From contig CAWDZM010000001.1 in assembly GCA_963807165.1 (NCBI GenBank), positions 119,963 through 183,962 of the forward strand: a DNA stretch of 64,000 bases, written 5' to 3'. This document shows positions 1 to 64,000 of this stretch, piece after piece; positions within the stretch are counted from its first letter, which is position 1; each line of letters opens with the position of its first letter. The DNA is from an uncultured bacterium. GTDB taxonomy: Bacteria > Patescibacteriota > Minisyncoccia > UBA6257 > 2-01-FULL-56-20. The position numbers and the translations under genes were made by a program. A model generated the notes under the pieces. It was not told the DNA's origin and searched no databases. It saw only the letters and a list, made by a program, of their open reading frames with translations.

Positions 1-431
1 CGGGCAACCTCGCCGCCTAAGCACGCCGAGAGCGCGATGAGCCCCTCGTGATGTTCGCGCAAGAGATCCTTATCCATGCGCGGCTTGTAATAAAATCCTT
101 CAAGGTGGGCTTTTGAGACGAGTGTGATGAGGTTTTTCCAGCCGGTCTGATTTTCAACGAGCAATATCAAATGGTAATACCGTTCGCCGTTTTCTTTAGA
201 GAACCGGTCGCGCGGCGCGATGTACGCCTCGACGCCGAGGATCGGCTTGATGCCGTGCTTCTTTGCGAGTTTATAAAATTCGACAGCGCCGTAGAGGACG
301 CCGTGATCGGTGAGCGCGATCGAGTCCATGCCCGTCTCCTTGGCGCGCGCCACCATCTGAGGAATCTTCGTCAGCCCGTCGAGCAGGGAATAATGAGAGT
401 GCGTATGTAAGTGGGTAAATTTTGGTTCCAT
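1..431 (-). CDS. dnaE: DNA polymerase III alpha subunit, N-terminal PHP domain (partial; 3' part of gene lies outside window)
   Basis: Reverse-strand translation from ATG at 429-431 reads MEPKFTHLHTHSHYSLLDGLTKIPQMVARAKETGMDSIALTDHGVLYGAVEFYKLAKKHGIKPILGVEAYIAPRDR..., the classic PHP-domain N-terminus of DnaE; the ORF track shows only the antisense ORF. Confidence 0.8.
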   Translation of the reverse strand, partial: MEPKFTHLHTHSHYSLLDGLTKIPQMVARAKETGMDSIALTDHGVLYGAVEFYKLAKKHGIKPILGVEAYIAPRDRFSKENGERYYHLILLVENQTGWKNLITLVSKAHLEGFYYKPRMDKDLLREHHEGLIALSACLGGEVA

Positions 432-555
432 TGTTCTTGGTGTTAGCCCCCGCAAGCGAGGATGCAGAACATTAAATCTGTATTAAAACTTCCCATCTAT
501 ATTACTACAAAAATCAAGGATGACAAAATCGAGCCATATTTAATCATTTTTTAAT

Positions 556-1191
556 GTGAGTGTGCTATCTATATTGGGTATGAATATTCTTAACGAGAAT
601 TTAATAGTAAGAATGTACGTGGAAGATAAACTTTCTGCTATGCAAATTAGCGAATTAACACACCTATCGATTTCAAAGATAGTGCGCATTTTAGAAATAC
701 ATCATATTCAAAAAAGAAGCATAAGCGAGGCCATCACGCAGCTTAATATAACAAAATTTCATAAGGCACCGTTTCAATTGAAGGCAAAACTTTCTTCGGT
801 TGAAAATGATTTGAAAATAACCGGGATAATGTTATATTGGGGCGAGGGAGCAAAGACAAGTGGTTCCGTAAAGCTTGCTAATAGCGATCCTGGAATGGTC
901 AAGGTTTTTCTTCTTTTCTTAAGAAATATTTGCGGAGCCGAAGAGAAAAGAATAAAAATGATCATCCATATGTACCCCGACCAAGATAGAATATTCCTGC
1001 AAAAATTTTGGTCATCGGTGACGGGTATCGGGCCGGAAAATTTTTATAAGCCGCAGATTCTCGCAGGCAAGAAGGGGACTTATAAAAAGAAATCTATTTA
1101 TGGCACCGCCACCATTTATTATGGCGATAAAAAATTACTGAAACAATTGCTAAAATGGATAGACGAATATAAAAATGGATTTTTAGCATAG
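556..1191 (+). CDS. hypothetical HTH-domain protein, member of a 2-copy tRNA-adjacent family (paralog of 57477..58190)
   Basis: 211-aa ORF; HTH-like segment LSAMQISELTHLSISKIV; shares motifs LYWGEGAK / NSDPGMVKVFLLFLR / IHMYPDQDR with the 57477..58190 protein; stop codon lies 2 nt before tRNA-Thr on the same strand. Confidence 0.5.
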   Translation: MSVLSILGMNILNENLIVRMYVEDKLSAMQISELTHLSISKIVRILEIHHIQKRSISEAITQLNITKFHKAPFQLKAKLSSVENDLKITGIMLYWGEGAKTSGSVKLANSDPGMVKVFLLFLRNICGAEEKRIKMIIHMYPDQDRIFLQKFWSSVTGIGPENFYKPQILAGKKGTYKKKSIYGTATIYYGDKKLLKQLLKWIDEYKNGFLA

Positions 1192-1192
1192 T

Positions 1193-1265
1193 GCCACCTT
1201 AGCTCAGCTGGCAGAGCGCTACTTTTGTAAAGTAGATGTCCCCGGTTCGATCCCGGGAGGTGGCT
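1193..1265 (+). tRNA. tRNA-Thr(TGT)
   Basis: Cloverleaf GCCACCT/AGGTGGC acceptor, D-arm AGCTCAGCTGGCAGAGC, anticodon loop TTTGTAA, T-arm CCCGGTTCGATCCCGGG. Confidence 0.85.
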
Positions 1266-1284
1266 CAACTGATATAATAAAACC

Positions 1285-1698
1285 ATGATTCTCCAAGTCG
1301 GCGTTAAAATTTTTCTCAAGGATCCCGAAGGTAAATATCTTTTAATACGCCGCTCGCCAATAAAATATCCAGGCGTAAAGGGCGAATGGGATATCCCCGG
1401 AGGACGAATTAACCCAGGTTCATTGTTAATTGAAAATCTAAAACGTGAAGTAAAAGAAGAAACCCAACTCGAAATAACTTCAGAGCCGAAATTTATTTAT
1501 GCGCAGGATATTATCCCCAATGAGGAAAAGCATGTTGTCCGACTTTCGTATATTGGAAAAACAGATGGTATGCCCATACTCGATACCTCTGAAAATACAG
1601 AATATAAATGGCTTCCTTTGGATGAGTTGAAAAAATACGAAAATGTGGATGTCTATGCGAAGAAAATTATCGATAGCGGATTGTTGGATCAGTTCTAG
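1285..1698 (+). CDS. NUDIX hydrolase
   Basis: Nudix box GGRINPGSLLIENLKREVKEETQLEI (GX5EX7REVXEEXG). Confidence 0.8.
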   Translation: MILQVGVKIFLKDPEGKYLLIRRSPIKYPGVKGEWDIPGGRINPGSLLIENLKREVKEETQLEITSEPKFIYAQDIIPNEEKHVVRLSYIGKTDGMPILDTSENTEYKWLPLDELKKYENVDVYAKKIIDSGLLDQF

Positions 1699-1737
1699 GT
1701 TGGACTTTTATCAAAAATCCAGTACTATAGTCTTGTT

Positions 1738-2019
1738 GCCGTTGTAGCTCAGCTGGTAGAGCAACTCCATGGTGGACTCACAGAGTCATGCCCACGGAAG
1801 GGGAAACCCTTCTGCGAACCCCGAATTACGGTCAAAGGCCAGGAATGGCAGAGACCGTGGCGAAGATGCGAATAGCGCGTGATTCGCCCGAACGACTGAC
1901 AAGGGACGCTGCGCCGTACAAGCGGTATGCGTAAGATACAGTCTAATCCTCATATAAGCATCGCGAAGGTGAGGTATCAATGAAGGAGTAGGTCGCCGGT
2001 TCAATTCCGGCCAACGGCT
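1738..2019 (+). tRNA. tRNA-Thr(GGT) interrupted by a group I intron (exons 1738..1773 and 1983..2019)
   Basis: Acceptor GCCGTTG/CAACGGC, D-arm GCTCAGCTGGTAGAGC, anticodon stem ACTCC/GGAGT, T-arm GCCGGTTCAATTCCGGC; the anticodon loop ATGGT|AA is split after anticodon position 36 by a 209-nt insert. Confidence 0.6.
1774..1982 (+). ncRNA. group I self-splicing intron (small, ORF-less) in tRNA-Thr(GGT)
   Basis: 5' exon ends in U and the intron ends in G; the intron GUCAUG can pair with exon CAUGGU (P1 with a U-G wobble at the splice site); a GAAA-tetraloop hairpin (P2), an ACGGUC/GACCGU stem (P4), a P7-like GACUG/CAGUC pairing and the core-like string AAGAUACAGUCUAAUCC are all present; 209 nt is the size class of the Azoarcus tRNA-Ile intron. 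Confidence 0.55.
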
Positions 2020-2023
2020 CACT

Positions 2024-2110
2024 CGCAGACAGCAAAAATCCCTATCGCTATTTCGCTCCGACGTAAGCACGTCCACTCGCTCAATAGCAATAGGGATTTT
2101 TGCTGTCTGC
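2024..2110 (+). repeat. long hairpin (28-bp stem) carrying the conserved core TCGCTCCGACGTAAGCACGTCCACTCGCTCAA in its loop; copy 1 of a 4-copy family; terminator-like
   Basis: Inverted repeat cagacagcaaaaatccctatcgctatt / aatagcaatagggatttttgctgtctg; the core is shared with 44722..44800, 51181..51247 and 58842..58897. Confidence 0.7.
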
Positions 2111-2401
2111 TTGTTCGTTGGTAATAAAGAAAGGATGATGCCCCCGCATCGTCAGTGGCGATGCGGGGATTGTGCTATTTATGCAGAAATGGCAAAATCG
2201 CGTTGATGACTGCTCCGAAGAGTGACAGCCAAAAAATAAGCATGCTCATTGATTGGTTTAGTAGTTCATTTTATATGATAAAATCACGACCTTTGATCTT
2301 TTGATTTGGGTGAAGTGTACCAAAACGCCGATTAAAACTATCTAAAAATGTGGCCAGGCCTGGATTTGCAATAATGGCGCGGATATAGTATCATCGTTCC
2401 C

Positions 2402-2581
2402 ATGGCCAAGTTAAAACACGCCGACCGGTTGATCACGATGCGTTGCACTGTCTGCAAGCGTCGTAATTATTACACCAATAAAAATAAGAAGTTGGTGGAG
2501 CGGAAGATCGAACTTCAGAAGTTTTGCGACTGGTGCCGCGTGAAAACGCTACACAAAGAGTCCAGGATCTCCGGAAAGTAA
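2402..2581 (+). CDS. rpmG: 50S ribosomal protein L33
   Basis: 59-aa ORF MAKLKHADRLITMRCTVCKRRNYYTNKNKKLVERKIELQKFCDWCRVKTLHKESRISGK with a C-x2-C...C-x2-C zinc ribbon and the L33 signature; too short for the ORF track. Confidence 0.8.
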   Translation: MAKLKHADRLITMRCTVCKRRNYYTNKNKKLVERKIELQKFCDWCRVKTLHKESRISGK

Positions 2582-2595
2582 CGATCGCTCCAGAA

Positions 2596-2640
2596 AAAAT
2601 GCGCGTGGTCTCTATAAAAGGGGAGCAGGCGCATTTTTTA
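2596..2640 (+). terminator. rho-independent terminator after rpmG
   Basis: AATGCGC...GCGCATT hairpin followed by TTTTTT; A-run on the 5' side, so possibly bidirectional. Confidence 0.5.
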
Positions 2641-2670
2641 AATCTGTATTAAAATAGAAGGGAAGAAATT

Positions 2671-2744
2671 GGGGGCTTAGTTAAACGGTATAATAAGCGT
2701 CTCCAAAACGCTTGTCGAAGGTCCGACTCCTTCAGCCCCCGCCA
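2671..2744 (+). tRNA. tRNA-Trp(CCA), CCA encoded, unusual T-loop TCCGACT
   Basis: Acceptor GGGGGCT/AGCCCCC, D-stem GTTA/TAAT, anticodon stem AGCGT/ACGCT with loop CTCCAAA, T-stem GAAGG/CCTTC, discriminator G then CCA. Confidence 0.55.
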
Positions 2745-2748
2745 AAAA

Positions 2749-3477
2749 TTACTGTGGAAAATTCACCCTTTCCCCAGATGATAATGTGACGCTGTTTAAA
2801 ATTCCGAGAATTTTCGATTGTAAGCTGGCCTGCTCCGCATCGGTAAACTGCTGAATCGTGCCGGACGGATAGTTGCCAAAATCGGATTGCCCGATGCGTG
2901 TTTCAAATTCATAGCACGCGCCGTTGTAGGCCAGCCGATAGAGCGTGCCTTTTGCAAAATGGCCGGCGCCAGCATTGCCGATCGGTGTGAACTCACTTAC
3001 TGAATAATCGCCGACGGTGGTGCTGGTGGGAGTGAAGTTTGAAAAACCGGTGGGCGGCGTGGTAAGACATGCGGCCTGCGTCATAAGGTCGGTTCGTTTT
3101 TCTACGCGAATGCCAGCGCTTTCAAAATTGGTGCCTTGATATGCGGTGCCGATGTAGTAAAGGCAATAATCAAGATCCGCATCGCATGGAGGGATGTACG
3201 GATGCACTGCGATGTTTTGAGAAGACGTCGCCAGCGCAAAGTCGGCGGTCGGGTAGATGAGCGCGATTGTTCCATCGGAGATGCTTTGATCTCCCGATGG
3301 CGCAGTGCCGGTCGGAGCGCCGAGTACGAGCGTCGGGGCCGTGCCCTGCGATGTACTCGTCGAACCGGCGGGGTTTATCGCCCCATTTTGATTATTGGCA
3401 TTGATAAACCACAAAAACCCCGCAGCGAGAAAGGCGACGATGACGACAAAGACGATAGCAATGCCAAATTTCCCCAT
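2749..3477 (-). CDS. hypothetical membrane-anchored protein (N-terminal TM helix, Thr/Ser/Gly-rich)
   Basis: 242-aa ORF with N-terminal MGKFGIAIVFVVIVAFLAAGFLWFI; no recognisable catalytic motifs. Confidence 0.55.
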   Translation of the reverse strand: MGKFGIAIVFVVIVAFLAAGFLWFINANNQNGAINPAGSTSTSQGTAPTLVLGAPTGTAPSGDQSISDGTIALIYPTADFALATSSQNIAVHPYIPPCDADLDYCLYYIGTAYQGTNFESAGIRVEKRTDLMTQAACLTTPPTGFSNFTPTSTTVGDYSVSEFTPIGNAGAGHFAKGTLYRLAYNGACYEFETRIGQSDFGNYPSGTIQQFTDAEQASLQSKILGILNSVTLSSGERVNFPQ

Positions 3478-3504
3478 ACCTCTTATTGTACCGCATTACG
3501 GGTT

Positions 3505-3533
3505 GACAAATTTCACTGGTCGGCTATACTTGA
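3505..3533 (+). promoter_or_regulatory. sigma70-like promoter TTGACA-N17-TATACT upstream of rplJ
   Basis: gggTTGACAaatttcactggtcggcTATACTtg. Confidence 0.4.
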
Positions 3534-3539
3534 ACCAAT

Positions 3540-3660
3540 TCCAAAGACCATAGGTTTGCCGCTAAAGGCATGTAATACCTATGAGAGGAGGTTTGGGCAA
3601 TAGCCCTCACATTCTTCGCGGCCTTGGAACGGCCGTTTTCTGTTTTTAAGGAATTATTAA
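3540..3660 (+). promoter_or_regulatory. candidate L10 (rplJ) leader / autoregulatory structure with a terminator-like hairpin
   Basis: ~130-nt 5' UTR before rplJ containing GCGGCCttggaacGGCCGtttt; L10 leaders are known autoregulatory elements. Confidence 0.3.
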
Positions 3661-3672
3661 TAAAAAATTATT

Positions 3673-4350
3673 ATGAAAACACGGGCACAAAAAGAAACAG
3701 AGTTGGCACACGCACGCACGCTTTTTGAAAAGAGCGAAGCGCTGATTTTTGCCGACTTCACTAAGATCACGGCAGAGAACCTTCGCAAACTTCGCACCGA
3801 GCTGAAAAAGTCCGGCGCAAACTTCCTCGTCATCAAGAAGCGCATCCTCGGCATCCTTTTGAAGGAAAAGGGAATCGACGTTGACCTTAAGCAGTTCAAG
3901 ACATCCGTTGGTACGATTTTCTCGGAAGTAGATAGCGAGCACATCGCCGGACCGGCGTTCAAGTTCTTCTCGGGCATGGAAGTTCCGGAAGGCCAGGCGA
4001 AAGACGTTTGGATCAAGAAGATTCTCGCTGGCTATAACATCGTCGCAAAAACACCGATGACTGCCGAAGAGATCGTCTACATCGGCAAGCTCCCGCCGCG
4101 CGAGGTCGTGCTGGCACAACTACTTGGCATGCTCGCCGCGCCGATCCGTTCGTTCCTCTATATCCTTGATGAGAAATCAAAGATGGGTGGTGGCAGCGCA
4201 GAGCCGGTTGCCCAGTCTCCCGAACCCGCGGCGCCGTCCGCGCCGGAAGCAGTTGCAGAACCTGCAGCCGTTGCAGAGCCTGCGGCAGAAACCCCTTCCA
4301 CTGATACCGACATCCCTGAACAAAAGGTCGAGCTAACGCAAGCACAATAA
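3673..4350 (+). CDS. rplJ: 50S ribosomal protein L10 with Ala/Pro/Glu-rich C-terminal extension
   Basis: Sequence similarity to L10 ([58 protein letters not shown]...); located upstream of rplL. Confidence 0.9.
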
Positions 4351-4354
4351 AACA

Positions 4355-4720
4355 ATGGCAAATCACGAAGATTTAATTTCGAAAATAGAGTCTCTCACGG
4401 TAGTTGAGCTCGCGGAGCTCGTGAAGAAGCTTGAAGAGAAGTTCGGCATCTCGGCTGCGGCCCCGGTGGCGGCAGGCGGCGGAGCCGGCGCAGCTGCGGC
4501 GGAAGAGAAGACGGCATTCAACGTTGTCCTCAAATCGGCCGGAGCAAGCAAGTTGAACGTCATCAAGGTTGTCCGCGAAGTGACGACCCTCGGCCTTAAG
4601 GAGGCAAAGGATCTCGTAGACGGCGCACCGAAGACGATCAAAGAGAACGTCAAGAAGGAAGAGGCCGAAGAGATCAAGAAGAAGATCACGGAGGCAGGTG
4701 GAGTTGCGGAGATCGCATAA
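4355..4720 (+). CDS. rplL: 50S ribosomal protein L7/L12
   Basis: [29 protein letters not shown]...[41 protein letters not shown]. Confidence 0.9.
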
Positions 4721-4723
4721 AAC

Positions 4724-4797
4724 AAAAAGCCCCTCTTATTTGACGAGAATGCCACGTAGGAACGTGACCGCCAAATAAGAGGGGCTTTTTGTTTTAT
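4724..4797 (+). terminator. rho-independent terminator after rplL
   Basis: aaaagcccctcttatttg ... caaataagaggggcttttt-gtttt. Confidence 0.7.
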
Positions 4798-4844
4798 TAA
4801 TAGTTGAAAAGAAGAGAGAAGTGAATTACTATAACTTGTGCAAA

Positions 4845-4916
4845 GGGCGTTTAGCTCAGTGGTAGAGCGTTCCGTTCACATCGGAGAGGTCGCAGGTCCG
4901 ATCCCTGCAACGCCCA
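4845..4916 (+). tRNA. tRNA-Val(CAC)
   Basis: Acceptor GGGCGTT/AACGCCC, D-arm GCTCAGTGGTAGAGC, anticodon stem TTCCG/CGGAG with loop TTCACAT, T-arm GCAGGTCCGATCCCTGC. Confidence 0.8.
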
Positions 4917-4920
4917 CAAA

Positions 4921-5036
4921 AAGAATTCCCCATACGTCCTTTCAGGGACGTGTCGCGGCCTACTGGCCGCGCACTCTATCTCGGCGCTCTTCGCGCCTCC
5001 GATGAGCCCCTCAAAGAGTATGGGAATTCTTTTTTA
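4921..5036. repeat. cloverleaf-like multi-hairpin element (17-bp outer stem enclosing three hairpins); probable bidirectional terminator between tRNA-Val and the convergent minus-strand gene
   Basis: Outer stem aaaagaattccccatac/gtatgggaattctttt; inner hairpins cgtcctttcagggacg, gtcgcggcctactggccgcgcac and tcggcgctcttcgcgcctccga. Confidence 0.5.
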
Positions 5037-5039
5037 GAT

Positions 5040-5732
5040 CTATTCAAGTAAAAAAGATCGGATTTTTAAGGCCATGGCAACATGGTCTTCTAGTCGGAGT
5101 GCGGCGATATCGTTTCCGCGCCTTTCGGAAGGAATATATTCTATAAGATCAAAAAATCTAAAATTTGGACGATTTATTTTTTCTACCGCATCTTTAATTC
5201 TCTTGGCCTCGTCGAATTCTATATAAGGATTCATTGTTTCATACACCCAATGATGATGCTTTGCAAAATTTTTTAAATAATCCTCCCCGATAGCCGATTG
5301 AATTAAATCTTCCAATTCGGTATTCCATTCCGGAGGCTGAAACTCCATTTTTTTGGTGTATCCAACAAACGCAGCGCGAATGTTAAGATTTTGATTTTGC
5401 AGTTCTAGATTCCTAACGCCTGTTGGTGGAATGGCAATGCCTTCGATAAGCGCATCTTTTCCTTTACGGCTTAGAAGTTTTATTAATCCGATCGTGCCAA
5501 TCCACGCAGGAGTGTCCTCGCCGGTTCTGAGTTCTGGTATTTCCGGCATCTTTGCCTCGTGGGGATCTCCCTTGGTAATAGACCGATAAAGTTCACTCGT
5601 GCTTGCGCGAATAAAATCCGTCGAATTTTGATACATAGGTTTCTGCGAACAAATGCATGGACCTATGATCGTCGATTTTCGCATTCCAGGCACTCCACCA
5701 ATGAGATAGATCATAAGAAGATTGTAACTCAA
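5040..5732 (-). CDS. hypothetical protein with degenerate P-loop-like motif
   Basis: 230-aa ORF; LIGGVPGMRKST resembles a Walker A variant; no further family assignment possible by eye. Confidence 0.45.
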   Translation of the reverse strand: MSYNLLMIYLIGGVPGMRKSTIIGPCICSQKPMYQNSTDFIRASTSELYRSITKGDPHEAKMPEIPELRTGEDTPAWIGTIGLIKLLSRKGKDALIEGIAIPPTGVRNLELQNQNLNIRAAFVGYTKKMEFQPPEWNTELEDLIQSAIGEDYLKNFAKHHHWVYETMNPYIEFDEAKRIKDAVEKINRPNFRFFDLIEYIPSERRGNDIAALRLEDHVAMALKIRSFLLE

Positions 5733-5879
5733 GTGGGGAATGGGGATTTCTTATAAATGATTTCGCCCTGTGTATATCTCTCATTTTTAGCACCCCCTAA
5801 TTTTTAAAAACCCCAGCAAAATCAATATATATTAGGACGATTGCCCCCGCGAAAGGGGATATTTTGACTATATATAGGA

Positions 5880-5925
5880 GTGGAGTATGATTGTATGTAA
5901 GTGGAGGGTTGTGGAGGAGATTGGG
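5880..5925 (+). promoter_or_regulatory. candidate MraZ operator: three GTGGAG repeats upstream of mraZ
   Basis: GTGGAG at 5880, 5901 and 5911 (10-nt phasing of the last two) plus TTGGGG; MraZ is known to bind direct TGGGN/GTGG-type repeats in its own promoter. Confidence 0.35.
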
Positions 5926-5980
5926 GATAACTGCCACTTTCTGTGCATAACTTGAAACCACACATACATCACATATTTTC

Positions 5981-6412
5981 ATGTTACTAGGCGAATTCAA
6001 ACACAATTTGGACCCCAAAGGCCGGATGGCGATCCCCGCAAAGTTCCGCGATAAATTAACGGCGGGCGCCATCATCACGCGCGGAATTGATAACTGTCTT
6101 TTTGTGTTCGCAAACACGGAGTGGGAAGCATTGGCAGCAAAGCTGATCGCGCTCCCGCTCGCGCAGGCGAACTCGCGGGCGTTCACGCGGCTGATGTTGG
6201 CCGGCGCGAGCGATGTGGAATTGGATGCGCAGGGAAGGATCTTGATCCCCGATTATTTACGAAAGTATGCGGGATTAAAAAAAGGAGTGGTGGTGGCGGG
6301 GTTATATAACCGCATTGAAATTTGGGATGAGGCAGTATGGGCAGCATACAAGACCAAGACGGAGAGTTCTTCTGAAGCGATCGCCGAGCAGTTAGGAGAG
6401 TTGGGAATCTAA
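5981..6412 (+). CDS. mraZ: transcriptional regulator MraZ
   Basis: MLLGEFKHNLDPKGRMAIPAKFRDKL...RILIPDYLRKYAGLKKGVVVAGLYNRIEIWDEAVW, a duplicated MraZ domain. Confidence 0.85.
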   Translation: MLLGEFKHNLDPKGRMAIPAKFRDKLTAGAIITRGIDNCLFVFANTEWEALAAKLIALPLAQANSRAFTRLMLAGASDVELDAQGRILIPDYLRKYAGLKKGVVVAGLYNRIEIWDEAVWAAYKTKTESSSEAIAEQLGELGI

Positions 6413-6413
6413 C

Positions 6414-7387
6414 ATGGCGGCGATTGAAGAGAAGAACGAAGCGCAACGCAGTTTGCATACACCAGTTCTTTTACACGAGGTAATAACGTTTTTAAATCCA
6501 CAGCCGGGAGATTTCATTATTGATGGCACGGTGGATGGCGGCGGACATGCCGCAGCGATCGCCACGATCATCGGATCGACGGGAACATTGCTCGGACTCG
6601 ATTGGGATGAAAAATTGCTCGAGCGATGCAAGGCGCGGTTCGCGAGCCAAAAAAATGTGAAGCTTGTCCACGGCAATTATGCCGAGCTGCCGGAAATCTT
6701 AGAAAAGATTTCTGCAACTGAAAATAATATTGCAGAAGCGCAAGCGGAACTGGATTGCTCATCGATCTTGGATTTTCTTCCGAACAGCTCGAAGCGTCGG
6801 GCAGGGGATTCAGCTTTGGTGAAGCGTATGCCGATGAGCCGTTGCTCATGACCTACGACGATTCGCGGACGCCGGTATGGCAAATCCTTCGTGAAGAGAG
6901 CGAAGAATCGCTCGCGAACATCATCTTTGAATTCGGCGGCGAGCGGGCATCACGGCGCATCGCGAAGGCAATCAAAGATCATGGGCGCAAGAAACCCATT
7001 ATGACCGCTGGCGAACTGGCGGATGTGGTTCGGGAAGCGCTGACGGGCGGCACCGATGCCAAGAGTCGCGGAAAGTACGAGCACGGCAGGATCGATCCCG
7101 CCACGCGCACATTCCAGGCATTCCGGATCTACGCGAACGGAGAACTCGAGAATCTTAAAACATTATTAAAAAACCTCAACGCGATCGTGAAGCCGGGCGG
7201 TCGGGTGGCGATCATCAGCTTCCATTCCACGGAAGACGGGATTGTGAAGAGAGCATTTCAATCATTGGCGAAAGAAGGGAGACTAACAATTATCACAAAG
7301 AAGCCGGTGGAAGCGACACGGGAAGAAATAAAAGAAAATCCGCGAAGCAGATCAGCAAAGATACGAGTAGCAGAAATAAAACAATGA
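6414..7387 (+). CDS. rsmH: 16S rRNA (cytosine1402-N4)-methyltransferase RsmH, interrupted by an apparent frameshift near 6728-6755 (two ORF fragments, 6414..6851 and 6755..7387)
   Basis: Fragment 1 has the N-terminal SAM-binding region (HTPVLLHEVITFL...IDGTVDGGGH...VHGNYAELPEILEKI); fragment 2, in the +1 frame relative to fragment 1, starts with the conserved LIDLGFSSEQLE...RGFSF and ends KIRVAEIKQ. Confidence 0.7.
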
Positions 7388-7698
7388 CATTCATACAACC
7401 ATCAAAACATCTCAATATGCTGAACGCGGTCATCGTGCTGTTGGTGGTTGCACTGCTCGGCGGGACATTTTGGCTGGTTATCGCTTATAATAAGACAGTA
7501 GACCTCAGTCAGGACATCGTTTCGCTTAAATCTCAACTGCAAACCATCGGCGCCCAAAATACTGCGTTGAATAATCAGGTACTCGCCACCTTGGGCGGCG
7601 CTAATTTTACCTCGCTCGCGAGCGCGGACGGGCTAGTGCAGGATAAAAATCCCCAATACTTTACCGTCGACCAACAATGGCCTATCGCTTCACAATAA
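7384..7698 (+). CDS. ftsL: cell division protein FtsL-like (small bitopic membrane protein)
   Basis: 104 aa with one TM helix and a coiled-coil-like region (SLKSQLQTIGAQNTALNNQ); lies between rsmH and ftsI. Confidence 0.5.
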   Translation: MTFIQPSKHLNMLNAVIVLLVVALLGGTFWLVIAYNKTVDLSQDIVSLKSQLQTIGAQNTALNNQVLATLGGANFTSLASADGLVQDKNPQYFTVDQQWPIASQ

Positions 7699-9338
7699 TT
7701 GTCGCATTCCTTCTTGCGGCTTTTACTTATGTAGGATTTCATCTTTATCAATTACAACTGGTGAAGGGAGGATATTATTACGCCCAGGCCGAATCCGAGC
7801 AATCGGCGTCCGCGAGTAATAACGCCGACCGTGGCGCTATTTATTTTACTGATAACAACGGCAACACCCTGCCGGCAGCGATCGATCAGCCATTCCCCAT
7901 CATCTACGCGGTGCCGACCGCGGTAAAAAATCCGGCAACGACGGCGGCGACGTTCGCTCCGATATTAAATATGCCGGTGGCAAAGCTGAAAGCGATTTTT
8001 TCCCGTCCCGGTGATCAATATGAACTTTTAGTAAACAAAGCCGATCCGGCGGTGGCGCAGAAAGTGACGTCGCTCAACATCCCTGGCGTGTATACCGAGC
8101 TTGAGCCGGAGCGATTCTATCCGCTCTCGACCGTTGCATCGCAGGTGCTCGGATATGTCGGGCCGAATGCGTCGAACACCGGCGAGAGCGGGCACTATGG
8201 CTTAGAAGGATATTACAATAGTTTACTCGAAGGAAATTCTTCGACCGGCGGTGCGGGCGGATCGGATCTGACCGTCACAATCGATCCAAATATTCAGATC
8301 GAGGCGGAGAAGATTTTGGATAATTTGGTTTCGACGACCGGCGCAACCGGCGGTGATGTGATGGTGATGGATCCGAAAACGGGGAAAATTTTGGCGATGG
8401 GAAGCACGCCGAGCTTTGATCCCAATAACTATAACGAATCGCCGATCTCTGATTTTTTGAATACTGACGTGCAGGGTGTGTACGAGCCGGGATCCATTAT
8501 GAAGGTTATCACGATGGCAGCGGGCATTGATTCGGGAAAAATCACGCCGGATACGACGTATGATGATAAAGGATATGTAAATATCAATCATGCACGGATC
8601 ACAAACTATAACCTGACGACGGAAGGCGCGTATGGCGCCGATACTACGATGACGGAGGTGATTGAACATTCGATCAACACCGGTGCCATCTGGGCGGAGA
8701 ACGCCACGGGCAATGATATCTATCTCAGCTATTTGAAGAAATTTGGGCTTGGCGAAAAGACGGGGATCGATCTTCCGGGCGAGGTTTCAGGAAACTTGAG
8801 CCAGCTCCAGCCCAACGCGCCGCAGATTGATTGGGACACGGCCGCGTACGGACAGGGCGTTGCGGTAACACCGGTGGAGCTCGTGAGCGCAATCAGTGCG
8901 ATCGCGAATGGGGGCGTGCTCATGCGGCCGTATCTGAATGCATCGTTGCAACCGCAGGAAATCCGGCGCGTGATCAGTTCCAGTACAGCCCAACAGGTGA
9001 CGCAGATGATGGTGGACGCGGTGGACCTCGCGCAGGTGGCGGAGATCAATGGCTACAGCATGGCGGGCAAGACGGGCAGTGCGTATATGCCGAATCCTGC
9101 AGGCGGCGGATATTTGAACGAGCTTACGGATTCATATATCGGTTTTGGGCCGACGTCGAATCCAAAGTTTGTGGCGTTCATTCGCCTGAATACTATTCCA
9201 GTGACTTCGCTCGCGGCAGAAACGGTGGTGCCGGCATGGAATCAGCTCGCGCAATGGATCGTCAATTATTACAACATTGCACCCGATCGGACGACCACAG
9301 ACGTCATTCCAAATTGTAAAAACCTGACATGCCCCTAA
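7677..9338 (+). CDS. ftsI: penicillin-binding protein 2/3 (transpeptidase FtsI)
   Basis: N-terminal TM helix; SIMK (SxxK), HSINTG (SxN) and AGKTGSA (KTG) motifs. Confidence 0.85.
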   Translation: MAYRFTIIVAFLLAAFTYVGFHLYQLQLVKGGYYYAQAESEQSASASNNADRGAIYFTDNNGNTLPAAIDQPFPIIYAVPTAVKNPATTAATFAPILNMPVAKLKAIFSRPGDQYELLVNKADPAVAQKVTSLNIPGVYTELEPERFYPLSTVASQVLGYVGPNASNTGESGHYGLEGYYNSLLEGNSSTGGAGGSDLTVTIDPNIQIEAEKILDNLVSTTGATGGDVMVMDPKTGKILAMGSTPSFDPNNYNESPISDFLNTDVQGVYEPGSIMKVITMAAGIDSGKITPDTTYDDKGYVNINHARITNYNLTTEGAYGADTTMTEVIEHSINTGAIWAENATGNDIYLSYLKKFGLGEKTGIDLPGEVSGNLSQLQPNAPQIDWDTAAYGQGVAVTPVELVSAISAIANGGVLMRPYLNASLQPQEIRRVISSSTAQQVTQMMVDAVDLAQVAEINGYSMAGKTGSAYMPNPAGGGYLNELTDSYIGFGPTSNPKFVAFIRLNTIPVTSLAAETVVPAWNQLAQWIVNYYNIAPDRTTTDVIPNCKNLTCP

Positions 9339-10624
9339 AAATTTTAAAGAAAACATTGCGGAAGCTCGCGCGGCTGACGATCTGGCGCTATCGCCCGGCA
9401 ATCATCGGCGTGACGGGCAGTGCGGGAAAGACCTCCGCAAAGCTTGCGATCAAAGCCGTGCTGGAGCGCGATCGGCGCATTCGCACCTCGTTCGGCAATT
9501 TGAACAGCGACCTCGGCGTGCCACTCACCATCCTTGGCGATTGGAGCGCGGACGATCTGGCGCTCGTCAGCCGCGCGACGCCGCGTGGGACAAAAAAATT
9601 TCAAAAAATAGGATTTTGGATAAAGGTCATCATATTATCGACATGGCGGATTATTTTTGCATCGCGCGGCAGCTATCCGGAATTATTGATCTTGGAATAC
9701 GGCGCGGATCGTCCGGGCGACATTAAATATTTATTAAGCATCGCACGGCCGAACATCAGTGTGATCACCGCCATCGGCGACATTCCGGTGCACGTGGAAT
9801 TCTATGGCGGCCCGGATGAGGTCGCGCGGGAAAAGGGGAGGCTCATCGAATATCTTCCCGCCGGCGGCTTTGCTATATTGAACGGCGATGATGATGTGGT
9901 GATGAATTTGCAATCGCGCACGCGCGCACGCGTGATGACGTTCGGGTTTGATAAGAGCTGTGAGGTGCGGATCTCGCGCTTTGAAAATAAATTGAAGGAC
10001 GGCCAGCCGTCAGGTATTTCCTTCAAGCTGGAGCACGGCAGTGCGATCGTGCCGGTGCGGATCGACAACGTCTTTGGTCGCGCACACGCGTACGCCGCAG
10101 GCGCGGCGGCGGCGATCGGCCTCGCGTTCGGCATGAACCTGGTGGCGATCTCGGAAGCGCTCGCACAATACGCGCCGCCGGAATCGCGCATGCAGCTTTT
10201 GCCCGGCATCAAATACACTTCCATCATTGACGACTCGTATAACGCGAGCGTGATCGCAATGCGCTCAGCGCTCGAAACCCTCGCAGCGCTTCCGGCAAAG
10301 CGAAAGATTGCGGTGTTGGGTGATATGCTAGAGATCGGCAAGTATACGGTGGAGGCACACGAGATGCTCGGTCGCATGGCGGCAAAGGATGCGGATGTGC
10401 TCTTTACCGTCGGTCCGCGCGCAAAGTTCATCGCCGAATCAGCGCGCGAAGCGGGCATGAAGCGCGCGGTGATATTCTCCTTCGACACCGCGAGCGAGGC
10501 GATAAAACCAGTGAAGGATTTTATAAAGAAAGGGGATTTAATATTGCTAAAGGGATCGCACTCAATGGAGCTGAATAAGATCGTGGAAGAGATTCGGGAT
10601 CAAACGCCGCGGGTTATGCAGTAG
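9329..10624 (+). CDS. murF: Mur ligase family protein, MurF-like (UDP-MurNAc-tripeptide--D-Ala-D-Ala ligase); N-terminal domain short
   Basis: P-loop IIGVTGSAGKTS near the N-terminus; Mur ligase central and C-terminal domains (ILNGDD, DDSYNAS, LGDMLELG); position after ftsI. Confidence 0.55.
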   Translation: MPLKILKKTLRKLARLTIWRYRPAIIGVTGSAGKTSAKLAIKAVLERDRRIRTSFGNLNSDLGVPLTILGDWSADDLALVSRATPRGTKKFQKIGFWIKVIILSTWRIIFASRGSYPELLILEYGADRPGDIKYLLSIARPNISVITAIGDIPVHVEFYGGPDEVAREKGRLIEYLPAGGFAILNGDDDVVMNLQSRTRARVMTFGFDKSCEVRISRFENKLKDGQPSGISFKLEHGSAIVPVRIDNVFGRAHAYAAGAAAAIGLAFGMNLVAISEALAQYAPPESRMQLLPGIKYTSIIDDSYNASVIAMRSALETLAALPAKRKIAVLGDMLEIGKYTVEAHEMLGRMAAKDADVLFTVGPRAKFIAESAREAGMKRAVIFSFDTASEAIKPVKDFIKKGDLILLKGSHSMELNKIVEEIRDQTPRVMQ

Positions 10625-10686
10625 CGGGAAACCAAAACCTTGCGGTGCAGCGCTTTTCTCTTTATAATCTCTTCGGTAAGCCATAT

Positions 10687-10761
10687 GCCATCATCGTCTA
10701 GCCTGGTCTAGGACATCGCCCTCTCACGGCGGGAACTCGGGTTCGAATCCCGATGGTGGTA
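10687..10761 (+). tRNA. tRNA-Glu(CTC)
   Basis: Acceptor GCCATCA/TGGTGGT (two G-U pairs), D-arm GTCTAGCCTGGTCTAGGAC, anticodon stem TCGCC/GGCGG with loop CTCTCAC, T-arm TCGGGTTCGAATCCCGA. Confidence 0.75.
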
Positions 10762-10914
10762 CACCGAATCGATGTAGCAAAACAAAGGCATAGAGAAGGG
10801 AATCATAAACGGATTTGAACTTTTACTATTCGTTCGAATTCAGTCCAACGCACTACGCTTTACAATCGTTATAATATTGTTTATGCTACGACCAGCATGA
10901 AGCCCTGAAGCAGG

Positions 10915-11358
10915 ATGCTTCGGATCTCAACCACAACCAACACCCACTTCACCAGGATGGTGAAAGGAGGATTTATGTCGCTAGTTCATAACATGAACGA
11001 TCGCGTCCCCGGTGCCATTCAGGCATTGGCCGAACTCCACAAGGCTGGATTCATTGAAGATGTGGCATACTATCGCTACGCCATATCCAGTCCGCTGAAA
11101 TACGGGGGCATATCCTATGAGAGCGTAATGCTCTCGCGCAGCAAAAAACTAAAACTTCCACGTGATTGCTACGCCGATCCATCAATGCTTTTCGACGAGA
11201 TCGAGATTATTGTATGGAAAGACCTACGCGGCATTGTGCCGGTAGCGCCTAGTGGACGGCGGCTTACGCTCATCTCGATAATGATTGCAACGATGATGCC
11301 CGAAAAGCCCTGTTTTTGTTTCATATTGTTATTATATCAGCTTATCGGCAAAACTTGA
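10915..11358 (+). CDS. hypothetical protein (start uncertain, possibly Met at 10975)
   Basis: ORF only; C-terminal hydrophobic segment. Confidence 0.3.
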   Translation: MLRISTTTNTHFTRMVKGGFMSLVHNMNDRVPGAIQALAELHKAGFIEDVAYYRYAISSPLKYGGISYESVMLSRSKKLKLPRDCYADPSMLFDEIEIIVWKDLRGIVPVAPSGRRLTLISIMIATMMPEKPCFCFILLLYQLIGKT

Positions 11359-11453
11359 CATTTTAATAGCTTTAATGTTATTATGCACCCATTATATAAG
11401 AGGGTCGAAAGGTTGGCTAGGCGCATATAAAAGCAAAAAATAAAAAAATAATT

Positions 11454-13214
11454 ATGAAAAAAATAATCGCAGCTGGTTCGATGTTGGTGTTCGCGTTGGG
11501 AGTTTTTGTTTCTGCGGTGCCGCAGGCATTAGCTGGGGAGTCGGGAACGCTTTCTTCTTTGACGGTATCGGCAGGAACTTTAACGCCAACGTTCGATCCG
11601 GCAATATTTTCATATACCGATGTTCTGCCGTATAACACCACCGTCGTTCCGACGGTATCGGCGTCTACCACTTCTGTTGATGCTACTGAGGTAATTACCC
11701 AAGCTACTAATACTACCGGATCGGCTACGGTTGTAGTGTCGGATACCAGTTCAACTCAAAACTCAACAACCTATACCGTCACTTTTTCACTCGCGCCGAT
11801 ACCGGCACCGGTGTGGAGTGCATCGGCTGATCTGGTGACTGGAGACGTAGTGAGTGGCGGGGGAACAACCCAGCTGACGTCGGCGTTCACGATGCCAGCA
11901 GGTGGTACATATGTGCAAATTCAGACTCCGTCGGCAAATCCTTTTTCCGTTCCGACGGCAAATGCGCTCGTTCCTTTCGTGTTGACCTCTACGGGCGGCG
12001 TTGACCTTGCTTCATACTATAAAGCTACCTATCCGGAAACGGATTGGACGACGGGTTGGGGTCAATACTTTATGAATACGCTTCCGACTGCCGGTGCAAG
12101 CCAGACCGCGATGTTCTACATCGTGAATGGCGGAACGCATTCGGTACAGAGCGGCCCACAGCGTTTTAAAGGAGTGACGGCTCCTCTGTTTCTCCCTGGC
12201 GATCTTCCTTCGGGAACTTATACCGTGGCCGGTGATGTGAATGGAACAACCCTCACGGTTACCTTCATTATTAACAATCCAAATGGATGGACTGCTCCGG
12301 TGAATCCGGTAACGCCAACCTCCACAGCGTCATCTACGCCTTCTTCTACTCCATCATCCACTATATATACATTGAATTATGGAACCGACGGTAATGGCAC
12401 GATCACGGGAAGTTCTACGCAAAACGTAGCTTCTGGCACTGACGGATCAGCAGTGACCGCCATGCCAAACGATGGCTTTCAGTTCGCAAGCTGGAGCGAT
12501 AGCTCGACCGCGAATCCTCGAACCGATACGGATGTAACGAGTAGTATCTCCGTCGTTGCGGATTTCTCTTCAATTCCGGTCACGCCGATCCCTAATATTG
12601 TGACAGGCGGTGGCGGAGGCGGCGGGGGAGGTGGTGGTAGTTTTAGTAGTTTTGGCGGCGGTGGTGCATATCCTTACACCATCCTAATTGATGGCGGTGC
12701 GACGACCACAACGTCATCCAACGTAACGCTCACGCTTGGTACTATCAGCACTGCGGCGGGAAATAATACGATGTGGATCTCGAACGATCCGAGCTTTGCC
12801 ACTTCGACCGGCACGGGATGGATTCCATTCCAAAAAAACTACCCGTGGATTTTAAACACGGTGCCAGCTGGCGTTCCTCGGACGGTCTATGTCCGGTTTG
12901 GCGTTACGAGTACTTCAACCCCAGTAGGATCCGCCCAGGCGAATATTTTCCTCGTAAACAATCAGGGTCAGGTCCTCGGTGCTTCGGCGTTTAACTTTAA
13001 CGTTAATCTTCACTTCGGCATATGTAGCAGCGACGTGATCCAGCTTCAAGATCGGCTTACGCAGGAAGGTTTGTATAGTGGTCCGATCACTGGTTGCTTT
13101 GGTCGGTTGACGCTTGCCGCGGTCAAGGCGTATCAGAAAAAATACGGAATTTCTGCCACGGGTTTTGTTGGTCCGTTGACCAGGGCGCAATTGAACAAAA
13201 TAAACGGCATATAG
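11454..13214 (+). CDS. secreted cell-surface protein: signal peptide, Thr/Ser-rich region, divergent InlB B-repeat-like segment, poly-Gly linker, C-terminal peptidoglycan-binding domain
   Basis: MKKIIAAGSMLVFALGVFVSAVPQALA signal; YTLNYGTDGNGTITG...FQFASWSDSSTANPRTDTDVTSSISVVADF repeat; GGGGGGGGGGGSFSSFGGGG; C-terminal LQDRLTQEGLYSGPITGCFGRLTLAAVKAYQKKYGISATGFVGPLT (PG_binding_1-like). Confidence 0.7.
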   Translation: MKKIIAAGSMLVFALGVFVSAVPQALAGESGTLSSLTVSAGTLTPTFDPAIFSYTDVLPYNTTVVPTVSASTTSVDATEVITQATNTTGSATVVVSDTSSTQNSTTYTVTFSLAPIPAPVWSASADLVTGDVVSGGGTTQLTSAFTMPAGGTYVQIQTPSANPFSVPTANALVPFVLTSTGGVDLASYYKATYPETDWTTGWGQYFMNTLPTAGASQTAMFYIVNGGTHSVQSGPQRFKGVTAPLFLPGDLPSGTYTVAGDVNGTTLTVTFIINNPNGWTAPVNPVTPTSTASSTPSSTPSSTIYTLNYGTDGNGTITGSSTQNVASGTDGSAVTAMPNDGFQFASWSDSSTANPRTDTDVTSSISVVADFSSIPVTPIPNIVTGGGGGGGGGGGSFSSFGGGGAYPYTILIDGGATTTTSSNVTLTLGTISTAAGNNTMWISNDPSFATSTGTGWIPFQKNYPWILNTVPAGVPRTVYVRFGVTSTSTPVGSAQANIFLVNNQGQVLGASAFNFNVNLHFGICSSDVIQLQDRLTQEGLYSGPITGCFGRLTLAAVKAYQKKYGISATGFVGPLTRAQLNKINGI

Positions 13215-13235
13215 GTTCTGTGGTAAAATTGCCCT

Positions 13236-14000
13236 ATGGGCAAGTTGATAGTGGCGAACTGGAAGGAGCATCCAAAGACGGCGGCGCACGCGCTTACGCT
13301 TTTTAAGGCTGTGGCAAAGACGCCACGCGCGAGTGGCGGCGAAGTGGTGGTCTGCCCACCGTTCATCTACTTAGAAGAAGTGGCACGCGAGTTCAAGCGT
13401 ATGCCGGTCGCCGCTCGCGCGCGCCTCGCGCTTGGCGCACAGGATGTGTTTTGGGAAGACGCGGGCGCGTATACCGGCGAAGTTGGTCCCGCGATGCTGC
13501 GCTCGCTCGGTGCAAAGTACGTGATCATTGGTCACTCGGAGCGCCGCCGGTTCGAAAAGGAAACGGATGCGATGATCAATAAAAAGATCGCGCTCGCCGC
13601 CCACGACGGCCTGAAAATAATTTTGTGCGTTGGCGAACCGCTTTCGGTGCGCGAGAAGGGAGCAGAGATCGCAAAGAAGTTCGTGGCACAACAGCTAGCG
13701 AAGGATTTAAATAATATTTCATTAAAAAAACCTGGGGATTTTTACGTTGCATACGAACCGATATGGGCGATCGGCACGGGGAAGAACGACACGCCGGAGG
13801 ATGCGCGCGAGATGGCGATGTTCATTAAATCTCTATTAAAGAAAACCAAGCGTATTTCGCCAAAATTTCTTTACGGCGGTTCGGTGAATGGCAGGAACGC
13901 GCGCGATTATGTACAATTGGATGTAATAGATGGGGCGCTCGTGGGAGGCGCGAGTCTCAAGGCCGATGAGTTCAAAAAAATAATTAATACTATCAAATAA
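13236..14000 (+). CDS. tpiA: triosephosphate isomerase
   Basis: LIVANWKEHPKT, IIGHSERRR (GHSERR signature), AYEPIWAIGTGK. Confidence 0.9.
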   Translation: MGKLIVANWKEHPKTAAHALTLFKAVAKTPRASGGEVVVCPPFIYLEEVAREFKRMPVAARARLALGAQDVFWEDAGAYTGEVGPAMLRSLGAKYVIIGHSERRRFEKETDAMINKKIALAAHDGLKIILCVGEPLSVREKGAEIAKKFVAQQLAKDLNNISLKKPGDFYVAYEPIWAIGTGKNDTPEDAREMAMFIKSLLKKTKRISPKFLYGGSVNGRNARDYVQLDVIDGALVGGASLKADEFKKIINTIK

Positions 14001-14005
14001 ATATT

Positions 14006-14770
14006 ATGAACGAATCAAAGTTTTGGTTTTGGGTGTTGTTGGATGCATTGTTGGCTTCAGTGATCATCGCACTTTTGGGAGTCGGCTTGCCGACGATGGT
14101 GCGATGGGCGGCATCGGTGCCTCCGGCGCGAACAATCATGGTGACGGCGCAGGGCAAGACGACGGCGACGCCTGATCTCGCAGAAATAACGTTCTCCGTG
14201 CTCTCGACGGGGCAAGATCCGCAGACGCTCGCGACGAACAATACCAGTAAGATGAATGCAGCGTTGCAGTTTTTGACGGCACAGAACATCGCGTCAAGCG
14301 ATATCACGACGACGGGCTATGACCTTGAGCCGACGTACAATTACAACAACACCATGCAGAGCAATACCATCACTGGCTATACGCTCACGCAGACGGTAAC
14401 GGTCAAGATTCACGATATTACGAATGTTGCGACGGTGCTCGGCGGCCTCGCCCCGCTTGGCGTGAATCAGATTGGTGGCGTCAACTTCACCTTCAATGAT
14501 CCAGATACCTTTCTGGCGGTCGCACGCATGGATGCGATGAACAAAGCGGAGGTAAAGGCGCAGCAGATGGCGTCCGAGGCGGGCGCATCGCTTGGCGAAG
14601 TGGTCAATGTTTCAGAGAACGGTGTGATTCCACAGCCGTATCCGATGGTCTACAATTCCCAGGCAAGCGGCGGTGTTGCTGCGCCCAGCATGGCCGTTTC
14701 CACTCCAAACATCCAGCCGGGCTCACAGGACGTGACGGATAACGTGACGATCACGTATGCGCTTCGCTAA
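14006..14770 (+). CDS. SIMPL-domain (DUF541) periplasmic protein
   Basis: N-terminal TM/signal; ITFSVLSTGQDPQTLATNNTSKMNAALQFL...GYTLTQTVTVKIHDI... resembles the SIMPL/26-kDa periplasmic immunogenic protein family. Confidence 0.6.
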   Translation: MNESKFWFWVLLDALLASVIIALLGVGLPTMVRWAASVPPARTIMVTAQGKTTATPDLAEITFSVLSTGQDPQTLATNNTSKMNAALQFLTAQNIASSDITTTGYDLEPTYNYNNTMQSNTITGYTLTQTVTVKIHDITNVATVLGGLAPLGVNQIGGVNFTFNDPDTFLAVARMDAMNKAEVKAQQMASEAGASLGEVVNVSENGVIPQPYPMVYNSQASGGVAAPSMAVSTPNIQPGSQDVTDNVTITYALR

Positions 14771-14788
14771 CATTTCATAACCACTCAT

Positions 14789-15394
14789 ATGACAAAAAAA
14801 GATCTTAGTGCGAGCCTTGTCATCGGCGCCGCGGTCGGTCTGCTCATTCAGCCGATCCTTGCGAACACGATCACGAGCATTCATCTGACGATCCTGACGC
14901 GCATCGGCATCTTCGTGTTCTTCTCTGTGTTCGCGCCGTTCGCGCTCTGGCTCTGTTCGCTGATCGCAAAGCTATGGAAGGCATTCTATCAGTTCGGCCA
15001 GTTCGCCGCGGTGGGAACGTTGAACAGTTTCATCGATATCGGCATCTTTAACCTGGAGACGTTCCTTTATGCCGCGCCGATCTCGACACCGATCTTCGCC
15101 GTGTTCAAAGCGATCTCGTTCCTGTGTGCTACCACAAACAGCTTTTTCTGGAACAAGAACTGGACCTTTGGTTCGACGGATAAAGTGAACGTGGGCGAGG
15201 TGACAGGATTCTACACGATTGCGCTCGTCGGATGGGGATTGAACGTCGCCATCGCGACGTTCGTAAAATCAGTCGGCCCAGAGACGAAGTTGTGGATAGA
15301 TATCGTCGCGCCGGTTTCCGGAATTCTCGTCACTTTCATCTGGAACTTCGTGGGATACAAGTACTTCGTGTTCAAGAAAAAAATAACGGTGTAA
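14789..15394 (+). CDS. GtrA-family membrane protein
   Basis: Multi-TM; FAAVGTLNSFIDIGIFN...NKNWTFG...NFVGYKYFVF, the GtrA signature. Confidence 0.65.
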   Translation: MTKKDLSASLVIGAAVGLLIQPILANTITSIHLTILTRIGIFVFFSVFAPFALWLCSLIAKLWKAFYQFGQFAAVGTLNSFIDIGIFNLETFLYAAPISTPIFAVFKAISFLCATTNSFFWNKNWTFGSTDKVNVGEVTGFYTIALVGWGLNVAIATFVKSVGPETKLWIDIVAPVSGILVTFIWNFVGYKYFVFKKKITV

Positions 15395-15398
15395 TTTT

Positions 15399-15480
15399 CC
15401 TGGAGGCACTACCACATCCTTTTCTGACCGTTGCGTCTGGGCACTAGATCAGAAAAGGATGTGGTAGTGCCTCCAGAGGA
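15399..15480. terminator. long perfect hairpin (28-bp stem) downstream of the gtrA-like gene
   Basis: ctggaggcactaccacatccttttctga / tcagaaaaggatgtggtagtgcctccag. Confidence 0.6.
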
Positions 15481-15519
15481 TACCCCTTGCTTTTTCTTAA
15501 ACAACTTGCTATAATACTC

Positions 15520-15617
15520 TCGAATGGGTGCGAGTATAGCTCAACGATGATATCGACTGAGCTATAACCCACACGATTCTGTTTGGCTAAGGCCGCCCGC
15601 AAGGGCGGTTTTAGTTT
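15520..15617 (+). ncRNA. candidate small RNA with its own -10 box and intrinsic terminator
   Basis: TATAAT at 15508-15513; internal inverted repeat gtatagctca/tgagctatac; ends with GCCGCCCgcaaGGGCGGTTTT; no ORF. Confidence 0.25.
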
Positions 15618-15619
15618 CG

Positions 15620-15718
15620 AAAACCTCTGATTTTTGGCTGCGCCTTCATTTTGCCTCGTCATCGTATGGAAATACGATTCCTCGGCAAAATTCGGCTCGC
15701 CTAAAAATCAGAGGTTTT
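15620..15718. repeat. 18-bp inverted repeat enclosing a structured ~63-nt loop
   Basis: aaacctctgatttttgg ... ccaaaaatcagaggttt arms. Confidence 0.4.
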
Positions 15719-15752
15719 ATATATTAGATAGATATATAACAATGCCTTTTGA

Positions 15753-15775
15753 TTTAATATATTTTTAATGTCGGT
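15753..15775 (+). promoter_or_regulatory. 23-nt motif TTTAATATATTTTTAATGTCGGT (identical copy at 23909..23931), 18 nt upstream of an ATG
   Basis: Exact 23/23 identity between the two sites; both are preceded by a long hairpin and followed at the same spacing by a start codon. Confidence 0.45.
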
Positions 15776-15792
15776 CTGCTATATTGCAGTGA

Positions 15793-15921
15793 TGGAATAT
15801 TATCCGATGCCAAGTTTATATAAAGAAGATACCCCGGAAGAAAGCTGGGAGGTAGTTATTGATGTTACCGAGATAGAAAAAGAAGGCATTACCATCACAG
15901 ATCTGCTCTCTCGTTTATAAT
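15793..15921 (+). CDS. hypothetical small protein (42 aa)
   Basis: MEYYPMPSLYKEDTPEESWEVVIDVTEIEKEGITITDLLSRL, located just downstream of the shared motif. Confidence 0.25.
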
Positions 15922-16102
15922 CGTTTTACCTTGCGATACCTATTTGCTATACTACTCATGGAGTGGCTGATTGAGCACTCGTTCAATACAAACAGAACCG
16001 GAGGTCACCACAGCCGCTCCGCCCAGCACTTTGAGCACGTTTGTTAGAGTCTTGGGCGGAGCGGTTTTTGTTTGCGAAAAATATCATCTAATCATTTTAT
16101 TA

Positions 16103-17074
16103 ATGCCACAATTTAAGGAGAACGTATCGTTGTCAAAGTTTAGTCATTACAAGATCGGCGGGCCAGCGCGGTTTTTTTTTGAGGCAAAGAGCGAAAAAGA
16201 TGTGGCATGGGCGGTGAAGGAGGCAAAGAAGCAGAAGCTCGCAGTGTTTGTTCTCGGCGGCGGAACAAATCTATTAATCAGCGATGCGGGCTTTGACGGA
16301 TTGGTTTTGCGTCCGGACATTCGCGACATCAAGATAAAAGGAACGTCAATTACCACTGGCGCTGGTGCGTCAATGGCAGATCTTTTAAGGGTTGCCGCGG
16401 CGCACTCGCTCGCTGGGCTTGAATGGGCAGGCGGCCTTCCCGGCACAGTTGGCGGTGCGGTGCGCGGCAATGCCGGATGTTTTGGGGGGGAGATAAAAGA
16501 TGGCATCATTTCGGTACGAAGCTTTGATACAAAGACGATGAAGTTCGTATTGCGCACTGTGCGTGCGTGTGCGTTTGGCTATCGCCACAGCATCTTCAAG
16601 AAAAAGAATGGCGCGGAGATCATCACGCAGGTAACGCTTTCGCTCGCAAAGGGAAATAAAAAAGAGATCGCGAAGGTAATAAAAGAAAGGATGCAATATC
16701 GCGCGGAGCATCATCCGATGGAACATCCGAATGTTGGGAGCATTTTTAAGAACGTTCCACTGCATGCGGTCCACGCGAAGGGGAGTGCAAAGTATGAAAA
16801 GGCATTGCGCGGTACGGCGCTCACGCTGCGCGGATCATCCTTCAGCGTCAAGACTGATCCATTCCCCGTTATCTCGAGCGCGAAGCTGATCTCCGAATCC
16901 GGTTTGCGCGGCGTGAGCGCCGGCGGCGCGATGATCTCGCCGAAGCATCCCAACTTCATCGTCAACGTGCTCGGTGCTCAGGCGTCGGACGTGCATTGTC
17001 TGATCACGCTCGCCAAGTCGTCGGTGTGGAAAAAGTTCGGCATCGCTTTAGAAGAAGAGATCCAACTGGTATAA
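16103..17074 (+). CDS. murB: UDP-N-acetylenolpyruvoylglucosamine reductase
   Basis: FAD-binding HYKIGGPARFFFEAKSEKDVAWAVKEAKKQKLAVFVLGGGTNLLISDAGFDGLVL...; start taken at MPQFKEN, since the longer ORF from 15971 adds a non-conserved N-terminus. Confidence 0.8.
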   Translation: MPQFKENVSLSKFSHYKIGGPARFFFEAKSEKDVAWAVKEAKKQKLAVFVLGGGTNLLISDAGFDGLVLRPDIRDIKIKGTSITTGAGASMADLLRVAAAHSLAGLEWAGGLPGTVGGAVRGNAGCFGGEIKDGIISVRSFDTKTMKFVLRTVRACAFGYRHSIFKKKNGAEIITQVTLSLAKGNKKEIAKVIKERMQYRAEHHPMEHPNVGSIFKNVPLHAVHAKGSAKYEKALRGTALTLRGSSFSVKTDPFPVISSAKLISESGLRGVSAGGAMISPKHPNFIVNVLGAQASDVHCLITLAKSSVWKKFGIALEEEIQLV

Positions 17075-17082
17075 TAAAAACA

Positions 17083-17418
17083 ATGAAAATAACCATAAAA
17101 GGAGGGCTGGATGTGACCCCGTCGCTTGAGACATATATAGAGGGAAAGCTGATGCCGCTTGCCAAATTAGTGAAGGTGTTCGACGCCGAAGGTGTGGTTG
17201 ATCTAACGCTGGAAGTATCTCGCACGTCGAATCATCACCGGAAAGGGGATGAGGTATTCAAGGCCGCCGCTGACCTCCGCTTGCCGGGAAAAATCTTACG
17301 CAGTGAATCATCCGCGTCGGATATCCGCAAAGCGATCGACGAAGTGCGTACTATGCTTCACATGGAAATAGAAAAATATAAATCAAAGCGTGCGGATTCC
17401 CCGCGTGGAAAAAAATAA
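17083..17418 (+). CDS. hpf: ribosome hibernation promoting factor / RaiA
   Basis: MKITIKGGLDVTPSLETYIEGKLMPLAKLVKVFDAEGVVDLTLEVSRTS... Confidence 0.8.
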   Translation: MKITIKGGLDVTPSLETYIEGKLMPLAKLVKVFDAEGVVDLTLEVSRTSNHHRKGDEVFKAAADLRLPGKILRSESSASDIRKAIDEVRTMLHMEIEKYKSKRADSPRGKK

Positions 17419-17419
17419 T

Positions 17420-17452
17420 CTTAAGCCGCACGACATCGTGCGGCTTTTAAAA
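17420..17452 (+). terminator. rho-independent terminator after hpf
   Basis: aagccgcacgacatcgtgcggctttt. Confidence 0.6.
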
Positions 17453-17559
17453 TAAAAAAGTTATCCACAGAAATTTCAAAAACCGAAAAAACGTTTTGTT
17501 ATACTAAAGTTATTAGATCGGAGTGGTCGCAACCCGATAAATTAATAAATAATTATTCC

Positions 17560-17631
17560 AATGCCAGCAAAGAAAAAGAAAGTTGTGAAGAAAGCAGCAA
17601 AGAAGACCGCGAAGAAGAAGAGCCGCGTATA
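17560..17631 (+). CDS. very small Lys-rich basic peptide (23 aa) with its own terminator
   Basis: MPAKKKKVVKKAAKKTAKKKSRV; upstream TATACT -10; downstream hairpin acacctcggcaatcgccggggtgt followed by a T-run (17640-17675). Confidence 0.3.
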
Positions 17632-17698
17632 GTCTTCCAAAAACACCTCGGCAATCGCCGGGGTGTTTTTTATTTCCGCAATCATTTATAATCGTGGA

Positions 17699-20398
17699 AT
17701 GCTTGAAGGAATCAAAAAAATATTCCAAAAGCGCTCGCTCGTGGCGCTGGAGGAAAAAGTTAAGGAAATCAATGCGTCGGAACCCGCGCTTGCGGCGCTC
17801 TCGAACGAGGAATTGACCGCAAAAAGCCTGGCATTACGGGAGCGGGCAAAGGCAAACGCGCAGGCGGGTGGTCAGGAAAGGGCACTCGATGAGGTTGCCG
17901 TAGAAGCGTTCGCGCTTGTGCGCGAAGCGGCGAAGCGCACGCTCGGCCAGCGCCCCTTCGATGTGCAGTTGCTTGGCGGACTCGTGCTCCATCGCGGCGC
18001 TGTTGCCGAGATGATGACCGGAGAAGGCAAGACGCTCGCCGGCGTCGCGCCGGCATACTTGAACGCACTCGCGGGCAAGGGCGTGCACGTCGTCACCGTC
18101 AACGAATATCTTTCCCGGCGCGACGCCGTGTGGATGGGAAAGATCTATCGCTTACTCGGACTCACCGTCGGATCGATCATCCCGGGTGCGGCGTTCGTCT
18201 ACGATCCGGAATGGGAGATCCCGAAGGCCGACGAGGCCGCAGAAGAAAAGAAAGTGGAGACCACCGGAAGTTTTTTGGTGCAACAGGAATTTTTGCGGCC
18301 GGTTTCGCGGCGCGATGCGTACAAGGCGGACATCACCTACGGCACCAACCACGAATTCGGTTTTGACTATCTGCGCGACAACTTGGTCTATCGCATTGAG
18401 GATCGCGTCCAGCGCGGCCACAACTTTGCCATTATCGACGAGGTGGACAGCATATTAATAGACGAGGCCCGGACACCGCTCATCATCGCCGCGCCGGACG
18501 CCCAGTCGAGCGACTTTTATAAGGCATTTGCCCGGATCGCGACCAATCTGGAAAAAGACGCGGATTACGAGGTTGATGAGAAGAAGAAATCCATCACGAT
18601 CACCGACGCAGGCGTGGAAAAGGTAGAGAAGCTGATTGGCGTGCAAAATATCTACGCGCCAGAGAATATTCGCCTCGTCCACTATATGGAAGAGAGCGTT
18701 AAGGCAAAGGCTCTTTTTACCCGCGATAAGGATTACGTGGTAAAGAATGGGGAGGTATATATAGTAGACGAGTTCACCGGGCGCTTGCTTGTCGGCCGGC
18801 GCTATCAGGCGGGATTACATCAAGCGATCGAAGCAAAGGAGGGCGTGAACGTCCAACAGGAGTCGCGCACCTATGCGAAGGTTTCCATCCAAAACTATTT
18901 CCGCATGTACGCGAAAATTTCCGGTATGACGGGAACAGCGCAGACGTCGGCTGAGGAATTTTTTAAAGTATATAAATTGGAAGTGGAAAGCATTCCGCCG
19001 AACCGCGGGTTGGCGCGCAAAGATTTGAACGATCTTATTTATAAAAACTTTGGTGCAAAGCTGAATGCGATCGCGGCGGATGTTAAGGAGCGGCAGAAAA
19101 AAGGCCAGCCGGTGCTGCTTGGCACAACTTCTATTGCTAAGAATGAACTGATCAGCGCGGCGCTCTCGCAGGCGGGGATTCAGCACGAGGTATTGAACGC
19201 AAAGAACAACGAGCGCGAAGGCGCGATCATCGCACAGGCGGGGCATTCCGGCGCGGTGACGGTGGCGACGAACGTCGCCGGGCGTGGAGTGGATATTCTG
19301 CTTGGCGGCAACCCGCCGGACGCGGCGGAGGCAGAGAAGGTGCGCGGACTCGGCGGCCTCCACGTGATCGGCACCGATCGCCACGAGGCGCGGCGCATCG
19401 ACAACCAGCTACGCGGCCGCGCCGGACGCCAAGGCGATCCTGGCTCATCGCAATTCTTCCTTTCGCTCGATGACGATTTACTCCGCATCTTTGGCGGCGA
19501 CCGCATCAAAGGCATGATGGAGCGTTTTGATCTTCCGGAAAACGAGCCTATCGAGTTTGGTATGGTCACAAAGGCCGTCGAACAGGCGCAGGAAAAAGTG
19601 GAGGGCGCAAACTTCGATATGCGCAAACATCTTCTTGAATACGACGATGTGCTGAATCGTCAGCGTAGTGCTGTCTATAAACGCCGCGCGGAGTTTTTGG
19701 AATTGGCAGATAAGGAGCTGATCGCTGGCGTCATTGCCGATGCGGCGATCGCGCACTTTACCGCGGCGATCGCGCCGGGCTTTGCGCAATTCGGCGCCGA
19801 GCGCGAAGCGGCAGTTGCGGAAGCGAGCAAGGCGTTTAAGGAAGCGGGGATTGCCATGGATGTTGAGGCACTTCATACCGAAGATGATTTCATCCAAGCT
19901 ATCCGCGAAAAGAGCGCCGTCGTTGCCGAACACGCGCTTATCAAAAATCAGATCATTGGAATCCTCGACATGCTGTGGATGACGAACCTGGAGGATCTTG
20001 AAGCGGTGCAGGAAGCCGTCGGCCTCCGCGCATATGCTCAGCATGATCCGCTCGTCGAATACCGACACGAGGCAAGCGTCCTGTTCAAAAATTTCTGGGG
20101 AAATTTCAACGCATGGATATTCAATAACATGTTCAAGCTGGCGGCGCAGGTGCCGCAGGGCGGGGGAGCGACAGGCGCGAGTGCGTCAGGCAATGCCGGT
20201 GGCGCTGCTACGTTCGGTTTGAATATCCCTACCGCCACGCCTGCGAGCGAGATGGGCTCTGGGCCGAAGATCGGGCGCAACGACCCGTGCCCGTGCGGCA
20301 GCAAGAAAAAATGGAAGCATTGCGGGCTTTTGAATACCGAAGAACATCAGATGAATATGGCGCAGGGCGGGGCAAAACACGAGGTTTCTGGGGGATAA
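17699..20398 (+). CDS. secA: preprotein translocase ATPase SecA
   Basis: MLEGIKKIFQKRSLVALEEKV..., Walker A MTGEGKTL, DEAD-like motifs, C-terminal zinc finger CPCGSKKKWKHCG. Confidence 0.9.
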   Translation: MLEGIKKIFQKRSLVALEEKVKEINASEPALAALSNEELTAKSLALRERAKANAQAGGQERALDEVAVEAFALVREAAKRTLGQRPFDVQLLGGLVLHRGAVAEMMTGEGKTLAGVAPAYLNALAGKGVHVVTVNEYLSRRDAVWMGKIYRLLGLTVGSIIPGAAFVYDPEWEIPKADEAAEEKKVETTGSFLVQQEFLRPVSRRDAYKADITYGTNHEFGFDYLRDNLVYRIEDRVQRGHNFAIIDEVDSILIDEARTPLIIAAPDAQSSDFYKAFARIATNLEKDADYEVDEKKKSITITDAGVEKVEKLIGVQNIYAPENIRLVHYMEESVKAKALFTRDKDYVVKNGEVYIVDEFTGRLLVGRRYQAGLHQAIEAKEGVNVQQESRTYAKVSIQNYFRMYAKISGMTGTAQTSAEEFFKVYKLEVESIPPNRGLARKDLNDLIYKNFGAKLNAIAADVKERQKKGQPVLLGTTSIAKNELISAALSQAGIQHEVLNAKNNEREGAIIAQAGHSGAVTVATNVAGRGVDILLGGNPPDAAEAEKVRGLGGLHVIGTDRHEARRIDNQLRGRAGRQGDPGSSQFFLSLDDDLLRIFGGDRIKGMMERFDLPENEPIEFGMVTKAVEQAQEKVEGANFDMRKHLLEYDDVLNRQRSAVYKRRAEFLELADKELIAGVIADAAIAHFTAAIAPGFAQFGAEREAAVAEASKAFKEAGIAMDVEALHTEDDFIQAIREKSAVVAEHALIKNQIIGILDMLWMTNLEDLEAVQEAVGLRAYAQHDPLVEYRHEASVLFKNFWGNFNAWIFNNMFKLAAQVPQGGGATGASASGNAGGAATFGLNIPTATPASEMGSGPKIGRNDPCPCGSKKKWKHCGLLNTEEHQMNMAQGGAKHEVSGG

Positions 20399-20427
20399 AG
20401 CCGGCAAAACGCCATCTCGGTTGAGTA

Positions 20428-21438
20428 TTGACAGTATCTAAAAAAGATGCTAGAATTCAGTCCATGGAGAACAATAGCAATAAAGCCAAGTGGAAAATTG
20501 CGACCCTCCCACGCGTTCAGGCAGATGCCTTGATCTCGTGTTTTTTACTTACTTATTTTGGAGAGGGACAGTATCCCGGGATTAAAGAAGCGGAGTATTG
20601 TTTTTGGGTGGACATTCCGGAAGGAAAAACTTCAGACGAACTTGAGAAGGAAGGATACATTCTTCTTGACATGGGAGGAGGAAAGTTCGACCATCACGTT
20701 GCCGAAGGAAATCATCGCGAAAAATGCATGTCGCAATTGGTGGCGGAACATCTTGGTATCCATAAACAGCAATCGGTCAGAAAACTTTTGGAGTATGCCC
20801 GTCGCGACGATCTTTTGGGAAAGGGGACCATCTCCAACGATCCTATCGATCGCGCATTTGGTCTTTCCGGCCTCATCAATAATTTGAATCGCACGATGCC
20901 CGATGATCAGTTGTCAGTATTGAAGACGATCATGCCGTTGTTCGTCGCGCATTATATAGAAGAGCGAAAACGCTCCGAAGATTTCCCTCGGGAATTTCAG
21001 GAGAAGATAAACAATGGGAAGATGCATATGATTGTCCTTGAGACGGCGCGTGGCGCAATAAAGATGGCGATCATCGAGACGGACGAGATCGGTATGGCGG
21101 GATATCTTCGCGCCCAGCAAGGCGTTGATCTTGTGGTGCAGAAAATGTCGTCCGGGCACGTGAATATCATTACTCAGCAGAAAAAAGAGCTCGAGCTCTC
21201 CCAGATCGCGAAGTTTCTGCGCATGGCGGAAGCGGAGGAGAAGGGGATCGCGGATACACTCCAGGAAGCTGATCTGATAAACCCCGGAAGGATTGCGGGA
21301 GTGGAGGAATGGTATTTCGACATCCGGGCACGAACGATCCAGAACGGCGGCATTCGTCCTCAGTGGACGATCCCGACAAAGCTTTCATTGGCAATGATCG
21401 GCGAGATTATAAGACAAGCAGCAGCTATCAAAATTTAA
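20428..21438 (+). CDS. MYG1/UPF0160-like protein (divergent; metal-ligand His partly replaced)
   Basis: VQADALISCFLL and ILLDMGGGKFDHHV resemble the MYG1 motifs FHCDEALACALL and VVDVGG...YDHHQ (from memory, not searched). Confidence 0.4.
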   Translation: MTVSKKDARIQSMENNSNKAKWKIATLPRVQADALISCFLLTYFGEGQYPGIKEAEYCFWVDIPEGKTSDELEKEGYILLDMGGGKFDHHVAEGNHREKCMSQLVAEHLGIHKQQSVRKLLEYARRDDLLGKGTISNDPIDRAFGLSGLINNLNRTMPDDQLSVLKTIMPLFVAHYIEERKRSEDFPREFQEKINNGKMHMIVLETARGAIKMAIIETDEIGMAGYLRAQQGVDLVVQKMSSGHVNIITQQKKELELSQIAKFLRMAEAEEKGIADTLQEADLINPGRIAGVEEWYFDIRARTIQNGGIRPQWTIPTKLSLAMIGEIIRQAAAIKI

Positions 21439-21614
21439 CAAGCGGTCACGCGATTGTCCGGAACGAATGTTCTTGCCAATCGCGTGACCGCTTACTGGGC
21501 ACGATCGGAGCCGCTGTGGCACTGATAGGGCGTTCTGCAGAATAATGCACCGCCAAGCAGTTCATTTACAACCGCACTTTCGCCTCAAGCGAAAGGATCT
21601 CACTAGGAGGGATC

Positions 21615-22688
21615 ATGCCAGTTTCCAAGCCCGTTAGAGTTATCGTGTTCCCCGCGAACCCCCCAATCGACAAGTATGTTGCCGCTCGCCGGGTTCTCAA
21701 TGACAACACGCAGTATCAGGTGGTCGTCGAGTTCTGCAATGTCAACCAGCCGACGTCCGAGCATCTGGCAAAGTGGAGCGCAAGGTGTTCACCCGGCGTT
21801 GAGCCGTATCTCGTTGATATCGGCGACAAGAAGTATCACGGGTTAGGGTCTTCTGCCGCAGAGGTGGAGCTCGCCGCATCAGAGACGCGGGAAAGCCGAA
21901 TACTCCGGCATCTCGTTGACCTCGTCAACGAAAACAACAGAACCGGCAACCTCAAGAACCGCCTGCATCCGATCGCCAAGATTATGCGGGACGCCTACCA
22001 TGTCATGAACGGCAACGACTCTTCTCAGACTGTGGTCTTTGACCACGGGATGGATGTGGTTAACGCATACTTCATGGATCATGGACGTCGCTCTTGGGAC
22101 ACGCTTTCCAACCCCGAGTATGCTGAACTCAAAACACTGTGGGATGGGTTCAACGTTTCGGAAAATGAAGTGCTTGATTTCACCCTTCCGCTTTACTTCA
22201 AGCAGCTCTTTACGAGCGGCCGAAGCGCGGAGGAGATCGTCGAAAAGATCTCCTGGTGGATCAAGAAAGCCAAGATGGCTGCCGATCGCCGTGCTGCGAT
22301 CAGGGGCACGAAGTATGAGATCCGCAAGTTCAAGATTCAAGGTTACGCTGCGGGGCTCGTTCACATCACGGATTACTTCGAGGCGGAGGAAGCTCCTTAC
22401 AAGCTGTTCGGCGACAAGACTCTCGAGCTTTCGCTGCTGATCATCCGGGACGCGCAGGGGCACGTGCACATCAAGAGCTCCTACCGTTATCCGGGGATCA
22501 ACCTGGATAAGCTGTTCGAGGTGTTGGACAAGCTGGAGCCGGGGCTTTGGTACTTCGAGAAGCGGTTCAAAGCGGGGCCGATGATCATGAACGGCTCTCG
22601 CCAGTTTACCGGAGTTGCCTCCACTGAATTGTCTGACGGAGACATCTGCCAGTTAGCGCACGAGTTTGTAACGTTTGATAAGAAGTAG
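21615..22688 (+). CDS. divergent paralog of the upstream MYG1/UPF0160-like protein; probably non-catalytic; atypical codon usage
   Basis: Collinear similarity to 20428..21438: YLVDIGDKKYHGL vs ILLDMGGGKFDHH, LELSLLIIRDAQGHVHIKSS vs GVDLVVQKMSSGHVNIITQ, and GLWYFEKRF...STELS vs EEWYFDIRA...PTKLS; the gene is richer in GC-ending codons than its neighbours. Confidence 0.4.
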   Translation: MPVSKPVRVIVFPANPPIDKYVAARRVLNDNTQYQVVVEFCNVNQPTSEHLAKWSARCSPGVEPYLVDIGDKKYHGLGSSAAEVELAASETRESRILRHLVDLVNENNRTGNLKNRLHPIAKIMRDAYHVMNGNDSSQTVVFDHGMDVVNAYFMDHGRRSWDTLSNPEYAELKTLWDGFNVSENEVLDFTLPLYFKQLFTSGRSAEEIVEKISWWIKKAKMAADRRAAIRGTKYEIRKFKIQGYAAGLVHITDYFEAEEAPYKLFGDKTLELSLLIIRDAQGHVHIKSSYRYPGINLDKLFEVLDKLEPGLWYFEKRFKAGPMIMNGSRQFTGVASTELSDGDICQLAHEFVTFDKK

Positions 22689-22791
22689 TTCTTTGATCGT
22701 CGAAAGACGATATTCGGCCCAGGCCAGCGATTATTCGCTGCGTTCTGGGCCTTTCTTCTATTCATTATGACTTTTTGTTATACTCATCCCG

Positions 22792-23115
22792 ATGACCATA
22801 GACGAGTTTCAAAAGTCCGACCTGCGGGTCGGAAAAATAGTTTCCGCGGAACGCGTGGAGGGTTCGGAGAAGCTCTTGAAGCTTCAGGTCGACATCGCCG
22901 AGCCGGAACCGCGCCAGATCCTTTCGGGCATCGCCAAGGCGTATGCGCCGGAGGATATTGTGGGCAAGAGCGTGGTGATCATCGCCAACCTCGAGCCGCG
23001 CATGATGATGGGCGAGGAGTCGAATGGGATGCTGCTCGCGGCGCATGGTGTGGACGGGTCGCCCGTGCTTTTCTTTCCGGCAAGCGATGTTCCTCCGGGC
23101 GCAAAAATCTCATAG
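22792..23115 (+). CDS. csaA: tRNA-binding domain protein (CsaA / MetG C-terminal-like)
   Basis: FQKSDLRVGKIVSAERVEGSEKLLKLQVDIAEPEPRQILSGIAKAYAPEDIVGKSVVIIANLEPRMMMGEESNGMLLA. Confidence 0.7.
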   Translation: MTIDEFQKSDLRVGKIVSAERVEGSEKLLKLQVDIAEPEPRQILSGIAKAYAPEDIVGKSVVIIANLEPRMMMGEESNGMLLAAHGVDGSPVLFFPASDVPPGAKIS

Positions 23116-23139
23116 CGTAAAAATTTCTGAAAAACCAGT

Positions 23140-23670
23140 ATGAAAAAAGGTATTTTACTCGCAGTATACGTAGTGGTCGCGGCGGCGATCATCGGGGTGG
23201 GGGCGTGGTATGCGAATACATTGACCCAACCATCCGAACAGCCTTCGGCACAGCCGCAAGTGGCTGCAACACAAACGACGCAGGCAGTAACATCAACACA
23301 GCAGACACAAAATAATACTCAAACAACTATGGATGGATTAGTAATAAAGGATGACGTGGTAGGAACGGGCGCGGTCGCGCAGATGGGCGACACGGTGACG
23401 GTCAATTACACGGGCAAGTTAGACAATGGCACGGTCTTCGACAGTTCGCTCAACCCGGGCCGGACACCGTTCAGCTTTACAATTGGCGGCAACGTCATTC
23501 AGGGATGGAATGAAGGCGTCCCGGGCATGAAGATTGGCGGCACGCGCGAGCTTACCATCCCGCCAGCGCTCGGCTACGGCGCGCAAGGCGCAGGTTCCGT
23601 GATCCCTCCGAACGCAACGTTGCACTTTACCGTCACGCTGCTCTCGGTATCCACGTCTTCCGGGCAGTAA
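23140..23670 (+). CDS. FKBP-type peptidyl-prolyl cis-trans isomerase, membrane-anchored
   Basis: VTVNYTGKLDNGTVFDSS...PFSFTIGGNVIQGWNEGVPGMKIGGTRELTIPPALGYGAQGAGSVIPPNATLHFTVTLL. Confidence 0.8.
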   Translation: MKKGILLAVYVVVAAAIIGVGAWYANTLTQPSEQPSAQPQVAATQTTQAVTSTQQTQNNTQTTMDGLVIKDDVVGTGAVAQMGDTVTVNYTGKLDNGTVFDSSLNPGRTPFSFTIGGNVIQGWNEGVPGMKIGGTRELTIPPALGYGAQGAGSVIPPNATLHFTVTLLSVSTSSGQ

Positions 23671-23761
23671 GTAAAATAGCGAAAAAATATAAAAAGACTC
23701 ATTTTTAAAATGGGTCTTTTTAATATCATTAGTTTTCAGAAAGAAAAGGTAAATAATTTTG

Positions 23762-23880
23762 CCACATACTAGGAGCATGCCCTTTGAGGGTATCGCGGAG
23801 CCGCGAAGGCGGCGAGCGTAAGGGACCGCGCAGCAGCGCGGAACCCGTCCCTCAAGGGGTATGCTCCTGGTATGTGGGTG
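23762..23880. repeat. long hairpin (29-bp stem, ~57-nt GC-rich loop) between the FKBP and response-regulator genes
   Basis: ccacatactaggagcatgccctttgaggg ... ccctcaaggggtatgctcctggtatgtgg. Confidence 0.55.
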
Positions 23881-23908
23881 GTTTTCTTTATCTTTTCTTG
23901 ATAATTTA

Positions 23909-23931
23909 TTTAATATATTTTTAATGTCGGT
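23909..23931 (+). promoter_or_regulatory. second copy of the 23-nt motif TTTAATATATTTTTAATGTCGGT, 17 nt upstream of the response-regulator ATG
   Basis: Exact repeat of 15753..15775. Confidence 0.45.
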
Positions 23932-23947
23932 AGTGTATGGTGGAGGT

Positions 23948-24622
23948 ATGAAAATCTTATTAATCGAGGACGAGCGGGAGATAGCGCATTTTATTATTAA
24001 TGGGCTCAAGGCGGAGCACTTCACGGTCGATTGGGCGGAGGGCGGTGCGAAAGGGCTTATGTGGGCAAAGGTCAATCCATATGATCTTGCGATTATCGAC
24101 ATCAATCTCGGCAACAACGAAAACGGTATCGATATTTGCGGAGAGATTCGCGCGAAGGGCAGAATGTTTCCGATCATTATGCTTTCGGTGGTGAATGACG
24201 CGCACACCAAGATCGAGGCGCTGAACATCGGCGCGGATGATTATCTTACTAAGCCATTTTTTGTGGCGGAGCTCCTTGCCCGCGTCCGCGCGCTTTTGCG
24301 CCGTGAGAAGAAGCTGATCGGGCCAAAGCTCATCATCGCTGACCTTGTGATGGACACGCTCGCGCACACCGTTAGGCGCGCGGGAGTGGAGATCAAGCTG
24401 AACCGCAAGGAGTTCACCTTGCTGGAATATTTTATGCGCAACGCCGGTACTACGCTTACGCGTGGCATGATCCTTGAACACGTGTGGGATATTAACGCCG
24501 ACCCGTTTACCAACACGGTGGACGTGCACGTGCGCTTCCTCCGCGCAAAGATAGACGAAGGGCACGAACAAAAACTTATCAAAACGGTGCATGGATATGG
24601 TTACAGAATCGAAGGTGTATAA
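23948..24622 (+). CDS. OmpR-family response regulator
   Basis: Receiver domain MKILLIEDEREIA...LAIIDINLG...; C-terminal winged helix ...TVHGYGYRIE. Confidence 0.85.
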   Translation: MKILLIEDEREIAHFIINGLKAEHFTVDWAEGGAKGLMWAKVNPYDLAIIDINLGNNENGIDICGEIRAKGRMFPIIMLSVVNDAHTKIEALNIGADDYLTKPFFVAELLARVRALLRREKKLIGPKLIIADLVMDTLAHTVRRAGVEIKLNRKEFTLLEYFMRNAGTTLTRGMILEHVWDINADPFTNTVDVHVRFLRAKIDEGHEQKLIKTVHGYGYRIEGV

Positions 24623-24632
24623 TAGAGAAACC

Positions 24633-27086
24633 ATGACTAACCAAAAATCATCTCTTCCAACCACATTTGTCGTGCTCGGCGTTACGGGCGATCTTATGAC
24701 CAAAAAGATCGCGCCTGCGCTTTTTAATCTGCACGAAAAAGGCCTGTTGCCGCCGCACTTTCGCCTGGTGGGCGTCTCGCGCCGCGACTGGACGGACGAT
24801 GACCTGAAGCGTCACATTCAGGCAATTTTGGAGGTGCGGGTAAAGAACGCCTCGCCAGCGTCCGTCGCATCGTTTTTGAAGACCGTTGTCTATCACAAGA
24901 TCACGTTCGATGCGTTTGCGGATTACGTGGCGCTCGGCGATGCGCTCAAGAAAATCGACGACGAACACGGCGCGTGCTCGAACAAGCTCTTCTATCTTTC
25001 TGTGCCGCCACAGTTCTACGACATGATCTTTACGAACATCCACAAGGCGCGGCTGACGGAGCTATGCGATGCATCGACGGGCGGTTGGACGCGCGTGGTG
25101 GTGGAGAAGCCATTTGGCAGTGATGAGAAGAGCGCGAAGGCGCTCGACGAACGCATTGCGCGGCTATTCAAAGAAGAGCAGGTGTATCGCATTGATCATT
25201 ATTTGGCGAAGGAGACGTTGCAGAATATTTTGACATTCCGGTTCCTTAACAATCTTTTTGAAGATAATTGGGGACGCGATCTGATCGAAAAGATTTATGT
25301 GCGCGAACTGGAGAACGTGGGCGCGGAGGATCGCGGGCCTTTTTATGAAAGCGTCGGCGCTCTGCGTGACGTCGGCCAGAATCATCTGCTCGAGATGATC
25401 GCGCTTATTGCGATGGATCAACCACACGACATGAGCGCCGACGCGATCCGTGCCGCGCGCGCGGCGGTGCTCGAAACGATCAAGCCGATTACGCCATCCG
25501 AAATGTCTAAAAAAACATTCCGCGCGCAGTACGATGGCTATCGCGCTATTAAAGGTGTGGATCCCAAGTCCGGCGTGGAAACGTATTTCAAGCTTGCACT
25601 CCAGCTGACACATCCGCGCTGGCAGGGCGTGCCAATATTTATAGAGGCAGGCAAGCGCATCATCGACCCCAAGCGCAACGAGGAGGTGACGGAGATCGAG
25701 GTGGTGTTCAAGCACGAGACTCCGTGTCTCTGTGCGCTCTACGGCGCCGGTGCGCCGGGCGCGAACGTGCCGATGCACTTCAAGAACTCCATCACATTCC
25801 GGCAGGATCCGCATGAGAGCATTACGATCCGCTTCTGGGCAAAGAAGCCGGGGATCGGCATGGAAATGGAAGAGCGCGTATTCAACGTGGATCTCCGCCA
25901 GGGTGAGCGCAAGTCGCAGTACACGGAAGAGTACGAAAAGCTCTTGCTCGATTGCATCAACGGCGACCAAACACTTTTCGTCTCGAGCCGCGAGGTCGCC
26001 GCAATGTGGCACTTCGTTGATCCCATTGTAAGGGGATGGGCGAAGGGTCTTGTGCCGCTCCGGCGCTACGCGCCGGATAGCGAAGCCGTTGTTGTTGAAG
26101 CGGCGACGTTGCTTGAGCCGCCGGAGAGCGCTACGGAAAAAGGCGCGGGCGCACGTGACAGAATCCGCAAAGAGATCGGTATCTTTGGTCTCGGCAAGAT
26201 GGGCGCAAACGTCGCACGGCAGTTGCACGAAAAGGGCTGGCGCGTCGTCGCATCCAACCGTTCGCCCGGGCCGGTGGAGATGATCCAAAAAGAGGGTATT
26301 CAGGGCGTGTTCACGCATTCGGAACTTGTGGCAGAGTTGAAATCGCCACGCATTATCTGGCTGATGATCACCGCCGGAAAGGGGAACGATGATCTGCTTT
26401 TTGGTAAAGATGGCATCGTGCAACATTTAAAGAAGGGCGATATCGTTATTGATGCCGCGAATGCATTTTACGAGGACTCCGTGCGCCGCGCAAAGCTGCT
26501 CAAAAAGCGCGGCATCCATTTTATGGACGTCGGATTTTCCGGTGGGCCGTCGGGCGCGCGCAACGGCGGATCACTCATGATCGGCGGCGAGCGCGAAATA
26601 TTCCAGCGCTTGGAGCCGCTCTTCCGCGACCTCTCCGTGCCGGGCGGCTATTCGTACTTCGGTTCCGCCGGCGCCGGCCACTTCGTAAAGATGGTGCACA
26701 ACGGCATCGAGTACGGCATGATGCAATCGCTCGCGGAAGGTTTTGCCATTATGAAAAAATCGCCGTTCAAGCTGGATCTCGAACAGGTGGCGAACGTTTA
26801 CAACCAAGGTAGCGTCATCGAGTCGCGCCTCGTGGGATGGTTGGAAGATGCGTATAAGCTCTACGGCCAGGATCTCAAGACCGTTTCCGGTTCCGTCGCG
26901 TACACCGGAGAAGGCGAGTGGACGGTCAAGACTGGCAAAAAATTAAAAGTGCCCGTGCCCGTTATTGAGGACTCGTTCAAGTTCCGCGTCCGCTCAAAGA
27001 AGTCGCCGAGCTATATCGGGAAGGTGTTGTCCGCGCTGCGAAATCGGTTTGGGGGGCATGCGATAGATCAGGGGAAGGGAAAATAG
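24633..27086 (+). CDS. zwf-gnd: fusion protein: glucose-6-phosphate 1-dehydrogenase (Zwf) N-terminal half plus short-form 6-phosphogluconate dehydrogenase (Gnd/YqeC-like) C-terminal half
   Basis: N-terminal VLGVTGDLMTKKIAPALFNL...RIDHYLAKE (G6PD motifs); C-terminal IGIFGLGKMGANVARQL...GSAGAGHFVKMVHNGIEYGMMQ (6PGDH NAD-binding and signature); one continuous 831-aa ORF; alternative start at 24591. Confidence 0.75.
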   Translation: MTNQKSSLPTTFVVLGVTGDLMTKKIAPALFNLHEKGLLPPHFRLVGVSRRDWTDDDLKRHIQAILEVRVKNASPASVASFLKTVVYHKITFDAFADYVALGDALKKIDDEHGACSNKLFYLSVPPQFYDMIFTNIHKARLTELCDASTGGWTRVVVEKPFGSDEKSAKALDERIARLFKEEQVYRIDHYLAKETLQNILTFRFLNNLFEDNWGRDLIEKIYVRELENVGAEDRGPFYESVGALRDVGQNHLLEMIALIAMDQPHDMSADAIRAARAAVLETIKPITPSEMSKKTFRAQYDGYRAIKGVDPKSGVETYFKLALQLTHPRWQGVPIFIEAGKRIIDPKRNEEVTEIEVVFKHETPCLCALYGAGAPGANVPMHFKNSITFRQDPHESITIRFWAKKPGIGMEMEERVFNVDLRQGERKSQYTEEYEKLLLDCINGDQTLFVSSREVAAMWHFVDPIVRGWAKGLVPLRRYAPDSEAVVVEAATLLEPPESATEKGAGARDRIRKEIGIFGLGKMGANVARQLHEKGWRVVASNRSPGPVEMIQKEGIQGVFTHSELVAELKSPRIIWLMITAGKGNDDLLFGKDGIVQHLKKGDIVIDAANAFYEDSVRRAKLLKKRGIHFMDVGFSGGPSGARNGGSLMIGGEREIFQRLEPLFRDLSVPGGYSYFGSAGAGHFVKMVHNGIEYGMMQSLAEGFAIMKKSPFKLDLEQVANVYNQGSVIESRLVGWLEDAYKLYGQDLKTVSGSVAYTGEGEWTVKTGKKLKVPVPVIEDSFKFRVRSKKSPSYIGKVLSALRNRFGGHAIDQGKGK

Positions 27087-27190
27087 AAGAAAGAAAAGAA
27101 ATCACAGATGGTGGAGGCTGAATATGATAGAGATACTGTTCCCATGGATAACCCTGAAACTTTATGTTATAGTAATACGTATAAAGAGAC

Positions 27191-27397
27191 ATGAAAAAAC
27201 TCCTGAAATTTATGGGGATCAATAGACATCCAGAAGGTGTGGCGCTGGATAGAGCAGAGAAAAAAGAGCTTTTTGCCCTCTCTTCGAAGCGTTTTACCGA
27301 TTTGGATCACGAAGGAAGGCGAAGGCTTTTAGAGATTAGTGCTAAAGATTTTTCCAGAAAATTTTCTGGAGTGATTAAAGATCTTTCTCGTGAGTAA
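27191..27397 (+). CDS. hypothetical small protein in an AT-rich islet
   Basis: ORF only. Confidence 0.2.
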   Translation: MKKLLKFMGINRHPEGVALDRAEKKELFALSSKRFTDLDHEGRRRLLEISAKDFSRKFSGVIKDLSRE

Positions 27398-27608
27398 GTG
27401 GATCTATCCAGATAGAGAAACATTAAAATGGTGGGGAGAATATCTTGAAGACCCCACTATTCTTTGCATGAATTGCCGCTTACGCCAGGAATGGGTCAAC
27501 ACGGTATCTAACACCTTATTGTTATTAAATTCGATCATTATAACGATGAAATTTATCATAATGGAGCTCATGTCCTATATAAAGTTTGCAAAAATCATCA
27601 TTTTATAA
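27390..27608 (+). CDS. hypothetical small protein in an AT-rich islet
   Basis: ORF only, overlaps the previous one by 8 nt. Confidence 0.2.
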   Translation: MSKWIYPDRETLKWWGEYLEDPTILCMNCRLRQEWVNTVSNTLLLLNSIIITMKFIIMELMSYIKFAKIIIL

Positions 27609-27880
27609 ACGGAAATAAGAGAGCTCCCTTATTGTTTTATGTCTTTTTTGCATCATTAATGGATATATGACACGTGATATACGGAAGAAATAAATAATCT
27701 TGCCAAACAAACTGCTGATATCAATGGAAGTCAAAATTATGAAGAGACATTAGGAATATCCAAAAAATATTAAAAGGGGTAATCGTCCCGATTTCAAAGG
27801 GTTAGGATGTTTAAATATTAAATCCCCCATTTTGACCAGTTTATGACCATGGACACCCAAAATCTCTGAAATAGCGTATA

Positions 27881-28870
27881 ATGGAGGGTATGATCCCGGA
27901 CGACATAAAAGCCTACGGTAAACAGTTCGATTTTGAGCCAAATATCGAAAACGCCGCCAAACTCAAGAAGTTTGGCAAATTTGTGGTTGTGGGCATGGGC
28001 GGATCTCATTTGGCGGCCGATATCATCAAGGCGTGGCATCCGGAGATCGACATTGTGGTGTGGTCCAATTACGGACTGCCGCCGCTTGCCGAGAAAGACC
28101 TCAAAGAGCGCCTCATCATCTTGAGCTCATATTCGGGAAGCACTGAAGAGGTGCTCGATGCGTTCGCCGTGGCGAAGACAAAGAAACTTTCGATGGTGGC
28201 GCTCGCGACGCACGGAAAATTGATCTCGCTTGCCGATAAGGCAAAGATTCCGTATGTGCGCATTCCGGACACGCACATCCAGCCGCGCATGGCGACGGGT
28301 TTGATGCTCAAAGCGTTGCTTGCGCTGATGGGCGAGAAGAACCTGCTCGCGGAAGCGAAGGCGCTTTCCACTCAGATACATCCGTCGCGGGAAGAGTTGC
28401 GTGGCAAAGATCTCGCGCGGCGCATTCACGGTGTGGTGCCGATTATCTATGCGTCCACGCGCAATCAGGCGCTGGCTTATAACTGGAAGATCAAGTTCAA
28501 CGAGACGAGCAAGATCCCGGCGTTCTATAATATCGTCCCCGAGCTGAACCATAACGAGATGACGAGCTTCGACGTGAAGACGAAAACCATGCCGCTTTCG
28601 CGCAATTTTCATTTTATATTTTTGAAGGATGCGGGCGACGATCGCCGCCTCATTAAGCGCATGAATGTGCTCGAAAAACTGTATCGTGATCGTGGATTCA
28701 AGACAGAGATCATTTTGCTCCAGGGAAAAACGGAACTAAATAAGATTTTTAACGCGCTCAACCTTGCGGATTGGACGGCGTACTATAGCGCAAAGATGTA
28801 TGGCGTGGAAGCGGAGCAGGTGCCGATGGTGGAAGAGTTTAAAAAGCTGATCGCGCGGAACACTCAATAG
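27881..28870 (+). CDS. pgi: bifunctional phosphoglucose/phosphomannose isomerase (SIS domain, archaeal-type PGI/PMI)
   Basis: FVVVGMGGSHLAADIIKAW...SYSGSTEEVLDAF (SIS motif), ~330 aa; TATAAT immediately upstream. Confidence 0.7.
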   Translation: MEGMIPDDIKAYGKQFDFEPNIENAAKLKKFGKFVVVGMGGSHLAADIIKAWHPEIDIVVWSNYGLPPLAEKDLKERLIILSSYSGSTEEVLDAFAVAKTKKLSMVALATHGKLISLADKAKIPYVRIPDTHIQPRMATGLMLKALLALMGEKNLLAEAKALSTQIHPSREELRGKDLARRIHGVVPIIYASTRNQALAYNWKIKFNETSKIPAFYNIVPELNHNEMTSFDVKTKTMPLSRNFHFIFLKDAGDDRRLIKRMNVLEKLYRDRGFKTEIILLQGKTELNKIFNALNLADWTAYYSAKMYGVEAEQVPMVEEFKKLIARNTQ

Positions 28871-28945
28871 AGAGTGGAGGGTGCGCACCAAATAGTGTAA
28901 GATAATCGTATAGCGAGGTGTAGTAAGCAGCAGTACCTTGTTGTA

Positions 28946-29257
28946 TTGAGAATTCATTTTCATCCCCAGGAGGAAGAAAATTTGAAAAAGAAAAAAGGAA
29001 AGATTTCCGAATTGTTTTCTCCGCTGTTGTTCGCGATGTTTTACCTTGTGGTGTTCTTCTTTTTGAAGTCGCGCTTTCATTTGATGGCAAATTCGATCGG
29101 ACTGGAGCGATTCATCGGACACCAAAACGCGAGCTATGCGCCATCATTTCTGTCAGGGATCGTTACGCTTTTCCTCTTGTACATCGGGTGGCTCTATATA
29201 TCCACGAGGAATAAAGCGAAGTCCTCTTTGCCGGAAAAATACTCCACGCGTCCCTAG
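28946..29257 (+). CDS. hypothetical small membrane protein
   Basis: ORF with two hydrophobic segments; start uncertain. Confidence 0.3.
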   Translation: MRIHFHPQEEENLKKKKGKISELFSPLLFAMFYLVVFFFLKSRFHLMANSIGLERFIGHQNASYAPSFLSGIVTLFLLYIGWLYISTRNKAKSSLPEKYSTRP

Positions 29258-29351
29258 CGTGAAACATTACACCATGCCGTCTATCGTTGCCGGGCGCCTC
29301 ATCGGCACCTGGCAATTTTTTTAGAAACTTTTAACAGCGGCACGGGGTATA

Positions 29352-29732
29352 ATGGAGGAGATGGCATTTCTTAAGAAGCCGATCCAATTGCAGTGGACAC
29401 TCCATGCGCGGGCAAAGATGAACCATTATCGGTTGAGCCCTGCGCGGGTGCGGCACGTGCTCCATTCACCAAAGCGGGTGGAAGAAGGCGTTGCGCCGAA
29501 GACGGTGGCGATGATGCAGCCGGTTTCGATAAAAACCGCCGGTGGCCGGCCGGGCGCTCATCTTGCTCATGCTGGTGCAAAGCCGGAGTCGTGGACGCAG
29601 GAGATCTGGGTGATGGTGCAGGACGTGGCTGGCGCGCGGAAAGTGATCAGCGCGTGGCGCTATCCGGGCGTCACAAAACCCCGGGCACTGGCATTCCTTA
29701 AAAAAGAATATGGCGAATTTATAAATTCATGA
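29352..29732 (+). CDS. hypothetical protein, DUF4258-like
   Basis: WTLHARAKMNHYRLSPARVRHVL resembles the HAxxRMxxRxI...VxxVL motif of DUF4258. Confidence 0.35.
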   Translation: MEEMAFLKKPIQLQWTLHARAKMNHYRLSPARVRHVLHSPKRVEEGVAPKTVAMMQPVSIKTAGGRPGAHLAHAGAKPESWTQEIWVMVQDVAGARKVISAWRYPGVTKPRALAFLKKEYGEFINS

Positions 29733-30172
29733 TCATCACCAGCCCTTCATTTGACGACGGGGGCACGATCCCGAAAAAATTTACGTGCGATGGCGGGGAT
29801 ATGAACCCCGAGCTTTTAATACAAAATGTGCCGATGGAGGCACAAAGCCTCGCGTTGATCCTCCATGATCCAGATGCGCCAATGCCCGGAGGTTTTACGC
29901 ACTGGGTGGTTTGGAATATCGATCCGCGCACGACGATCATCAAAGATGAGAGTATCCCGCCGGGGAGCGTGGAAGGGGAGAATGACGCGCGCCACACCGG
30001 ATATTTTGCCCCTTGCCCGCCGCCCGGAGCGCCGCATCATTATCATTTCCAACTCTATGCGCTCGACGCGGTCCTCGATCTGTCCGAAGGCACGCCCGCA
30101 GCGGCGCTTCGGGCAGAGATCGAAAAACACCTCATCGCGGGCGCAGAGCTCGTTGGAACTTACGGACGATGA
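29729..30172 (+). CDS. YbhB/YbcL-family PEBP (Raf kinase inhibitor-like) protein
   Basis: LILHDPDAPMPGGFTHWVVWNI...HHYHFQLYALD. Confidence 0.8.
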   Translation: MIITSPSFDDGGTIPKKFTCDGGDMNPELLIQNVPMEAQSLALILHDPDAPMPGGFTHWVVWNIDPRTTIIKDESIPPGSVEGENDARHTGYFAPCPPPGAPHHYHFQLYALDAVLDLSEGTPAAALRAEIEKHLIAGAELVGTYGR

Positions 30173-30789
30173 AAAAAATAAAACAGAGCCTCGCCGAAGT
30201 GCGTGTGGCGCATGCGGCGGACGATGATGCACAACTGATCGCGGCGTTTATGAAGGGTGATGGCGATTCGTTCGCGGCGCTCGTAGACCGGTACATGCCG
30301 ATGGTCTATAAGTTTATCTATCGCTATGCGGGCAACGCCGACGCCGCGAACGATATCGTGCAGGACGTGTTTATTAAAGTATGGAAGAACATTAAAAAAT
30401 TCGATCAGAAAAAGAATTTTAAGACGTGGCTGCTTACTATTGCCAAAAATACCGCACTTGATGCCATCAAAAAGAAAAAAGGAATTTTATTCTCAAGGAT
30501 AGAAGACGGCGAAACCGACCTTGATGCGTTCCTTGCGCCGTACATCGAGAGCCCGGATTTGCCGGACGAATTACTCCAAAAAAAGCAGACGAAGGCGGAG
30601 CTTGCCCGGGTGCTCCAGGAGTTAAATCCTTCCTATCGGAGCGTTCTTTTGTTGCGTTATGCCGAGCATCTGAAGTTCCGGGAAATAGCAGCCACACTCC
30701 AGGAACCCGTCGATACCATCAAAAGCAAACATCGCCGGGCTCTTATCCAATTAAGGGCAATGCTCTCCGGCACCCAAATAGAAGAATAG
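30169..30789 (+). CDS. ECF-subfamily RNA polymerase sigma factor
   Basis: Sigma-70 region 2 (VQDVFIKVWKNIKKFD...FKTWLLTIAKN) and region 4 (SVLLLRYAEHLKFREIAATLQEPVDTIKSKHRRALIQLR); ATGA overlap with the upstream gene. Confidence 0.8.
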   Translation: MKKIKQSLAEVRVAHAADDDAQLIAAFMKGDGDSFAALVDRYMPMVYKFIYRYAGNADAANDIVQDVFIKVWKNIKKFDQKKNFKTWLLTIAKNTALDAIKKKKGILFSRIEDGETDLDAFLAPYIESPDLPDELLQKKQTKAELARVLQELNPSYRSVLLLRYAEHLKFREIAATLQEPVDTIKSKHRRALIQLRAMLSGTQIEE

Positions 30790-30800
30790 TTCGTATAATA

Positions 30801-31247
30801 ATGAAAGGTAATCAGACCTCCCTTATGGATATGGATCATCAATTCGAAAAACTTCTCTCCACCTTCCAGGCTCCTGAGCCGCCAGCCGGTTTGACGGAGA
30901 GGATACTGTTGCGGATCGAACGGCACGAACGGCGGGTGCTTGGGTTTAAGATCGCCGCTTCGGCGTGCGCGTTTGGCGTATCGGTAGGCGTTGCAGTAGC
31001 GGGATATATCAATCTGGTCGCGAGCCTTTCGCAGTCGGGATTCTTCCAGATATTCTCGCTTATGTTTTCTGACTTCTCATCGATGGCCGCGAACTTTCCA
31101 GACTTTGCAATATCCCTTACCGAATCATTCCCGATCTTTACGACTGCGTTGCTTTTGGCCGGGGTGATGTTTGCCATCTGGTCCATGGCGGCGCTTATCG
31201 ACGAAGCATCCGTGATGCGTACGGGCAGATTTTTTGCGGCACAATAA
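30801..31247 (+). CDS. putative anti-sigma factor (membrane protein downstream of ECF sigma)
   Basis: Gene order; TM helices; no conserved motif. Confidence 0.45.
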   Translation: MKGNQTSLMDMDHQFEKLLSTFQAPEPPAGLTERILLRIERHERRVLGFKIAASACAFGVSVGVAVAGYINLVASLSQSGFFQIFSLMFSDFSSMAANFPDFAISLTESFPIFTTALLLAGVMFAIWSMAALIDEASVMRTGRFFAAQ

Positions 31248-31259
31248 TATAAAAATGTA

Positions 31260-31721
31260 ATGAGCAATCTTTTGGAATCAAGAAAGGTGCGGGCGGTGCT
31301 GTATATATTAGGAGGACTGATCGTCCTCTTTGTGGTGTTTGGATTGGGTATCGCCGTCGGATATGACCGCGCGGGGTTCGCCGCAGGCTTCGACCAGAAT
31401 TATTATCGAAATTTTTATGGAGGAGTCCCGCGTGGAGCGGTGGGGATTATGGCACCGCCGATGCCGGTAGCTATCCATGGCGTGGTGGGAATGGTCATTG
31501 ATGTCGGTACGTCTACTATCTCGGTAAAGGATAGCCAAAATAATGAACAGTCGATAGCGGTGTCCTCGGGAACCGCTATCCGGAGCGGCGGAGCCGACAT
31601 TGCGATCGGGGATGTGGCGCCGGGCGATCAAATCGCGGTGATCGGAGAGCCCAATGCCGAAGGCCAGATAGATGCCCGCTTTATTCGCGTGCTTATAACA
31701 TCATCGTCGACCACAAATTAA
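31260..31721 (+). CDS. hypothetical membrane-anchored protein (DUF5666-like C-terminus)
   Basis: N-terminal TM; C-terminal GDQIAVIGEPNAEGQIDARFIRVL. Confidence 0.45.
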   Translation: MSNLLESRKVRAVLYILGGLIVLFVVFGLGIAVGYDRAGFAAGFDQNYYRNFYGGVPRGAVGIMAPPMPVAIHGVVGMVIDVGTSTISVKDSQNNEQSIAVSSGTAIRSGGADIAIGDVAPGDQIAVIGEPNAEGQIDARFIRVLITSSSTTN

Positions 31722-31738
31722 TTTAATTTTATTTTCAT

Positions 31739-33616
31739 ATGTTCAGCAGTATAAAAAACAAACTGGGCGGCGTAGTGCGATATGCACGGGTGCATAAGAG
31801 TATCTCGGTGATTGTTATCGTTGTGGTCGTCGGTGGCGGATATTATTGGTATAGCGCCGCAAGCGTTGCGCCGACCGTCACAAAGTATGTCGTAGAAAAT
31901 GCGACTGATGGAACGATCGTCTCGTCGGTCTCCGGCACTGGCCAGGTACAGGCGGGCACGACGATCAATGTGGCTGCAAAAGTTTCTGAGACGGTGACTT
32001 CTATACCGGTGACGGTCGGAGAGCATGTTGCCGCGGGGCAAACATTGGTACGTCTTGATCCCACGAACGAGCAACGCGCACTCGCGCAGGCCCAGCTTGC
32101 GCTGGAACAGGCGCAGTTGACCGCGCAGGAAACCGATCAAGTGGCGACGACGACGCTCTTGCAACAGCAGGATGCTGTGACGACGGGTGAACAGGCGGTG
32201 GTGAATGCTTCGACAACGCTTGCCCAGGATTACATCACCGGATTCAATAATCTTGGCGGGACTTTTGTTAATTTACAGACGGTGATCACGGGATTGCAGA
32301 ATTTCATGAAAGGACGGGATGTGAGCGCGAACCAGGATGACCCCGATGCATTCCTCAACTTGATGCCAGTCTATCTTCAGCCAGGACTCACTCCTTATGA
32401 AACCGCTTTGACCGCGCAATATGCGACCGCGCTTGCTGCGTATCAGCAAAACATCACAGATTATCACGCAGTAAGCGCGAGCTCCAGTCCGGCGACACTC
32501 GATGCGCTTTTTGCGGAAACGAATAATACTGCCGAAGCGATCAGTGCGACCGTCAAAGATGGAAAGGATTTCTTTAATTATATATTTAACAACTATCCGG
32601 TCAGCGCGAACGGGAGTCAGGCGTTGCCGGCGGTCACCAACACGTTCCAAACGGATTTCTCCACCTACACAACAACGATGGATAGCGTGGTCTCTGGTTT
32701 ACAGGGCACAATAAGTGGCATCGCCGCAGATCAAAACAGTATCATTAATACGAATAATTCTCTGACGCAGGCGAGCGAGACGCTTGCAGAAACGCTCGCC
32801 GGACCCACACCGACAACGCTTCTTGGTCAGCAGATCAGCCTGCAGACTGCGCAGAACAATCTTACGACCGCGCAGGAAAATCTTGCGTACACATCGGTGA
32901 CTGCCCCGATCTCGGGAATCGTCTCTGCGATTACCGCCACCATCGGTGCTACGCCCGGTTCTAACGCAGTGACGATCGTGGGGGACGGCGAAGTTGCCCA
33001 GGTGACGTTGAACGAGATTGATGCAGCGAAGGTTTCGTTGGGCGACAAAGCAACATTGAACTTCGACGCGATCAGCGGGCTTTCCCTCGCAGGAACGGTC
33101 GTGGAGATCGATCCGGTGGGAACGGTGAGTCAGGGGGTAGTAAGTTACAACGTACAGATCGGTTTTTCTCAGCCGACAGACACCTCGAGTACCGATCAGG
33201 TCAAGCCGGGCATGAGTGTGACGGCAAATATCGTGACGCAAGTGGATCAGAATGTGATCGCCGTGCCGAACGCAGCGATTGTGACGTCAGGCGGTTCATC
33301 ATATATTCTTGAGCCTGCCACTCCACTTTCCGCTACGGATCTTGCATCAAGCGCAAATGGCGGCATCGTGATCGCGGCAACAAAGCAGGTGCCGGTGAGG
33401 CTCGGATTGACGAATGACACGATGTCCGAGGTTTCTTCGGGAGTGAACATTGGCGACCAAATTATCGTGCAAACTATTAAATCTACGACTGCCGCAAAAA
33501 CGACGGCATCGGCAGGCGGCACGAGCGCACTCCAGTTGCTCGGCGGCGCTGGCGGTGGCACTCGGGTAGGCGGCGCTGGCGGCGGTGGATTTACCCGTGG
33601 CGCGGCAATACCATAA
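31739..33616 (+). CDS. HlyD/MacA-family periplasmic adaptor (membrane fusion protein) with long coiled coil
   Basis: N-terminal TM, biotin-lipoyl-like VQAGTTINVAAKVSETVTSIPVTVGEHVAAGQTLVRLD, long Gln/Ala coiled coil, beta-barrel and C-terminal Gly-rich tail. Confidence 0.7.
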   Translation: MFSSIKNKLGGVVRYARVHKSISVIVIVVVVGGGYYWYSAASVAPTVTKYVVENATDGTIVSSVSGTGQVQAGTTINVAAKVSETVTSIPVTVGEHVAAGQTLVRLDPTNEQRALAQAQLALEQAQLTAQETDQVATTTLLQQQDAVTTGEQAVVNASTTLAQDYITGFNNLGGTFVNLQTVITGLQNFMKGRDVSANQDDPDAFLNLMPVYLQPGLTPYETALTAQYATALAAYQQNITDYHAVSASSSPATLDALFAETNNTAEAISATVKDGKDFFNYIFNNYPVSANGSQALPAVTNTFQTDFSTYTTTMDSVVSGLQGTISGIAADQNSIINTNNSLTQASETLAETLAGPTPTTLLGQQISLQTAQNNLTTAQENLAYTSVTAPISGIVSAITATIGATPGSNAVTIVGDGEVAQVTLNEIDAAKVSLGDKATLNFDAISGLSLAGTVVEIDPVGTVSQGVVSYNVQIGFSQPTDTSSTDQVKPGMSVTANIVTQVDQNVIAVPNAAIVTSGGSSYILEPATPLSATDLASSANGGIVIAATKQVPVRLGLTNDTMSEVSSGVNIGDQIIVQTIKSTTAAKTTASAGGTSALQLLGGAGGGTRVGGAGGGGFTRGAAIP

Positions 33617-33629
33617 CAACAGCCAACGA

Positions 33630-34379
33630 ATGGAAAAAGAAAAGGATATTATTGTCTGCAGGGACATTAAAAAAGCATACGGCATGGGCGAGACGGAAGT
33701 GACGGTCTTAAAGGGGATCACGTTCTCCATAAAAGAAGGGGAGTTCGTGGCGATTATGGGACCATCGGGCTCTGGCAAATCCACATTGATGCATATTCTT
33801 GGAGCACTCGACACGCCGACCAGTGGAGAATATTTTTTGGATGGCAAGGATGTTTCCAAACTTTCGGATGAGGAGCTGGCGGATATCCGGCGCGAAAAAA
33901 TTGGGTTTGTCTTCCAAGCCTTCAACCTACTTCCGCGCACAAGCGTTTTGCGTAACGTTTCTTTGCCGCTTATTTATGCCAATATGCCAAAATTTGAACG
34001 AGAAGAGATTGCAAAGAAGGCGCTTACCGATGCAGCGTTCCCGGAAGCATTCTGGGGTTATCATTCCAACCAAATTTCAGGCGGTATGATGCAACGCGTC
34101 GCGATTGCTCGATCGCTTGTGAATAATCCGGCGCTCATCCTTGCCGATGAGCCGACGGGAAATCTTGATTCCAAGACTGGCGAGATCGTGTTGCATACGT
34201 TTCAGAATCTCAACATGACACAGGGGAAGACGGTGGTGCTCATCACTCACGAGCCATATGTGGCGGAGCATGCCGACCGCATCATCCACATTCTTGACGG
34301 CAATATCGTGACCGACGAAAAAAACCATAAAAAGCGCATTGCGCGCAACGAAAAAGATATTCCCCATGACAACACGTGA
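33630..34379 (+). CDS. ABC transporter ATP-binding protein (MacB/LolD-type)
   Basis: Walker [10 protein letters not shown], signature [15 protein letters not shown], Walker [12 protein letters not shown]. Confidence 0.9.
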
Positions 34380-35610
34380 TCTTTTAGAGGAAACATGGAG
34401 CGCAGTGACCGTCAACAAAGTACGGTCCGGTTTGACGATGCTTGGCATCGTGATCGGCATCGCATCCGTGATCGCGCTCGTCGCGGTCGGACAGGGCTCG
34501 CAGGCGTCCATCCAGGCAAGCGTTGATTCCCTCGGCGCCAATTTGGTCATGATCACGCCGGGCGCAACGGCATCGTTCGGCTCCGGCGTTCGCGCCGCCG
34601 CGGGCAGTGCGCAGACGCTCACGCCCGACGATGCGACCGCGATCGCTTCCGTCAATAACGTTGCGGCCGTCGCGCCGGAGGTGAGCGGTCGCTATCAAGT
34701 CATCTATAAAGGAGAAAACACCAACACAAGTGTGATGGGGACGACCCCGGCATACGAGCAGGTGCGTGATATTTCGATCGACACAGGAAATTTCTTTAGC
34801 GATACCGATGTGACTGATTCAAATCGCGTGGCGGTGATCGGTCCCACGGTATTGCAAACGCTTTTCGCGCCGAGCGCCGATGCGAGCGCGACGCCCGATA
34901 TGGCGATCGGGGCTACCATCCAGATAAAAGGAAATGAGTTTACGGTAATCGGGGTGACGGTTGCGAAGGGTGGAAGTGGATTCAGCAATCAGGATGACAT
35001 GATTTATGTTCCGCTGAATACCGCCCAGCACTATCTTTTGGGAAGCAGTGCATATGTGACAGAAGTTGATGTGGAGGCGTCGACCCAGAGCGCGATGACG
35101 CAGGTGCAGAACGATATCACGACGCTTCTGCTCCAGCGCCATAACATCGCCCTTCCGACGCAGGCCGACTTTACCGTACTAAACCAGGCAAGTATTGTTT
35201 CCACAGCATCGAGCGTCACCGGCACATTTACGACGCTTCTTGCCGCCATCGCGGCAATCTCGCTTGTGGTTGGTGGTATCGGCATCATGAATATGATGCT
35301 TACGACCGTGACCGAGCGCACGCGCGAGATCGGTTTGCGCAAAGCGATCGGCGCAAAAAAGCAGGACATCACGCTCCAGTTCCTCGCCGAGTCGGTGATG
35401 CTTACCTTTGGCGGCGGATTGATCGGGATTATTTTGGGCTGGGCAGCGGCAACGGCCATATCCCTCGTCACCGGTGTCGCCACGAGTGTATCCATTCCTT
35501 ATATCTTGCTCGCATTCTTCGTCTCGGCCGCGATCGGCATCATCTTTGGATATTATCCTGCGCGGCGTGCAGCCGGTTTAAATCCGATCGAGGCTCTTCG
35601 CTATGAATAA
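34366..35610 (+). CDS. ABC transporter permease (MacB-type, FtsX domain)
   Basis: N-terminal TM, large periplasmic domain, C-terminal four TM with GIMNMMLTTVTERTREIGLRKAIGA. Confidence 0.85.
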   Translation: MTTRDLLEETWSAVTVNKVRSGLTMLGIVIGIASVIALVAVGQGSQASIQASVDSLGANLVMITPGATASFGSGVRAAAGSAQTLTPDDATAIASVNNVAAVAPEVSGRYQVIYKGENTNTSVMGTTPAYEQVRDISIDTGNFFSDTDVTDSNRVAVIGPTVLQTLFAPSADASATPDMAIGATIQIKGNEFTVIGVTVAKGGSGFSNQDDMIYVPLNTAQHYLLGSSAYVTEVDVEASTQSAMTQVQNDITTLLLQRHNIALPTQADFTVLNQASIVSTASSVTGTFTTLLAAIAAISLVVGGIGIMNMMLTTVTERTREIGLRKAIGAKKQDITLQFLAESVMLTFGGGLIGIILGWAAATAISLVTGVATSVSIPYILLAFFVSAAIGIIFGYYPARRAAGLNPIEALRYE

Positions 35611-35657
35611 AAAGTCGAAAAAATAAAAAGATTAAAAAATTATTAAATAAAAAAAAT

Positions 35658-36086
35658 ATGAAAAAATATACCGTTCACATTGTTTGGTTAGTGATCGCAC
35701 TGGTAGCATTAGGCGGGGGATACTTCTGGGGAAAGGCAAGCGCCGTACCAACGCGCACGGGATTTGCCGGTGCAGGGACATTTGGTTCTTCTACGCGCAG
35801 GCTGGCAGGCGGTGCGGCAGGGGGAGGATTTACTACGGGGCAGATCCTGACGATGGATAGCTCGAGTATCACACTTCAACTCCCGAACGGAAATTCGCAG
35901 GTGGTATTTTATTCCAGTTCAACGATGGTATCCGAGCCGACGATGGTATCGCCGAGCGCGCTCAAGACGGGAACCATGGTGATGGTGGGAGGAACATCAA
36001 ATTCCGACGGCAGTTTGACCGCAACAACGATTCAGGTGCGCACGAGCGGTACTGCCGGGGGCGCTCCTACGGGAGCCGGACAATAG
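35658..36086 (+). CDS. hypothetical secreted/membrane-anchored protein (DUF5666-like)
   Basis: TM/signal sequence, Gly/Thr-rich, ITLQLPNGNSQVV...TATTIQVR. Confidence 0.45.
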   Translation: MKKYTVHIVWLVIALVALGGGYFWGKASAVPTRTGFAGAGTFGSSTRRLAGGAAGGGFTTGQILTMDSSSITLQLPNGNSQVVFYSSSTMVSEPTMVSPSALKTGTMVMVGGTSNSDGSLTATTIQVRTSGTAGGAPTGAGQ

Positions 36087-36092
36087 ACAGTC

Positions 36093-36127
36093 GATAGCAT
36101 AAAAAACCTCCGTGCGCACGGAGGTTT
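36093..36127 (+). terminator. rho-independent terminator
   Basis: aaaaaacctccgtgcgcacggaggtttttt. Confidence 0.8.
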
Positions 36128-36224
36128 TTTAGTTATGCACAACGCAGGATTTGTCCATAAGAAAAGAGTTATATAATACGCGTATGGTCTGCCGCGGATC
36201 ACTGGTCGGCGGTTTCAGCGTTCC

Positions 36225-37448
36225 TTGCCAAATACTTTTACGATGCCGATAAAAAAAGCCAGCACAAAAAAGCCAGGACTTCAAAAGGAAAAAACGATGC
36301 GCAAAAAAGTTGCGCCGGTATCTCGCGCGCAACGGCAGAAAAAATTGCTTCGTATCGTTCAGCGCGCAAAGCCGATCGTGATACAAAAACGGGTGCATCA
36401 ACTTGAACGGCATGAGAGCAATCCGATCATCGAACCGCGCCCGGCGAATTATTGGGAGATGAAGGCGACATTCAACCCCGGTGCGATCTATGCCGACCAC
36501 CGTGTCCACTTGCTCTATCGCGCGATCGGCGGCGATGATGTTTCGGTGTTGGGGTACGCCGCGAGTGATGACGGCGTTTCATTTGCCGAACGGCCGAATG
36601 AACCGGCGTATCGTCCATTCACTATAAAGAGTACGACGCCAAAGAAACAACAAAAAATGCTCAGCCCCGCATATTTTTCCGGCGGGGGATGGAACGGCGG
36701 ATGCGAAGACCCGCGCCTCACACTCATTGATGACACGGTCTACCTTACCTATACCGCGTTCGATGGCTGGGGTTCGATCCGCATCGCGCTTTCCTCGATC
36801 GGACTCGAAGATTTTTTGAATAAACAGTGGAAGTGGAAGAAGCCGGCGATGATATCGCCGCCCGGACAGATCCATAAAAACTGGGTGATCTTTCCGGAGA
36901 AGATCCATGGAAAGTTTGCGATCCTGCACGGGATTACGCCGGAGGTGCTCGTTGAGTATGTTGACTCGTTGGATTTTGATGACTCTGCTTTTATTAAAAG
37001 CTCACGGCCTTCCAATGATAGAGTGGAGCTTCGGAAGGGAGTGTGGGATAGTCGCGTGAGGGGAGTGGGCCCGTCGCCGATGAAGACCAGTGAAGGATGG
37101 CTGGTGCTCTATCACGCGATTGATGAGGAGCACGATCCGGGTCGCTATAAACTTGGCGCGATGATCCTTGCCCTCGATGATCCGACAAAAGTGCTCTATC
37201 GTTCGCGCATGCCGATCCTTGAACCGGATTTTGATTATGAGAACAGCGGGTTCAAGGCGGGCGTGGTCTATTCCTGTGGCGCGGTCATAAAAGACGGCGA
37301 GCTCTATGTCTATTACGGCGGTGCCGACTCGGTGACGTGCGTCGCGATGGCGAACCTGAAAAAATTTTTACATGAGCTCAAAATACACGGCGCGCCAAAG
37401 TTACAGCAAGAAAAAACAACGGCACCAAAGACCAATGGCTGGCGCTAA
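36225..37448 (+). CDS. glycoside hydrolase family 130 (DUF377; beta-mannoside phosphorylase/glycosidase-like) with Lys-rich N-terminus
   Basis: NPIIEPRP..WEMKATFNPGAIY...GGCEDPRLTLIDDTVYLTYTAFDG...LYHAID...YYGGAD; start could be 36297. Confidence 0.7.
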   Translation: MPNTFTMPIKKASTKKPGLQKEKTMRKKVAPVSRAQRQKKLLRIVQRAKPIVIQKRVHQLERHESNPIIEPRPANYWEMKATFNPGAIYADHRVHLLYRAIGGDDVSVLGYAASDDGVSFAERPNEPAYRPFTIKSTTPKKQQKMLSPAYFSGGGWNGGCEDPRLTLIDDTVYLTYTAFDGWGSIRIALSSIGLEDFLNKQWKWKKPAMISPPGQIHKNWVIFPEKIHGKFAILHGITPEVLVEYVDSLDFDDSAFIKSSRPSNDRVELRKGVWDSRVRGVGPSPMKTSEGWLVLYHAIDEEHDPGRYKLGAMILALDDPTKVLYRSRMPILEPDFDYENSGFKAGVVYSCGAVIKDGELYVYYGGADSVTCVAMANLKKFLHELKIHGAPKLQQEKTTAPKTNGWR

Positions 37449-39363
37449 ACGATCATCTGAAAATCCGATACTCATTCCGGATGCGTCTTTGGCGTGGGAA
37501 GCAGAAGCGGCGTTCAACCCGTCGGTAGTGGGCGGTCGCGACGGCAAAGTGCATATGCTTTTTCGCGCCGCCGGTATAAAACAAAATATTGCCGGCGCCG
37601 AAGTGGAAGTTTCAACCATCGGCCATGCGATAGGTAAAAACGCGATAGATTTTGGTAGTGAGCGGGAGCAGCTTGTTGTACCAGTCGAATCATGGGAACG
37701 GTACGGATGTGAGGATCCGCGGGTGACAGAGTTCGAGGGAAGGTATTATATTTTTTATACCGCGGTTTCAGATTTCTCTGCGGACGGCATCAAGGTGGCG
37801 GTTGCCATCACAAAAGATCTTAAAACGATAGACGAGCGGCATCTCGTGACACCGTTCAACGCAAAAGCTATGGCGCTTTTCCCTGAGCGCATCGGTGGCA
37901 AGATCGCCGCGCTCGTCACGGTAAACACCGACCGGCCGCCGGCAAAGATCGCTGTGGCATTTTTTGATCGCGTGGAAGATATATGGTCCAAGGAATATTG
38001 GGATGTGTGGTACAAAGATTTTGAGCACCATGTGATCGATATTGAGCAGAATGAGAAAGATCAGATCGAGGTAGGATCCGCGCCGCTCAAGACCAAGGAT
38101 GGTTGGCTCATCTTCTATTCCTATATCTATAACTATTTTGCTCCGCCGCCGATATTCGGCATCCAGGCGGCGCTGCTTGATTTGAATGATCCACAGAAGA
38201 TCGTTGGTGAAGTAAAGCGACCGTTTATTGTGCCGCAAGAGGAGTACGAATTCTATGGTCGCGTACCGCACGTTGTTTTCCCGTCAGGCGCGCTCATCCG
38301 CGCCGCGGATGTGTATCTCTATTATGGCGCGACGGATACGACCTCGTGCGTGGCGACGTTCAAAAAAAAGGAACTTCTGGAACAATTGGTGTTCACGGCA
38401 AAGCGGCAGCTACGTCGTTTTGAAAAAAATCCCATCATTACGCCGATGCCGGAACATGCGTGGGAGTCAAAGGCGACGTTCAACCCTGCCGCGATCTATG
38501 AAGGCGGTATTGTTCATATTCTGTATCGCGCAATGTCGGAGGATAATACGTCGGTGATCGGCTATGCATCGTCGCCGGACGGTGTGGACATCACTGAACG
38601 ATTGCCCGACCCTATCTACACGCCGCGCGCAGACTTTGAGCAGAAGAAAAATCCTGGCGGCAACTCTGGTTGTGAAGATCCGCGCATCACGAAGATCGGC
38701 GAGCGCATCTATATGTGCTATACCGCGTACGACGGCGTTGACGCGCCCCGCGTCGCATTCACTTCTATTGACGCAAATGATTTTGTGGCGCATCAATGGA
38801 AGTGGACACCGCCGCTATTGATCTCGCCGCCCGGCATGGATGACAAGGATGCTGCAGTGTTTCCAAAGAAGATCGGCGGGAAATATATCTTCCTCCATCG
38901 GCTCGGTTCGGAGATCTGGATCGATCGCGTGGATGACCTCGAATTTAACAATGGAAAATTTTTGGGTGGTGAAGTGTTGATGCATCCGCGCGATACCGCA
39001 TGGGATTCCAAACGCATCGGCATCTCCGCACCGCCGATCGAAACAAAGTACGGATGGCTCCTTTTATATCATGGCATCTCCAAGCGCAGCGGGTATTATA
39101 CTGTTCGCGCCGCGTTGCTCGATCTTAAAGACCCCTCAAAGATCTTATATCGCACGCACGATCCACTACTCGAACCCACGCTCACATATGAACGCCAGGG
39201 GATTGTTTCGAACGTTGTATTCCCGTGCGGTGCCGTCGTTCTGCGGCATCAGCTATATATCTATTATGGTGGCGCGGATAAAGTGGTGGGCGTGGCATCC
39301 ATCGATATCGATTTTCTTATCGAGGGACTCGTGAAGGAAGCAAAGATGGGAGGGAGTGGATAA
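37435..39363 (+). CDS. tandem double GH130-domain protein
   Basis: Two collinear GH130 modules: NPILIPDASLAWEAEAAFNP...GCEDPRVTEF...YYGATD and NPIITPMPEHAWESKATFNP...GCEDPRITKIG...YYGGAD; 14-nt overlap with the upstream GH130 gene. Confidence 0.7.
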   Translation: MAGAKRSSENPILIPDASLAWEAEAAFNPSVVGGRDGKVHMLFRAAGIKQNIAGAEVEVSTIGHAIGKNAIDFGSEREQLVVPVESWERYGCEDPRVTEFEGRYYIFYTAVSDFSADGIKVAVAITKDLKTIDERHLVTPFNAKAMALFPERIGGKIAALVTVNTDRPPAKIAVAFFDRVEDIWSKEYWDVWYKDFEHHVIDIEQNEKDQIEVGSAPLKTKDGWLIFYSYIYNYFAPPPIFGIQAALLDLNDPQKIVGEVKRPFIVPQEEYEFYGRVPHVVFPSGALIRAADVYLYYGATDTTSCVATFKKKELLEQLVFTAKRQLRRFEKNPIITPMPEHAWESKATFNPAAIYEGGIVHILYRAMSEDNTSVIGYASSPDGVDITERLPDPIYTPRADFEQKKNPGGNSGCEDPRITKIGERIYMCYTAYDGVDAPRVAFTSIDANDFVAHQWKWTPPLLISPPGMDDKDAAVFPKKIGGKYIFLHRLGSEIWIDRVDDLEFNNGKFLGGEVLMHPRDTAWDSKRIGISAPPIETKYGWLLLYHGISKRSGYYTVRAALLDLKDPSKILYRTHDPLLEPTLTYERQGIVSNVVFPCGAVVLRHQLYIYYGGADKVVGVASIDIDFLIEGLVKEAKMGGSG

Positions 39364-39458
39364 ATGGTTATCCACCATTGACGCTTCACGCCCCTCCGCG
39401 CTAAAATAGTTAAGTAACCTAATAGTTATATTTTCTAATATCGCTTGATAGTATTGAT

Positions 39459-39890
39459 ATGGCACAAAAACCCGCAACAATGGAAGAGCTCGTATCGCAC
39501 ATGTTCATCATGGGGCGGCTGATGCGCGATAAGATGCATAAGAATATCAGCACGGGACAGTGCTCGCTGTTGGAATTTGAGACGCTTAAATATGTAAAGG
39601 ACGTGGGCCGGCCGCATATGAGGGATGTGGCAAAGAATTTTCATGTAACACCGCCTGCGGCAACGCTCCTCATAGACTCACTCGTAAAGGCAAGATTACT
39701 CGCGCGGGTGCTGGATCCAAAGGATCGTCGTTCGGTGCGGGTAAGCGTCACGCTAAAGGGAAGGCAACTACTCGAGCGGGGGATGGCAAAGAAAGTAAAC
39801 GAGATAAAGAAAGTTTTCGGTTCGCTCACTCCTGCCGAGCGCACACATTTCGTCGTAGTACTTAAAAAAATAATTAAAAATAATCTATAA
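39459..39890 (+). CDS. MarR-family transcriptional regulator
   Basis: Winged HTH: CSLLEFETLKYVKDVGRPHMRDVAKNFHVTPPAATLLIDSLVKARLLARVLDPKDRRSVRVSVTLKG. Confidence 0.8.
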   Translation: MAQKPATMEELVSHMFIMGRLMRDKMHKNISTGQCSLLEFETLKYVKDVGRPHMRDVAKNFHVTPPAATLLIDSLVKARLLARVLDPKDRRSVRVSVTLKGRQLLERGMAKKVNEIKKVFGSLTPAERTHFVVVLKKIIKNNL

Positions 39891-39898
39891 CGCCCCCC

Positions 39899-41413
39899 AT
39901 GAAAACATTCTTTTCAACATATTATAAATGGATAGCGGTCGTGGCGTTGGTGCTCGTCGCGGCTGGTGTATGGTGGTACGTCGGCTCCGCAACGCCGCCG
40001 ACATTCGGCCAGGTTACCGTGGCTAGAGGAAATGTTGTTCAATCGGTGGATGAGGCCGGAACGGTGCTCGCCGAAAATAGCGCGGCAGTTTCATTCCAGG
40101 AACCAGGGCAGATCGCGCATGTCTATGTAAGCGAAGGCAGTCAGGTGCAGGCTGGAGCAGTACTCGCGGATCTTGATTCGGCACAGCTTAATGCGGCGGT
40201 GGAACAGGCGAATGCCGGCCTCGCGGCCGCGCAGGCACAGCTTGGCCAGCTCGCAAGCGGTACCCGCCCGGAGCAATTGACTATTGATGAGAGCGCGGTC
40301 GCGAGTGCGGATCAATCGCTCGGCATCGCGGTCGGGAACGCATACAGTGCATCGGATGATGCGGTGCGTAACCAGCTCGACAATATGTTTACAAACCCGA
40401 ATTCCGAAAGTCCGGTGTTTGTGGTGCAGGGTGGGAACGGCCAATCCAATAATCCAGGAACGATAAATAATATCCAGAATAATCGCGTGCAGATCGGGGT
40501 CGCGCTTGGAGAGTGGTATACGGCATTGAATGCATCCAGCTCCAACGTGGACTCTACAACGTTTTCGGCAACTGCCACCACCGACCTTGAACAGATTGAA
40601 TCGTACATCAATCAAATCGCCCTCGTAGTGAACGGTGCGACAAGCGGCTCGACGCTTTCTCCTGCGGCCATCGCGCAGTACAAGGCAAATATTGCAACCG
40701 CTCGCGCGGAGATAGAGGCATCCATCAGTGCTGTTTCCGGGGATCAATCGGCATTAACCGCGGCGGAGAACGTGCTTACGCTTGCGCAAGCGGGAGCGAC
40801 GCCCCAGCAGATCGCAACGCAGCAGGCAGTCGTCGCACAAGCGCAGGCGGCCGCGGCGAGCGCACAGGTGGCGCTCAATAACGCATCGCTCGTCGCACCA
40901 TTCTCTGGAACAGTACAGAATCTGACCGCGCAGGTAGGCCAGGTGGTATCGCCCGGCGTGCCGATGATGTCGCTCATCAACAATAGCGGATTAAAGATCC
41001 AAACGTACGTTTCTGAGAAAGATGTGGCAAATATAAAAACGGGTGAGGTGGCAGACGTGACCCTCGATGCTTTTGGCACTGGCACGATATTTCCCGCGAC
41101 GGTGACCACGGTGGACGCGGCACAGACGCAGGTGAATGGTTCGGCGGCATATCTGGTAACACTGCATTTCACCAATCCGAACGGCCAGATAAAAGATGGC
41201 ATGACAGGAAATGTTCATATCGTCGAAGCGGAGCACGATAACGTGGTTGAGGTGCCAAGCAATGTGGTGGTCAATGACGGCAATAATTATTTTGTGCTGA
41301 TGCAAAAAGGAGGGAGTGCCATACAAGAACCGGTGACGATAGGACTCGTAGGGAGCAGTACGACAGAGATCACTTCGGGGTTGAATCCTGGCGATGTAAT
41401 AAATAATTTTTAA
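39899..41413 (+). CDS. HlyD/EmrA-family membrane fusion protein
   Basis: N-terminal TM, biotin-lipoyl-like VSEGSQVQAGAVLADLD, coiled coil, beta-barrel. Confidence 0.65.
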   Translation: MKTFFSTYYKWIAVVALVLVAAGVWWYVGSATPPTFGQVTVARGNVVQSVDEAGTVLAENSAAVSFQEPGQIAHVYVSEGSQVQAGAVLADLDSAQLNAAVEQANAGLAAAQAQLGQLASGTRPEQLTIDESAVASADQSLGIAVGNAYSASDDAVRNQLDNMFTNPNSESPVFVVQGGNGQSNNPGTINNIQNNRVQIGVALGEWYTALNASSSNVDSTTFSATATTDLEQIESYINQIALVVNGATSGSTLSPAAIAQYKANIATARAEIEASISAVSGDQSALTAAENVLTLAQAGATPQQIATQQAVVAQAQAAAASAQVALNNASLVAPFSGTVQNLTAQVGQVVSPGVPMMSLINNSGLKIQTYVSEKDVANIKTGEVADVTLDAFGTGTIFPATVTTVDAAQTQVNGSAAYLVTLHFTNPNGQIKDGMTGNVHIVEAEHDNVVEVPSNVVVNDGNNYFVLMQKGGSAIQEPVTIGLVGSSTTEITSGLNPGDVINNF

Positions 41414-41418
41414 CGATC

Positions 41419-42069
41419 ATGTCCGAGAACGAACAAAAAAAATCAGGGGGTAGCCGTGCAAAACTCATCACGTGGATCATAGCGATTCTTGTCATCGTCG
41501 GTGGTGCAGGCGCCGGACTCTATTATTATGTGTCCTCAAAAACGGTCTACATCGATCTCTCGCAGATCCAGGCACCACTCATCAACCTTTCGCCGACGAA
41601 TTCCGGTGTGTTGCAGGCGCTCTATGTGAATCCCGGCGATACGGTGACAGCGAATGAGCCGGTGGCATTGGTGGGTAATGAGGTGGTGGAAGCGCAGACA
41701 GCAGGTGAGATCGTTACGACCAACAATAATATCGGGCAATTTATGAACACGCTGACCGGACAGGGGACAGTGGCGACGATGATCGATCCAACCCAGCTCC
41801 GCGTGGTCGGCAACCTCGATGAGAATAAGGGATTGAGTAATATAAAGATCGGTGATTCGGCGACGTTTACCGTGGATGCGTTCGGTGGCCAGGTGTTCAA
41901 GGGTGTCGTGGATGAAGTGGCGCCAACATCCGAACAGAGCGATGTGGTATTCAATATCTCCGATGCTCGCCCCACGAATCAATTCGCCGTGTATGTACGC
42001 TTTGATCCGACCCAATATCCTCAACTGAAGAACGGCATGTCGGCCAGAATTTGGGTGTACACGCAGTAG
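41419..42069 (+). CDS. second, short HlyD-like adaptor protein
   Basis: N-terminal TM; LYVNPGDTVTANEPVALV (lipoyl-like); GDSATFTVDAFGGQVFKGVV (beta-barrel). Confidence 0.55.
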   Translation: MSENEQKKSGGSRAKLITWIIAILVIVGGAGAGLYYYVSSKTVYIDLSQIQAPLINLSPTNSGVLQALYVNPGDTVTANEPVALVGNEVVEAQTAGEIVTTNNNIGQFMNTLTGQGTVATMIDPTQLRVVGNLDENKGLSNIKIGDSATFTVDAFGGQVFKGVVDEVAPTSEQSDVVFNISDARPTNQFAVYVRFDPTQYPQLKNGMSARIWVYTQ

Positions 42070-42072
42070 CCA

Positions 42073-43581
42073 GTGGCAGAAGTAATAGGAGAAGTAAAAA
42101 AAGACAGAAGCAACCTGCGTTGGTGGGTGCTCGGTACTGTCATCTTCGGAACATTTTTGGGCCGTCTCGATCAGACGGTGGTCAACCTTGCACTCCCAAA
42201 GATCATTGGCGATTTTAGTATCAGCGTCTCGGATGCGGCGTGGATCTCCACGGCGTATATTTTGGCGAACGCGGTGTTCGTCCCCGTATGGGGGAAATTG
42301 GGAGATACCGCTGGGCGAAAAAAAATCTACCTGATCGGTTTCATCGGCTTTATTGTCGCATCGGCATTGTGTGCCATCGCATGGAATCTACCCTCGATGA
42401 TCATCTTCCGCGTCGTTCAAGGATTTGCCGTATCGGCAGACTATCCAACTGCCATGGCGATCATCGCAATCACTTTTACCGATATGAAGGAGCGCGCACA
42501 GGCGCTCGGTATTTGGTCCGCGGGATTCGCGGTGGCATCGGTATTTGGTCCGCTTATCGGCGGTCCGCTTATCGACAATTTTAATTGGCGTTCGGTCTTC
42601 TTCATCAATATTCCGCTCGGCATCATCGGGTTATTCTTGGCGCTCACATTTATCGATGAATCCGTGGGAGTTAAACGCAGCGCAAAATTCGACTGGTGGG
42701 GTGCAAGTACGCTTGGCGCCGCGCTCTTTACACTCACCCTTGTGCTCGATCAAGGGCAGACATGGGGATGGTTATCGCTTGCCAGTGTCGCATGTTATAT
42801 AGGCACGATCGCGTTCAGCTTTTTGTTCTATGAGATCGAGACGCGACAAGATGAGCCTATCGTGGACTTCAAATTCTTCAAGATACCGGCGTTTGTCTAT
42901 ACGTTGCTCAATAACTTTATCGTCTTTATGGCGCTCATCGGAGCCATCTTCCTCATTCCAATCTTTGCGGAAACCTTTTTAGGATATGACGCCACGCAGA
43001 CCGGCTATCTTTTTTTACCCCTCGCCATATCCCTCATGATCGCCGCACCACTCGGTGGCCGTTTGATCGGCAAGGTAAAGCCAAGCTATGTTATTTTCCT
43101 CAGTACTTTCTTCTGTGGCTTTGGTATTCTGCTGCTTTCACTCATCGATCCGCGCTCGACGGCAATCGATATTATGATCCCGATGAGTATCATGGCCTTT
43201 TCCCTCGGTTTCGGTATGGCGCAACGTACCAACCTGGTTGCCGTCGTCGTGCCACAAAATGAGATCGGCGAAGCGTCCGCGATCCTCGCCCTCGTGCGCA
43301 ACATCTCCGGCGCATTCGGCGTGGCGATCTTCAGCACGATCCTTGATAATTCTATCAATGGAAATGTTTTCAAGATTGCCCAACAGAGCATTTTGAATGG
43401 ATCCGGGAGGCAGTTGATGGAAGAGTTCACCAGTCTTATTATTCTCAAAGCACAGGTGGCGGGGTATGCCACCGTATTCGAAGTGGCAGCAATCATTGTG
43501 ATACTCGGATCATTCACTGCATTACTCATCAATGTTCCTAAAGAAGCGATCAATGCCGCGCACCACGTCGTGGCGGAATAA
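42073..43581 (+). CDS. MFS drug-efflux transporter (DHA2/EmrB-like, 14 TM)
   Basis: GRLDQTVVNLALPKI, VWGKLGDTAGRKK, 14 predicted TM. Confidence 0.85.
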   Translation: MAEVIGEVKKDRSNLRWWVLGTVIFGTFLGRLDQTVVNLALPKIIGDFSISVSDAAWISTAYILANAVFVPVWGKLGDTAGRKKIYLIGFIGFIVASALCAIAWNLPSMIIFRVVQGFAVSADYPTAMAIIAITFTDMKERAQALGIWSAGFAVASVFGPLIGGPLIDNFNWRSVFFINIPLGIIGLFLALTFIDESVGVKRSAKFDWWGASTLGAALFTLTLVLDQGQTWGWLSLASVACYIGTIAFSFLFYEIETRQDEPIVDFKFFKIPAFVYTLLNNFIVFMALIGAIFLIPIFAETFLGYDATQTGYLFLPLAISLMIAAPLGGRLIGKVKPSYVIFLSTFFCGFGILLLSLIDPRSTAIDIMIPMSIMAFSLGFGMAQRTNLVAVVVPQNEIGEASAILALVRNISGAFGVAIFSTILDNSINGNVFKIAQQSILNGSGRQLMEEFTSLIILKAQVAGYATVFEVAAIIVILGSFTALLINVPKEAINAAHHVVAE

Positions 43582-43606
43582 CATATTTTTTTATAGAATC
43601 ATTTTC

Positions 43607-44719
43607 ATGCCTATCATTCTTATCCTGACACTGATCGTTTTTGAGGTTCTCCTTATTATCGTCCACCTGGCCGTATACGCTACGCTCGTTGCGGCTTTTG
43701 GTATTGGTGGCATGTGGCTCAAAGTTCTGTTCGTCGCATTGGCACTCACGTTTGTTTCGGCGTCAGCGCTTTCGCATTTTTATAAAAGCGAAATTTTGGA
43801 TCGCTATTATCAGTTTTCCGCATATTGGTTTGGGCTGGTGCATTTTCTCTTCGGCGCGGCAGTGATATTTTATTTCACATTGAATATTTTTTATGCACAT
43901 GGCGTGTATATTTCTCCGGCGCTCGTCGGCGGGATCTGTTTTGGCGCCGCATTCCTTTTACATCTCTATGGCACTGTGCACAGCCAGTGTCCGAAGGTTG
44001 TCCGGGTAAAGATTCCATTCTCATCATTGCCTGGATTCCGCGCCGATTTTTGGAAAGATAAAAAAATTGTGTTTGTGAGCGATTTCCAGCTGGGAAATAT
44101 TTATAGACAGAATTTCACCGCGCGGGTGGCACAAAAGATCGCCGTGCTCGATCCGTATGCCGTGCTGATCGGCGGTGATCTGTACGATGGCGTTGTTTGC
44201 AATGAAGCAAAGTTGATCGAGCCGTTGCGCTCTCTGCATCCCACGGGCGGTGTCTATATGATCACCGGCAATCACGAATATTATTTGCCCGACGTCCCGC
44301 GCGCACTTGATGCGATTCGCGCGGCGGGGATTACTGTGTTGGATGATAAGAAAATAGATATCGGTGGCATCGACCTCATCGGCGTCGATTATCGATCGTC
44401 ACATAAGCGCGATGATTTTAAAAATACCCTCGCACGGATTGGTGTTGATCGCACGCGGCCGAGCATTCTTCTTAAGCACGAGCCGATCGATCTCGACGTC
44501 GCTGCCGACGCCGGTGTATCGCTCGACCTCTCGGGCCACACGCACCACGGGCAAATATTCCCGCTTATGTTCTTTACCTGGCAGATCTATAAAGGATTCG
44601 ACTATGGATTAAAACATCACGGCGTGATGCAGGTTTTTACCTCCAGCGGCGCAGGCACGTGGGGTCCACCCCTCCGGCTTGGCACAAAATCGGAGATTGT
44701 CCTTATTGAATTTGTATAA
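43607..44719 (+). CDS. calcineurin-like metallophosphoesterase with N-terminal membrane domain
   Basis: VFVSDFQLG, GGDLYDG, ITGNHEYY, LKHEP, GHTHHGQ. Confidence 0.75.
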   Translation: MPIILILTLIVFEVLLIIVHLAVYATLVAAFGIGGMWLKVLFVALALTFVSASALSHFYKSEILDRYYQFSAYWFGLVHFLFGAAVIFYFTLNIFYAHGVYISPALVGGICFGAAFLLHLYGTVHSQCPKVVRVKIPFSSLPGFRADFWKDKKIVFVSDFQLGNIYRQNFTARVAQKIAVLDPYAVLIGGDLYDGVVCNEAKLIEPLRSLHPTGGVYMITGNHEYYLPDVPRALDAIRAAGITVLDDKKIDIGGIDLIGVDYRSSHKRDDFKNTLARIGVDRTRPSILLKHEPIDLDVAADAGVSLDLSGHTHHGQIFPLMFFTWQIYKGFDYGLKHHGVMQVFTSSGAGTWGPPLRLGTKSEIVLIEFV

Positions 44720-44721
44720 AC

Positions 44722-44800
44722 TAAATAAAATAGGGATAGGTGTTGAGCGAGTGGACGTTCTTACGTCGGAGTGAAATATCTATCCCTATTTTATTTTTGG
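44722..44800. repeat. hairpin carrying the conserved core (copy 3, reverse orientation); bidirectional terminator between convergent genes
   Basis: aaaatagggatag...GAGCGAGTGGACGTTCTTACGTCGGAG...ctatccctatttt; overlaps the stop of the minus-strand dsbB-like gene. Confidence 0.7.
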
Positions 44801-45352
44801 CCGATGCAATAACATAAAGCACAATATGAGTGCGAATGCGGTCAGCGACATCGTCGGGATGGTGATGTAGCCGTACATAAGGAAATAGACATAAGAGCAC
44901 GTGGGACCGATTGCCGAGCAGGGGACGATCGCACCGCCGCCGAACTGAAGATACATATGATAGGCGGCGATGGGGAATCCGATCGCAGAAAGAATAAGGC
45001 ACGCTTTTTGGGTAAAGTTTTGGAATTTGCGCACGTGTTCTTCTTTACGCGCAAAGAGCGCGAGGAAGAGGATCACTGACTGCGTGTAGAGAAGTCCGCG
45101 CTGGATCCAGCAGAGCTCACACGGCGCAAAGTGCGCGAACTCGGAATAGAAGAGGCTTCCCGCCACACCGCCGGCGGCGACAAGGAGCGAAAGAAGTATG
45201 GCGCGATCTCCAGTCAACGATGCTATTTTTTTACCCCAGCGCGTTTCGCTCAGCGGCGTGAGGATGATCGCAAAAAGAAATACGATCGCGACATCAGCCG
45301 CGATGGTGCCAAGGGAAAGAACATTGGTAACAGCTTGGACGAAAGGGGTCAT
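44786..45352 (-). CDS. dsbB: disulfide bond formation protein B (DsbB/BdbC-like)
   Basis: 4-5 TM; CELCWIQR (CxxC) and a second Cys pair CSAIGPTC. Confidence 0.65.
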   Translation of the reverse strand: MTPFVQAVTNVLSLGTIAADVAIVFLFAIILTPLSETRWGKKIASLTGDRAILLSLLVAAGGVAGSLFYSEFAHFAPCELCWIQRGLLYTQSVILFLALFARKEEHVRKFQNFTQKACLILSAIGFPIAAYHMYLQFGGGAIVPCSAIGPTCSYVYFLMYGYITIPTMSLTAFALILCFMLLHRPKIK

Positions 45353-45394
45353 AAAAAGATATTAAAAGTAGATTAATTATATCACAGCGCGCCG

Positions 45395-45805
45395 TTACAG
45401 CGTGCAGCCGGTTTTTGCCGCGAGCGTCGCAGGGGTTTGCACGCCGACAAGGCGCGAGCCATCGGCAAAAACCCACGTCGGATATTGCACGATATCGTGA
45501 TCGATACACACCTGCGTTTGCCCAGAGCCGCTGGGAAGTGAGCACTCAACATACGGGAGATATTGTGCTCCGGTGCCGAACTTTGTCTTCTGTGCCTCGC
45601 AATGCGGGCACCAGAACGCACCATAGAACGTGGTGCTGCTTTGTGCGATGCATTTTGCGAGCGAATCATATTCATGGGCTGGCGGCGGCAGTCCCTGCCA
45701 ATATACAAACGCGCCGAGCGCGACACAAATAGCGAGCATCACCCAGATGGAAATCCGAATCCGCCGCAGGCTGCGTTTTTGTTCTTCGGTAGCACCCTTC
45801 ACCAT
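45395..45805 (-). CDS. membrane-anchored thioredoxin-like thiol-disulfide oxidoreductase
   Basis: N-terminal TM; active site WCPHC; adjacent to the dsbB-like gene. Confidence 0.65.
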   Translation of the reverse strand: MVKGATEEQKRSLRRIRISIWVMLAICVALGAFVYWQGLPPPAHEYDSLAKCIAQSSTTFYGAFWCPHCEAQKTKFGTGAQYLPYVECSLPSGSGQTQVCIDHDIVQYPTWVFADGSRLVGVQTPATLAAKTGCTL

Positions 45806-45887
45806 TGGTTAATCGTACTACTTTTTATAACGTGGTGGAAATGGGATAATGAAATAAATCAATTTTCATGCTGTATTAGATTTACAG

Positions 45888-46472
45888 GTGCCTACCAATC
45901 ATATGCCGGAACTATCAGCAGACATAGAAAAGAATGACGAAGAGATAGCGATGCTGGTGCAAAAGGGAAATGTAGAGTCGTTCCGCGTTTTAGTGGAGCG
46001 GTATGAACCGAAGATGACGCGGTATGCCAAGCGGTTCTTTTTTGATGGTGACGATGGCAAAGACCTCGTGCAAGAGGTCTTTATAAAGGCGTATGTGAAC
46101 ATCAAAAGTTTTGACGTCTCCCGGCGCTTCTCGCCATGGATCTACCGCATTGCACATAACGAGTTTGTTAATAATATCAAACGGCGGCAAAGGGATCGGG
46201 ATACCACCTCGGTCTTTGATTTCGACGTGTTATTTCCTCATTTAACGGCAAAGGAGACCGCGGATGATGGATCCAATAAAGCAGAACTGAAGCAGATGCT
46301 CGAGAAGTCTCTTGATATGCTAAACGAAAAATATAAAGAACCCCTCGTGTTGTATTATTTTGAAGATATGGATTATAAAGAGATCGCAGATATTCTGCAT
46401 ATTCCGATATCAACGGTCGGCGTGCGTTTACAGCGGGGGAGGGCAATGTTAAAAAAAATCGTCAAGGAATAA
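45888..46472 (+). CDS. ECF-subfamily RNA polymerase sigma factor
   Basis: Region 2 (DLVQEVFIKAYVNIKSFD...FSPWIYRIAHNEF) and region 4 (LVLYYFEDMDYKEIADILHIPISTVGVRLQRGRAMLKK). Confidence 0.8.
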   Translation: MPTNHMPELSADIEKNDEEIAMLVQKGNVESFRVLVERYEPKMTRYAKRFFFDGDDGKDLVQEVFIKAYVNIKSFDVSRRFSPWIYRIAHNEFVNNIKRRQRDRDTTSVFDFDVLFPHLTAKETADDGSNKAELKQMLEKSLDMLNEKYKEPLVLYYFEDMDYKEIADILHIPISTVGVRLQRGRAMLKKIVKE

Positions 46473-46487
46473 TACTATAGTAAAAAA

Positions 46488-47177
46488 ATGGAAAACAGTG
46501 AGGAGATCATCAATACCATACAGAGCGGCGAGGCAAAGATGCATTCGCAGGCTTACTTTGTCGTGCAAGCGGTGCTTGCGATCATCGCCGCGCTCGTACT
46601 CTTCTTCCTTATCGTTTTCATCGCCACGTTCATCATCTTTGCCCTTCAGCAAAATGGCGGATTCTTTGCGACGAACTTCGGGTTGGGCGGTTGGGCAATA
46701 TTCTTGGAATCATTGCCGTGGGTAATTTTTCTTCTCTCCATCGCGCTCTTACTCATTCTGTGGCTGCTCCTGCGGCGCTACTCAGTTGTTTATCATCAGC
46801 CGGTGCTCTACACATTGCTTATCCTTATTGTTGCTATAGGGCTCATCGCAGTTTTCCTATTCCCGGATTCTATCCACGGCGGCATTCTCCGTTACGCATC
46901 AAGGAATCAAATGCCGATCGTGGCGGGAGTGTATGAATTTGAAACCGCCCCAATGAGCGGAATCTATCGCGGCCAGGTGGTTGTGCTTGCGACGAGCAGC
47001 TTTATCCTTGGAAATTCGCTTGGACAGACTTCAACCGTGCTCATTGTGCCGCCCTCTAGCGCATCATCGGAGCTCGGTGATATCGAGCCGGGGAATTACG
47101 TCATTATTTTTGGCCACGGTGTTGCAACCGCCACCATTGAGGCCTCGGGCGTAGAGAAAATCGTAGATTACGAGTAA
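46488..47177 (+). CDS. hypothetical membrane protein, possible anti-sigma factor
   Basis: Gene order; four TM helices; no motif. Confidence 0.4.
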   Translation: MENSEEIINTIQSGEAKMHSQAYFVVQAVLAIIAALVLFFLIVFIATFIIFALQQNGGFFATNFGLGGWAIFLESLPWVIFLLSIALLLILWLLLRRYSVVYHQPVLYTLLILIVAIGLIAVFLFPDSIHGGILRYASRNQMPIVAGVYEFETAPMSGIYRGQVVVLATSSFILGNSLGQTSTVLIVPPSSASSELGDIEPGNYVIIFGHGVATATIEASGVEKIVDYE

Positions 47178-47304
47178 GTGAAAGAAAGGAATTGAGGAGG
47201 TGTATTAAGTGATGAGCAGCAAAGGTCACAAATCAATAAAAAAATATGCCTATGGTCCGCTTTGGGCGGAGTGAATAAAACCAATAAAAAAATATCATGC
47301 ATAA

Positions 47305-47465
47305 ATAGAGCAAACCCTCCCTCGCTTTCGACCCGAGTGGAGGGTTGCTGTTTATCCTGGCTCTTGAAAGGACGGCGTTCCGGCCTGCTGACCGGCCGCC
47401 TTGGCTCTCAGCGCCTTCGCGCTTCCGAGACACCTTTCAAAAGCCAGGATAAGCAGCAACCCATC
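47305..47465. ncRNA. candidate structured ncRNA (long irregular hairpin, ~25-bp closing helix); strand undetermined; SRP-RNA-like or 6S-like
   Basis: Closing helix GCTGTTTATCCTGGCTCTTGAAAGG / CCTTTCAAAAGCCAGGATAAGCAGC; inner hairpins; overlapping spurious ORFs on both strands; 5' string GUUGCUGUUUAUCCUGG resembles the bacterial SRP RNA 5' consensus. Confidence 0.3.
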
Positions 47466-47489
47466 CCACGCTAGTGTTATAATTAAAAG

Positions 47490-47882
47490 ATGCTTGGAAG
47501 AGATTATATCGCACCCTATTGCGCAATTCTTTTTGTATTTGCGGTTGCAAGCATTTGGTTTGGCCGGGTTGGACATTTTTTCTACGCTTCTTTAGCGGGT
47601 TGTATCATCTATTCTTCCTTATTAATATGGTTTCTACTTCCTTTTATAAAACAAAAATTGCCAATTATTATAGGTAGGTCTCTTTTTCGTATTGCGAAAG
47701 TCGTAGAAGGTTGGGATGCTATTTTCCTTTCTCTGATATTTTTAGTTCCCCTAATAGCAGCCGGGGTGGTAATCGAGATTCTTTTTCCGATTAACATCTA
47801 TAGCTTTCTTATCTCCCTTCCCATCGGAGGAGGCGTGAGCTATTGGTTTTTTTCTAAAACAACGGCCGTAAAGCCTTTTTAA
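47490..47882 (+). CDS. hypothetical membrane protein (4 TM)
   Basis: ORF plus hydrophobicity pattern. Confidence 0.4.
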   Translation: MLGRDYIAPYCAILFVFAVASIWFGRVGHFFYASLAGCIIYSSLLIWFLLPFIKQKLPIIIGRSLFRIAKVVEGWDAIFLSLIFLVPLIAAGVVIEILFPINIYSFLISLPIGGGVSYWFFSKTTAVKPF

Positions 47883-47921
47883 GATAGCTATTATCGGCTA
47901 TCTGTGTTACGGTTAGCCCAT

Positions 47922-49430
47922 ATGGAAACAAGTTCAAGTTCAGGTCAAGGGTTTTATGGATTGGGCATCGCGCCCAATATTTTAACTATCCTTGATAAAT
48001 TGGGATTTAAGACGCCTACGCCGATTCAGGAGAAATCGATTCCGGGGGGTATTGAAGGAAAAGACGTGATGGGGCTTGCGCAGACGGGCACCGGCAAGAC
48101 GCTGGCCTTTGGCATTCCTTTGATACAGGCGGCTTTGAACGGCAAACATGGCCTGGTGATCCTTCCGACGCGGGAATTGGCCCTGCAGGTGCAGGAGACG
48201 ATCAATAAAGTGGGCGGGCCGCTTGGCATCCGCACGGCGCTTTTGGTGGGCGGAGAGTCCAATTATCGCCAAGTGCAGGCCATTCACCGCCTGCCACAGA
48301 TCATCATCGGCACGCCAGGCCGTATTATGGATCATATGCAGCAGAAGACATTAAATTTAACTAAAACCAGTTTGTTGGTGTTGGACGAGGCGGATCGGAT
48401 GCTCGACATGGGTTTTGCGCCGCAACTCAAGCGGATTATGACGGGCGTCCCGCGCGAGCGGCAGACGATGCTTTTTTCCGCAACGATGCCGCAGAGTATT
48501 CTTGCGCTGGCGCAATCGTATATGAAGCTGCCGTTGCGGATTGAAATCGCGCCGCCGGGTACGACGATCGACAAGATCACGCAGGAATTATATTTTATTT
48601 CAAAGCCGGACAAGTCGCGCTTGCTTGAAAAATTATTGTACGAATATCGTGGATCGGTGTTGGTCTTCTCGCGCACTAAGCATGGTGCAAAAAAGATCGC
48701 CGCGTCGGTGCGCGCGCTCGGCCACACCGCAGCCGAGCTCCACGCCAATCGCTCGCTCGGCCAGCGCCGTGAAGCGCTCGATGGATTCCGTAACGGCAAG
48801 TATCGCGTGCTGATCGCCACGGACATCGCCGCGCGTGGCATTGATGTAAAAGGGATCGAGCTTGTGATCAACTATGATCTTCCGGACAACGCCGAGGATT
48901 ATGTGCATCGCATCGGCCGCACCGGGCGCGCCGGCGCCGCGGGCCACGCCATTTCCTTTGCCACGCCGGATCAGCGCGGCGATGTGTATGGCATCGAACG
49001 CCTCACGCGCACAAAGTTGCCGCTTTCCAAGACTCCAGAGTTGCCGCCGGCGCGCGCCGAGCAATATATTCCGCGGGAACCGTTCACGCCATATCGCGGG
49101 AAAACAGGAGTAGGCGCATCGCACGGATCTTCATCTCATGGCGCACGGCCTTCGTATAGCGGCGGTGCTTCATCTGCCCGTCGCCCGGCATTCAATCGGC
49201 CTGCATATGGCAGTGCCAAGCCAGCATATGGAGCCGCAAATAGCGCGCGACCTGCGTTTGGTTCACGGCCATCGTATGGTAGCTCAAAACCCTCATATGG
49301 CGGTGCTTCACGCCCCGCGTCATCCGGCTCCGCTTCCGCCCGCCGCCCCTTCCACAAACCAGGCGGCTTTGGTGGTCCGCGCAAGCCAGGTTCTAGCCAT
49401 TCCAGCTCCGGCCGTTATCCGCGGAGATAA
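47922..49430 (+). CDS. DEAD-box ATP-dependent RNA helicase with Ser/Gly/Arg-rich C-terminal tail
   Basis: Q-motif, AQTGTGKT, PTRELA, DEAD, SAT and HRIGRTGRAG motifs; low-complexity C-terminus. Confidence 0.85.
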   Translation: METSSSSGQGFYGLGIAPNILTILDKLGFKTPTPIQEKSIPGGIEGKDVMGLAQTGTGKTLAFGIPLIQAALNGKHGLVILPTRELALQVQETINKVGGPLGIRTALLVGGESNYRQVQAIHRLPQIIIGTPGRIMDHMQQKTLNLTKTSLLVLDEADRMLDMGFAPQLKRIMTGVPRERQTMLFSATMPQSILALAQSYMKLPLRIEIAPPGTTIDKITQELYFISKPDKSRLLEKLLYEYRGSVLVFSRTKHGAKKIAASVRALGHTAAELHANRSLGQRREALDGFRNGKYRVLIATDIAARGIDVKGIELVINYDLPDNAEDYVHRIGRTGRAGAAGHAISFATPDQRGDVYGIERLTRTKLPLSKTPELPPARAEQYIPREPFTPYRGKTGVGASHGSSSHGARPSYSGGASSARRPAFNRPAYGSAKPAYGAANSARPAFGSRPSYGSSKPSYGGASRPASSGSASARRPFHKPGGFGGPRKPGSSHSSSGRYPRR

Positions 49431-49486
49431 AAAAATTGTAATTGTAGGTTTGCCTTTGCTGTAGTAAGAGGGGAAGTGAACATTTC

Positions 49487-49750
49487 ATGAACTCGCACAA
49501 TAAAAAAATAATACTCGCAGGAGTCGGGCTTGTCGTTGTGGTCTTTGCCGCATTCGCGATCGATCAATTTTTGGTTTTGCAAAAAGCGCATAGCACCTTC
49601 GATAATTATTACGCTTTCCGTGGTTGTACACAGCTCATTTCCCAAACCGCAACCTCCGGTGTTTGTAAAACTACTTCGGGCGATACGATCACGATTGTAC
49701 AGATAAATAACCAGTGGTATCTCCAGGGCGATGGCCCGGGCGTTTGGTAG
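49487..49750 (+). CDS. hypothetical small membrane-anchored protein
   Basis: ORF with N-terminal TM. Confidence 0.3.
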   Translation: MNSHNKKIILAGVGLVVVVFAAFAIDQFLVLQKAHSTFDNYYAFRGCTQLISQTATSGVCKTTSGDTITIVQINNQWYLQGDGPGVW

Positions 49751-49768
49751 GGAATACGATTGCGGTCG

Positions 49769-50410
49769 CTACCCGGCCCTCTCTATCATTTTATAATCCT
49801 CCGCAAAGAAATATTGCGACATCTTAAAGATGCCGTAGGTCATGTATGGCGCGGCGAGTACGTCCATCGTGTAATGAATGTGGGCAAAGAGTACCGCGAT
49901 GCCGAACACAATGGATAAGATAATGTATGCATAGCGCCAAAACTTTTTATTCCAAAGAATGAGCGCCATAAGGAGGGGGAGTCCGGTGTGCCCGGAAAAA
50001 AAGAATCCTGCTTCCAATCCAAAGCCGGTATAAATGCGATCAAAGAACCCGGTGTCGGGATTAATCTGACCCGGATAGATGCCGATGTGCGTCACCGCGA
50101 TGAACATCGCGCGCGTGGCGATGAAGATCGCTGCGGCTTTTAATGTAAATAATAAATATTGTGGCTTCGCAAGAATGAGGATGATGCTAAAGGCGATGGC
50201 GAAGAGCGCACCCTCCACAATAAGCAGATTAAGGTTAACGACCGGGAGAATGCTAAGGAAAAGATCAAATGCCGGATTGCCGGGCGTGCGTTCGATGTAC
50301 GCCGAGGCATAGAACTGGAAGATAACGGCAAGTGCAAGGAGGATGAGGGCGTTAATAAGCGACCGGACGTGTTCCCGAGTGAAGAATCCTTTATAGTTGA
50401 AGTACTTCAT
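49769..50410 (-). CDS. PAP2-superfamily-like integral membrane protein
   Basis: Six TM; FSGHTG and HIHYTMDV resemble PAP2 motifs 2 and 3. Confidence 0.45.
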   Translation of the reverse strand: MKYFNYKGFFTREHVRSLINALILLALAVIFQFYASAYIERTPGNPAFDLFLSILPVVNLNLLIVEGALFAIAFSIILILAKPQYLLFTLKAAAIFIATRAMFIAVTHIGIYPGQINPDTGFFDRIYTGFGLEAGFFFSGHTGLPLLMALILWNKKFWRYAYIILSIVFGIAVLFAHIHYTMDVLAAPYMTYGIFKMSQYFFAEDYKMIERAG

Positions 50411-50464
50411 TTCCTCTTATTCTAGCATTTTTATGGGTATTTACAGCGCTCCAAGTGCTTGTCA

Positions 50465-50503
50465 AGGTTGTCCACAGTTACGCTTGACAATAATAGTTAA
50501 AGG
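50465..50503. promoter_or_regulatory. palindrome TTGTCAAG-N16-CTTGACAA in the lexA / divergent-gene promoter region (candidate LexA operator)
   Basis: cTTGTCAAGgttgtccacagttacgCTTGACAAtaat immediately upstream of lexA. Confidence 0.35.
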
Positions 50504-50517
50504 ATTAAACTGTAGTT

Positions 50518-51180
50518 ATGCACACCATACAACAAAAACTGTTAGCGCTGGCGGAAAAGAAAAACTTGGGTAACTTCACCCTGCGGGAGATTGGTGGGTT
50601 CGTGGGCGAGACGTCGCCACAGAAGATAAAACATCACCTTCAACAGCTTGAGAAGCGGGGATTCATTCATATCAATAAAATGGAACACACAATAAAAACC
50701 ACAAAACAGCAGGGCCCGACGGTAAAAGGGATACTAGGAAATGCCAAACTGCTTTCCATCCCGATTCTTGGATCAGCCAACGCCGGCCCGGCAATGGTCT
50801 TCGCCGCCTCAAATATCGAGGGCTATCTCCGCGTTTCGAGCTCTCTCGTCGCACGACCTCGATTGTCGCACCGGCTGTTTGCCCTTAAGGTGGATGGCCC
50901 GTCCATGAATATGGCGTACGTTGGTGGGAAGAAGATCGATAATGGGGATTATGTGATCATCGACAGCGAAGACCGGGAAGCGATGAATGATGATATTGTG
51001 CTTTCCGTTATTGATGGAATGGCAAACATCAAAAAATATTATGTTGATAAGGAAAATAACCAGATCCTTCTCATGTCCGAATCCACGCACGATTTCCCGG
51101 CGATCCACATCCATGAGAATGATGATTTTTCAATCAACGGCAAAGTGGTGGGCGTGATCAAGACACCGAAGAAGAAATAA
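50518..51180 (+). CDS. lexA: LexA-family repressor (wHTH plus S24 peptidase)
   Basis: N-terminal wHTH; cleavage-site-like ANAG; VDGPSMNMAY (Ser nucleophile) and ...MANIKKYY (Lys). Confidence 0.7.
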   Translation: MHTIQQKLLALAEKKNLGNFTLREIGGFVGETSPQKIKHHLQQLEKRGFIHINKMEHTIKTTKQQGPTVKGILGNAKLLSIPILGSANAGPAMVFAASNIEGYLRVSSSLVARPRLSHRLFALKVDGPSMNMAYVGGKKIDNGDYVIIDSEDREAMNDDIVLSVIDGMANIKKYYVDKENNQILLMSESTHDFPAIHIHENDDFSINGKVVGVIKTPKKK

Positions 51181-51247
51181 AAACACCCCTAGCTATTTCG
51201 CTCCAGCGTAGGAACGCCCACTCGCTCAATAGCTAGGGGTGTTTTTA
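51181..51247 (+). repeat. hairpin carrying the conserved core (copy 2) with T-run; terminator after lexA
   Basis: aaaacacccctagctattTCGCTCCAGCGTAGGAACGCCCACTCGCTCAATAGCtaggggtgttttt. Confidence 0.7.
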
Positions 51248-51317
51248 TTTCTTGTGACAACAATTTGACGATATGGCTATAGAAATGCTATGATATTTCG
51301 GCACGGAGGAAATCAAA

Positions 51318-51491
51318 ATGAATCAAGTGCATCAGAACATTGTCATAATTCTTATTGCCGCGTTGGTGTTTGTCGGATTGGTAATCTTTATCCGTCGAGA
51401 CCGACAGCGTGTGCAATATCGTTTGAGTGAGAGCGATCAACTCAAAGCCAGCGCTAATCGCGCACTCAAAGAACAACAACTGGGAGGTTGA
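51318..51491 (+). CDS. small membrane protein (57 aa) with strong RBS
   Basis: GGAGG-N7-ATG; MNQVHQNIVIILIAALVFVGLVIFIRRDRQRVQY...; followed by a terminator. Confidence 0.4.
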   Translation: MNQVHQNIVIILIAALVFVGLVIFIRRDRQRVQYRLSESDQLKASANRALKEQQLGG

Positions 51492-51498
51492 GTAGCAA

Positions 51499-51540
51499 GG
51501 CCGTGCAGGGAGATTTTTTCTCTGCACGGCCTTTTTTCTA
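51499..51540 (+). terminator. rho-independent terminator
   Basis: GGCCGTGCAGGGAGAttttttCTCTGCACGGCCTTTTTT. Confidence 0.7.
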
Positions 51541-51568
51541 TCGTAAAAGCATCGTATACTGGATAGTA

Positions 51569-52483
51569 ATGAAGAAAAGAGTATGGATTATTGTCGGAGT
51601 TGTCGTCGTGCTCATCTTGGGCGCGTATCTTTTTATCACATTTGGCCACGCGGACGAGCCCGCGAATACCGCTGGTGGTGCAATAAAGATCGTCGCCGCG
51701 GAGGATTTTTATGGCAACATTGCCCAGCAATTGGGTGGCGATAAGGTCTCGGTGACGAGCATTCTTTCGGATCCGAACGTGGATCCGCACGAATATGAAT
51801 CCGATGTGCAGGATGGCATTGCGATCACGAATGCGAACATCGTCATCGAAAACGGCCTGCAGTACGACACGTGGATGGATAAGCTTATCGCCGCAGCGCC
51901 AAATCCGAATCGCATGGTGATCATCGCCGGTGCCATCGCGCCGGATCCGCTCCAAGAGAATCCGCATGTGTGGTATGGCATTGATAATATTTCGGCTATC
52001 GCGGGCGCCATCACGACCGCGCTCATAAAGACCGATCCCGCGGACGTAGCGCTGTTTCAAAATAACCTTGCGGCTTTCAATGTATCGCTTGCGCCGATCA
52101 CGGCAAAGATGGCAGAGATCAGAACAAATTATGCAGGCACGGCAGTCGGCCTGACAGAGACGATCTATCTTTATCAAACCGAGCCGATGGGGCTGGGCGT
52201 GCTGACGCCATTCAGTTTTGAGAAGGCGATTGCGGAAGGAAACGATCCGTCGGCGCAGGATGTGAATACTGCCAACCAGCAGATCGCTCAGAAAAAGATA
52301 AGCGTGTTGATCTATAACAGCCAGACGGTGACGCCGATCACGACCAACCTGGAAAACGCCGCGCTCGCGAACGGGATTCCGGTGGTGCCAGTGACGGAAA
52401 CGATGCCGCCGAACAATACCTATCAGTCGTGGATGATGGATGAACTAAACGCGCTCGAAGCGGCGCTCGCAAAAAACCAATGA
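51569..52483 (+). CDS. znuA: metal (Zn/Mn) ABC transporter substrate-binding protein, ZnuA/TroA-like
   Basis: Signal/TM then IKIVAAEDFYGNIAQQLGGDKVSVTSIL..DPHEYE (the metal-binding His pattern of cluster A-I SBPs). Confidence 0.75.
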   Translation: MKKRVWIIVGVVVVLILGAYLFITFGHADEPANTAGGAIKIVAAEDFYGNIAQQLGGDKVSVTSILSDPNVDPHEYESDVQDGIAITNANIVIENGLQYDTWMDKLIAAAPNPNRMVIIAGAIAPDPLQENPHVWYGIDNISAIAGAITTALIKTDPADVALFQNNLAAFNVSLAPITAKMAEIRTNYAGTAVGLTETIYLYQTEPMGLGVLTPFSFEKAIAEGNDPSAQDVNTANQQIAQKKISVLIYNSQTVTPITTNLENAALANGIPVVPVTETMPPNNTYQSWMMDELNALEAALAKNQ

Positions 52484-53250
52484 ACGCTGATACAATCATT
52501 TCTCTTGATGGGGTTACGGTCGAGCTTGGCGGTCGTGCCATATTTGATGCGGTACGTTTTGAAGTAAAAAAGGGTGAATTTGTTGCGATTCTTGGGCCAA
52601 ACGGCGCGGGGAAGACGACGCTCTTTAAGTTATTGCTCGGATTATTAAAGCCGAGCAAGGGCGAAGTGCGCGTGCTTGGCGCGATTCCACGCCGCGGTGA
52701 TGGCAACATCGGCTATGCACCGCAACATCGGGTGCTCGAAACCGATCTGGCATTGCGTGCGCGTGATGTCGTCGGATTTGGATTGGATGGAAATAAATGG
52801 GGGATCGGCTTTGGCAGTCGCGCGCGTGACACGATGATCGACGCGGTGCTCAAAGAAGTCGATGCATATCAGTTTGCCGACGCGGCGGTGGGATATCTTT
52901 CCGGCGGCGAGCAACAGCGATTGCTCATTGCGCAGGCGCTTATCACCGACCCAAAAATATTATTGCTCGACGAGCCGCTTTCTAATTTGGATATCAGTCA
53001 CGCGCAGGAGATCATCGCATTACTTACGGAGATCTCAAAACATCGCGGCGTGACGATCATGCTCGTGTCGCATGATATCAATCCGCTTTTGCCGGCGGCG
53101 AACCGCGTTTTGTATATGGCGCACGGACATAGTGCGATGGGAACGCCGGACGAGATCGTGACGAGCGTGACGCTTTCCAAATTGTACGATACCAATGTGG
53201 AAGTGATACGGAGCGGCGACCATGTCTTTGTGGTTGGCGCAGAAATATAA
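52480..53250 (+). CDS. znuC: metal ABC transporter ATP-binding protein
   Basis: GPNGAGKTT, LSGGEQQRLLIAQAL, LLLDEP. Confidence 0.85.
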   Translation: MNADTIISLDGVTVELGGRAIFDAVRFEVKKGEFVAILGPNGAGKTTLFKLLLGLLKPSKGEVRVLGAIPRRGDGNIGYAPQHRVLETDLALRARDVVGFGLDGNKWGIGFGSRARDTMIDAVLKEVDAYQFADAAVGYLSGGEQQRLLIAQALITDPKILLLDEPLSNLDISHAQEIIALLTEISKHRGVTIMLVSHDINPLLPAANRVLYMAHGHSAMGTPDEIVTSVTLSKLYDTNVEVIRSGDHVFVVGAEI

Positions 53251-53266
53251 CGACACCGTTTTTTTT

Positions 53267-54064
53267 ATGTTTTCCATTTTTCAATATTCATTTATCCAAA
53301 ATGCATTCCTCGCCGGATCGGTCGTGGCGATCGTCGCCGGCTTTGTGGGATATTTTTTGGTGACGCGTGGGCTCACGTTTGCTGGTCATGCGCTTTCGCA
53401 CATCGGCTTCGCCGGCGCGGCGGCGGCATTGTTGGTCGGCGTTGATCCGATGTACGGACTTTTGCTTTTTACGATCGTTTCGGGAGTCGGTATCGGAGTT
53501 TTTGGAAAAGATTTGAGAGAAGAGGATGTGAACATCGGCATCATTATGACGCTCATGCTGGGGCTTGGCGCTCTGTTTATTGCTCTTTATAACGGCTATG
53601 CGGAACAGGCATACAGTATTTTATTCGGAACAATTTTGGGGATCAGTCACGTGAATGTTTTGATCACGCTGATATTCGGTATTGTGGCGATTGCGGTGCT
53701 TGCCGCCATCTTCCGCCCACTGCTCTTTAGCTCCATTGATCCGGAAGTTGCGGAAGCCCGCGGCGTGCCCGTGCGCGCGCTCGGCATCATTTTTTTAGTG
53801 CTCGTTGCGATTGCCGTATCGATGTCGGTGCAGGTCGTCGGTGTGTTGCTTATTTTTACACTTCTCGTCGGTCCTGCAGCCACCGCTATTCGCATCGTTC
53901 ATAATCCGCTTGGAGCGGTGACGGTTTCTATCGTACTCGCACTCGCATACACATGGCTTGGAATATTTTTGGCGGCGACAGGGAGTTGGCCAGTAACGTT
54001 CTACATCGCAACGATATCATTTGCGGTTTATCTTCCGGTACGATTACTCACTATACGCTCATGA
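53267..54064 (+). CDS. znuB: metal ABC transporter permease (ZnuB-like)
   Basis: ABC-3 family permease pattern: FIQNAFLAGSVVAIVAGFVGYFLVTRG, 8 TM. Confidence 0.8.
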   Translation: MFSIFQYSFIQNAFLAGSVVAIVAGFVGYFLVTRGLTFAGHALSHIGFAGAAAALLVGVDPMYGLLLFTIVSGVGIGVFGKDLREEDVNIGIIMTLMLGLGALFIALYNGYAEQAYSILFGTILGISHVNVLITLIFGIVAIAVLAAIFRPLLFSSIDPEVAEARGVPVRALGIIFLVLVAIAVSMSVQVVGVLLIFTLLVGPAATAIRIVHNPLGAVTVSIVLALAYTWLGIFLAATGSWPVTFYIATISFAVYLPVRLLTIRS

Positions 54065-54921
54065 ATACTTTTATCGAGCTGCTACAACAACCATTTATCG
54101 AGAACGCATTTATGGCGGGAACGTTGATTGCGATCATATCGGCGATCGTGGGCTATTTTGTGGTGTTGCGTGCGCAGGCATTCGCCGCGCATGCGCTCTC
54201 GCACGTCGGCTTTGCCGGCGCGACACTTGCAGCAGTACTTGGCATAAGCGGCTTGCTTGGTATGTCGGGATTCACCGTCGCGGCCGCACTCGGCATGGGA
54301 GCGCTGGGCAAGCGCATCCGCGGCCGCGACGTGGAGATCGGCATGATACTTTCATTTGCACTCGGACTCGGCGTGTTATTCCTGCGGCTCTATAGCAATT
54401 CGGCGAGCGAAACGGTCAGCGTGCTCTTTGGTTCAATTTTGAGCGTCACGCATGCGGACATTATTCTTACGCTCGTGTTCGGGTTCGGCACGCTCGCGAT
54501 TCTTGCCGCTATCTTCCGCCCGCTCCTTTTTAGCTCGATCGATCCGGAGGTTGCGGAGGCGCGCGGCGTGCCGATCAAAATGTTATCCATACTATTTATG
54601 TTTCTGCTCGCGATCACCGTTGCGGAGGCGATCCAGGTGGTGGGAGTGCTGCTTGTGTTTGCGCTCATCGTCGCGCCCGCTGCTGCGGCGCAGCACCTGA
54701 CGCGTAAGCCGTTTTCGGCCATCGCCATTTCTGTCGCGCTCGGCATCGCGTTCACGTGGGGCGGTCTGCTCCTTGCCGTGCTTACCAGCTGGCCGGTGAG
54801 TTTCTACATCGCGGCGCTGGCGGCGCTTACGTATTTTGCGGCGATCAGGATCGGTCATTGCGTATGGCCGCACGCGCGCATTGCGCACGAGCATCCCGGA
54901 AGGGAAGTGGGTATTATATAA
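54061..54921 (+). CDS. second metal ABC transporter permease (paralog of the upstream one)
   Basis: Collinear similarity to 53267..54064 (FIENAFMAGTLIAIISAIVGYFVVLRA...); ATGA overlap. Confidence 0.8.
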   Translation: MNTFIELLQQPFIENAFMAGTLIAIISAIVGYFVVLRAQAFAAHALSHVGFAGATLAAVLGISGLLGMSGFTVAAALGMGALGKRIRGRDVEIGMILSFALGLGVLFLRLYSNSASETVSVLFGSILSVTHADIILTLVFGFGTLAILAAIFRPLLFSSIDPEVAEARGVPIKMLSILFMFLLAITVAEAIQVVGVLLVFALIVAPAAAAQHLTRKPFSAIAISVALGIAFTWGGLLLAVLTSWPVSFYIAALAALTYFAAIRIGHCVWPHARIAHEHPGREVGII

Positions 54922-54925
54922 AAAA

Positions 54926-54958
54926 TGCCGTAGAGGGATGTTCTCCTCTACGGCATCA
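54926..54958. terminator. bidirectional terminator hairpin between convergent genes
   Basis: atgccgtagagggatgttctcctctacggcat. Confidence 0.6.
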
Positions 54959-54971
54959 TTGCCGAACCCGC

Positions 54972-55391
54972 TCATTTGATGATTTCGACACCATCTAGGC
55001 ATTGTTTATTGGTATTGTAGACCTCCTGGGACATCATCAAGTGCCACTTGGACCGCCTACTATCGTCCATTCCGATGATGACCGCTGTCGGAACGACCTT
55101 CATTGGGTCGATGATGATTTTGACGTTATCAACGGGGGGAACGTCGTTGCCTATTTTCCCCGTTGAGTCCATCGCATAGTTGAAGCTTATACGTTGGAGG
55201 CTCGTGCCGAGTGTCGTCCAGAAGAAATATAGACACCCGCGTTCGTTCTTCTCCAATCGGGGAAGGGTAAGTTTGGCCAGTGTGAATTCCGGGCCTACTA
55301 CCGTGACCGTCTGGGCCGCTGCAGGTACCGACATGACGCCGCTGCCAACAAGCAGCGCCGTTGCTAACAAAACGATGAAATGGGACTTCAT
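54972..55391 (-). CDS. hypothetical secreted protein
   Basis: Signal peptide MKSHFIVLLATALLVGSGVMSVPAAA. Confidence 0.5.
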   Translation of the reverse strand: MKSHFIVLLATALLVGSGVMSVPAAAQTVTVVGPEFTLAKLTLPRLEKNERGCLYFFWTTLGTSLQRISFNYAMDSTGKIGNDVPPVDNVKIIIDPMKVVPTAVIIGMDDSRRSKWHLMMSQEVYNTNKQCLDGVEIIK

Positions 55392-55430
55392 GAGTCCACC
55401 TCCTTCTACCGTTCTCCTTATACAATAATA

Positions 55431-55706
55431 CTAAAGCTTTGTCCAGCCTTTTCTGCGATTGCTCGGCGTGGCGGCAAGCGCTATTTTTTTCTTTCGGGAA
55501 AATCGTTTTACCTCCGCTTCGCGCCGCAACGCTTCACTGCGCGTTTTATATTTCTCTGTATGGAGAATTTTTTTCGCACCATGCGTACGGGTATATCGTG
55601 CGCCGATCTTTTTCTTGTGTTCGTCGAATCGCCGCGCGACATCGGTGGTGATCCCGGTATAGATACTTTTGTCGGAACACTCAAGAAGATAGACAAAGTA
55701 GGACAT
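55431..55706 (-). CDS. GIY-YIG nuclease-domain protein (small, YhbQ-like)
   Basis: MSYFVYLLECSDKSIYTGITTDVARRFDEHKKK...YTRTHGAKKILHTEKY...EALRREAEVKRFSRKKK; the 305-aa track ORF is an antisense extension over the neighbouring gene. Confidence 0.65.
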   Translation of the reverse strand: MSYFVYLLECSDKSIYTGITTDVARRFDEHKKKIGARYTRTHGAKKILHTEKYKTRSEALRREAEVKRFSRKKKIALAATPSNRRKGWTKL

Positions 55707-55745
55707 AAAATAACGGTAGCATTTTTCTGATATAATAAGTACATT

Positions 55746-56843
55746 ATGAAGCCGCGGCCGATTGTTTTTCCAAAAGATACTCAGCCACACGATACCATCA
55801 TTGAATGGTGGTACTTTAACGGCTACCTCACCGGCGAGCGCGGTAAGAAATATGCCTTTATGGATTGTCTTTTTCGGGCGAACGTGGATAAGGTCAAGAT
55901 CCCTTATTTCAAAAATATTTTTGCGCGGACAAAATCCGGACGGTTCGCGCTTTTCGCGCATTCCATGCTGGCGGATCTTGGTGTAAAGAAGAGCGTGAAG
56001 GATGTTCAAAACATCTCGCTCGCGTCGCGCGACAGCTTTCGGCGGCCGCAGTTCTATGCGAGCTATATTGATCCGGTTTCCGTCGCCGGCGGCTTTGTGG
56101 CGCACGAGATGATGGAGATCGCGCCGGGGAAGTTTCACATCAAGACGGAGACACTCGATCTTATAATGGAATCGCGTCGCGCGCCAATGCTCGAAGGCGG
56201 CAATGGCTTCATCACCGTACGCTCGCGCGAAAGCTTTTACTATTCGCTGACCGACCTCAAGACAACCGGCATGGTTCGTGTTGGCGTATCCGGCGGCGAG
56301 GCGGAAGGCGAGTGGGTGCCTGTGAAGGGCCGGTCGTGGATGGATCACCAGTGGGCCGACGCGGCGTATGCGAAGGATAAGTGGACATGGTTCTCTATTC
56401 AGCTGGATGACGGCACGGATATTATGTGCGTGGAGTACGACGACGGAAAAGGAAAAGATTATGTTATTGATATTTTAGATGCGCGCGGCCGTGCGGCGCA
56501 TGCTGATCAGGCAACGTTTGTCCCAGGCCCGACGATATGGAAGAGTAAGGCGACGAAGGCAGAATATCCGCTCTCTTGGACAGTTACCATCCCCGAAAAA
56601 AATATCGTTCTTACCACGTCGGCGTTGCTTGCCGATCAGGAAATGATCTTCGGCGCGATCAGTTATTGGGAAGGCCCGGTGGCGGTGTCCGCCATCGTTA
56701 ATGGCAAAAAAGTAAAAGGCGTCGGGTTTATGGAACTCGCCGGATATCCTTCGGATTATAATTTCCTCCTCCTCGCCGGCAAAAAAGTGAACGCGCGAGT
56801 GCAGAAGGAGATCGGGGAGAGGATTAAAAATTTCTGGGGATAA
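55746..56843 (+). CDS. CrtC/AttH-like (hydroxyneurosporene synthase / lipocalin-like) family protein
   Basis: HDTIIEWWYFNGYLTGERGKKYAFMDCLF...WMDHQW...FSIQLDDGTDIM resembles the CrtC N- and C-terminal domains. Confidence 0.55.
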   Translation: MKPRPIVFPKDTQPHDTIIEWWYFNGYLTGERGKKYAFMDCLFRANVDKVKIPYFKNIFARTKSGRFALFAHSMLADLGVKKSVKDVQNISLASRDSFRRPQFYASYIDPVSVAGGFVAHEMMEIAPGKFHIKTETLDLIMESRRAPMLEGGNGFITVRSRESFYYSLTDLKTTGMVRVGVSGGEAEGEWVPVKGRSWMDHQWADAAYAKDKWTWFSIQLDDGTDIMCVEYDDGKGKDYVIDILDARGRAAHADQATFVPGPTIWKSKATKAEYPLSWTVTIPEKNIVLTTSALLADQEMIFGAISYWEGPVAVSAIVNGKKVKGVGFMELAGYPSDYNFLLLAGKKVNARVQKEIGERIKNFWG

Positions 56844-57135
56844 AATAGCTGACGAAGAGCTCCAAGATCGAGCGAATGTGTGAGTTCTATCGGGGGATGA
56901 CTCAAGAGCTTGCACTGGATCAGTTAGACGACATTTTTTCCGGAAAGGAGGTGATATCTAGTGAAGGAAATTTCGGAAACGGAAAAGAAAGTATTGCCGA
57001 AAATGCATGTTGAACCGCGCCCCATGGTGCCAATCAACAACACATGCCGGCAACCAAGCAACTGCCATTAGAAACTAATGGCACTCAACCGGGCCCGAGG
57101 ACAGTGGTATACTGTTCTTGGGCCCTTTTATTCAT

Positions 57136-57420
57136 ATGACAAGCCAGAAAAAGTCTACAATTTTGCAAAATATCGCTGACAAGTATAAACGACAATCGGA
57201 TGTTTTGGGCGTCCTTGTTTTTGGATCGTTCGTGAGGGGAAATTTCGACAAATACTCTGATATTGATGTTTACATACTCCAAAATAAAAAACCTACTTAC
57301 TCCCGCGAAAGCTATATGCTTAATGCCATTCGGGTGGATGTCACGATTGATGGAAAAATATTTGCCGAACAATCTTTAAAAGCCGAAAATCATTCGGTGG
57401 GGGCCAGGGCTCGAACCTGA
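57136..57420 (+). CDS. nucleotidyltransferase-domain (MNT-like) protein; 3' end overlaps tRNA-Gln
   Basis: GVLVFGSFVRGNFDKYSDIDVYIL (the GS-X9-DxD minimal NTase motif); stop codon lies inside the antisense tRNA. Confidence 0.5.
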   Translation: MTSQKKSTILQNIADKYKRQSDVLGVLVFGSFVRGNFDKYSDIDVYILQNKKPTYSRESYMLNAIRVDVTIDGKIFAEQSLKAENHSVGARART

Positions 57421-57468
57421 ACTCTTCTGCTTCAAAGGCAGACGTGTTACCGATTACACCACCCCCCA
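57396..57468 (-). tRNA. tRNA-Gln(TTG)
   Basis: Reverse complement TGGGGGGTGGTGTAATCGGTAACACGTCTGCCTTTGAAGCAGAAGAGTTCAGGTTCGAGCCCTGGCCCCCACC: D-arm GTGT/ACAC, anticodon stem TCTGC/GCAGA with loop CTTTGAA, T-arm TCAGGTTCGAGCCCTGG; the acceptor stem has 1-2 mismatches. Confidence 0.65.
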
Positions 57469-57476
57469 ATAAATGA

Positions 57477-58190
57477 TTAACGAAAAAATTCTACCACGCC
57501 TTGGGTCCATCCGGCAATGCGGCGGTTCAGCGAGATGCTTGATCGCACCCTGATTCGTATGACACCGAAATAAGTATCATCGATATTTTTTCGATTAGTT
57601 TTTATATTAGCTTTTTTGAAATAGATACGAGAAAAATAATCCGGGGCAATTCCAATTTTCTCTGACCAAAAATCGATTATTTGTTTTACGCGATGCCGGT
57701 GGGTATCGTGAATATAGATTTCAAAAATGAGCTCAGTGTTATCGATATAGCAAACATCTTTAAGCCAGCGGAGAAATAAGCAAATCATGGTCGGATCCAT
57801 ATTGGTAAATTGGACTCCCGAGCCCGGGCGATACTCTTTTTCTTTTGATCCTTCTGCCCAATAGAGCATAGTTCCCATAAGCCATAATTCTCGATTGCTT
57901 ATTGGACCGATCTCAGATTTCGCAATATCCATAATTGCTTTTGTTCTATCGAGGCGTTGCTGGTGTTTTGCAGCACCACCACGCTTTGCTGATGCCAGCT
58001 TCTTTTCAGTCAATCGCTGTTTTTGATGTTTTGACAATCCAACGCTATGAAGCCAATCCGATAGTGTTGATTTGGCAATAGGTACCTTTTTTAATATTTC
58101 CGTATATGAGAGCCCATTTTTGCGCAATATAATAGCCTTTTCTTTTATAAGATATGTTTCATATTTAGCGTTGTAGTAGTAAGTATGCAC
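57477..58190 (-). CDS. hypothetical HTH-domain protein, paralog of 556..1191; stop lies 9 nt before the 5' end of tRNA-Gln on the same strand
   Basis: LSYTEILKKVPIAKSTLSDWL (HTH); LYWAEGSK, NMDPTMICLFLRWLK and IYIHDTHRHR are collinear with the other copy. Confidence 0.5.
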   Translation of the reverse strand: MHTYYYNAKYETYLIKEKAIILRKNGLSYTEILKKVPIAKSTLSDWLHSVGLSKHQKQRLTEKKLASAKRGGAAKHQQRLDRTKAIMDIAKSEIGPISNRELWLMGTMLYWAEGSKEKEYRPGSGVQFTNMDPTMICLFLRWLKDVCYIDNTELIFEIYIHDTHRHRVKQIIDFWSEKIGIAPDYFSRIYFKKANIKTNRKNIDDTYFGVIRIRVRSSISLNRRIAGWTQGVVEFFR

Positions 58191-58225
58191 ATCTCACATT
58201 AAAAATATGTTAAAATAATCTTGAC

Positions 58226-58837
58226 ATGAAATACGAACTACCAAAACTTCCTTATGCGTACGATGCGCTCGAACCGTACATTGATGCACGCACGATGGAA
58301 ATCCATTACACCAAGCATCACCAGACGTATGTGAACAAGCTGAACGAGGCGCTTGATAAGCATCCGGAGATCGCGGATAAACCGCTCGAAGAATTACTCG
58401 CCAACCTGGATGCGGTGCCGGAAGATATTCGCGGCGCGGTGCGCAATCACGGCGGCGGTCATTTAAATCATTCATTCTTTTGGACGATCATGGGACCACG
58501 CGCGTCTGGTAGCGATAACGCGCCGATCGGCGCGATGGCGGATGGTATCGCGAGCGCGTTCGGCAACTTCGCCACATTCAAAGAGGAATTTACCAAAGCC
58601 GCCGCCGGTGTGTTTGGCTCGGGCTGGGCATGGCTTGTGGTGGATGCCGATGGCAAGCTTGCGGTAACCTCAACGCCAAACCAGGACAGTCCGCTTTCAA
58701 AGCATCAAAAGCCATTGCTTGGGCTCGATGTATGGGAGCATGCCTATTATCTCAAGTACCAAAATATGCGCCCCGATTATATCAACGCGTGGTGGAGTGT
58801 GGTAAATTGGAAATCAGTAAACGAAAAATATAGCTAA
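58226..58837 (+). CDS. sodA: Fe/Mn superoxide dismutase
   Basis: [38 protein letters not shown]...GSGWAWL...DVWEHAYYL. Confidence 0.9.
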
Positions 58838-58841
58838 CACC

Positions 58842-58897
58842 CTTGAGCGAGTGGACGTTCTTACGTTGGAGCGAGGGGGTCTTAGCTATATTTTTTT
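58842..58897. repeat. hairpin carrying the conserved core (copy 4, reverse orientation); bidirectional terminator between sodA and fmt
   Basis: tagctaacaccctTGAGCGAGTGGACGTTCTTACGTTGGAGCGAgggggtcttagcta. Confidence 0.65.
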
Positions 58898-59754
58898 GCT
58901 TTCTGGCCTTCTTCTTGGATCGTAATCAATTTCAGTGCGCCGCTATCCATCCGTGCTTCGAGTAGTTTTATTCGCTTGCCGTTTTGCAGTGTCCAACAGC
59001 CCGGTTCGGGATTCAATGCATGAATAGTGCGCACGATCAATTCCGCTTTGTCGCTATTGCCAGCGATCGCGGCGTCGAGCTCTGAATATTCAATAAATCC
59101 ATTATCAGTGGTGAATTTTTTTGTGAAGGTTGCGCTGGATTCATCCTGCGTCTGCGGTGAAACAGTTCCATCTAAAAGTGCTGGAATGACCTGTATTAAA
59201 AGCTTTGCTGATAATGTGGCCAGTTGCTCCTCGAGCGCCGGATAGCCAGTAATGAGCGCATCCAGCGCCAGCTCCTCTTGGGCAAAAATCGCGCCATGGT
59301 CCATCTTTTCGTCCATTTGATAGATAGTGGAGCCGGTCATGGTTTCGCCTGCCAAGATAACGGATTGAATAGGCGATGCGCCGCGGTACGCGGGCAGAAG
59401 CGATGGGTGGGTGCCGAGCGTGCCACGGCGCGGGATGCCAAGCACCGCATTCGGAATAATTTTTGCGTATGCAGCAACGACAAAGAAATCTGGCTTACGT
59501 GCCTGGAGTTGTGCAATAAAATTATCATCTAATTTTTCCGGCTGAAGAATGGCAATCTCCGCTCCATGCGCGGCATTATATTTTTCTATCAGCTGTTTTG
59601 TTAGCGGGGGAGTGATGACTTTTTTCCGGCCGAGCGGTCGGTCGGGATTACAGATAAGCGCGGCTGGAACAAACCCGCCCGCAATCAAACCGTTTAAAAC
59701 GACCTCCGCAAAGCGCGGCGTGCCGAAGAAGACATAGTTAGAATGAGGATTCAT
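58882..59754 (-). CDS. fmt: methionyl-tRNA formyltransferase
   Basis: VFFGTPRFAEVVLNGL...GTLGTHPSLLPAYRGASPIQ (formyltransferase motif), C-terminal domain. Confidence 0.85.
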   Translation of the reverse strand: MNPHSNYVFFGTPRFAEVVLNGLIAGGFVPAALICNPDRPLGRKKVITPPLTKQLIEKYNAAHGAEIAILQPEKLDDNFIAQLQARKPDFFVVAAYAKIIPNAVLGIPRRGTLGTHPSLLPAYRGASPIQSVILAGETMTGSTIYQMDEKMDHGAIFAQEELALDALITGYPALEEQLATLSAKLLIQVIPALLDGTVSPQTQDESSATFTKKFTTDNGFIEYSELDAAIAGNSDKAELIVRTIHALNPEPGCWTLQNGKRIKLLEARMDSGALKLITIQEEGQKAKKYS

Positions 59755-60257
59755 TATTCAGAAGTTTGTTCGGATGTATAGACTTTCTTTGCACGATCAA
59801 TGAAGAGCTTTCCGTTCAAGTGGTCAATTTCGTGCTGGAATATCCGTGCGAGCAACCCCCACGCCTTTACTTTGACTGGCTTCCCCATTTTGTTGTAGCC
59901 GCTGACGACGATTTGCTCCGCGCGCGTTACTTCGCCCCATTTTCCCGGGATACTGAGGCATCCTTCCTCGAAAGAGATCGTCGTTTTCTCCACCTTTTCT
60001 ATTTTTGGATTGAACACCGCATAAAATTTTGTGCCGCCATCTGGGTCGGGTATCTCCGCGACGAAGACAGAAAAGCTGAGTCCGATCTGATTCGCTGAAA
60101 GCCCGATACCGTTCGCCGCGTGCATGAGGCGCCGCATGCGTACGACGAGATCGTTTATCTCTTTACGCGTGAATTTTTTAAACTCGAACGGAACAGTTTT
60201 TTTTCGCAAAAACTTTTCATCTTTTTTGGTGGCGACAGTAACGATTTCGGGGACCAT
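59754..60257 (-). CDS. def: peptide deformylase
   Basis: GIGLSANQIG, EGCLSIPG, QHEIDHLNG. Confidence 0.85.
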   Translation of the reverse strand: MVPEIVTVATKKDEKFLRKKTVPFEFKKFTRKEINDLVVRMRRLMHAANGIGLSANQIGLSFSVFVAEIPDPDGGTKFYAVFNPKIEKVEKTTISFEEGCLSIPGKWGEVTRAEQIVVSGYNKMGKPVKVKAWGLLARIFQHEIDHLNGKLFIDRAKKVYTSEQTSE

Positions 60258-60258
60258 A

Positions 60259-60525
60259 TTATTTCTTTTTTGCGGTGCCTTTTACGAGGCTCATAAAATA
60301 TGCACCGCGGTTCTTTATGTTTGCGCGCTGAGCCACGTCCTTTGCAAGACGCATAAGGCCATCAGCATCGTTTTCTTTGGCGAGTTTAATATAGAGCGCT
60401 TTATGCTTTTCGTCTGCCAATATTTGGGAGATCTCAAGGCCGATAAGCTGGTACTTTTTATAAACATGCGATTCCTTGCCACGACGCTTGAGCTCTGCCA
60501 CGTATTTCTCCCGCATGCGTGCCAT
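60259..60525 (-). CDS. hypothetical small protein, basic C-terminus
   Basis: 88-aa ORF immediately upstream of def on the same strand. Confidence 0.4.
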   Translation of the reverse strand: MARMREKYVAELKRRGKESHVYKKYQLIGLEISQILADEKHKALYIKLAKENDADGLMRLAKDVAQRANIKNRGAYFMSLVKGTAKKK

Positions 60526-60728
60526 AGGTCTATTTTAGCGCATTTGATGATTATTGGCGACTTTTATTTAAGATAGTTTTAATGGTGAAATTGTTATGGT
60601 GGTGTGAAAATGATGGATTTTATCAACTCAAAAAAGGAGCACATATTTTTAGACCAGAGAAGGGGTGATCCTCCCATCGAGCACCGCTCTTTTAGCTTTT
60701 AATGATTTTTTAATAAGTTAATGTTAAA

Positions 60729-62057
60729 ATGAATTCCATGACAAAAGAGCTCAAAAAGAAGATCTTAGGGATCATTGCGATCGTATTGCTCGGATGCGTA
60801 ATCTTGGGAAGCGGTGCATGGATTGGATGGACGGCGGGAAGGAGATATCCGGAAAATATCGTGGTAAGCGATGCAACGAACATCACCCCCGATGCCTCCA
60901 CGACGACAGCCGACTTCAGCACATTTTGGGCGGCATGGCAGGATATTAATAACGATTCACTCTGGACGCCGAGCACGACGCCAACGGAACGGATGTATGG
61001 CGCGATCAGCGGTATGGTGGGATCGCTCGGTGATCCATACACGGAATTTTTCTCGCCTGCGGATAGTAGCCAGTTCACGCAGGACATTACCGGCAATTTC
61101 GGCGGCATCGGCGCGGAGCTTGGCGAGAATAGCAGCACAGAGATCGTCGTCATTTCGGCGATCAGCAGTACGCCCGCGTTTGCGGCGGGATTAAAGCCGG
61201 AGGATGTCATCACTTCTATCAATGGAAGTTCTACTGCGAATATGAATATCGATAATGCAGTGAACTTGATCCGTGGAACGGTGGGCACAAATGTGACGCT
61301 TGGCATCTTGCGCAACGGCTGGAGTGCGCCAAAAAACTTTACGATTACCCGCGCAGATATTCAGGTGCCAACGGTGGAATTTTCTATGAAGGGCGATATC
61401 GCAGACATCCAGCTGAATGAATTCACGCAGGATGCGGACGATCTTTTCTATAAAGCGCTTCAAAATGCAGTGAATGCCAATGCAAAAGGGATCGTGCTGG
61501 ATCTTCGTGGCGATCCGGGAGGATATTTGCAGGTTGCCGTGGATATCTCCGGATATTTCCTTAAGCCAGGTTCTCCGGTGGTAAAAGAAGTAGGACGCAC
61601 GGTGCCGGAGCAGGATTATACGGCGAGCGGTAGTGGCGCGTTGGGTACTATGCCGATGGCGATTTTGATCGATGGCGGTTCTGCGTCCGCGGCGGAGATC
61701 CTTTCGGGAGCGTTGAATGATGATCGTAATGTTCCGTTGGTCGGTGCAAAGAGTTTTGGAAAGGGGACGGTTCAACAGCTCGAGGATCTTCCGGACGGTT
61801 CATCGCTTAAGATAACCGTGGCGCATTGGGTGTTGCCATCGGGACGCATTTTGGATCACGACGGTCTGTTGCCGAACTATCCGGTGGCTATCACCGATGC
61901 ACAGATCGCGGCCGGGCAGGATCCTCAGCTCACGAAGGCATTACAGATTGTGACGGATGAGATCAACGGCACGCCGTTGCCTCCATCGGCAGATACGAGT
62001 GCCGCAGCGGCAGCGGCTGCCACGGCGGCGGCAAACGCAAGCAGTAGCGCACAATGA
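60729..62057 (+). CDS. ctpA: C-terminal processing peptidase (S41 family) with PDZ domain
   Basis: N-terminal TM; PDZ (GGIGAELG...[29 protein letters not shown]); S41 motifs LDLRGDPGG and FGKGTVQ. Confidence 0.8.
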
Positions 62058-62503
62058 AAGTAATATTTTTAAGTGACGTACGCAACGTCGCCAAGAAATA
62101 CGATATCAAAGAGGTGAGCGATGGCTATGCCCGAAATTTTCTTTTCCCGGCAAAACTCGCCGAGACCGCCACGCCGGAGGCGATGAAGAAGCTCGAGTCC
62201 ATGAAGGCCACGCACGATAAGGAGGATAGGGAAGTGCTTGCACAGCTTCAATCACTCGCAAAGAAGATCAACGAAACAAAGATTCGTTTTGAGCTGAAGG
62301 CCGACAAATCCGGCGCGGTATTCGGTTCGGTCAATAAGGAGACTATTTTAAAAGCGATGCGTGAGCATAAGCTGATCGGCGCGGAGCGGATCGATATTGA
62401 TCTAAAATATCCAATTAAAGAACTCGGCGAATTTTCTGTGATGATCGATCTAAAGAAAGGAGTGACCGCGAAGCTTGGGTTGATAGTTGACAAAATGCAA
62501 TAA
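62054..62503 (+). CDS. rplI: 50S ribosomal protein L9
   Basis: [48 protein letters not shown]... Confidence 0.85.
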
Positions 62504-62534
62504 TAGATTTATTATTTAGACAGAGGTAATTGCG

Positions 62535-62666
62535 ATGAAGTATACCTTTCTTCAGGTGGCTACGTCGGTTGCCGTGGTGGCACTATGCGCCGCAGCATAT
62601 TTCGGCGGCCCAACGCATTTCGGTCACGGACTGCAGTTGAGCCATGTATTATATCTTGGCCATTAA
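62535..62666 (+). CDS. hypothetical small hydrophobic peptide (43 aa)
   Basis: GAGG RBS; MKYTFLQVATSVAVVALCAAAYFGGPTHFGHGLQLSHVLYLGH; followed by a terminator. Confidence 0.25.
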   Translation: MKYTFLQVATSVAVVALCAAAYFGGPTHFGHGLQLSHVLYLGH

Positions 62667-62671
62667 GGCCT

Positions 62672-62722
62672 CGCACAAAGGGGAGGGTTGGCGCACAAAT
62701 GTGCGGCAACCCTCCCCTTTTT
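62672..62722. terminator. bidirectional rho-independent terminator (small ORF / rpmA)
   Basis: aaggggagggttggcgcacaaatgtgcggcaaccctcccctttttacttt. Confidence 0.7.
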
Positions 62723-62772
62723 ACTTTTAATATTATCCAACATAAAAAATCCCCTTAAGGGGATTTTTATTA

Positions 62773-63051
62773 CTACGCCGCTACGATCTGTACGATTGTT
62801 GCTTTGCGCCGTGAGCCATCAAAGTGCCCCTTCATTTTTGTGGTGAACTTGACTGTGCCGTTTTTGCCGGCAAAGAGGGTGTCATCATCAGCGCGGAGGA
62901 CGTTTGCGCCCGGGGTGTACTTGGTGCCGCGCTGGCGGACGATGATCTGGCCGACCATGACCTTCTGGCCGTCCTGAAGCTTGACGCCGAGCCGTTTGGC
63001 AACGGAATCGCGTCCTAATTTGGTAGAGCCGATGGCTTTGGTATGTGCCAT
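62773..63051 (-). CDS. rpmA: 50S ribosomal protein L27
   Basis: [51 protein letters not shown]... Confidence 0.85.
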
Positions 63052-63108
63052 AAGATAATTAAATAGTGATTAAATGTTATTTCAAACGTCATTCCATTTT
63101 ATGGTAGA

Positions 63109-63837
63109 ATGCAGGTAATGTCAACCACTAGCAAGCTCGTAATCGATATAGAGACCATTGGCGAGGACTTTGAGTCGCTCGACGATGCCACGCAGGAAAA
63201 TATTACCCGCTGGATCAAGCGCGAGTCCGGTAGCGAGGAGGAATACAAGATCGCGCTCGAAGACCTTAAGAACGGCCTTGGGTTTTCGCCGCTGACCGGC
63301 GAAATCGTCGCGATTGGACTGCTCGACTATCACAAGAACGAGGGCGCGGTGTATTACCAGGCGCCCGGGCAAAGGAACGCGGAGGTAAAAGAGGATGGCG
63401 TCAGCTTTAAACAGATGACGGAAAAAGATATGCTCGCAAAGTTTTGGGAGCTCGCCGAGCGTTATCAAGTGTTTATTACGTTCAACGGTCGCGCGTTCGA
63501 CATGCCGTTTATCATGATCCGTTCCGCGATCCACGGCATTCGGCCGACGAAGGATCTGATGCGGGGGCGATATCTCTACCAAAATAATCCGGAAGCGCTA
63601 CATATCGATCTCGCGGAGCAACTTTCGTTTTATGGCGCAACGCGACGGAAGGGGAGTTTGCATCTATGGTCTCGCGCCTTCGGCATCCCGAGCCCAAAAG
63701 CCGGCGGAGTGACCGGCGACGATGTGGGTCCGCTCTTCAAAAAGAAAAAGTTTTTGGATATCGCAAAGTATAATGTGCGCGACATCCGCGCCACACGGGA
63801 TCTGTATACCAAGTGGGAGAGCTATCTGCAGTTTTAA
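63109..63837 (+). CDS. RNase H-like 3'-5' exonuclease (PolB-exonuclease-like / YprB-type)
   Basis: LVIDIETIG (Exo I DxE), ITFNGRAFDMPF (Exo II), YNVRDIRATRDLY (Exo III YxxxD). Confidence 0.65.
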   Translation: MQVMSTTSKLVIDIETIGEDFESLDDATQENITRWIKRESGSEEEYKIALEDLKNGLGFSPLTGEIVAIGLLDYHKNEGAVYYQAPGQRNAEVKEDGVSFKQMTEKDMLAKFWELAERYQVFITFNGRAFDMPFIMIRSAIHGIRPTKDLMRGRYLYQNNPEALHIDLAEQLSFYGATRRKGSLHLWSRAFGIPSPKAGGVTGDDVGPLFKKKKFLDIAKYNVRDIRATRDLYTKWESYLQF

Positions 63838-63886
63838 CGCCGGCGATTTTAGATAATTTTAATGCGCTGCGTGGTAGTATTTTGGG

Positions 63887-64000
63887 GTGAATAAAATAAA
63901 AATATATATTGCGGAATATAAGCGCGAGGTCGCGTTTGGCGTAATCATATTCTTCGTTGCATCACTTGGTTTTGCTCTGGGATATTCTGCCAACCGGCAA
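63887..64000 (+). CDS. hypothetical membrane protein, 5' fragment running off the window (GTG start)
   Basis: VNKIKIYIAEYKREVAFGVIIFFVASLGFALGYSANRQ...; open to the window end. Confidence 0.25.
   Translation, partial: MNKIKIYIAEYKREVAFGVIIFFVASLGFALGYSANRQ

Follow-up and report, generated by a model that had tools for sequence, protein, structure and literature searches.

A candidate ECF-sigma-dependent small RNA joined at its terminator hairpin to a palindromic repeat in a Paceibacterota genome

Analysis of a 64,000-nucleotide stretch of DNA (hereafter the window) revealed that the structured interval at positions 47305-47465 is not one gene: in it, the probable terminator of a small RNA meets a distinct repeat element. 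Our preferred reading, which we hold with a little more than even confidence, is a composite in which an ECF-sigma-dependent small RNA would end at a conserved core hairpin that is fused to a palindromic repeat maintained by template switching. A sequence-only reading of this DNA had described the interval as a candidate non-coding RNA of the SRP RNA or 6S RNA kind; a conserved non-coding unit probably does end inside it, but neither proposed identity was supported. The features are listed in Table 1.

Table 1. Positions of the features in the 64-kb window
Feature	Position	Strand	Description
Motif copy 1	45850..45878	+	TGAAAT-N16-TGTATTA, just upstream of the ECF sigma factor gene
ECF sigma factor gene	45888..46472	+	Pfam Sigma70_r2 and Sigma70_r4_2
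229-aa multi-pass membrane protein gene	46488..47177	+	Co-located with the sigma factor gene
Motif copy 2	47179..47207	+	TGAAAG-N16-TGTATTA, same spacing as copy 1
Predicted small RNA	47212..47355	+	About 145 nt; from alignment A1 and consensus fold, with putative transcription start and 3' end
Core hairpin	47309..47349	+	AGCAAACCCUCCCUCG-CUUUCGACC-CGAGUGGAGGGUUGCU; 16-bp stem, 1-nt bulge, 9-nt loop (47325-47333)
Long palindromic hairpin	47342..47462	none	121 nt; from arms and spacer and from orthologue comparison
Type A apical three-way-junction module	47362..47442	R1 match +; RNA sense - suggested	84.1 bits
Type A copy	4938-5016	+	R1 match, 85.8 bits
Type A copy	23781-23858	-	R1 match, 74.6 bits
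Type D apex	2025-2110, 44723-44796, 51172-51253, 58824-58895	both orientations	TCC-GACGT-AAGA-ACGTC-CACTCGCT
Extended -10 box	47475..47492	+	TGTTATAAT; 6 nt before ATG 47490 of the 130-aa membrane-protein gene

The ECF sigma factor, whose true start is probably an ATG a few codons inside the annotated ORF, was matched best among NCBIfam models by those for SigW, though below the equivalog cut-off. No NCBIfam family matched the 229-aa protein encoded next to it, and in Pfam nothing exceeded the curated cut-off: the only match was a weak one to DUF4131 (E = 0.0073, 16.4 bits, where 31.6 are required). An exact-match search with this protein as encoded in the window returned no record. Its homologues fell into 61 clusters, and the named ones all belonged to Minisyncoccia/Paceibacterota, which are Candidate Phyla Radiation (CPR) bacteria. 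The flanking genes are as the sequence-only reading gave them, except that its label "anti-sigma-like" for the 229-aa protein derives solely from the position of the gene.

Related loci were gathered by look-ups of 229-aa protein homologues, by scanning 185,579 species-representative genomes for exact matches to a 22-mer (six genomes, one copy each, one of them a complete chromosome of 881,652 bp), and by a gapped pattern scan of metagenome contigs (20 contigs, one copy each). About 25 distinct locus variants were compared. Synteny at the 229-aa protein gene was conserved in these relatives.

A bipartite motif, TGAAAK-N16-TGTAnTA, matched twice in the 64 kb (at 45850 and 47179) against 0.02 matches expected by chance. 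Related loci that spanned both regions each had precisely two copies, always with the 16-nt spacer, and copy 1 kept its place in all related loci covering its region. Alignment of the second copy showed TGAAA, AAA, and TGTA.TAA to be invariant in 20 sequences. The consensus of SigW promoters in Bacillus is TGAAAC-N16-CGTA. Because the motif is duplicated, the best protein models are SigW-like, and this consensus is similar, we read copy 2 as a promoter recognized by the adjacent sigma factor: copy 1 is presumed to be the autoregulatory promoter of the sigma factor gene, and copy 2 is predicted to be an ECF-sigma-dependent promoter of the non-coding region. The promoter match looked for in an ECF-sigma-dependent sRNA is thus present, the second copy having the same motif as the one upstream of the sigma factor gene.

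Downstream of copy 2, the predicted small RNA comprises, in order, a 5' region, an optional hairpin H1, an AAAGGTC block (AAAGGUC in RNA), a hairpin H2, an A-rich stretch, the segment 47294-47337, and the core hairpin, which lies approximately 100 nt downstream of the motif. The AAAGGTC block was invariant across the aligned relatives, and H1 was an insertion of variable length among loci. H2 (47256-47270) covaried, with alignment columns 137/154 reading CG in 10 sequences and UA in 6, and its G.U cells favored the plus strand. Conservation in blocks also extended over the approximately 130 nt that separate the invariant segment 47294-47337 from the end of the 229-aa protein gene at its stop codon, and the first two of these blocks form the bipartite motif. 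No conserved ORF was found in the small-RNA region on either strand; short ORFs shifted frame or vanished among loci. Likewise, only short overlapping ORFs cover the interval 47305-47465, as had been observed from the sequence, and none keeps its frame in relatives. This disposed of a 20-aa ORF from ATG 47213, a 41-aa frame through the hairpin, and minus-strand ORFs of 44 and 66 aa, whose frames were not kept among related loci.

The core hairpin has a GC-rich stem and is followed directly by the U-rich GUUUAU at 47350-47355 (four U in six); a terminator-consensus scan flagged only the sub-hairpin 47329-47347. Together, 47309-47355 probably constitute a predicted intrinsic terminator, and no other part of the small RNA is as conserved. 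A 44-nt block (ATCATGCATAAATAGAGCAAACCCTCCCTCGCTTTCGACCCGAG, 47294-47337), which takes in the 5' arm and loop of this hairpin, was the same in all fetched variants outside three lineages: L023 differs by a single substitution, L037 by a single insertion, and the most distant of the set, L006/L007, at several positions. Across lineages that share this block, the neighboring 229-aa protein was 53-89% identical. In L006, the stem had undergone a compensatory change from AGCAA/TTGCT to ACGAA/TTCGT and was followed by ATTTTATT; there, the U-rich tail AUUUUAUU directly adjoins the stem, and no long hairpin is present. Wobble pairs in L005 (U.G) and L023 (G.U) favored the plus strand. The core hairpin was single-copy in all six GTDB species representatives, including the complete chromosome. 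The sequence-only reading had passed over this hairpin, which lies within the interval and is more conserved than the structure that it described.

The U-tract after the core hairpin (GUUUAU) is weak in most lineages, and termination there may accordingly be partial. That the terminator is more conserved than the remaining RNA is unusual for sRNAs and counts against this reading. Three other readings of the core region were set aside. A pseudoknot between the loop CGACC and block AAAGGUCG involves two invariant segments, and the window itself breaks one of the pairs; tRNA-like readings of the core hairpin and of the downstream T-arm-like remnant showed no consistent acceptor pairing and no model match; and a sigma-70 promoter at TGCATAAAT (47298-47306) misfits the window's TGnTAnAAT form and lies inside the predicted RNA.

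The conserved stretch might also be simply the 3' UTR of the sigma/membrane-protein operon, with the hairpins as a tandem terminator, motif copy 2 as a binding or decoy site, and no separate small RNA, a reading that we consider unlikely. It would accommodate a conserved region that starts at the stop codon of the membrane-protein gene or no more than about 40 nt from it, the TGA stop that in some loci belongs to the TGAAAG motif, the likeness of the core hairpin and U-rich tail to a terminator, and the long 3'-end hairpins that are normal in this genome. However, a plain terminator leaves unexplained both the 44 near-invariant nucleotides, next to a protein that is 53-76% identical, and the precisely spaced duplicate of the motif upstream of the sigma factor gene.

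The second component of the interval is an inverted repeat with arms of 30 nt each (47342-47371 and 47433-47462), which are 93% complementary and separated by a 61-nt spacer. The strongly structured region noted from the sequence is therefore real and slightly longer than the 25 bp given for it; the closing helix, which had been described as near-perfect with one U-G, consists of 28 Watson-Crick pairs with that U.G pair, but also contains an unlisted C.A mismatch. A 176-nt segment over the long hairpin folded at -82.6 kcal/mol (z = -7.1) on the plus strand and at -94.2 kcal/mol (z = -6.2) on the minus strand, and none of 200 shuffles on either strand matched the native fold energy. In the minimum-free-energy fold, the apex comprises two inner hairpins around a three-way junction, and these are the two inner hairpins that the sequence-only reading had named. 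That reading had missed the sharing of GGGTTGCT (47342-47349) between the core and long hairpins, by which the 5' arm of the long hairpin overlaps the 3' arm and U-tract of the core hairpin. Neither strand carries a U-tract 3' of the long stem, which is followed by AUCCCACGC on the plus strand and UCCACUCGGG on the minus strand; the long hairpin is therefore not a canonical intrinsic terminator.

Comparison of the related loci revealed that the hairpin at this site is of several kinds. The type A (three-way-junction) hairpin occurred in the window and about 12 other variants; type B, related to type A but longer, in L008 and L015; and type C, simple and unrelated, in L003, L014, L022, L033, and L036. 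The long hairpin was truncated in L011 and L027 and absent in L006, and its type could differ between relatives that were close as judged by upstream sequence. The closing stems of 19 orthologous variants contained 576 Watson-Crick, 5 G.U, and 5 A.C pairs. The stems were 97% Watson-Crick, despite wide sequence differences among lineages. Indels were compensated on both arms (CTGGCT/AGCCAG in the window against CTGAGCT/AGCTCAG in L031), and the 10-nt loop of L003 was the exact reverse complement of that of L014, the stems of the two being almost identical.

Published work shows that template switching can generate and preserve hairpins, flip their spacers, and enlarge inverted repeats (PMC8794818, PMC8604942, PMC13100816), and we attribute the perfection of the stems to it. 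Template switching during replication would homogenize the arms, invert loops, and expand the repeat; the locus-specific stem would thereby have grown outward into the 3' arm and U-tract of the terminator. The hairpins studied in that work resemble ours in their near-perfect arms, compensated indels, loop inversion (L003/L014), and extension of the stem into a functional neighbor. Template switching is, however, an evolutionary mechanism and not a function, and it leaves the conservation of the asymmetric apex unexplained.

The interior of the long hairpin recurs elsewhere in the window, which the sequence-only reading had not reported. R1, a covariance model of the type A interior, identified the three copies in Table 1. 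These have nothing in common outside the interior, and their arms of 29-30 nt are unrelated. The first paralogue (hairpin 4917-5037) lies directly 3' of a tRNA gene, between convergent genes, and has an A-tract and a T-tract at its stem ends. The other (hairpin 23750-23890) is flanked by genes for an FKBP-type isomerase and a response regulator, and its module was matched by no Rfam family. Both paralogous hairpins have U-rich tails. The type A paralogues are approximately 65-70% alike, with pairing kept.

Consensus folding of the type A interior gave -19.7 kcal/mol with 17 pairs, no G.U cells, and 8 A.C cells in the plus sense, and -29.8 kcal/mol with 24 pairs and 13 G.U cells in the minus sense; compensatory changes were seen at 12 of the 17 and 15 of the 24 predicted pairs, respectively. 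Of 16 sequences folded singly, 13 gave the more stable structure in the minus sense. Since A.C cells on the plus strand become G.U on the minus strand, and the non-Watson-Crick cells were nearly all A.C on the plus strand, this bias, which comes from about 8-14 partly non-independent cells, suggests that the type A module, if it acts as RNA, has a sense opposite to that of the small RNA at this locus. In the 23781-23858 paralogue, the favored sense is that in which the flanking genes are read, and a U-rich tract comes after the module in this sense. Within the window, the hairpin at 47342-47462 has no minus-strand gene facing it; many relatives have convergent genes downstream, and a minus-sense module would face transcripts from there. 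The long hairpin would likely separate the small-RNA gene from what lies downstream as a 3'-end barrier or insulator, mainly against opposite-sense transcripts.

Alternatively, the long hairpin could act as DNA, either as a site of recombination or integration or as a hairpin cassette that moves, in the manner of folded attC or CTX-type attP, which we regard as rather unlikely. The swapping of hairpin types between close relatives, the varying gene content just downstream, the equal rarity of G.U and A.C in the stem, and the arms with compensated indels would all suit such a role, as would the decayed tRNA 3'-half-like sequences that adjoin the hairpin in at least eight lineages (e.g., GGCTTGAATCCAGTCCGGTGCACCA in L020). 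These remnants were recognized by neither ARAGORN nor Rfam, and they may be what is left of an old tRNA gene or the trace of an integration event. Yet the three copies in the window have no common termini or target-site duplications, no attC R'/R'' boxes are present, no integrase or transposase adjoins the hairpin in any locus, and GC skew shows no origin or terminus here; moreover, paralogues only 65-70% alike that retain their pairing point to age and constraint, not to recent spread. Specific elements of this kind were also rejected. A MITE does not fit three copies with unrelated arms, no flanking direct repeats, and a shared interior only. For an integron attC, the base of the hairpin reads GGGTTGCTG/CAGCAACCC at this site, and the paralogues have CAAAAAGAATTCC and CCACATAC; none of these fits RYYYAAC...GTTRRRY. 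Against a chromosomal dif or oriC, GC skew is positive along all 64 kb and the DnaA-box-like TTATCC of the arms is not kept in orthologues.

On the downstream side, the extended -10 box TGTTATAAT fits the common TGnTAnAAT promoter form of the window and starts the next transcription unit, outside the hairpin element. The genes downstream of the interval are those for the 130-aa membrane protein and a DEAD-box helicase; among the related loci, the genes downstream of the element vary in identity and orientation, and an independent small RNA is therefore likelier than a dedicated leader. DEAD-box helicase genes often have long regulated leaders, and the helicase gene lies within about 40-130 nt of the element in L006, L014, L015, and L017, so that the ECF promoter might drive a regulated leader in which the core hairpin is an attenuator for this gene as the ancestral neighbor. 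We judge this improbable: other genes intervene in the window and in many loci, some of them on the opposite strand with their own terminators, the helicase gene has its own conserved GATAGCTATTAT box, and riboswitch-like leaders are least conserved at the terminator, whereas here the terminator is the most conserved part.

To compare the locus with known RNA families, we ran cmscan over the whole window at gathering thresholds and over 47150-47560 permissively (E <= 10, both strands). The former returned five tRNAs only. The latter, which included the families named for checking by the sequence-only reading (RF00169, RF01854, RF00013, and RF00023), matched none of them on either strand and gave only generic sub-threshold matches, such as a plant miRNA precursor at 20.7 bits. 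The SRP RNA, 6S RNA, and tmRNA readings fail because no Rfam family matches either strand. For bacterial SRP RNA (RF00169/RF01854), five related loci also yielded no covariance-model match at E <= 1, and the hairpin is missing or replaced in some relatives; the 5' string held to resemble SRP RNA lies in an arm whose sequence varies among orthologues and is not conserved, and the apex is a three-way junction with no GNRA-capped helix 8. For 6S RNA (RF00013), the central bubble is lacking, as the 30-bp stem runs through uninterrupted with a single mismatch. For tmRNA or tRNA, the window's tRNA matches all lie elsewhere, and ARAGORN found neither in 18 related loci. RNase P, YrlA, and all other Rfam families gave no match on either strand. 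That the hairpin is itself a housekeeping non-coding RNA gene is thus highly improbable: its very stable fold and covarying interior helices, and the long, mostly helical intergenic structure that it has in common with small SRP RNA and 6S RNA, stand against the missing model matches, the wrong apex and bubble, its absence, truncation, or replacement at this site in relatives, and its three paralogous copies in 64 kb.

The type A hairpins are not the only ones of their kind. The window has many other near-perfect hairpins of 22-30 bp at gene 3' ends, including the four with the second apical module, the internal-loop type D. The type D stem at 51172 takes in the stop codon of a LexA-like gene, and the hairpin at the end of this gene has an ortholog in L013 with the same apex and different compensated arms. 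The pairing of a conserved apex with a free, near-perfect stem is therefore widespread in this genome.

Among known repeats, REP/BIME, ERIC, and Correia elements are likewise dispersed imperfect palindromes of about 100-150 nt, found at 3' ends in either orientation and foldable in mRNA, where they can act as terminators or stabilizers. Type A is dispersed and intergenic, lies at 3' ends in both orientations, and has three copies in 64 kb. However, the known families have conserved arms or terminal repeats, whereas here the apical module is conserved and the arms are locus-specific; no target duplication or associated transposase was seen in the loci compared, and the copies are old and covarying. 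The hairpin at 4917-5037 and the type D hairpins resemble bidirectional intrinsic terminators in having an A-tract, stem, and T-tract between convergent genes, but the 47342-47462 hairpin lacks a U-tract on either strand, and the stems of 25-36 bp far exceed the usual length and carry a conserved apical module.

Returning to the composite of a small RNA and a repeat, the SigW-like ECF sigma factor would recognize two near-identical promoters, its own and one behind the gene of its membrane partner. The second would give a non-coding plus-strand transcript from about 47212 to about 47355, which would stop at the conserved GC-rich 16-bp core hairpin with its U-rich tail. If it acts in trans, the candidate interaction surfaces of this RNA would be the invariant single-stranded AUCAUGCAUAAAUAG and the 9-nt loop CUUUCGACC; target scans confined to the window found nothing above background.

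ECF-sigma-dependent sRNAs that serve stress responses include MicA, RybB, and MicL of E. coli sigma-E and SabS of Acinetobacter SigAb; Pos19 of Rhodobacter RpoE is a further ECF-sigma-dependent sRNA. More generally, sRNAs are frequent core members of ECF regulons (PMC11257525, PMC5036791). The present candidate unit is similar in that its promoter motif is the same as that of the sigma factor gene, it is short, and it has a hairpin and U-rich end. It differs in lying directly behind the sigma operon, in Paceibacterota (CPR), with no relation to known sRNAs in sequence or Rfam family, and in being most conserved at the terminator hairpin, not at a 5' seed.

For CPR bacteria, which are not growable alone, almost nothing is recorded on regulatory RNAs or transcription signals, and this locus supplies a testable triplet of sigma factor, promoter, and small RNA. 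It is also a clear natural case of long RNA/DNA hairpins kept perfect by template switching, and a false SRP/6S annotation lead has been removed. Repeat families with a conserved apex and a free stem are the opposite of classical MITE/REP elements. Paceibacterota may carry an undescribed class of 3'-end element, with conserved apical modules (types A-D) on locus-specific stems of 25-36 bp, a proposal that we make tentatively and consider doubtful but possible. If it is true, the modules would be exchanged among loci and lineages as cassettes while their stems are rebuilt by template switching, and one such socket would have become attached to the terminator of a small RNA that depends on an ECF sigma factor and contains the 44-nt near-invariant block. 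Should the modules in addition be bound by a dedicated termination, RNA-decay, or recombination factor, they would represent a new element system of ultra-small bacteria.

Comparison of orthologous loci from relatives revealed that the long hairpin, a palindromic element with 30-nt arms (window 47342-47462), varies in its loop, its flank and its type. The L003 hairpin (3921-3980) and its L014 orthologue have 35-bp stems and are otherwise almost identical, while the 10-nt loop of L003, TTAATCTTCC, is the exact reverse complement of that of L014, GGAAGATTAA; this pair is a clean natural case of spacer inversion. L024 has an odd, very GC-rich stretch (GGCGGAGCGCGGCCGGGGGGGGCGCGCCCGCC...) in place of the long hairpin, downstream of the core hairpin (the predicted terminator of a predicted ECF-sigma-dependent small RNA); this stretch is a further hairpin type or else an artefact of the assembly.

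In L020, L023, L013, L025, L036, L008, L003, and L037, the long hairpin is directly followed on its 3' side by decayed sequences resembling tRNA 3' halves, with a T-arm, a 3' acceptor strand and, in some cases, CCA; GGCTTGAATCCAGTCCGGTGCACCA in L020 is one of them. ARAGORN and Rfam did not recognise these abutting sequences, and none adjoins the window's own long hairpin. They may be remnants of a former tRNA gene, or else a scar left by integration.

Two further copies of type A, the three-way-junction apical module of the long hairpin, occur in the window on 29-30-nt stems of mutually unrelated sequence. A second family of apical modules, type D (TCC-GACGT-AAGA-ACGTC-CACTCGCT, with C/U-rich unpaired strands on either side), likewise tops long stems whose sequence is specific to each locus. 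The stem at 51172 contains the stop codon of a LexA-like gene, and its orthologue in L013 (4940-5010) has the same apex on arms that differ but are compensated. Other long hairpins were also present, including a perfect one at 15400-15476 (28/28 bp, 21-nt loop), right behind an ORF ending at 15394, in which neither A/T tracts nor a recognised apical module was found.

Features of the window outside the long hairpin
Feature	Position	Strand	Context
Type A module, further copy	4917-5037	+	directly 3' of tRNA gene 4845-4916; A- and T-tract ends
Type A module, further copy	23750-23890	-	between FKBP-type isomerase and response-regulator genes
Type D modules	2025-2110, 44723-44796, 51172-51253, 58824-58895	both orientations	gene 3' ends
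Further long hairpins	4717-4797, 15620-15718, 21440-21493, 62677-62720		
Extended -10 box TGTTATAAT	47475-47492		ends 6 nt upstream of ATG of 130-aa membrane-protein gene
Conserved GATAGCTATTAT box	47883-47894		upstream of DEAD-box helicase gene; same position in L014, L015, L017, L037
136-aa protein, CxxC-like motif, weak mycoredoxin match	45395-45805	-	divergent from sigma operon
DsbB homologue	44786-45352	-	divergent from sigma operon

Between the hairpin and the helicase gene, gene content differs by lineage (the 130-aa membrane protein, an M50 peptidase, small minus-strand ORFs, or none), and the GATAGCTATTAT box is retained with or without such insertions. The motif TGnTAnAAT occurs 13 times in the 64-kb window, mostly just upstream of genes. 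Because the extended -10 box ends so close to the ATG, the mRNA of the 130-aa membrane-protein gene may have no leader, or almost none.

The nearby 136-aa CxxC-like protein and DsbB homologue hint that the ECF system is related to envelope or disulfide stress.
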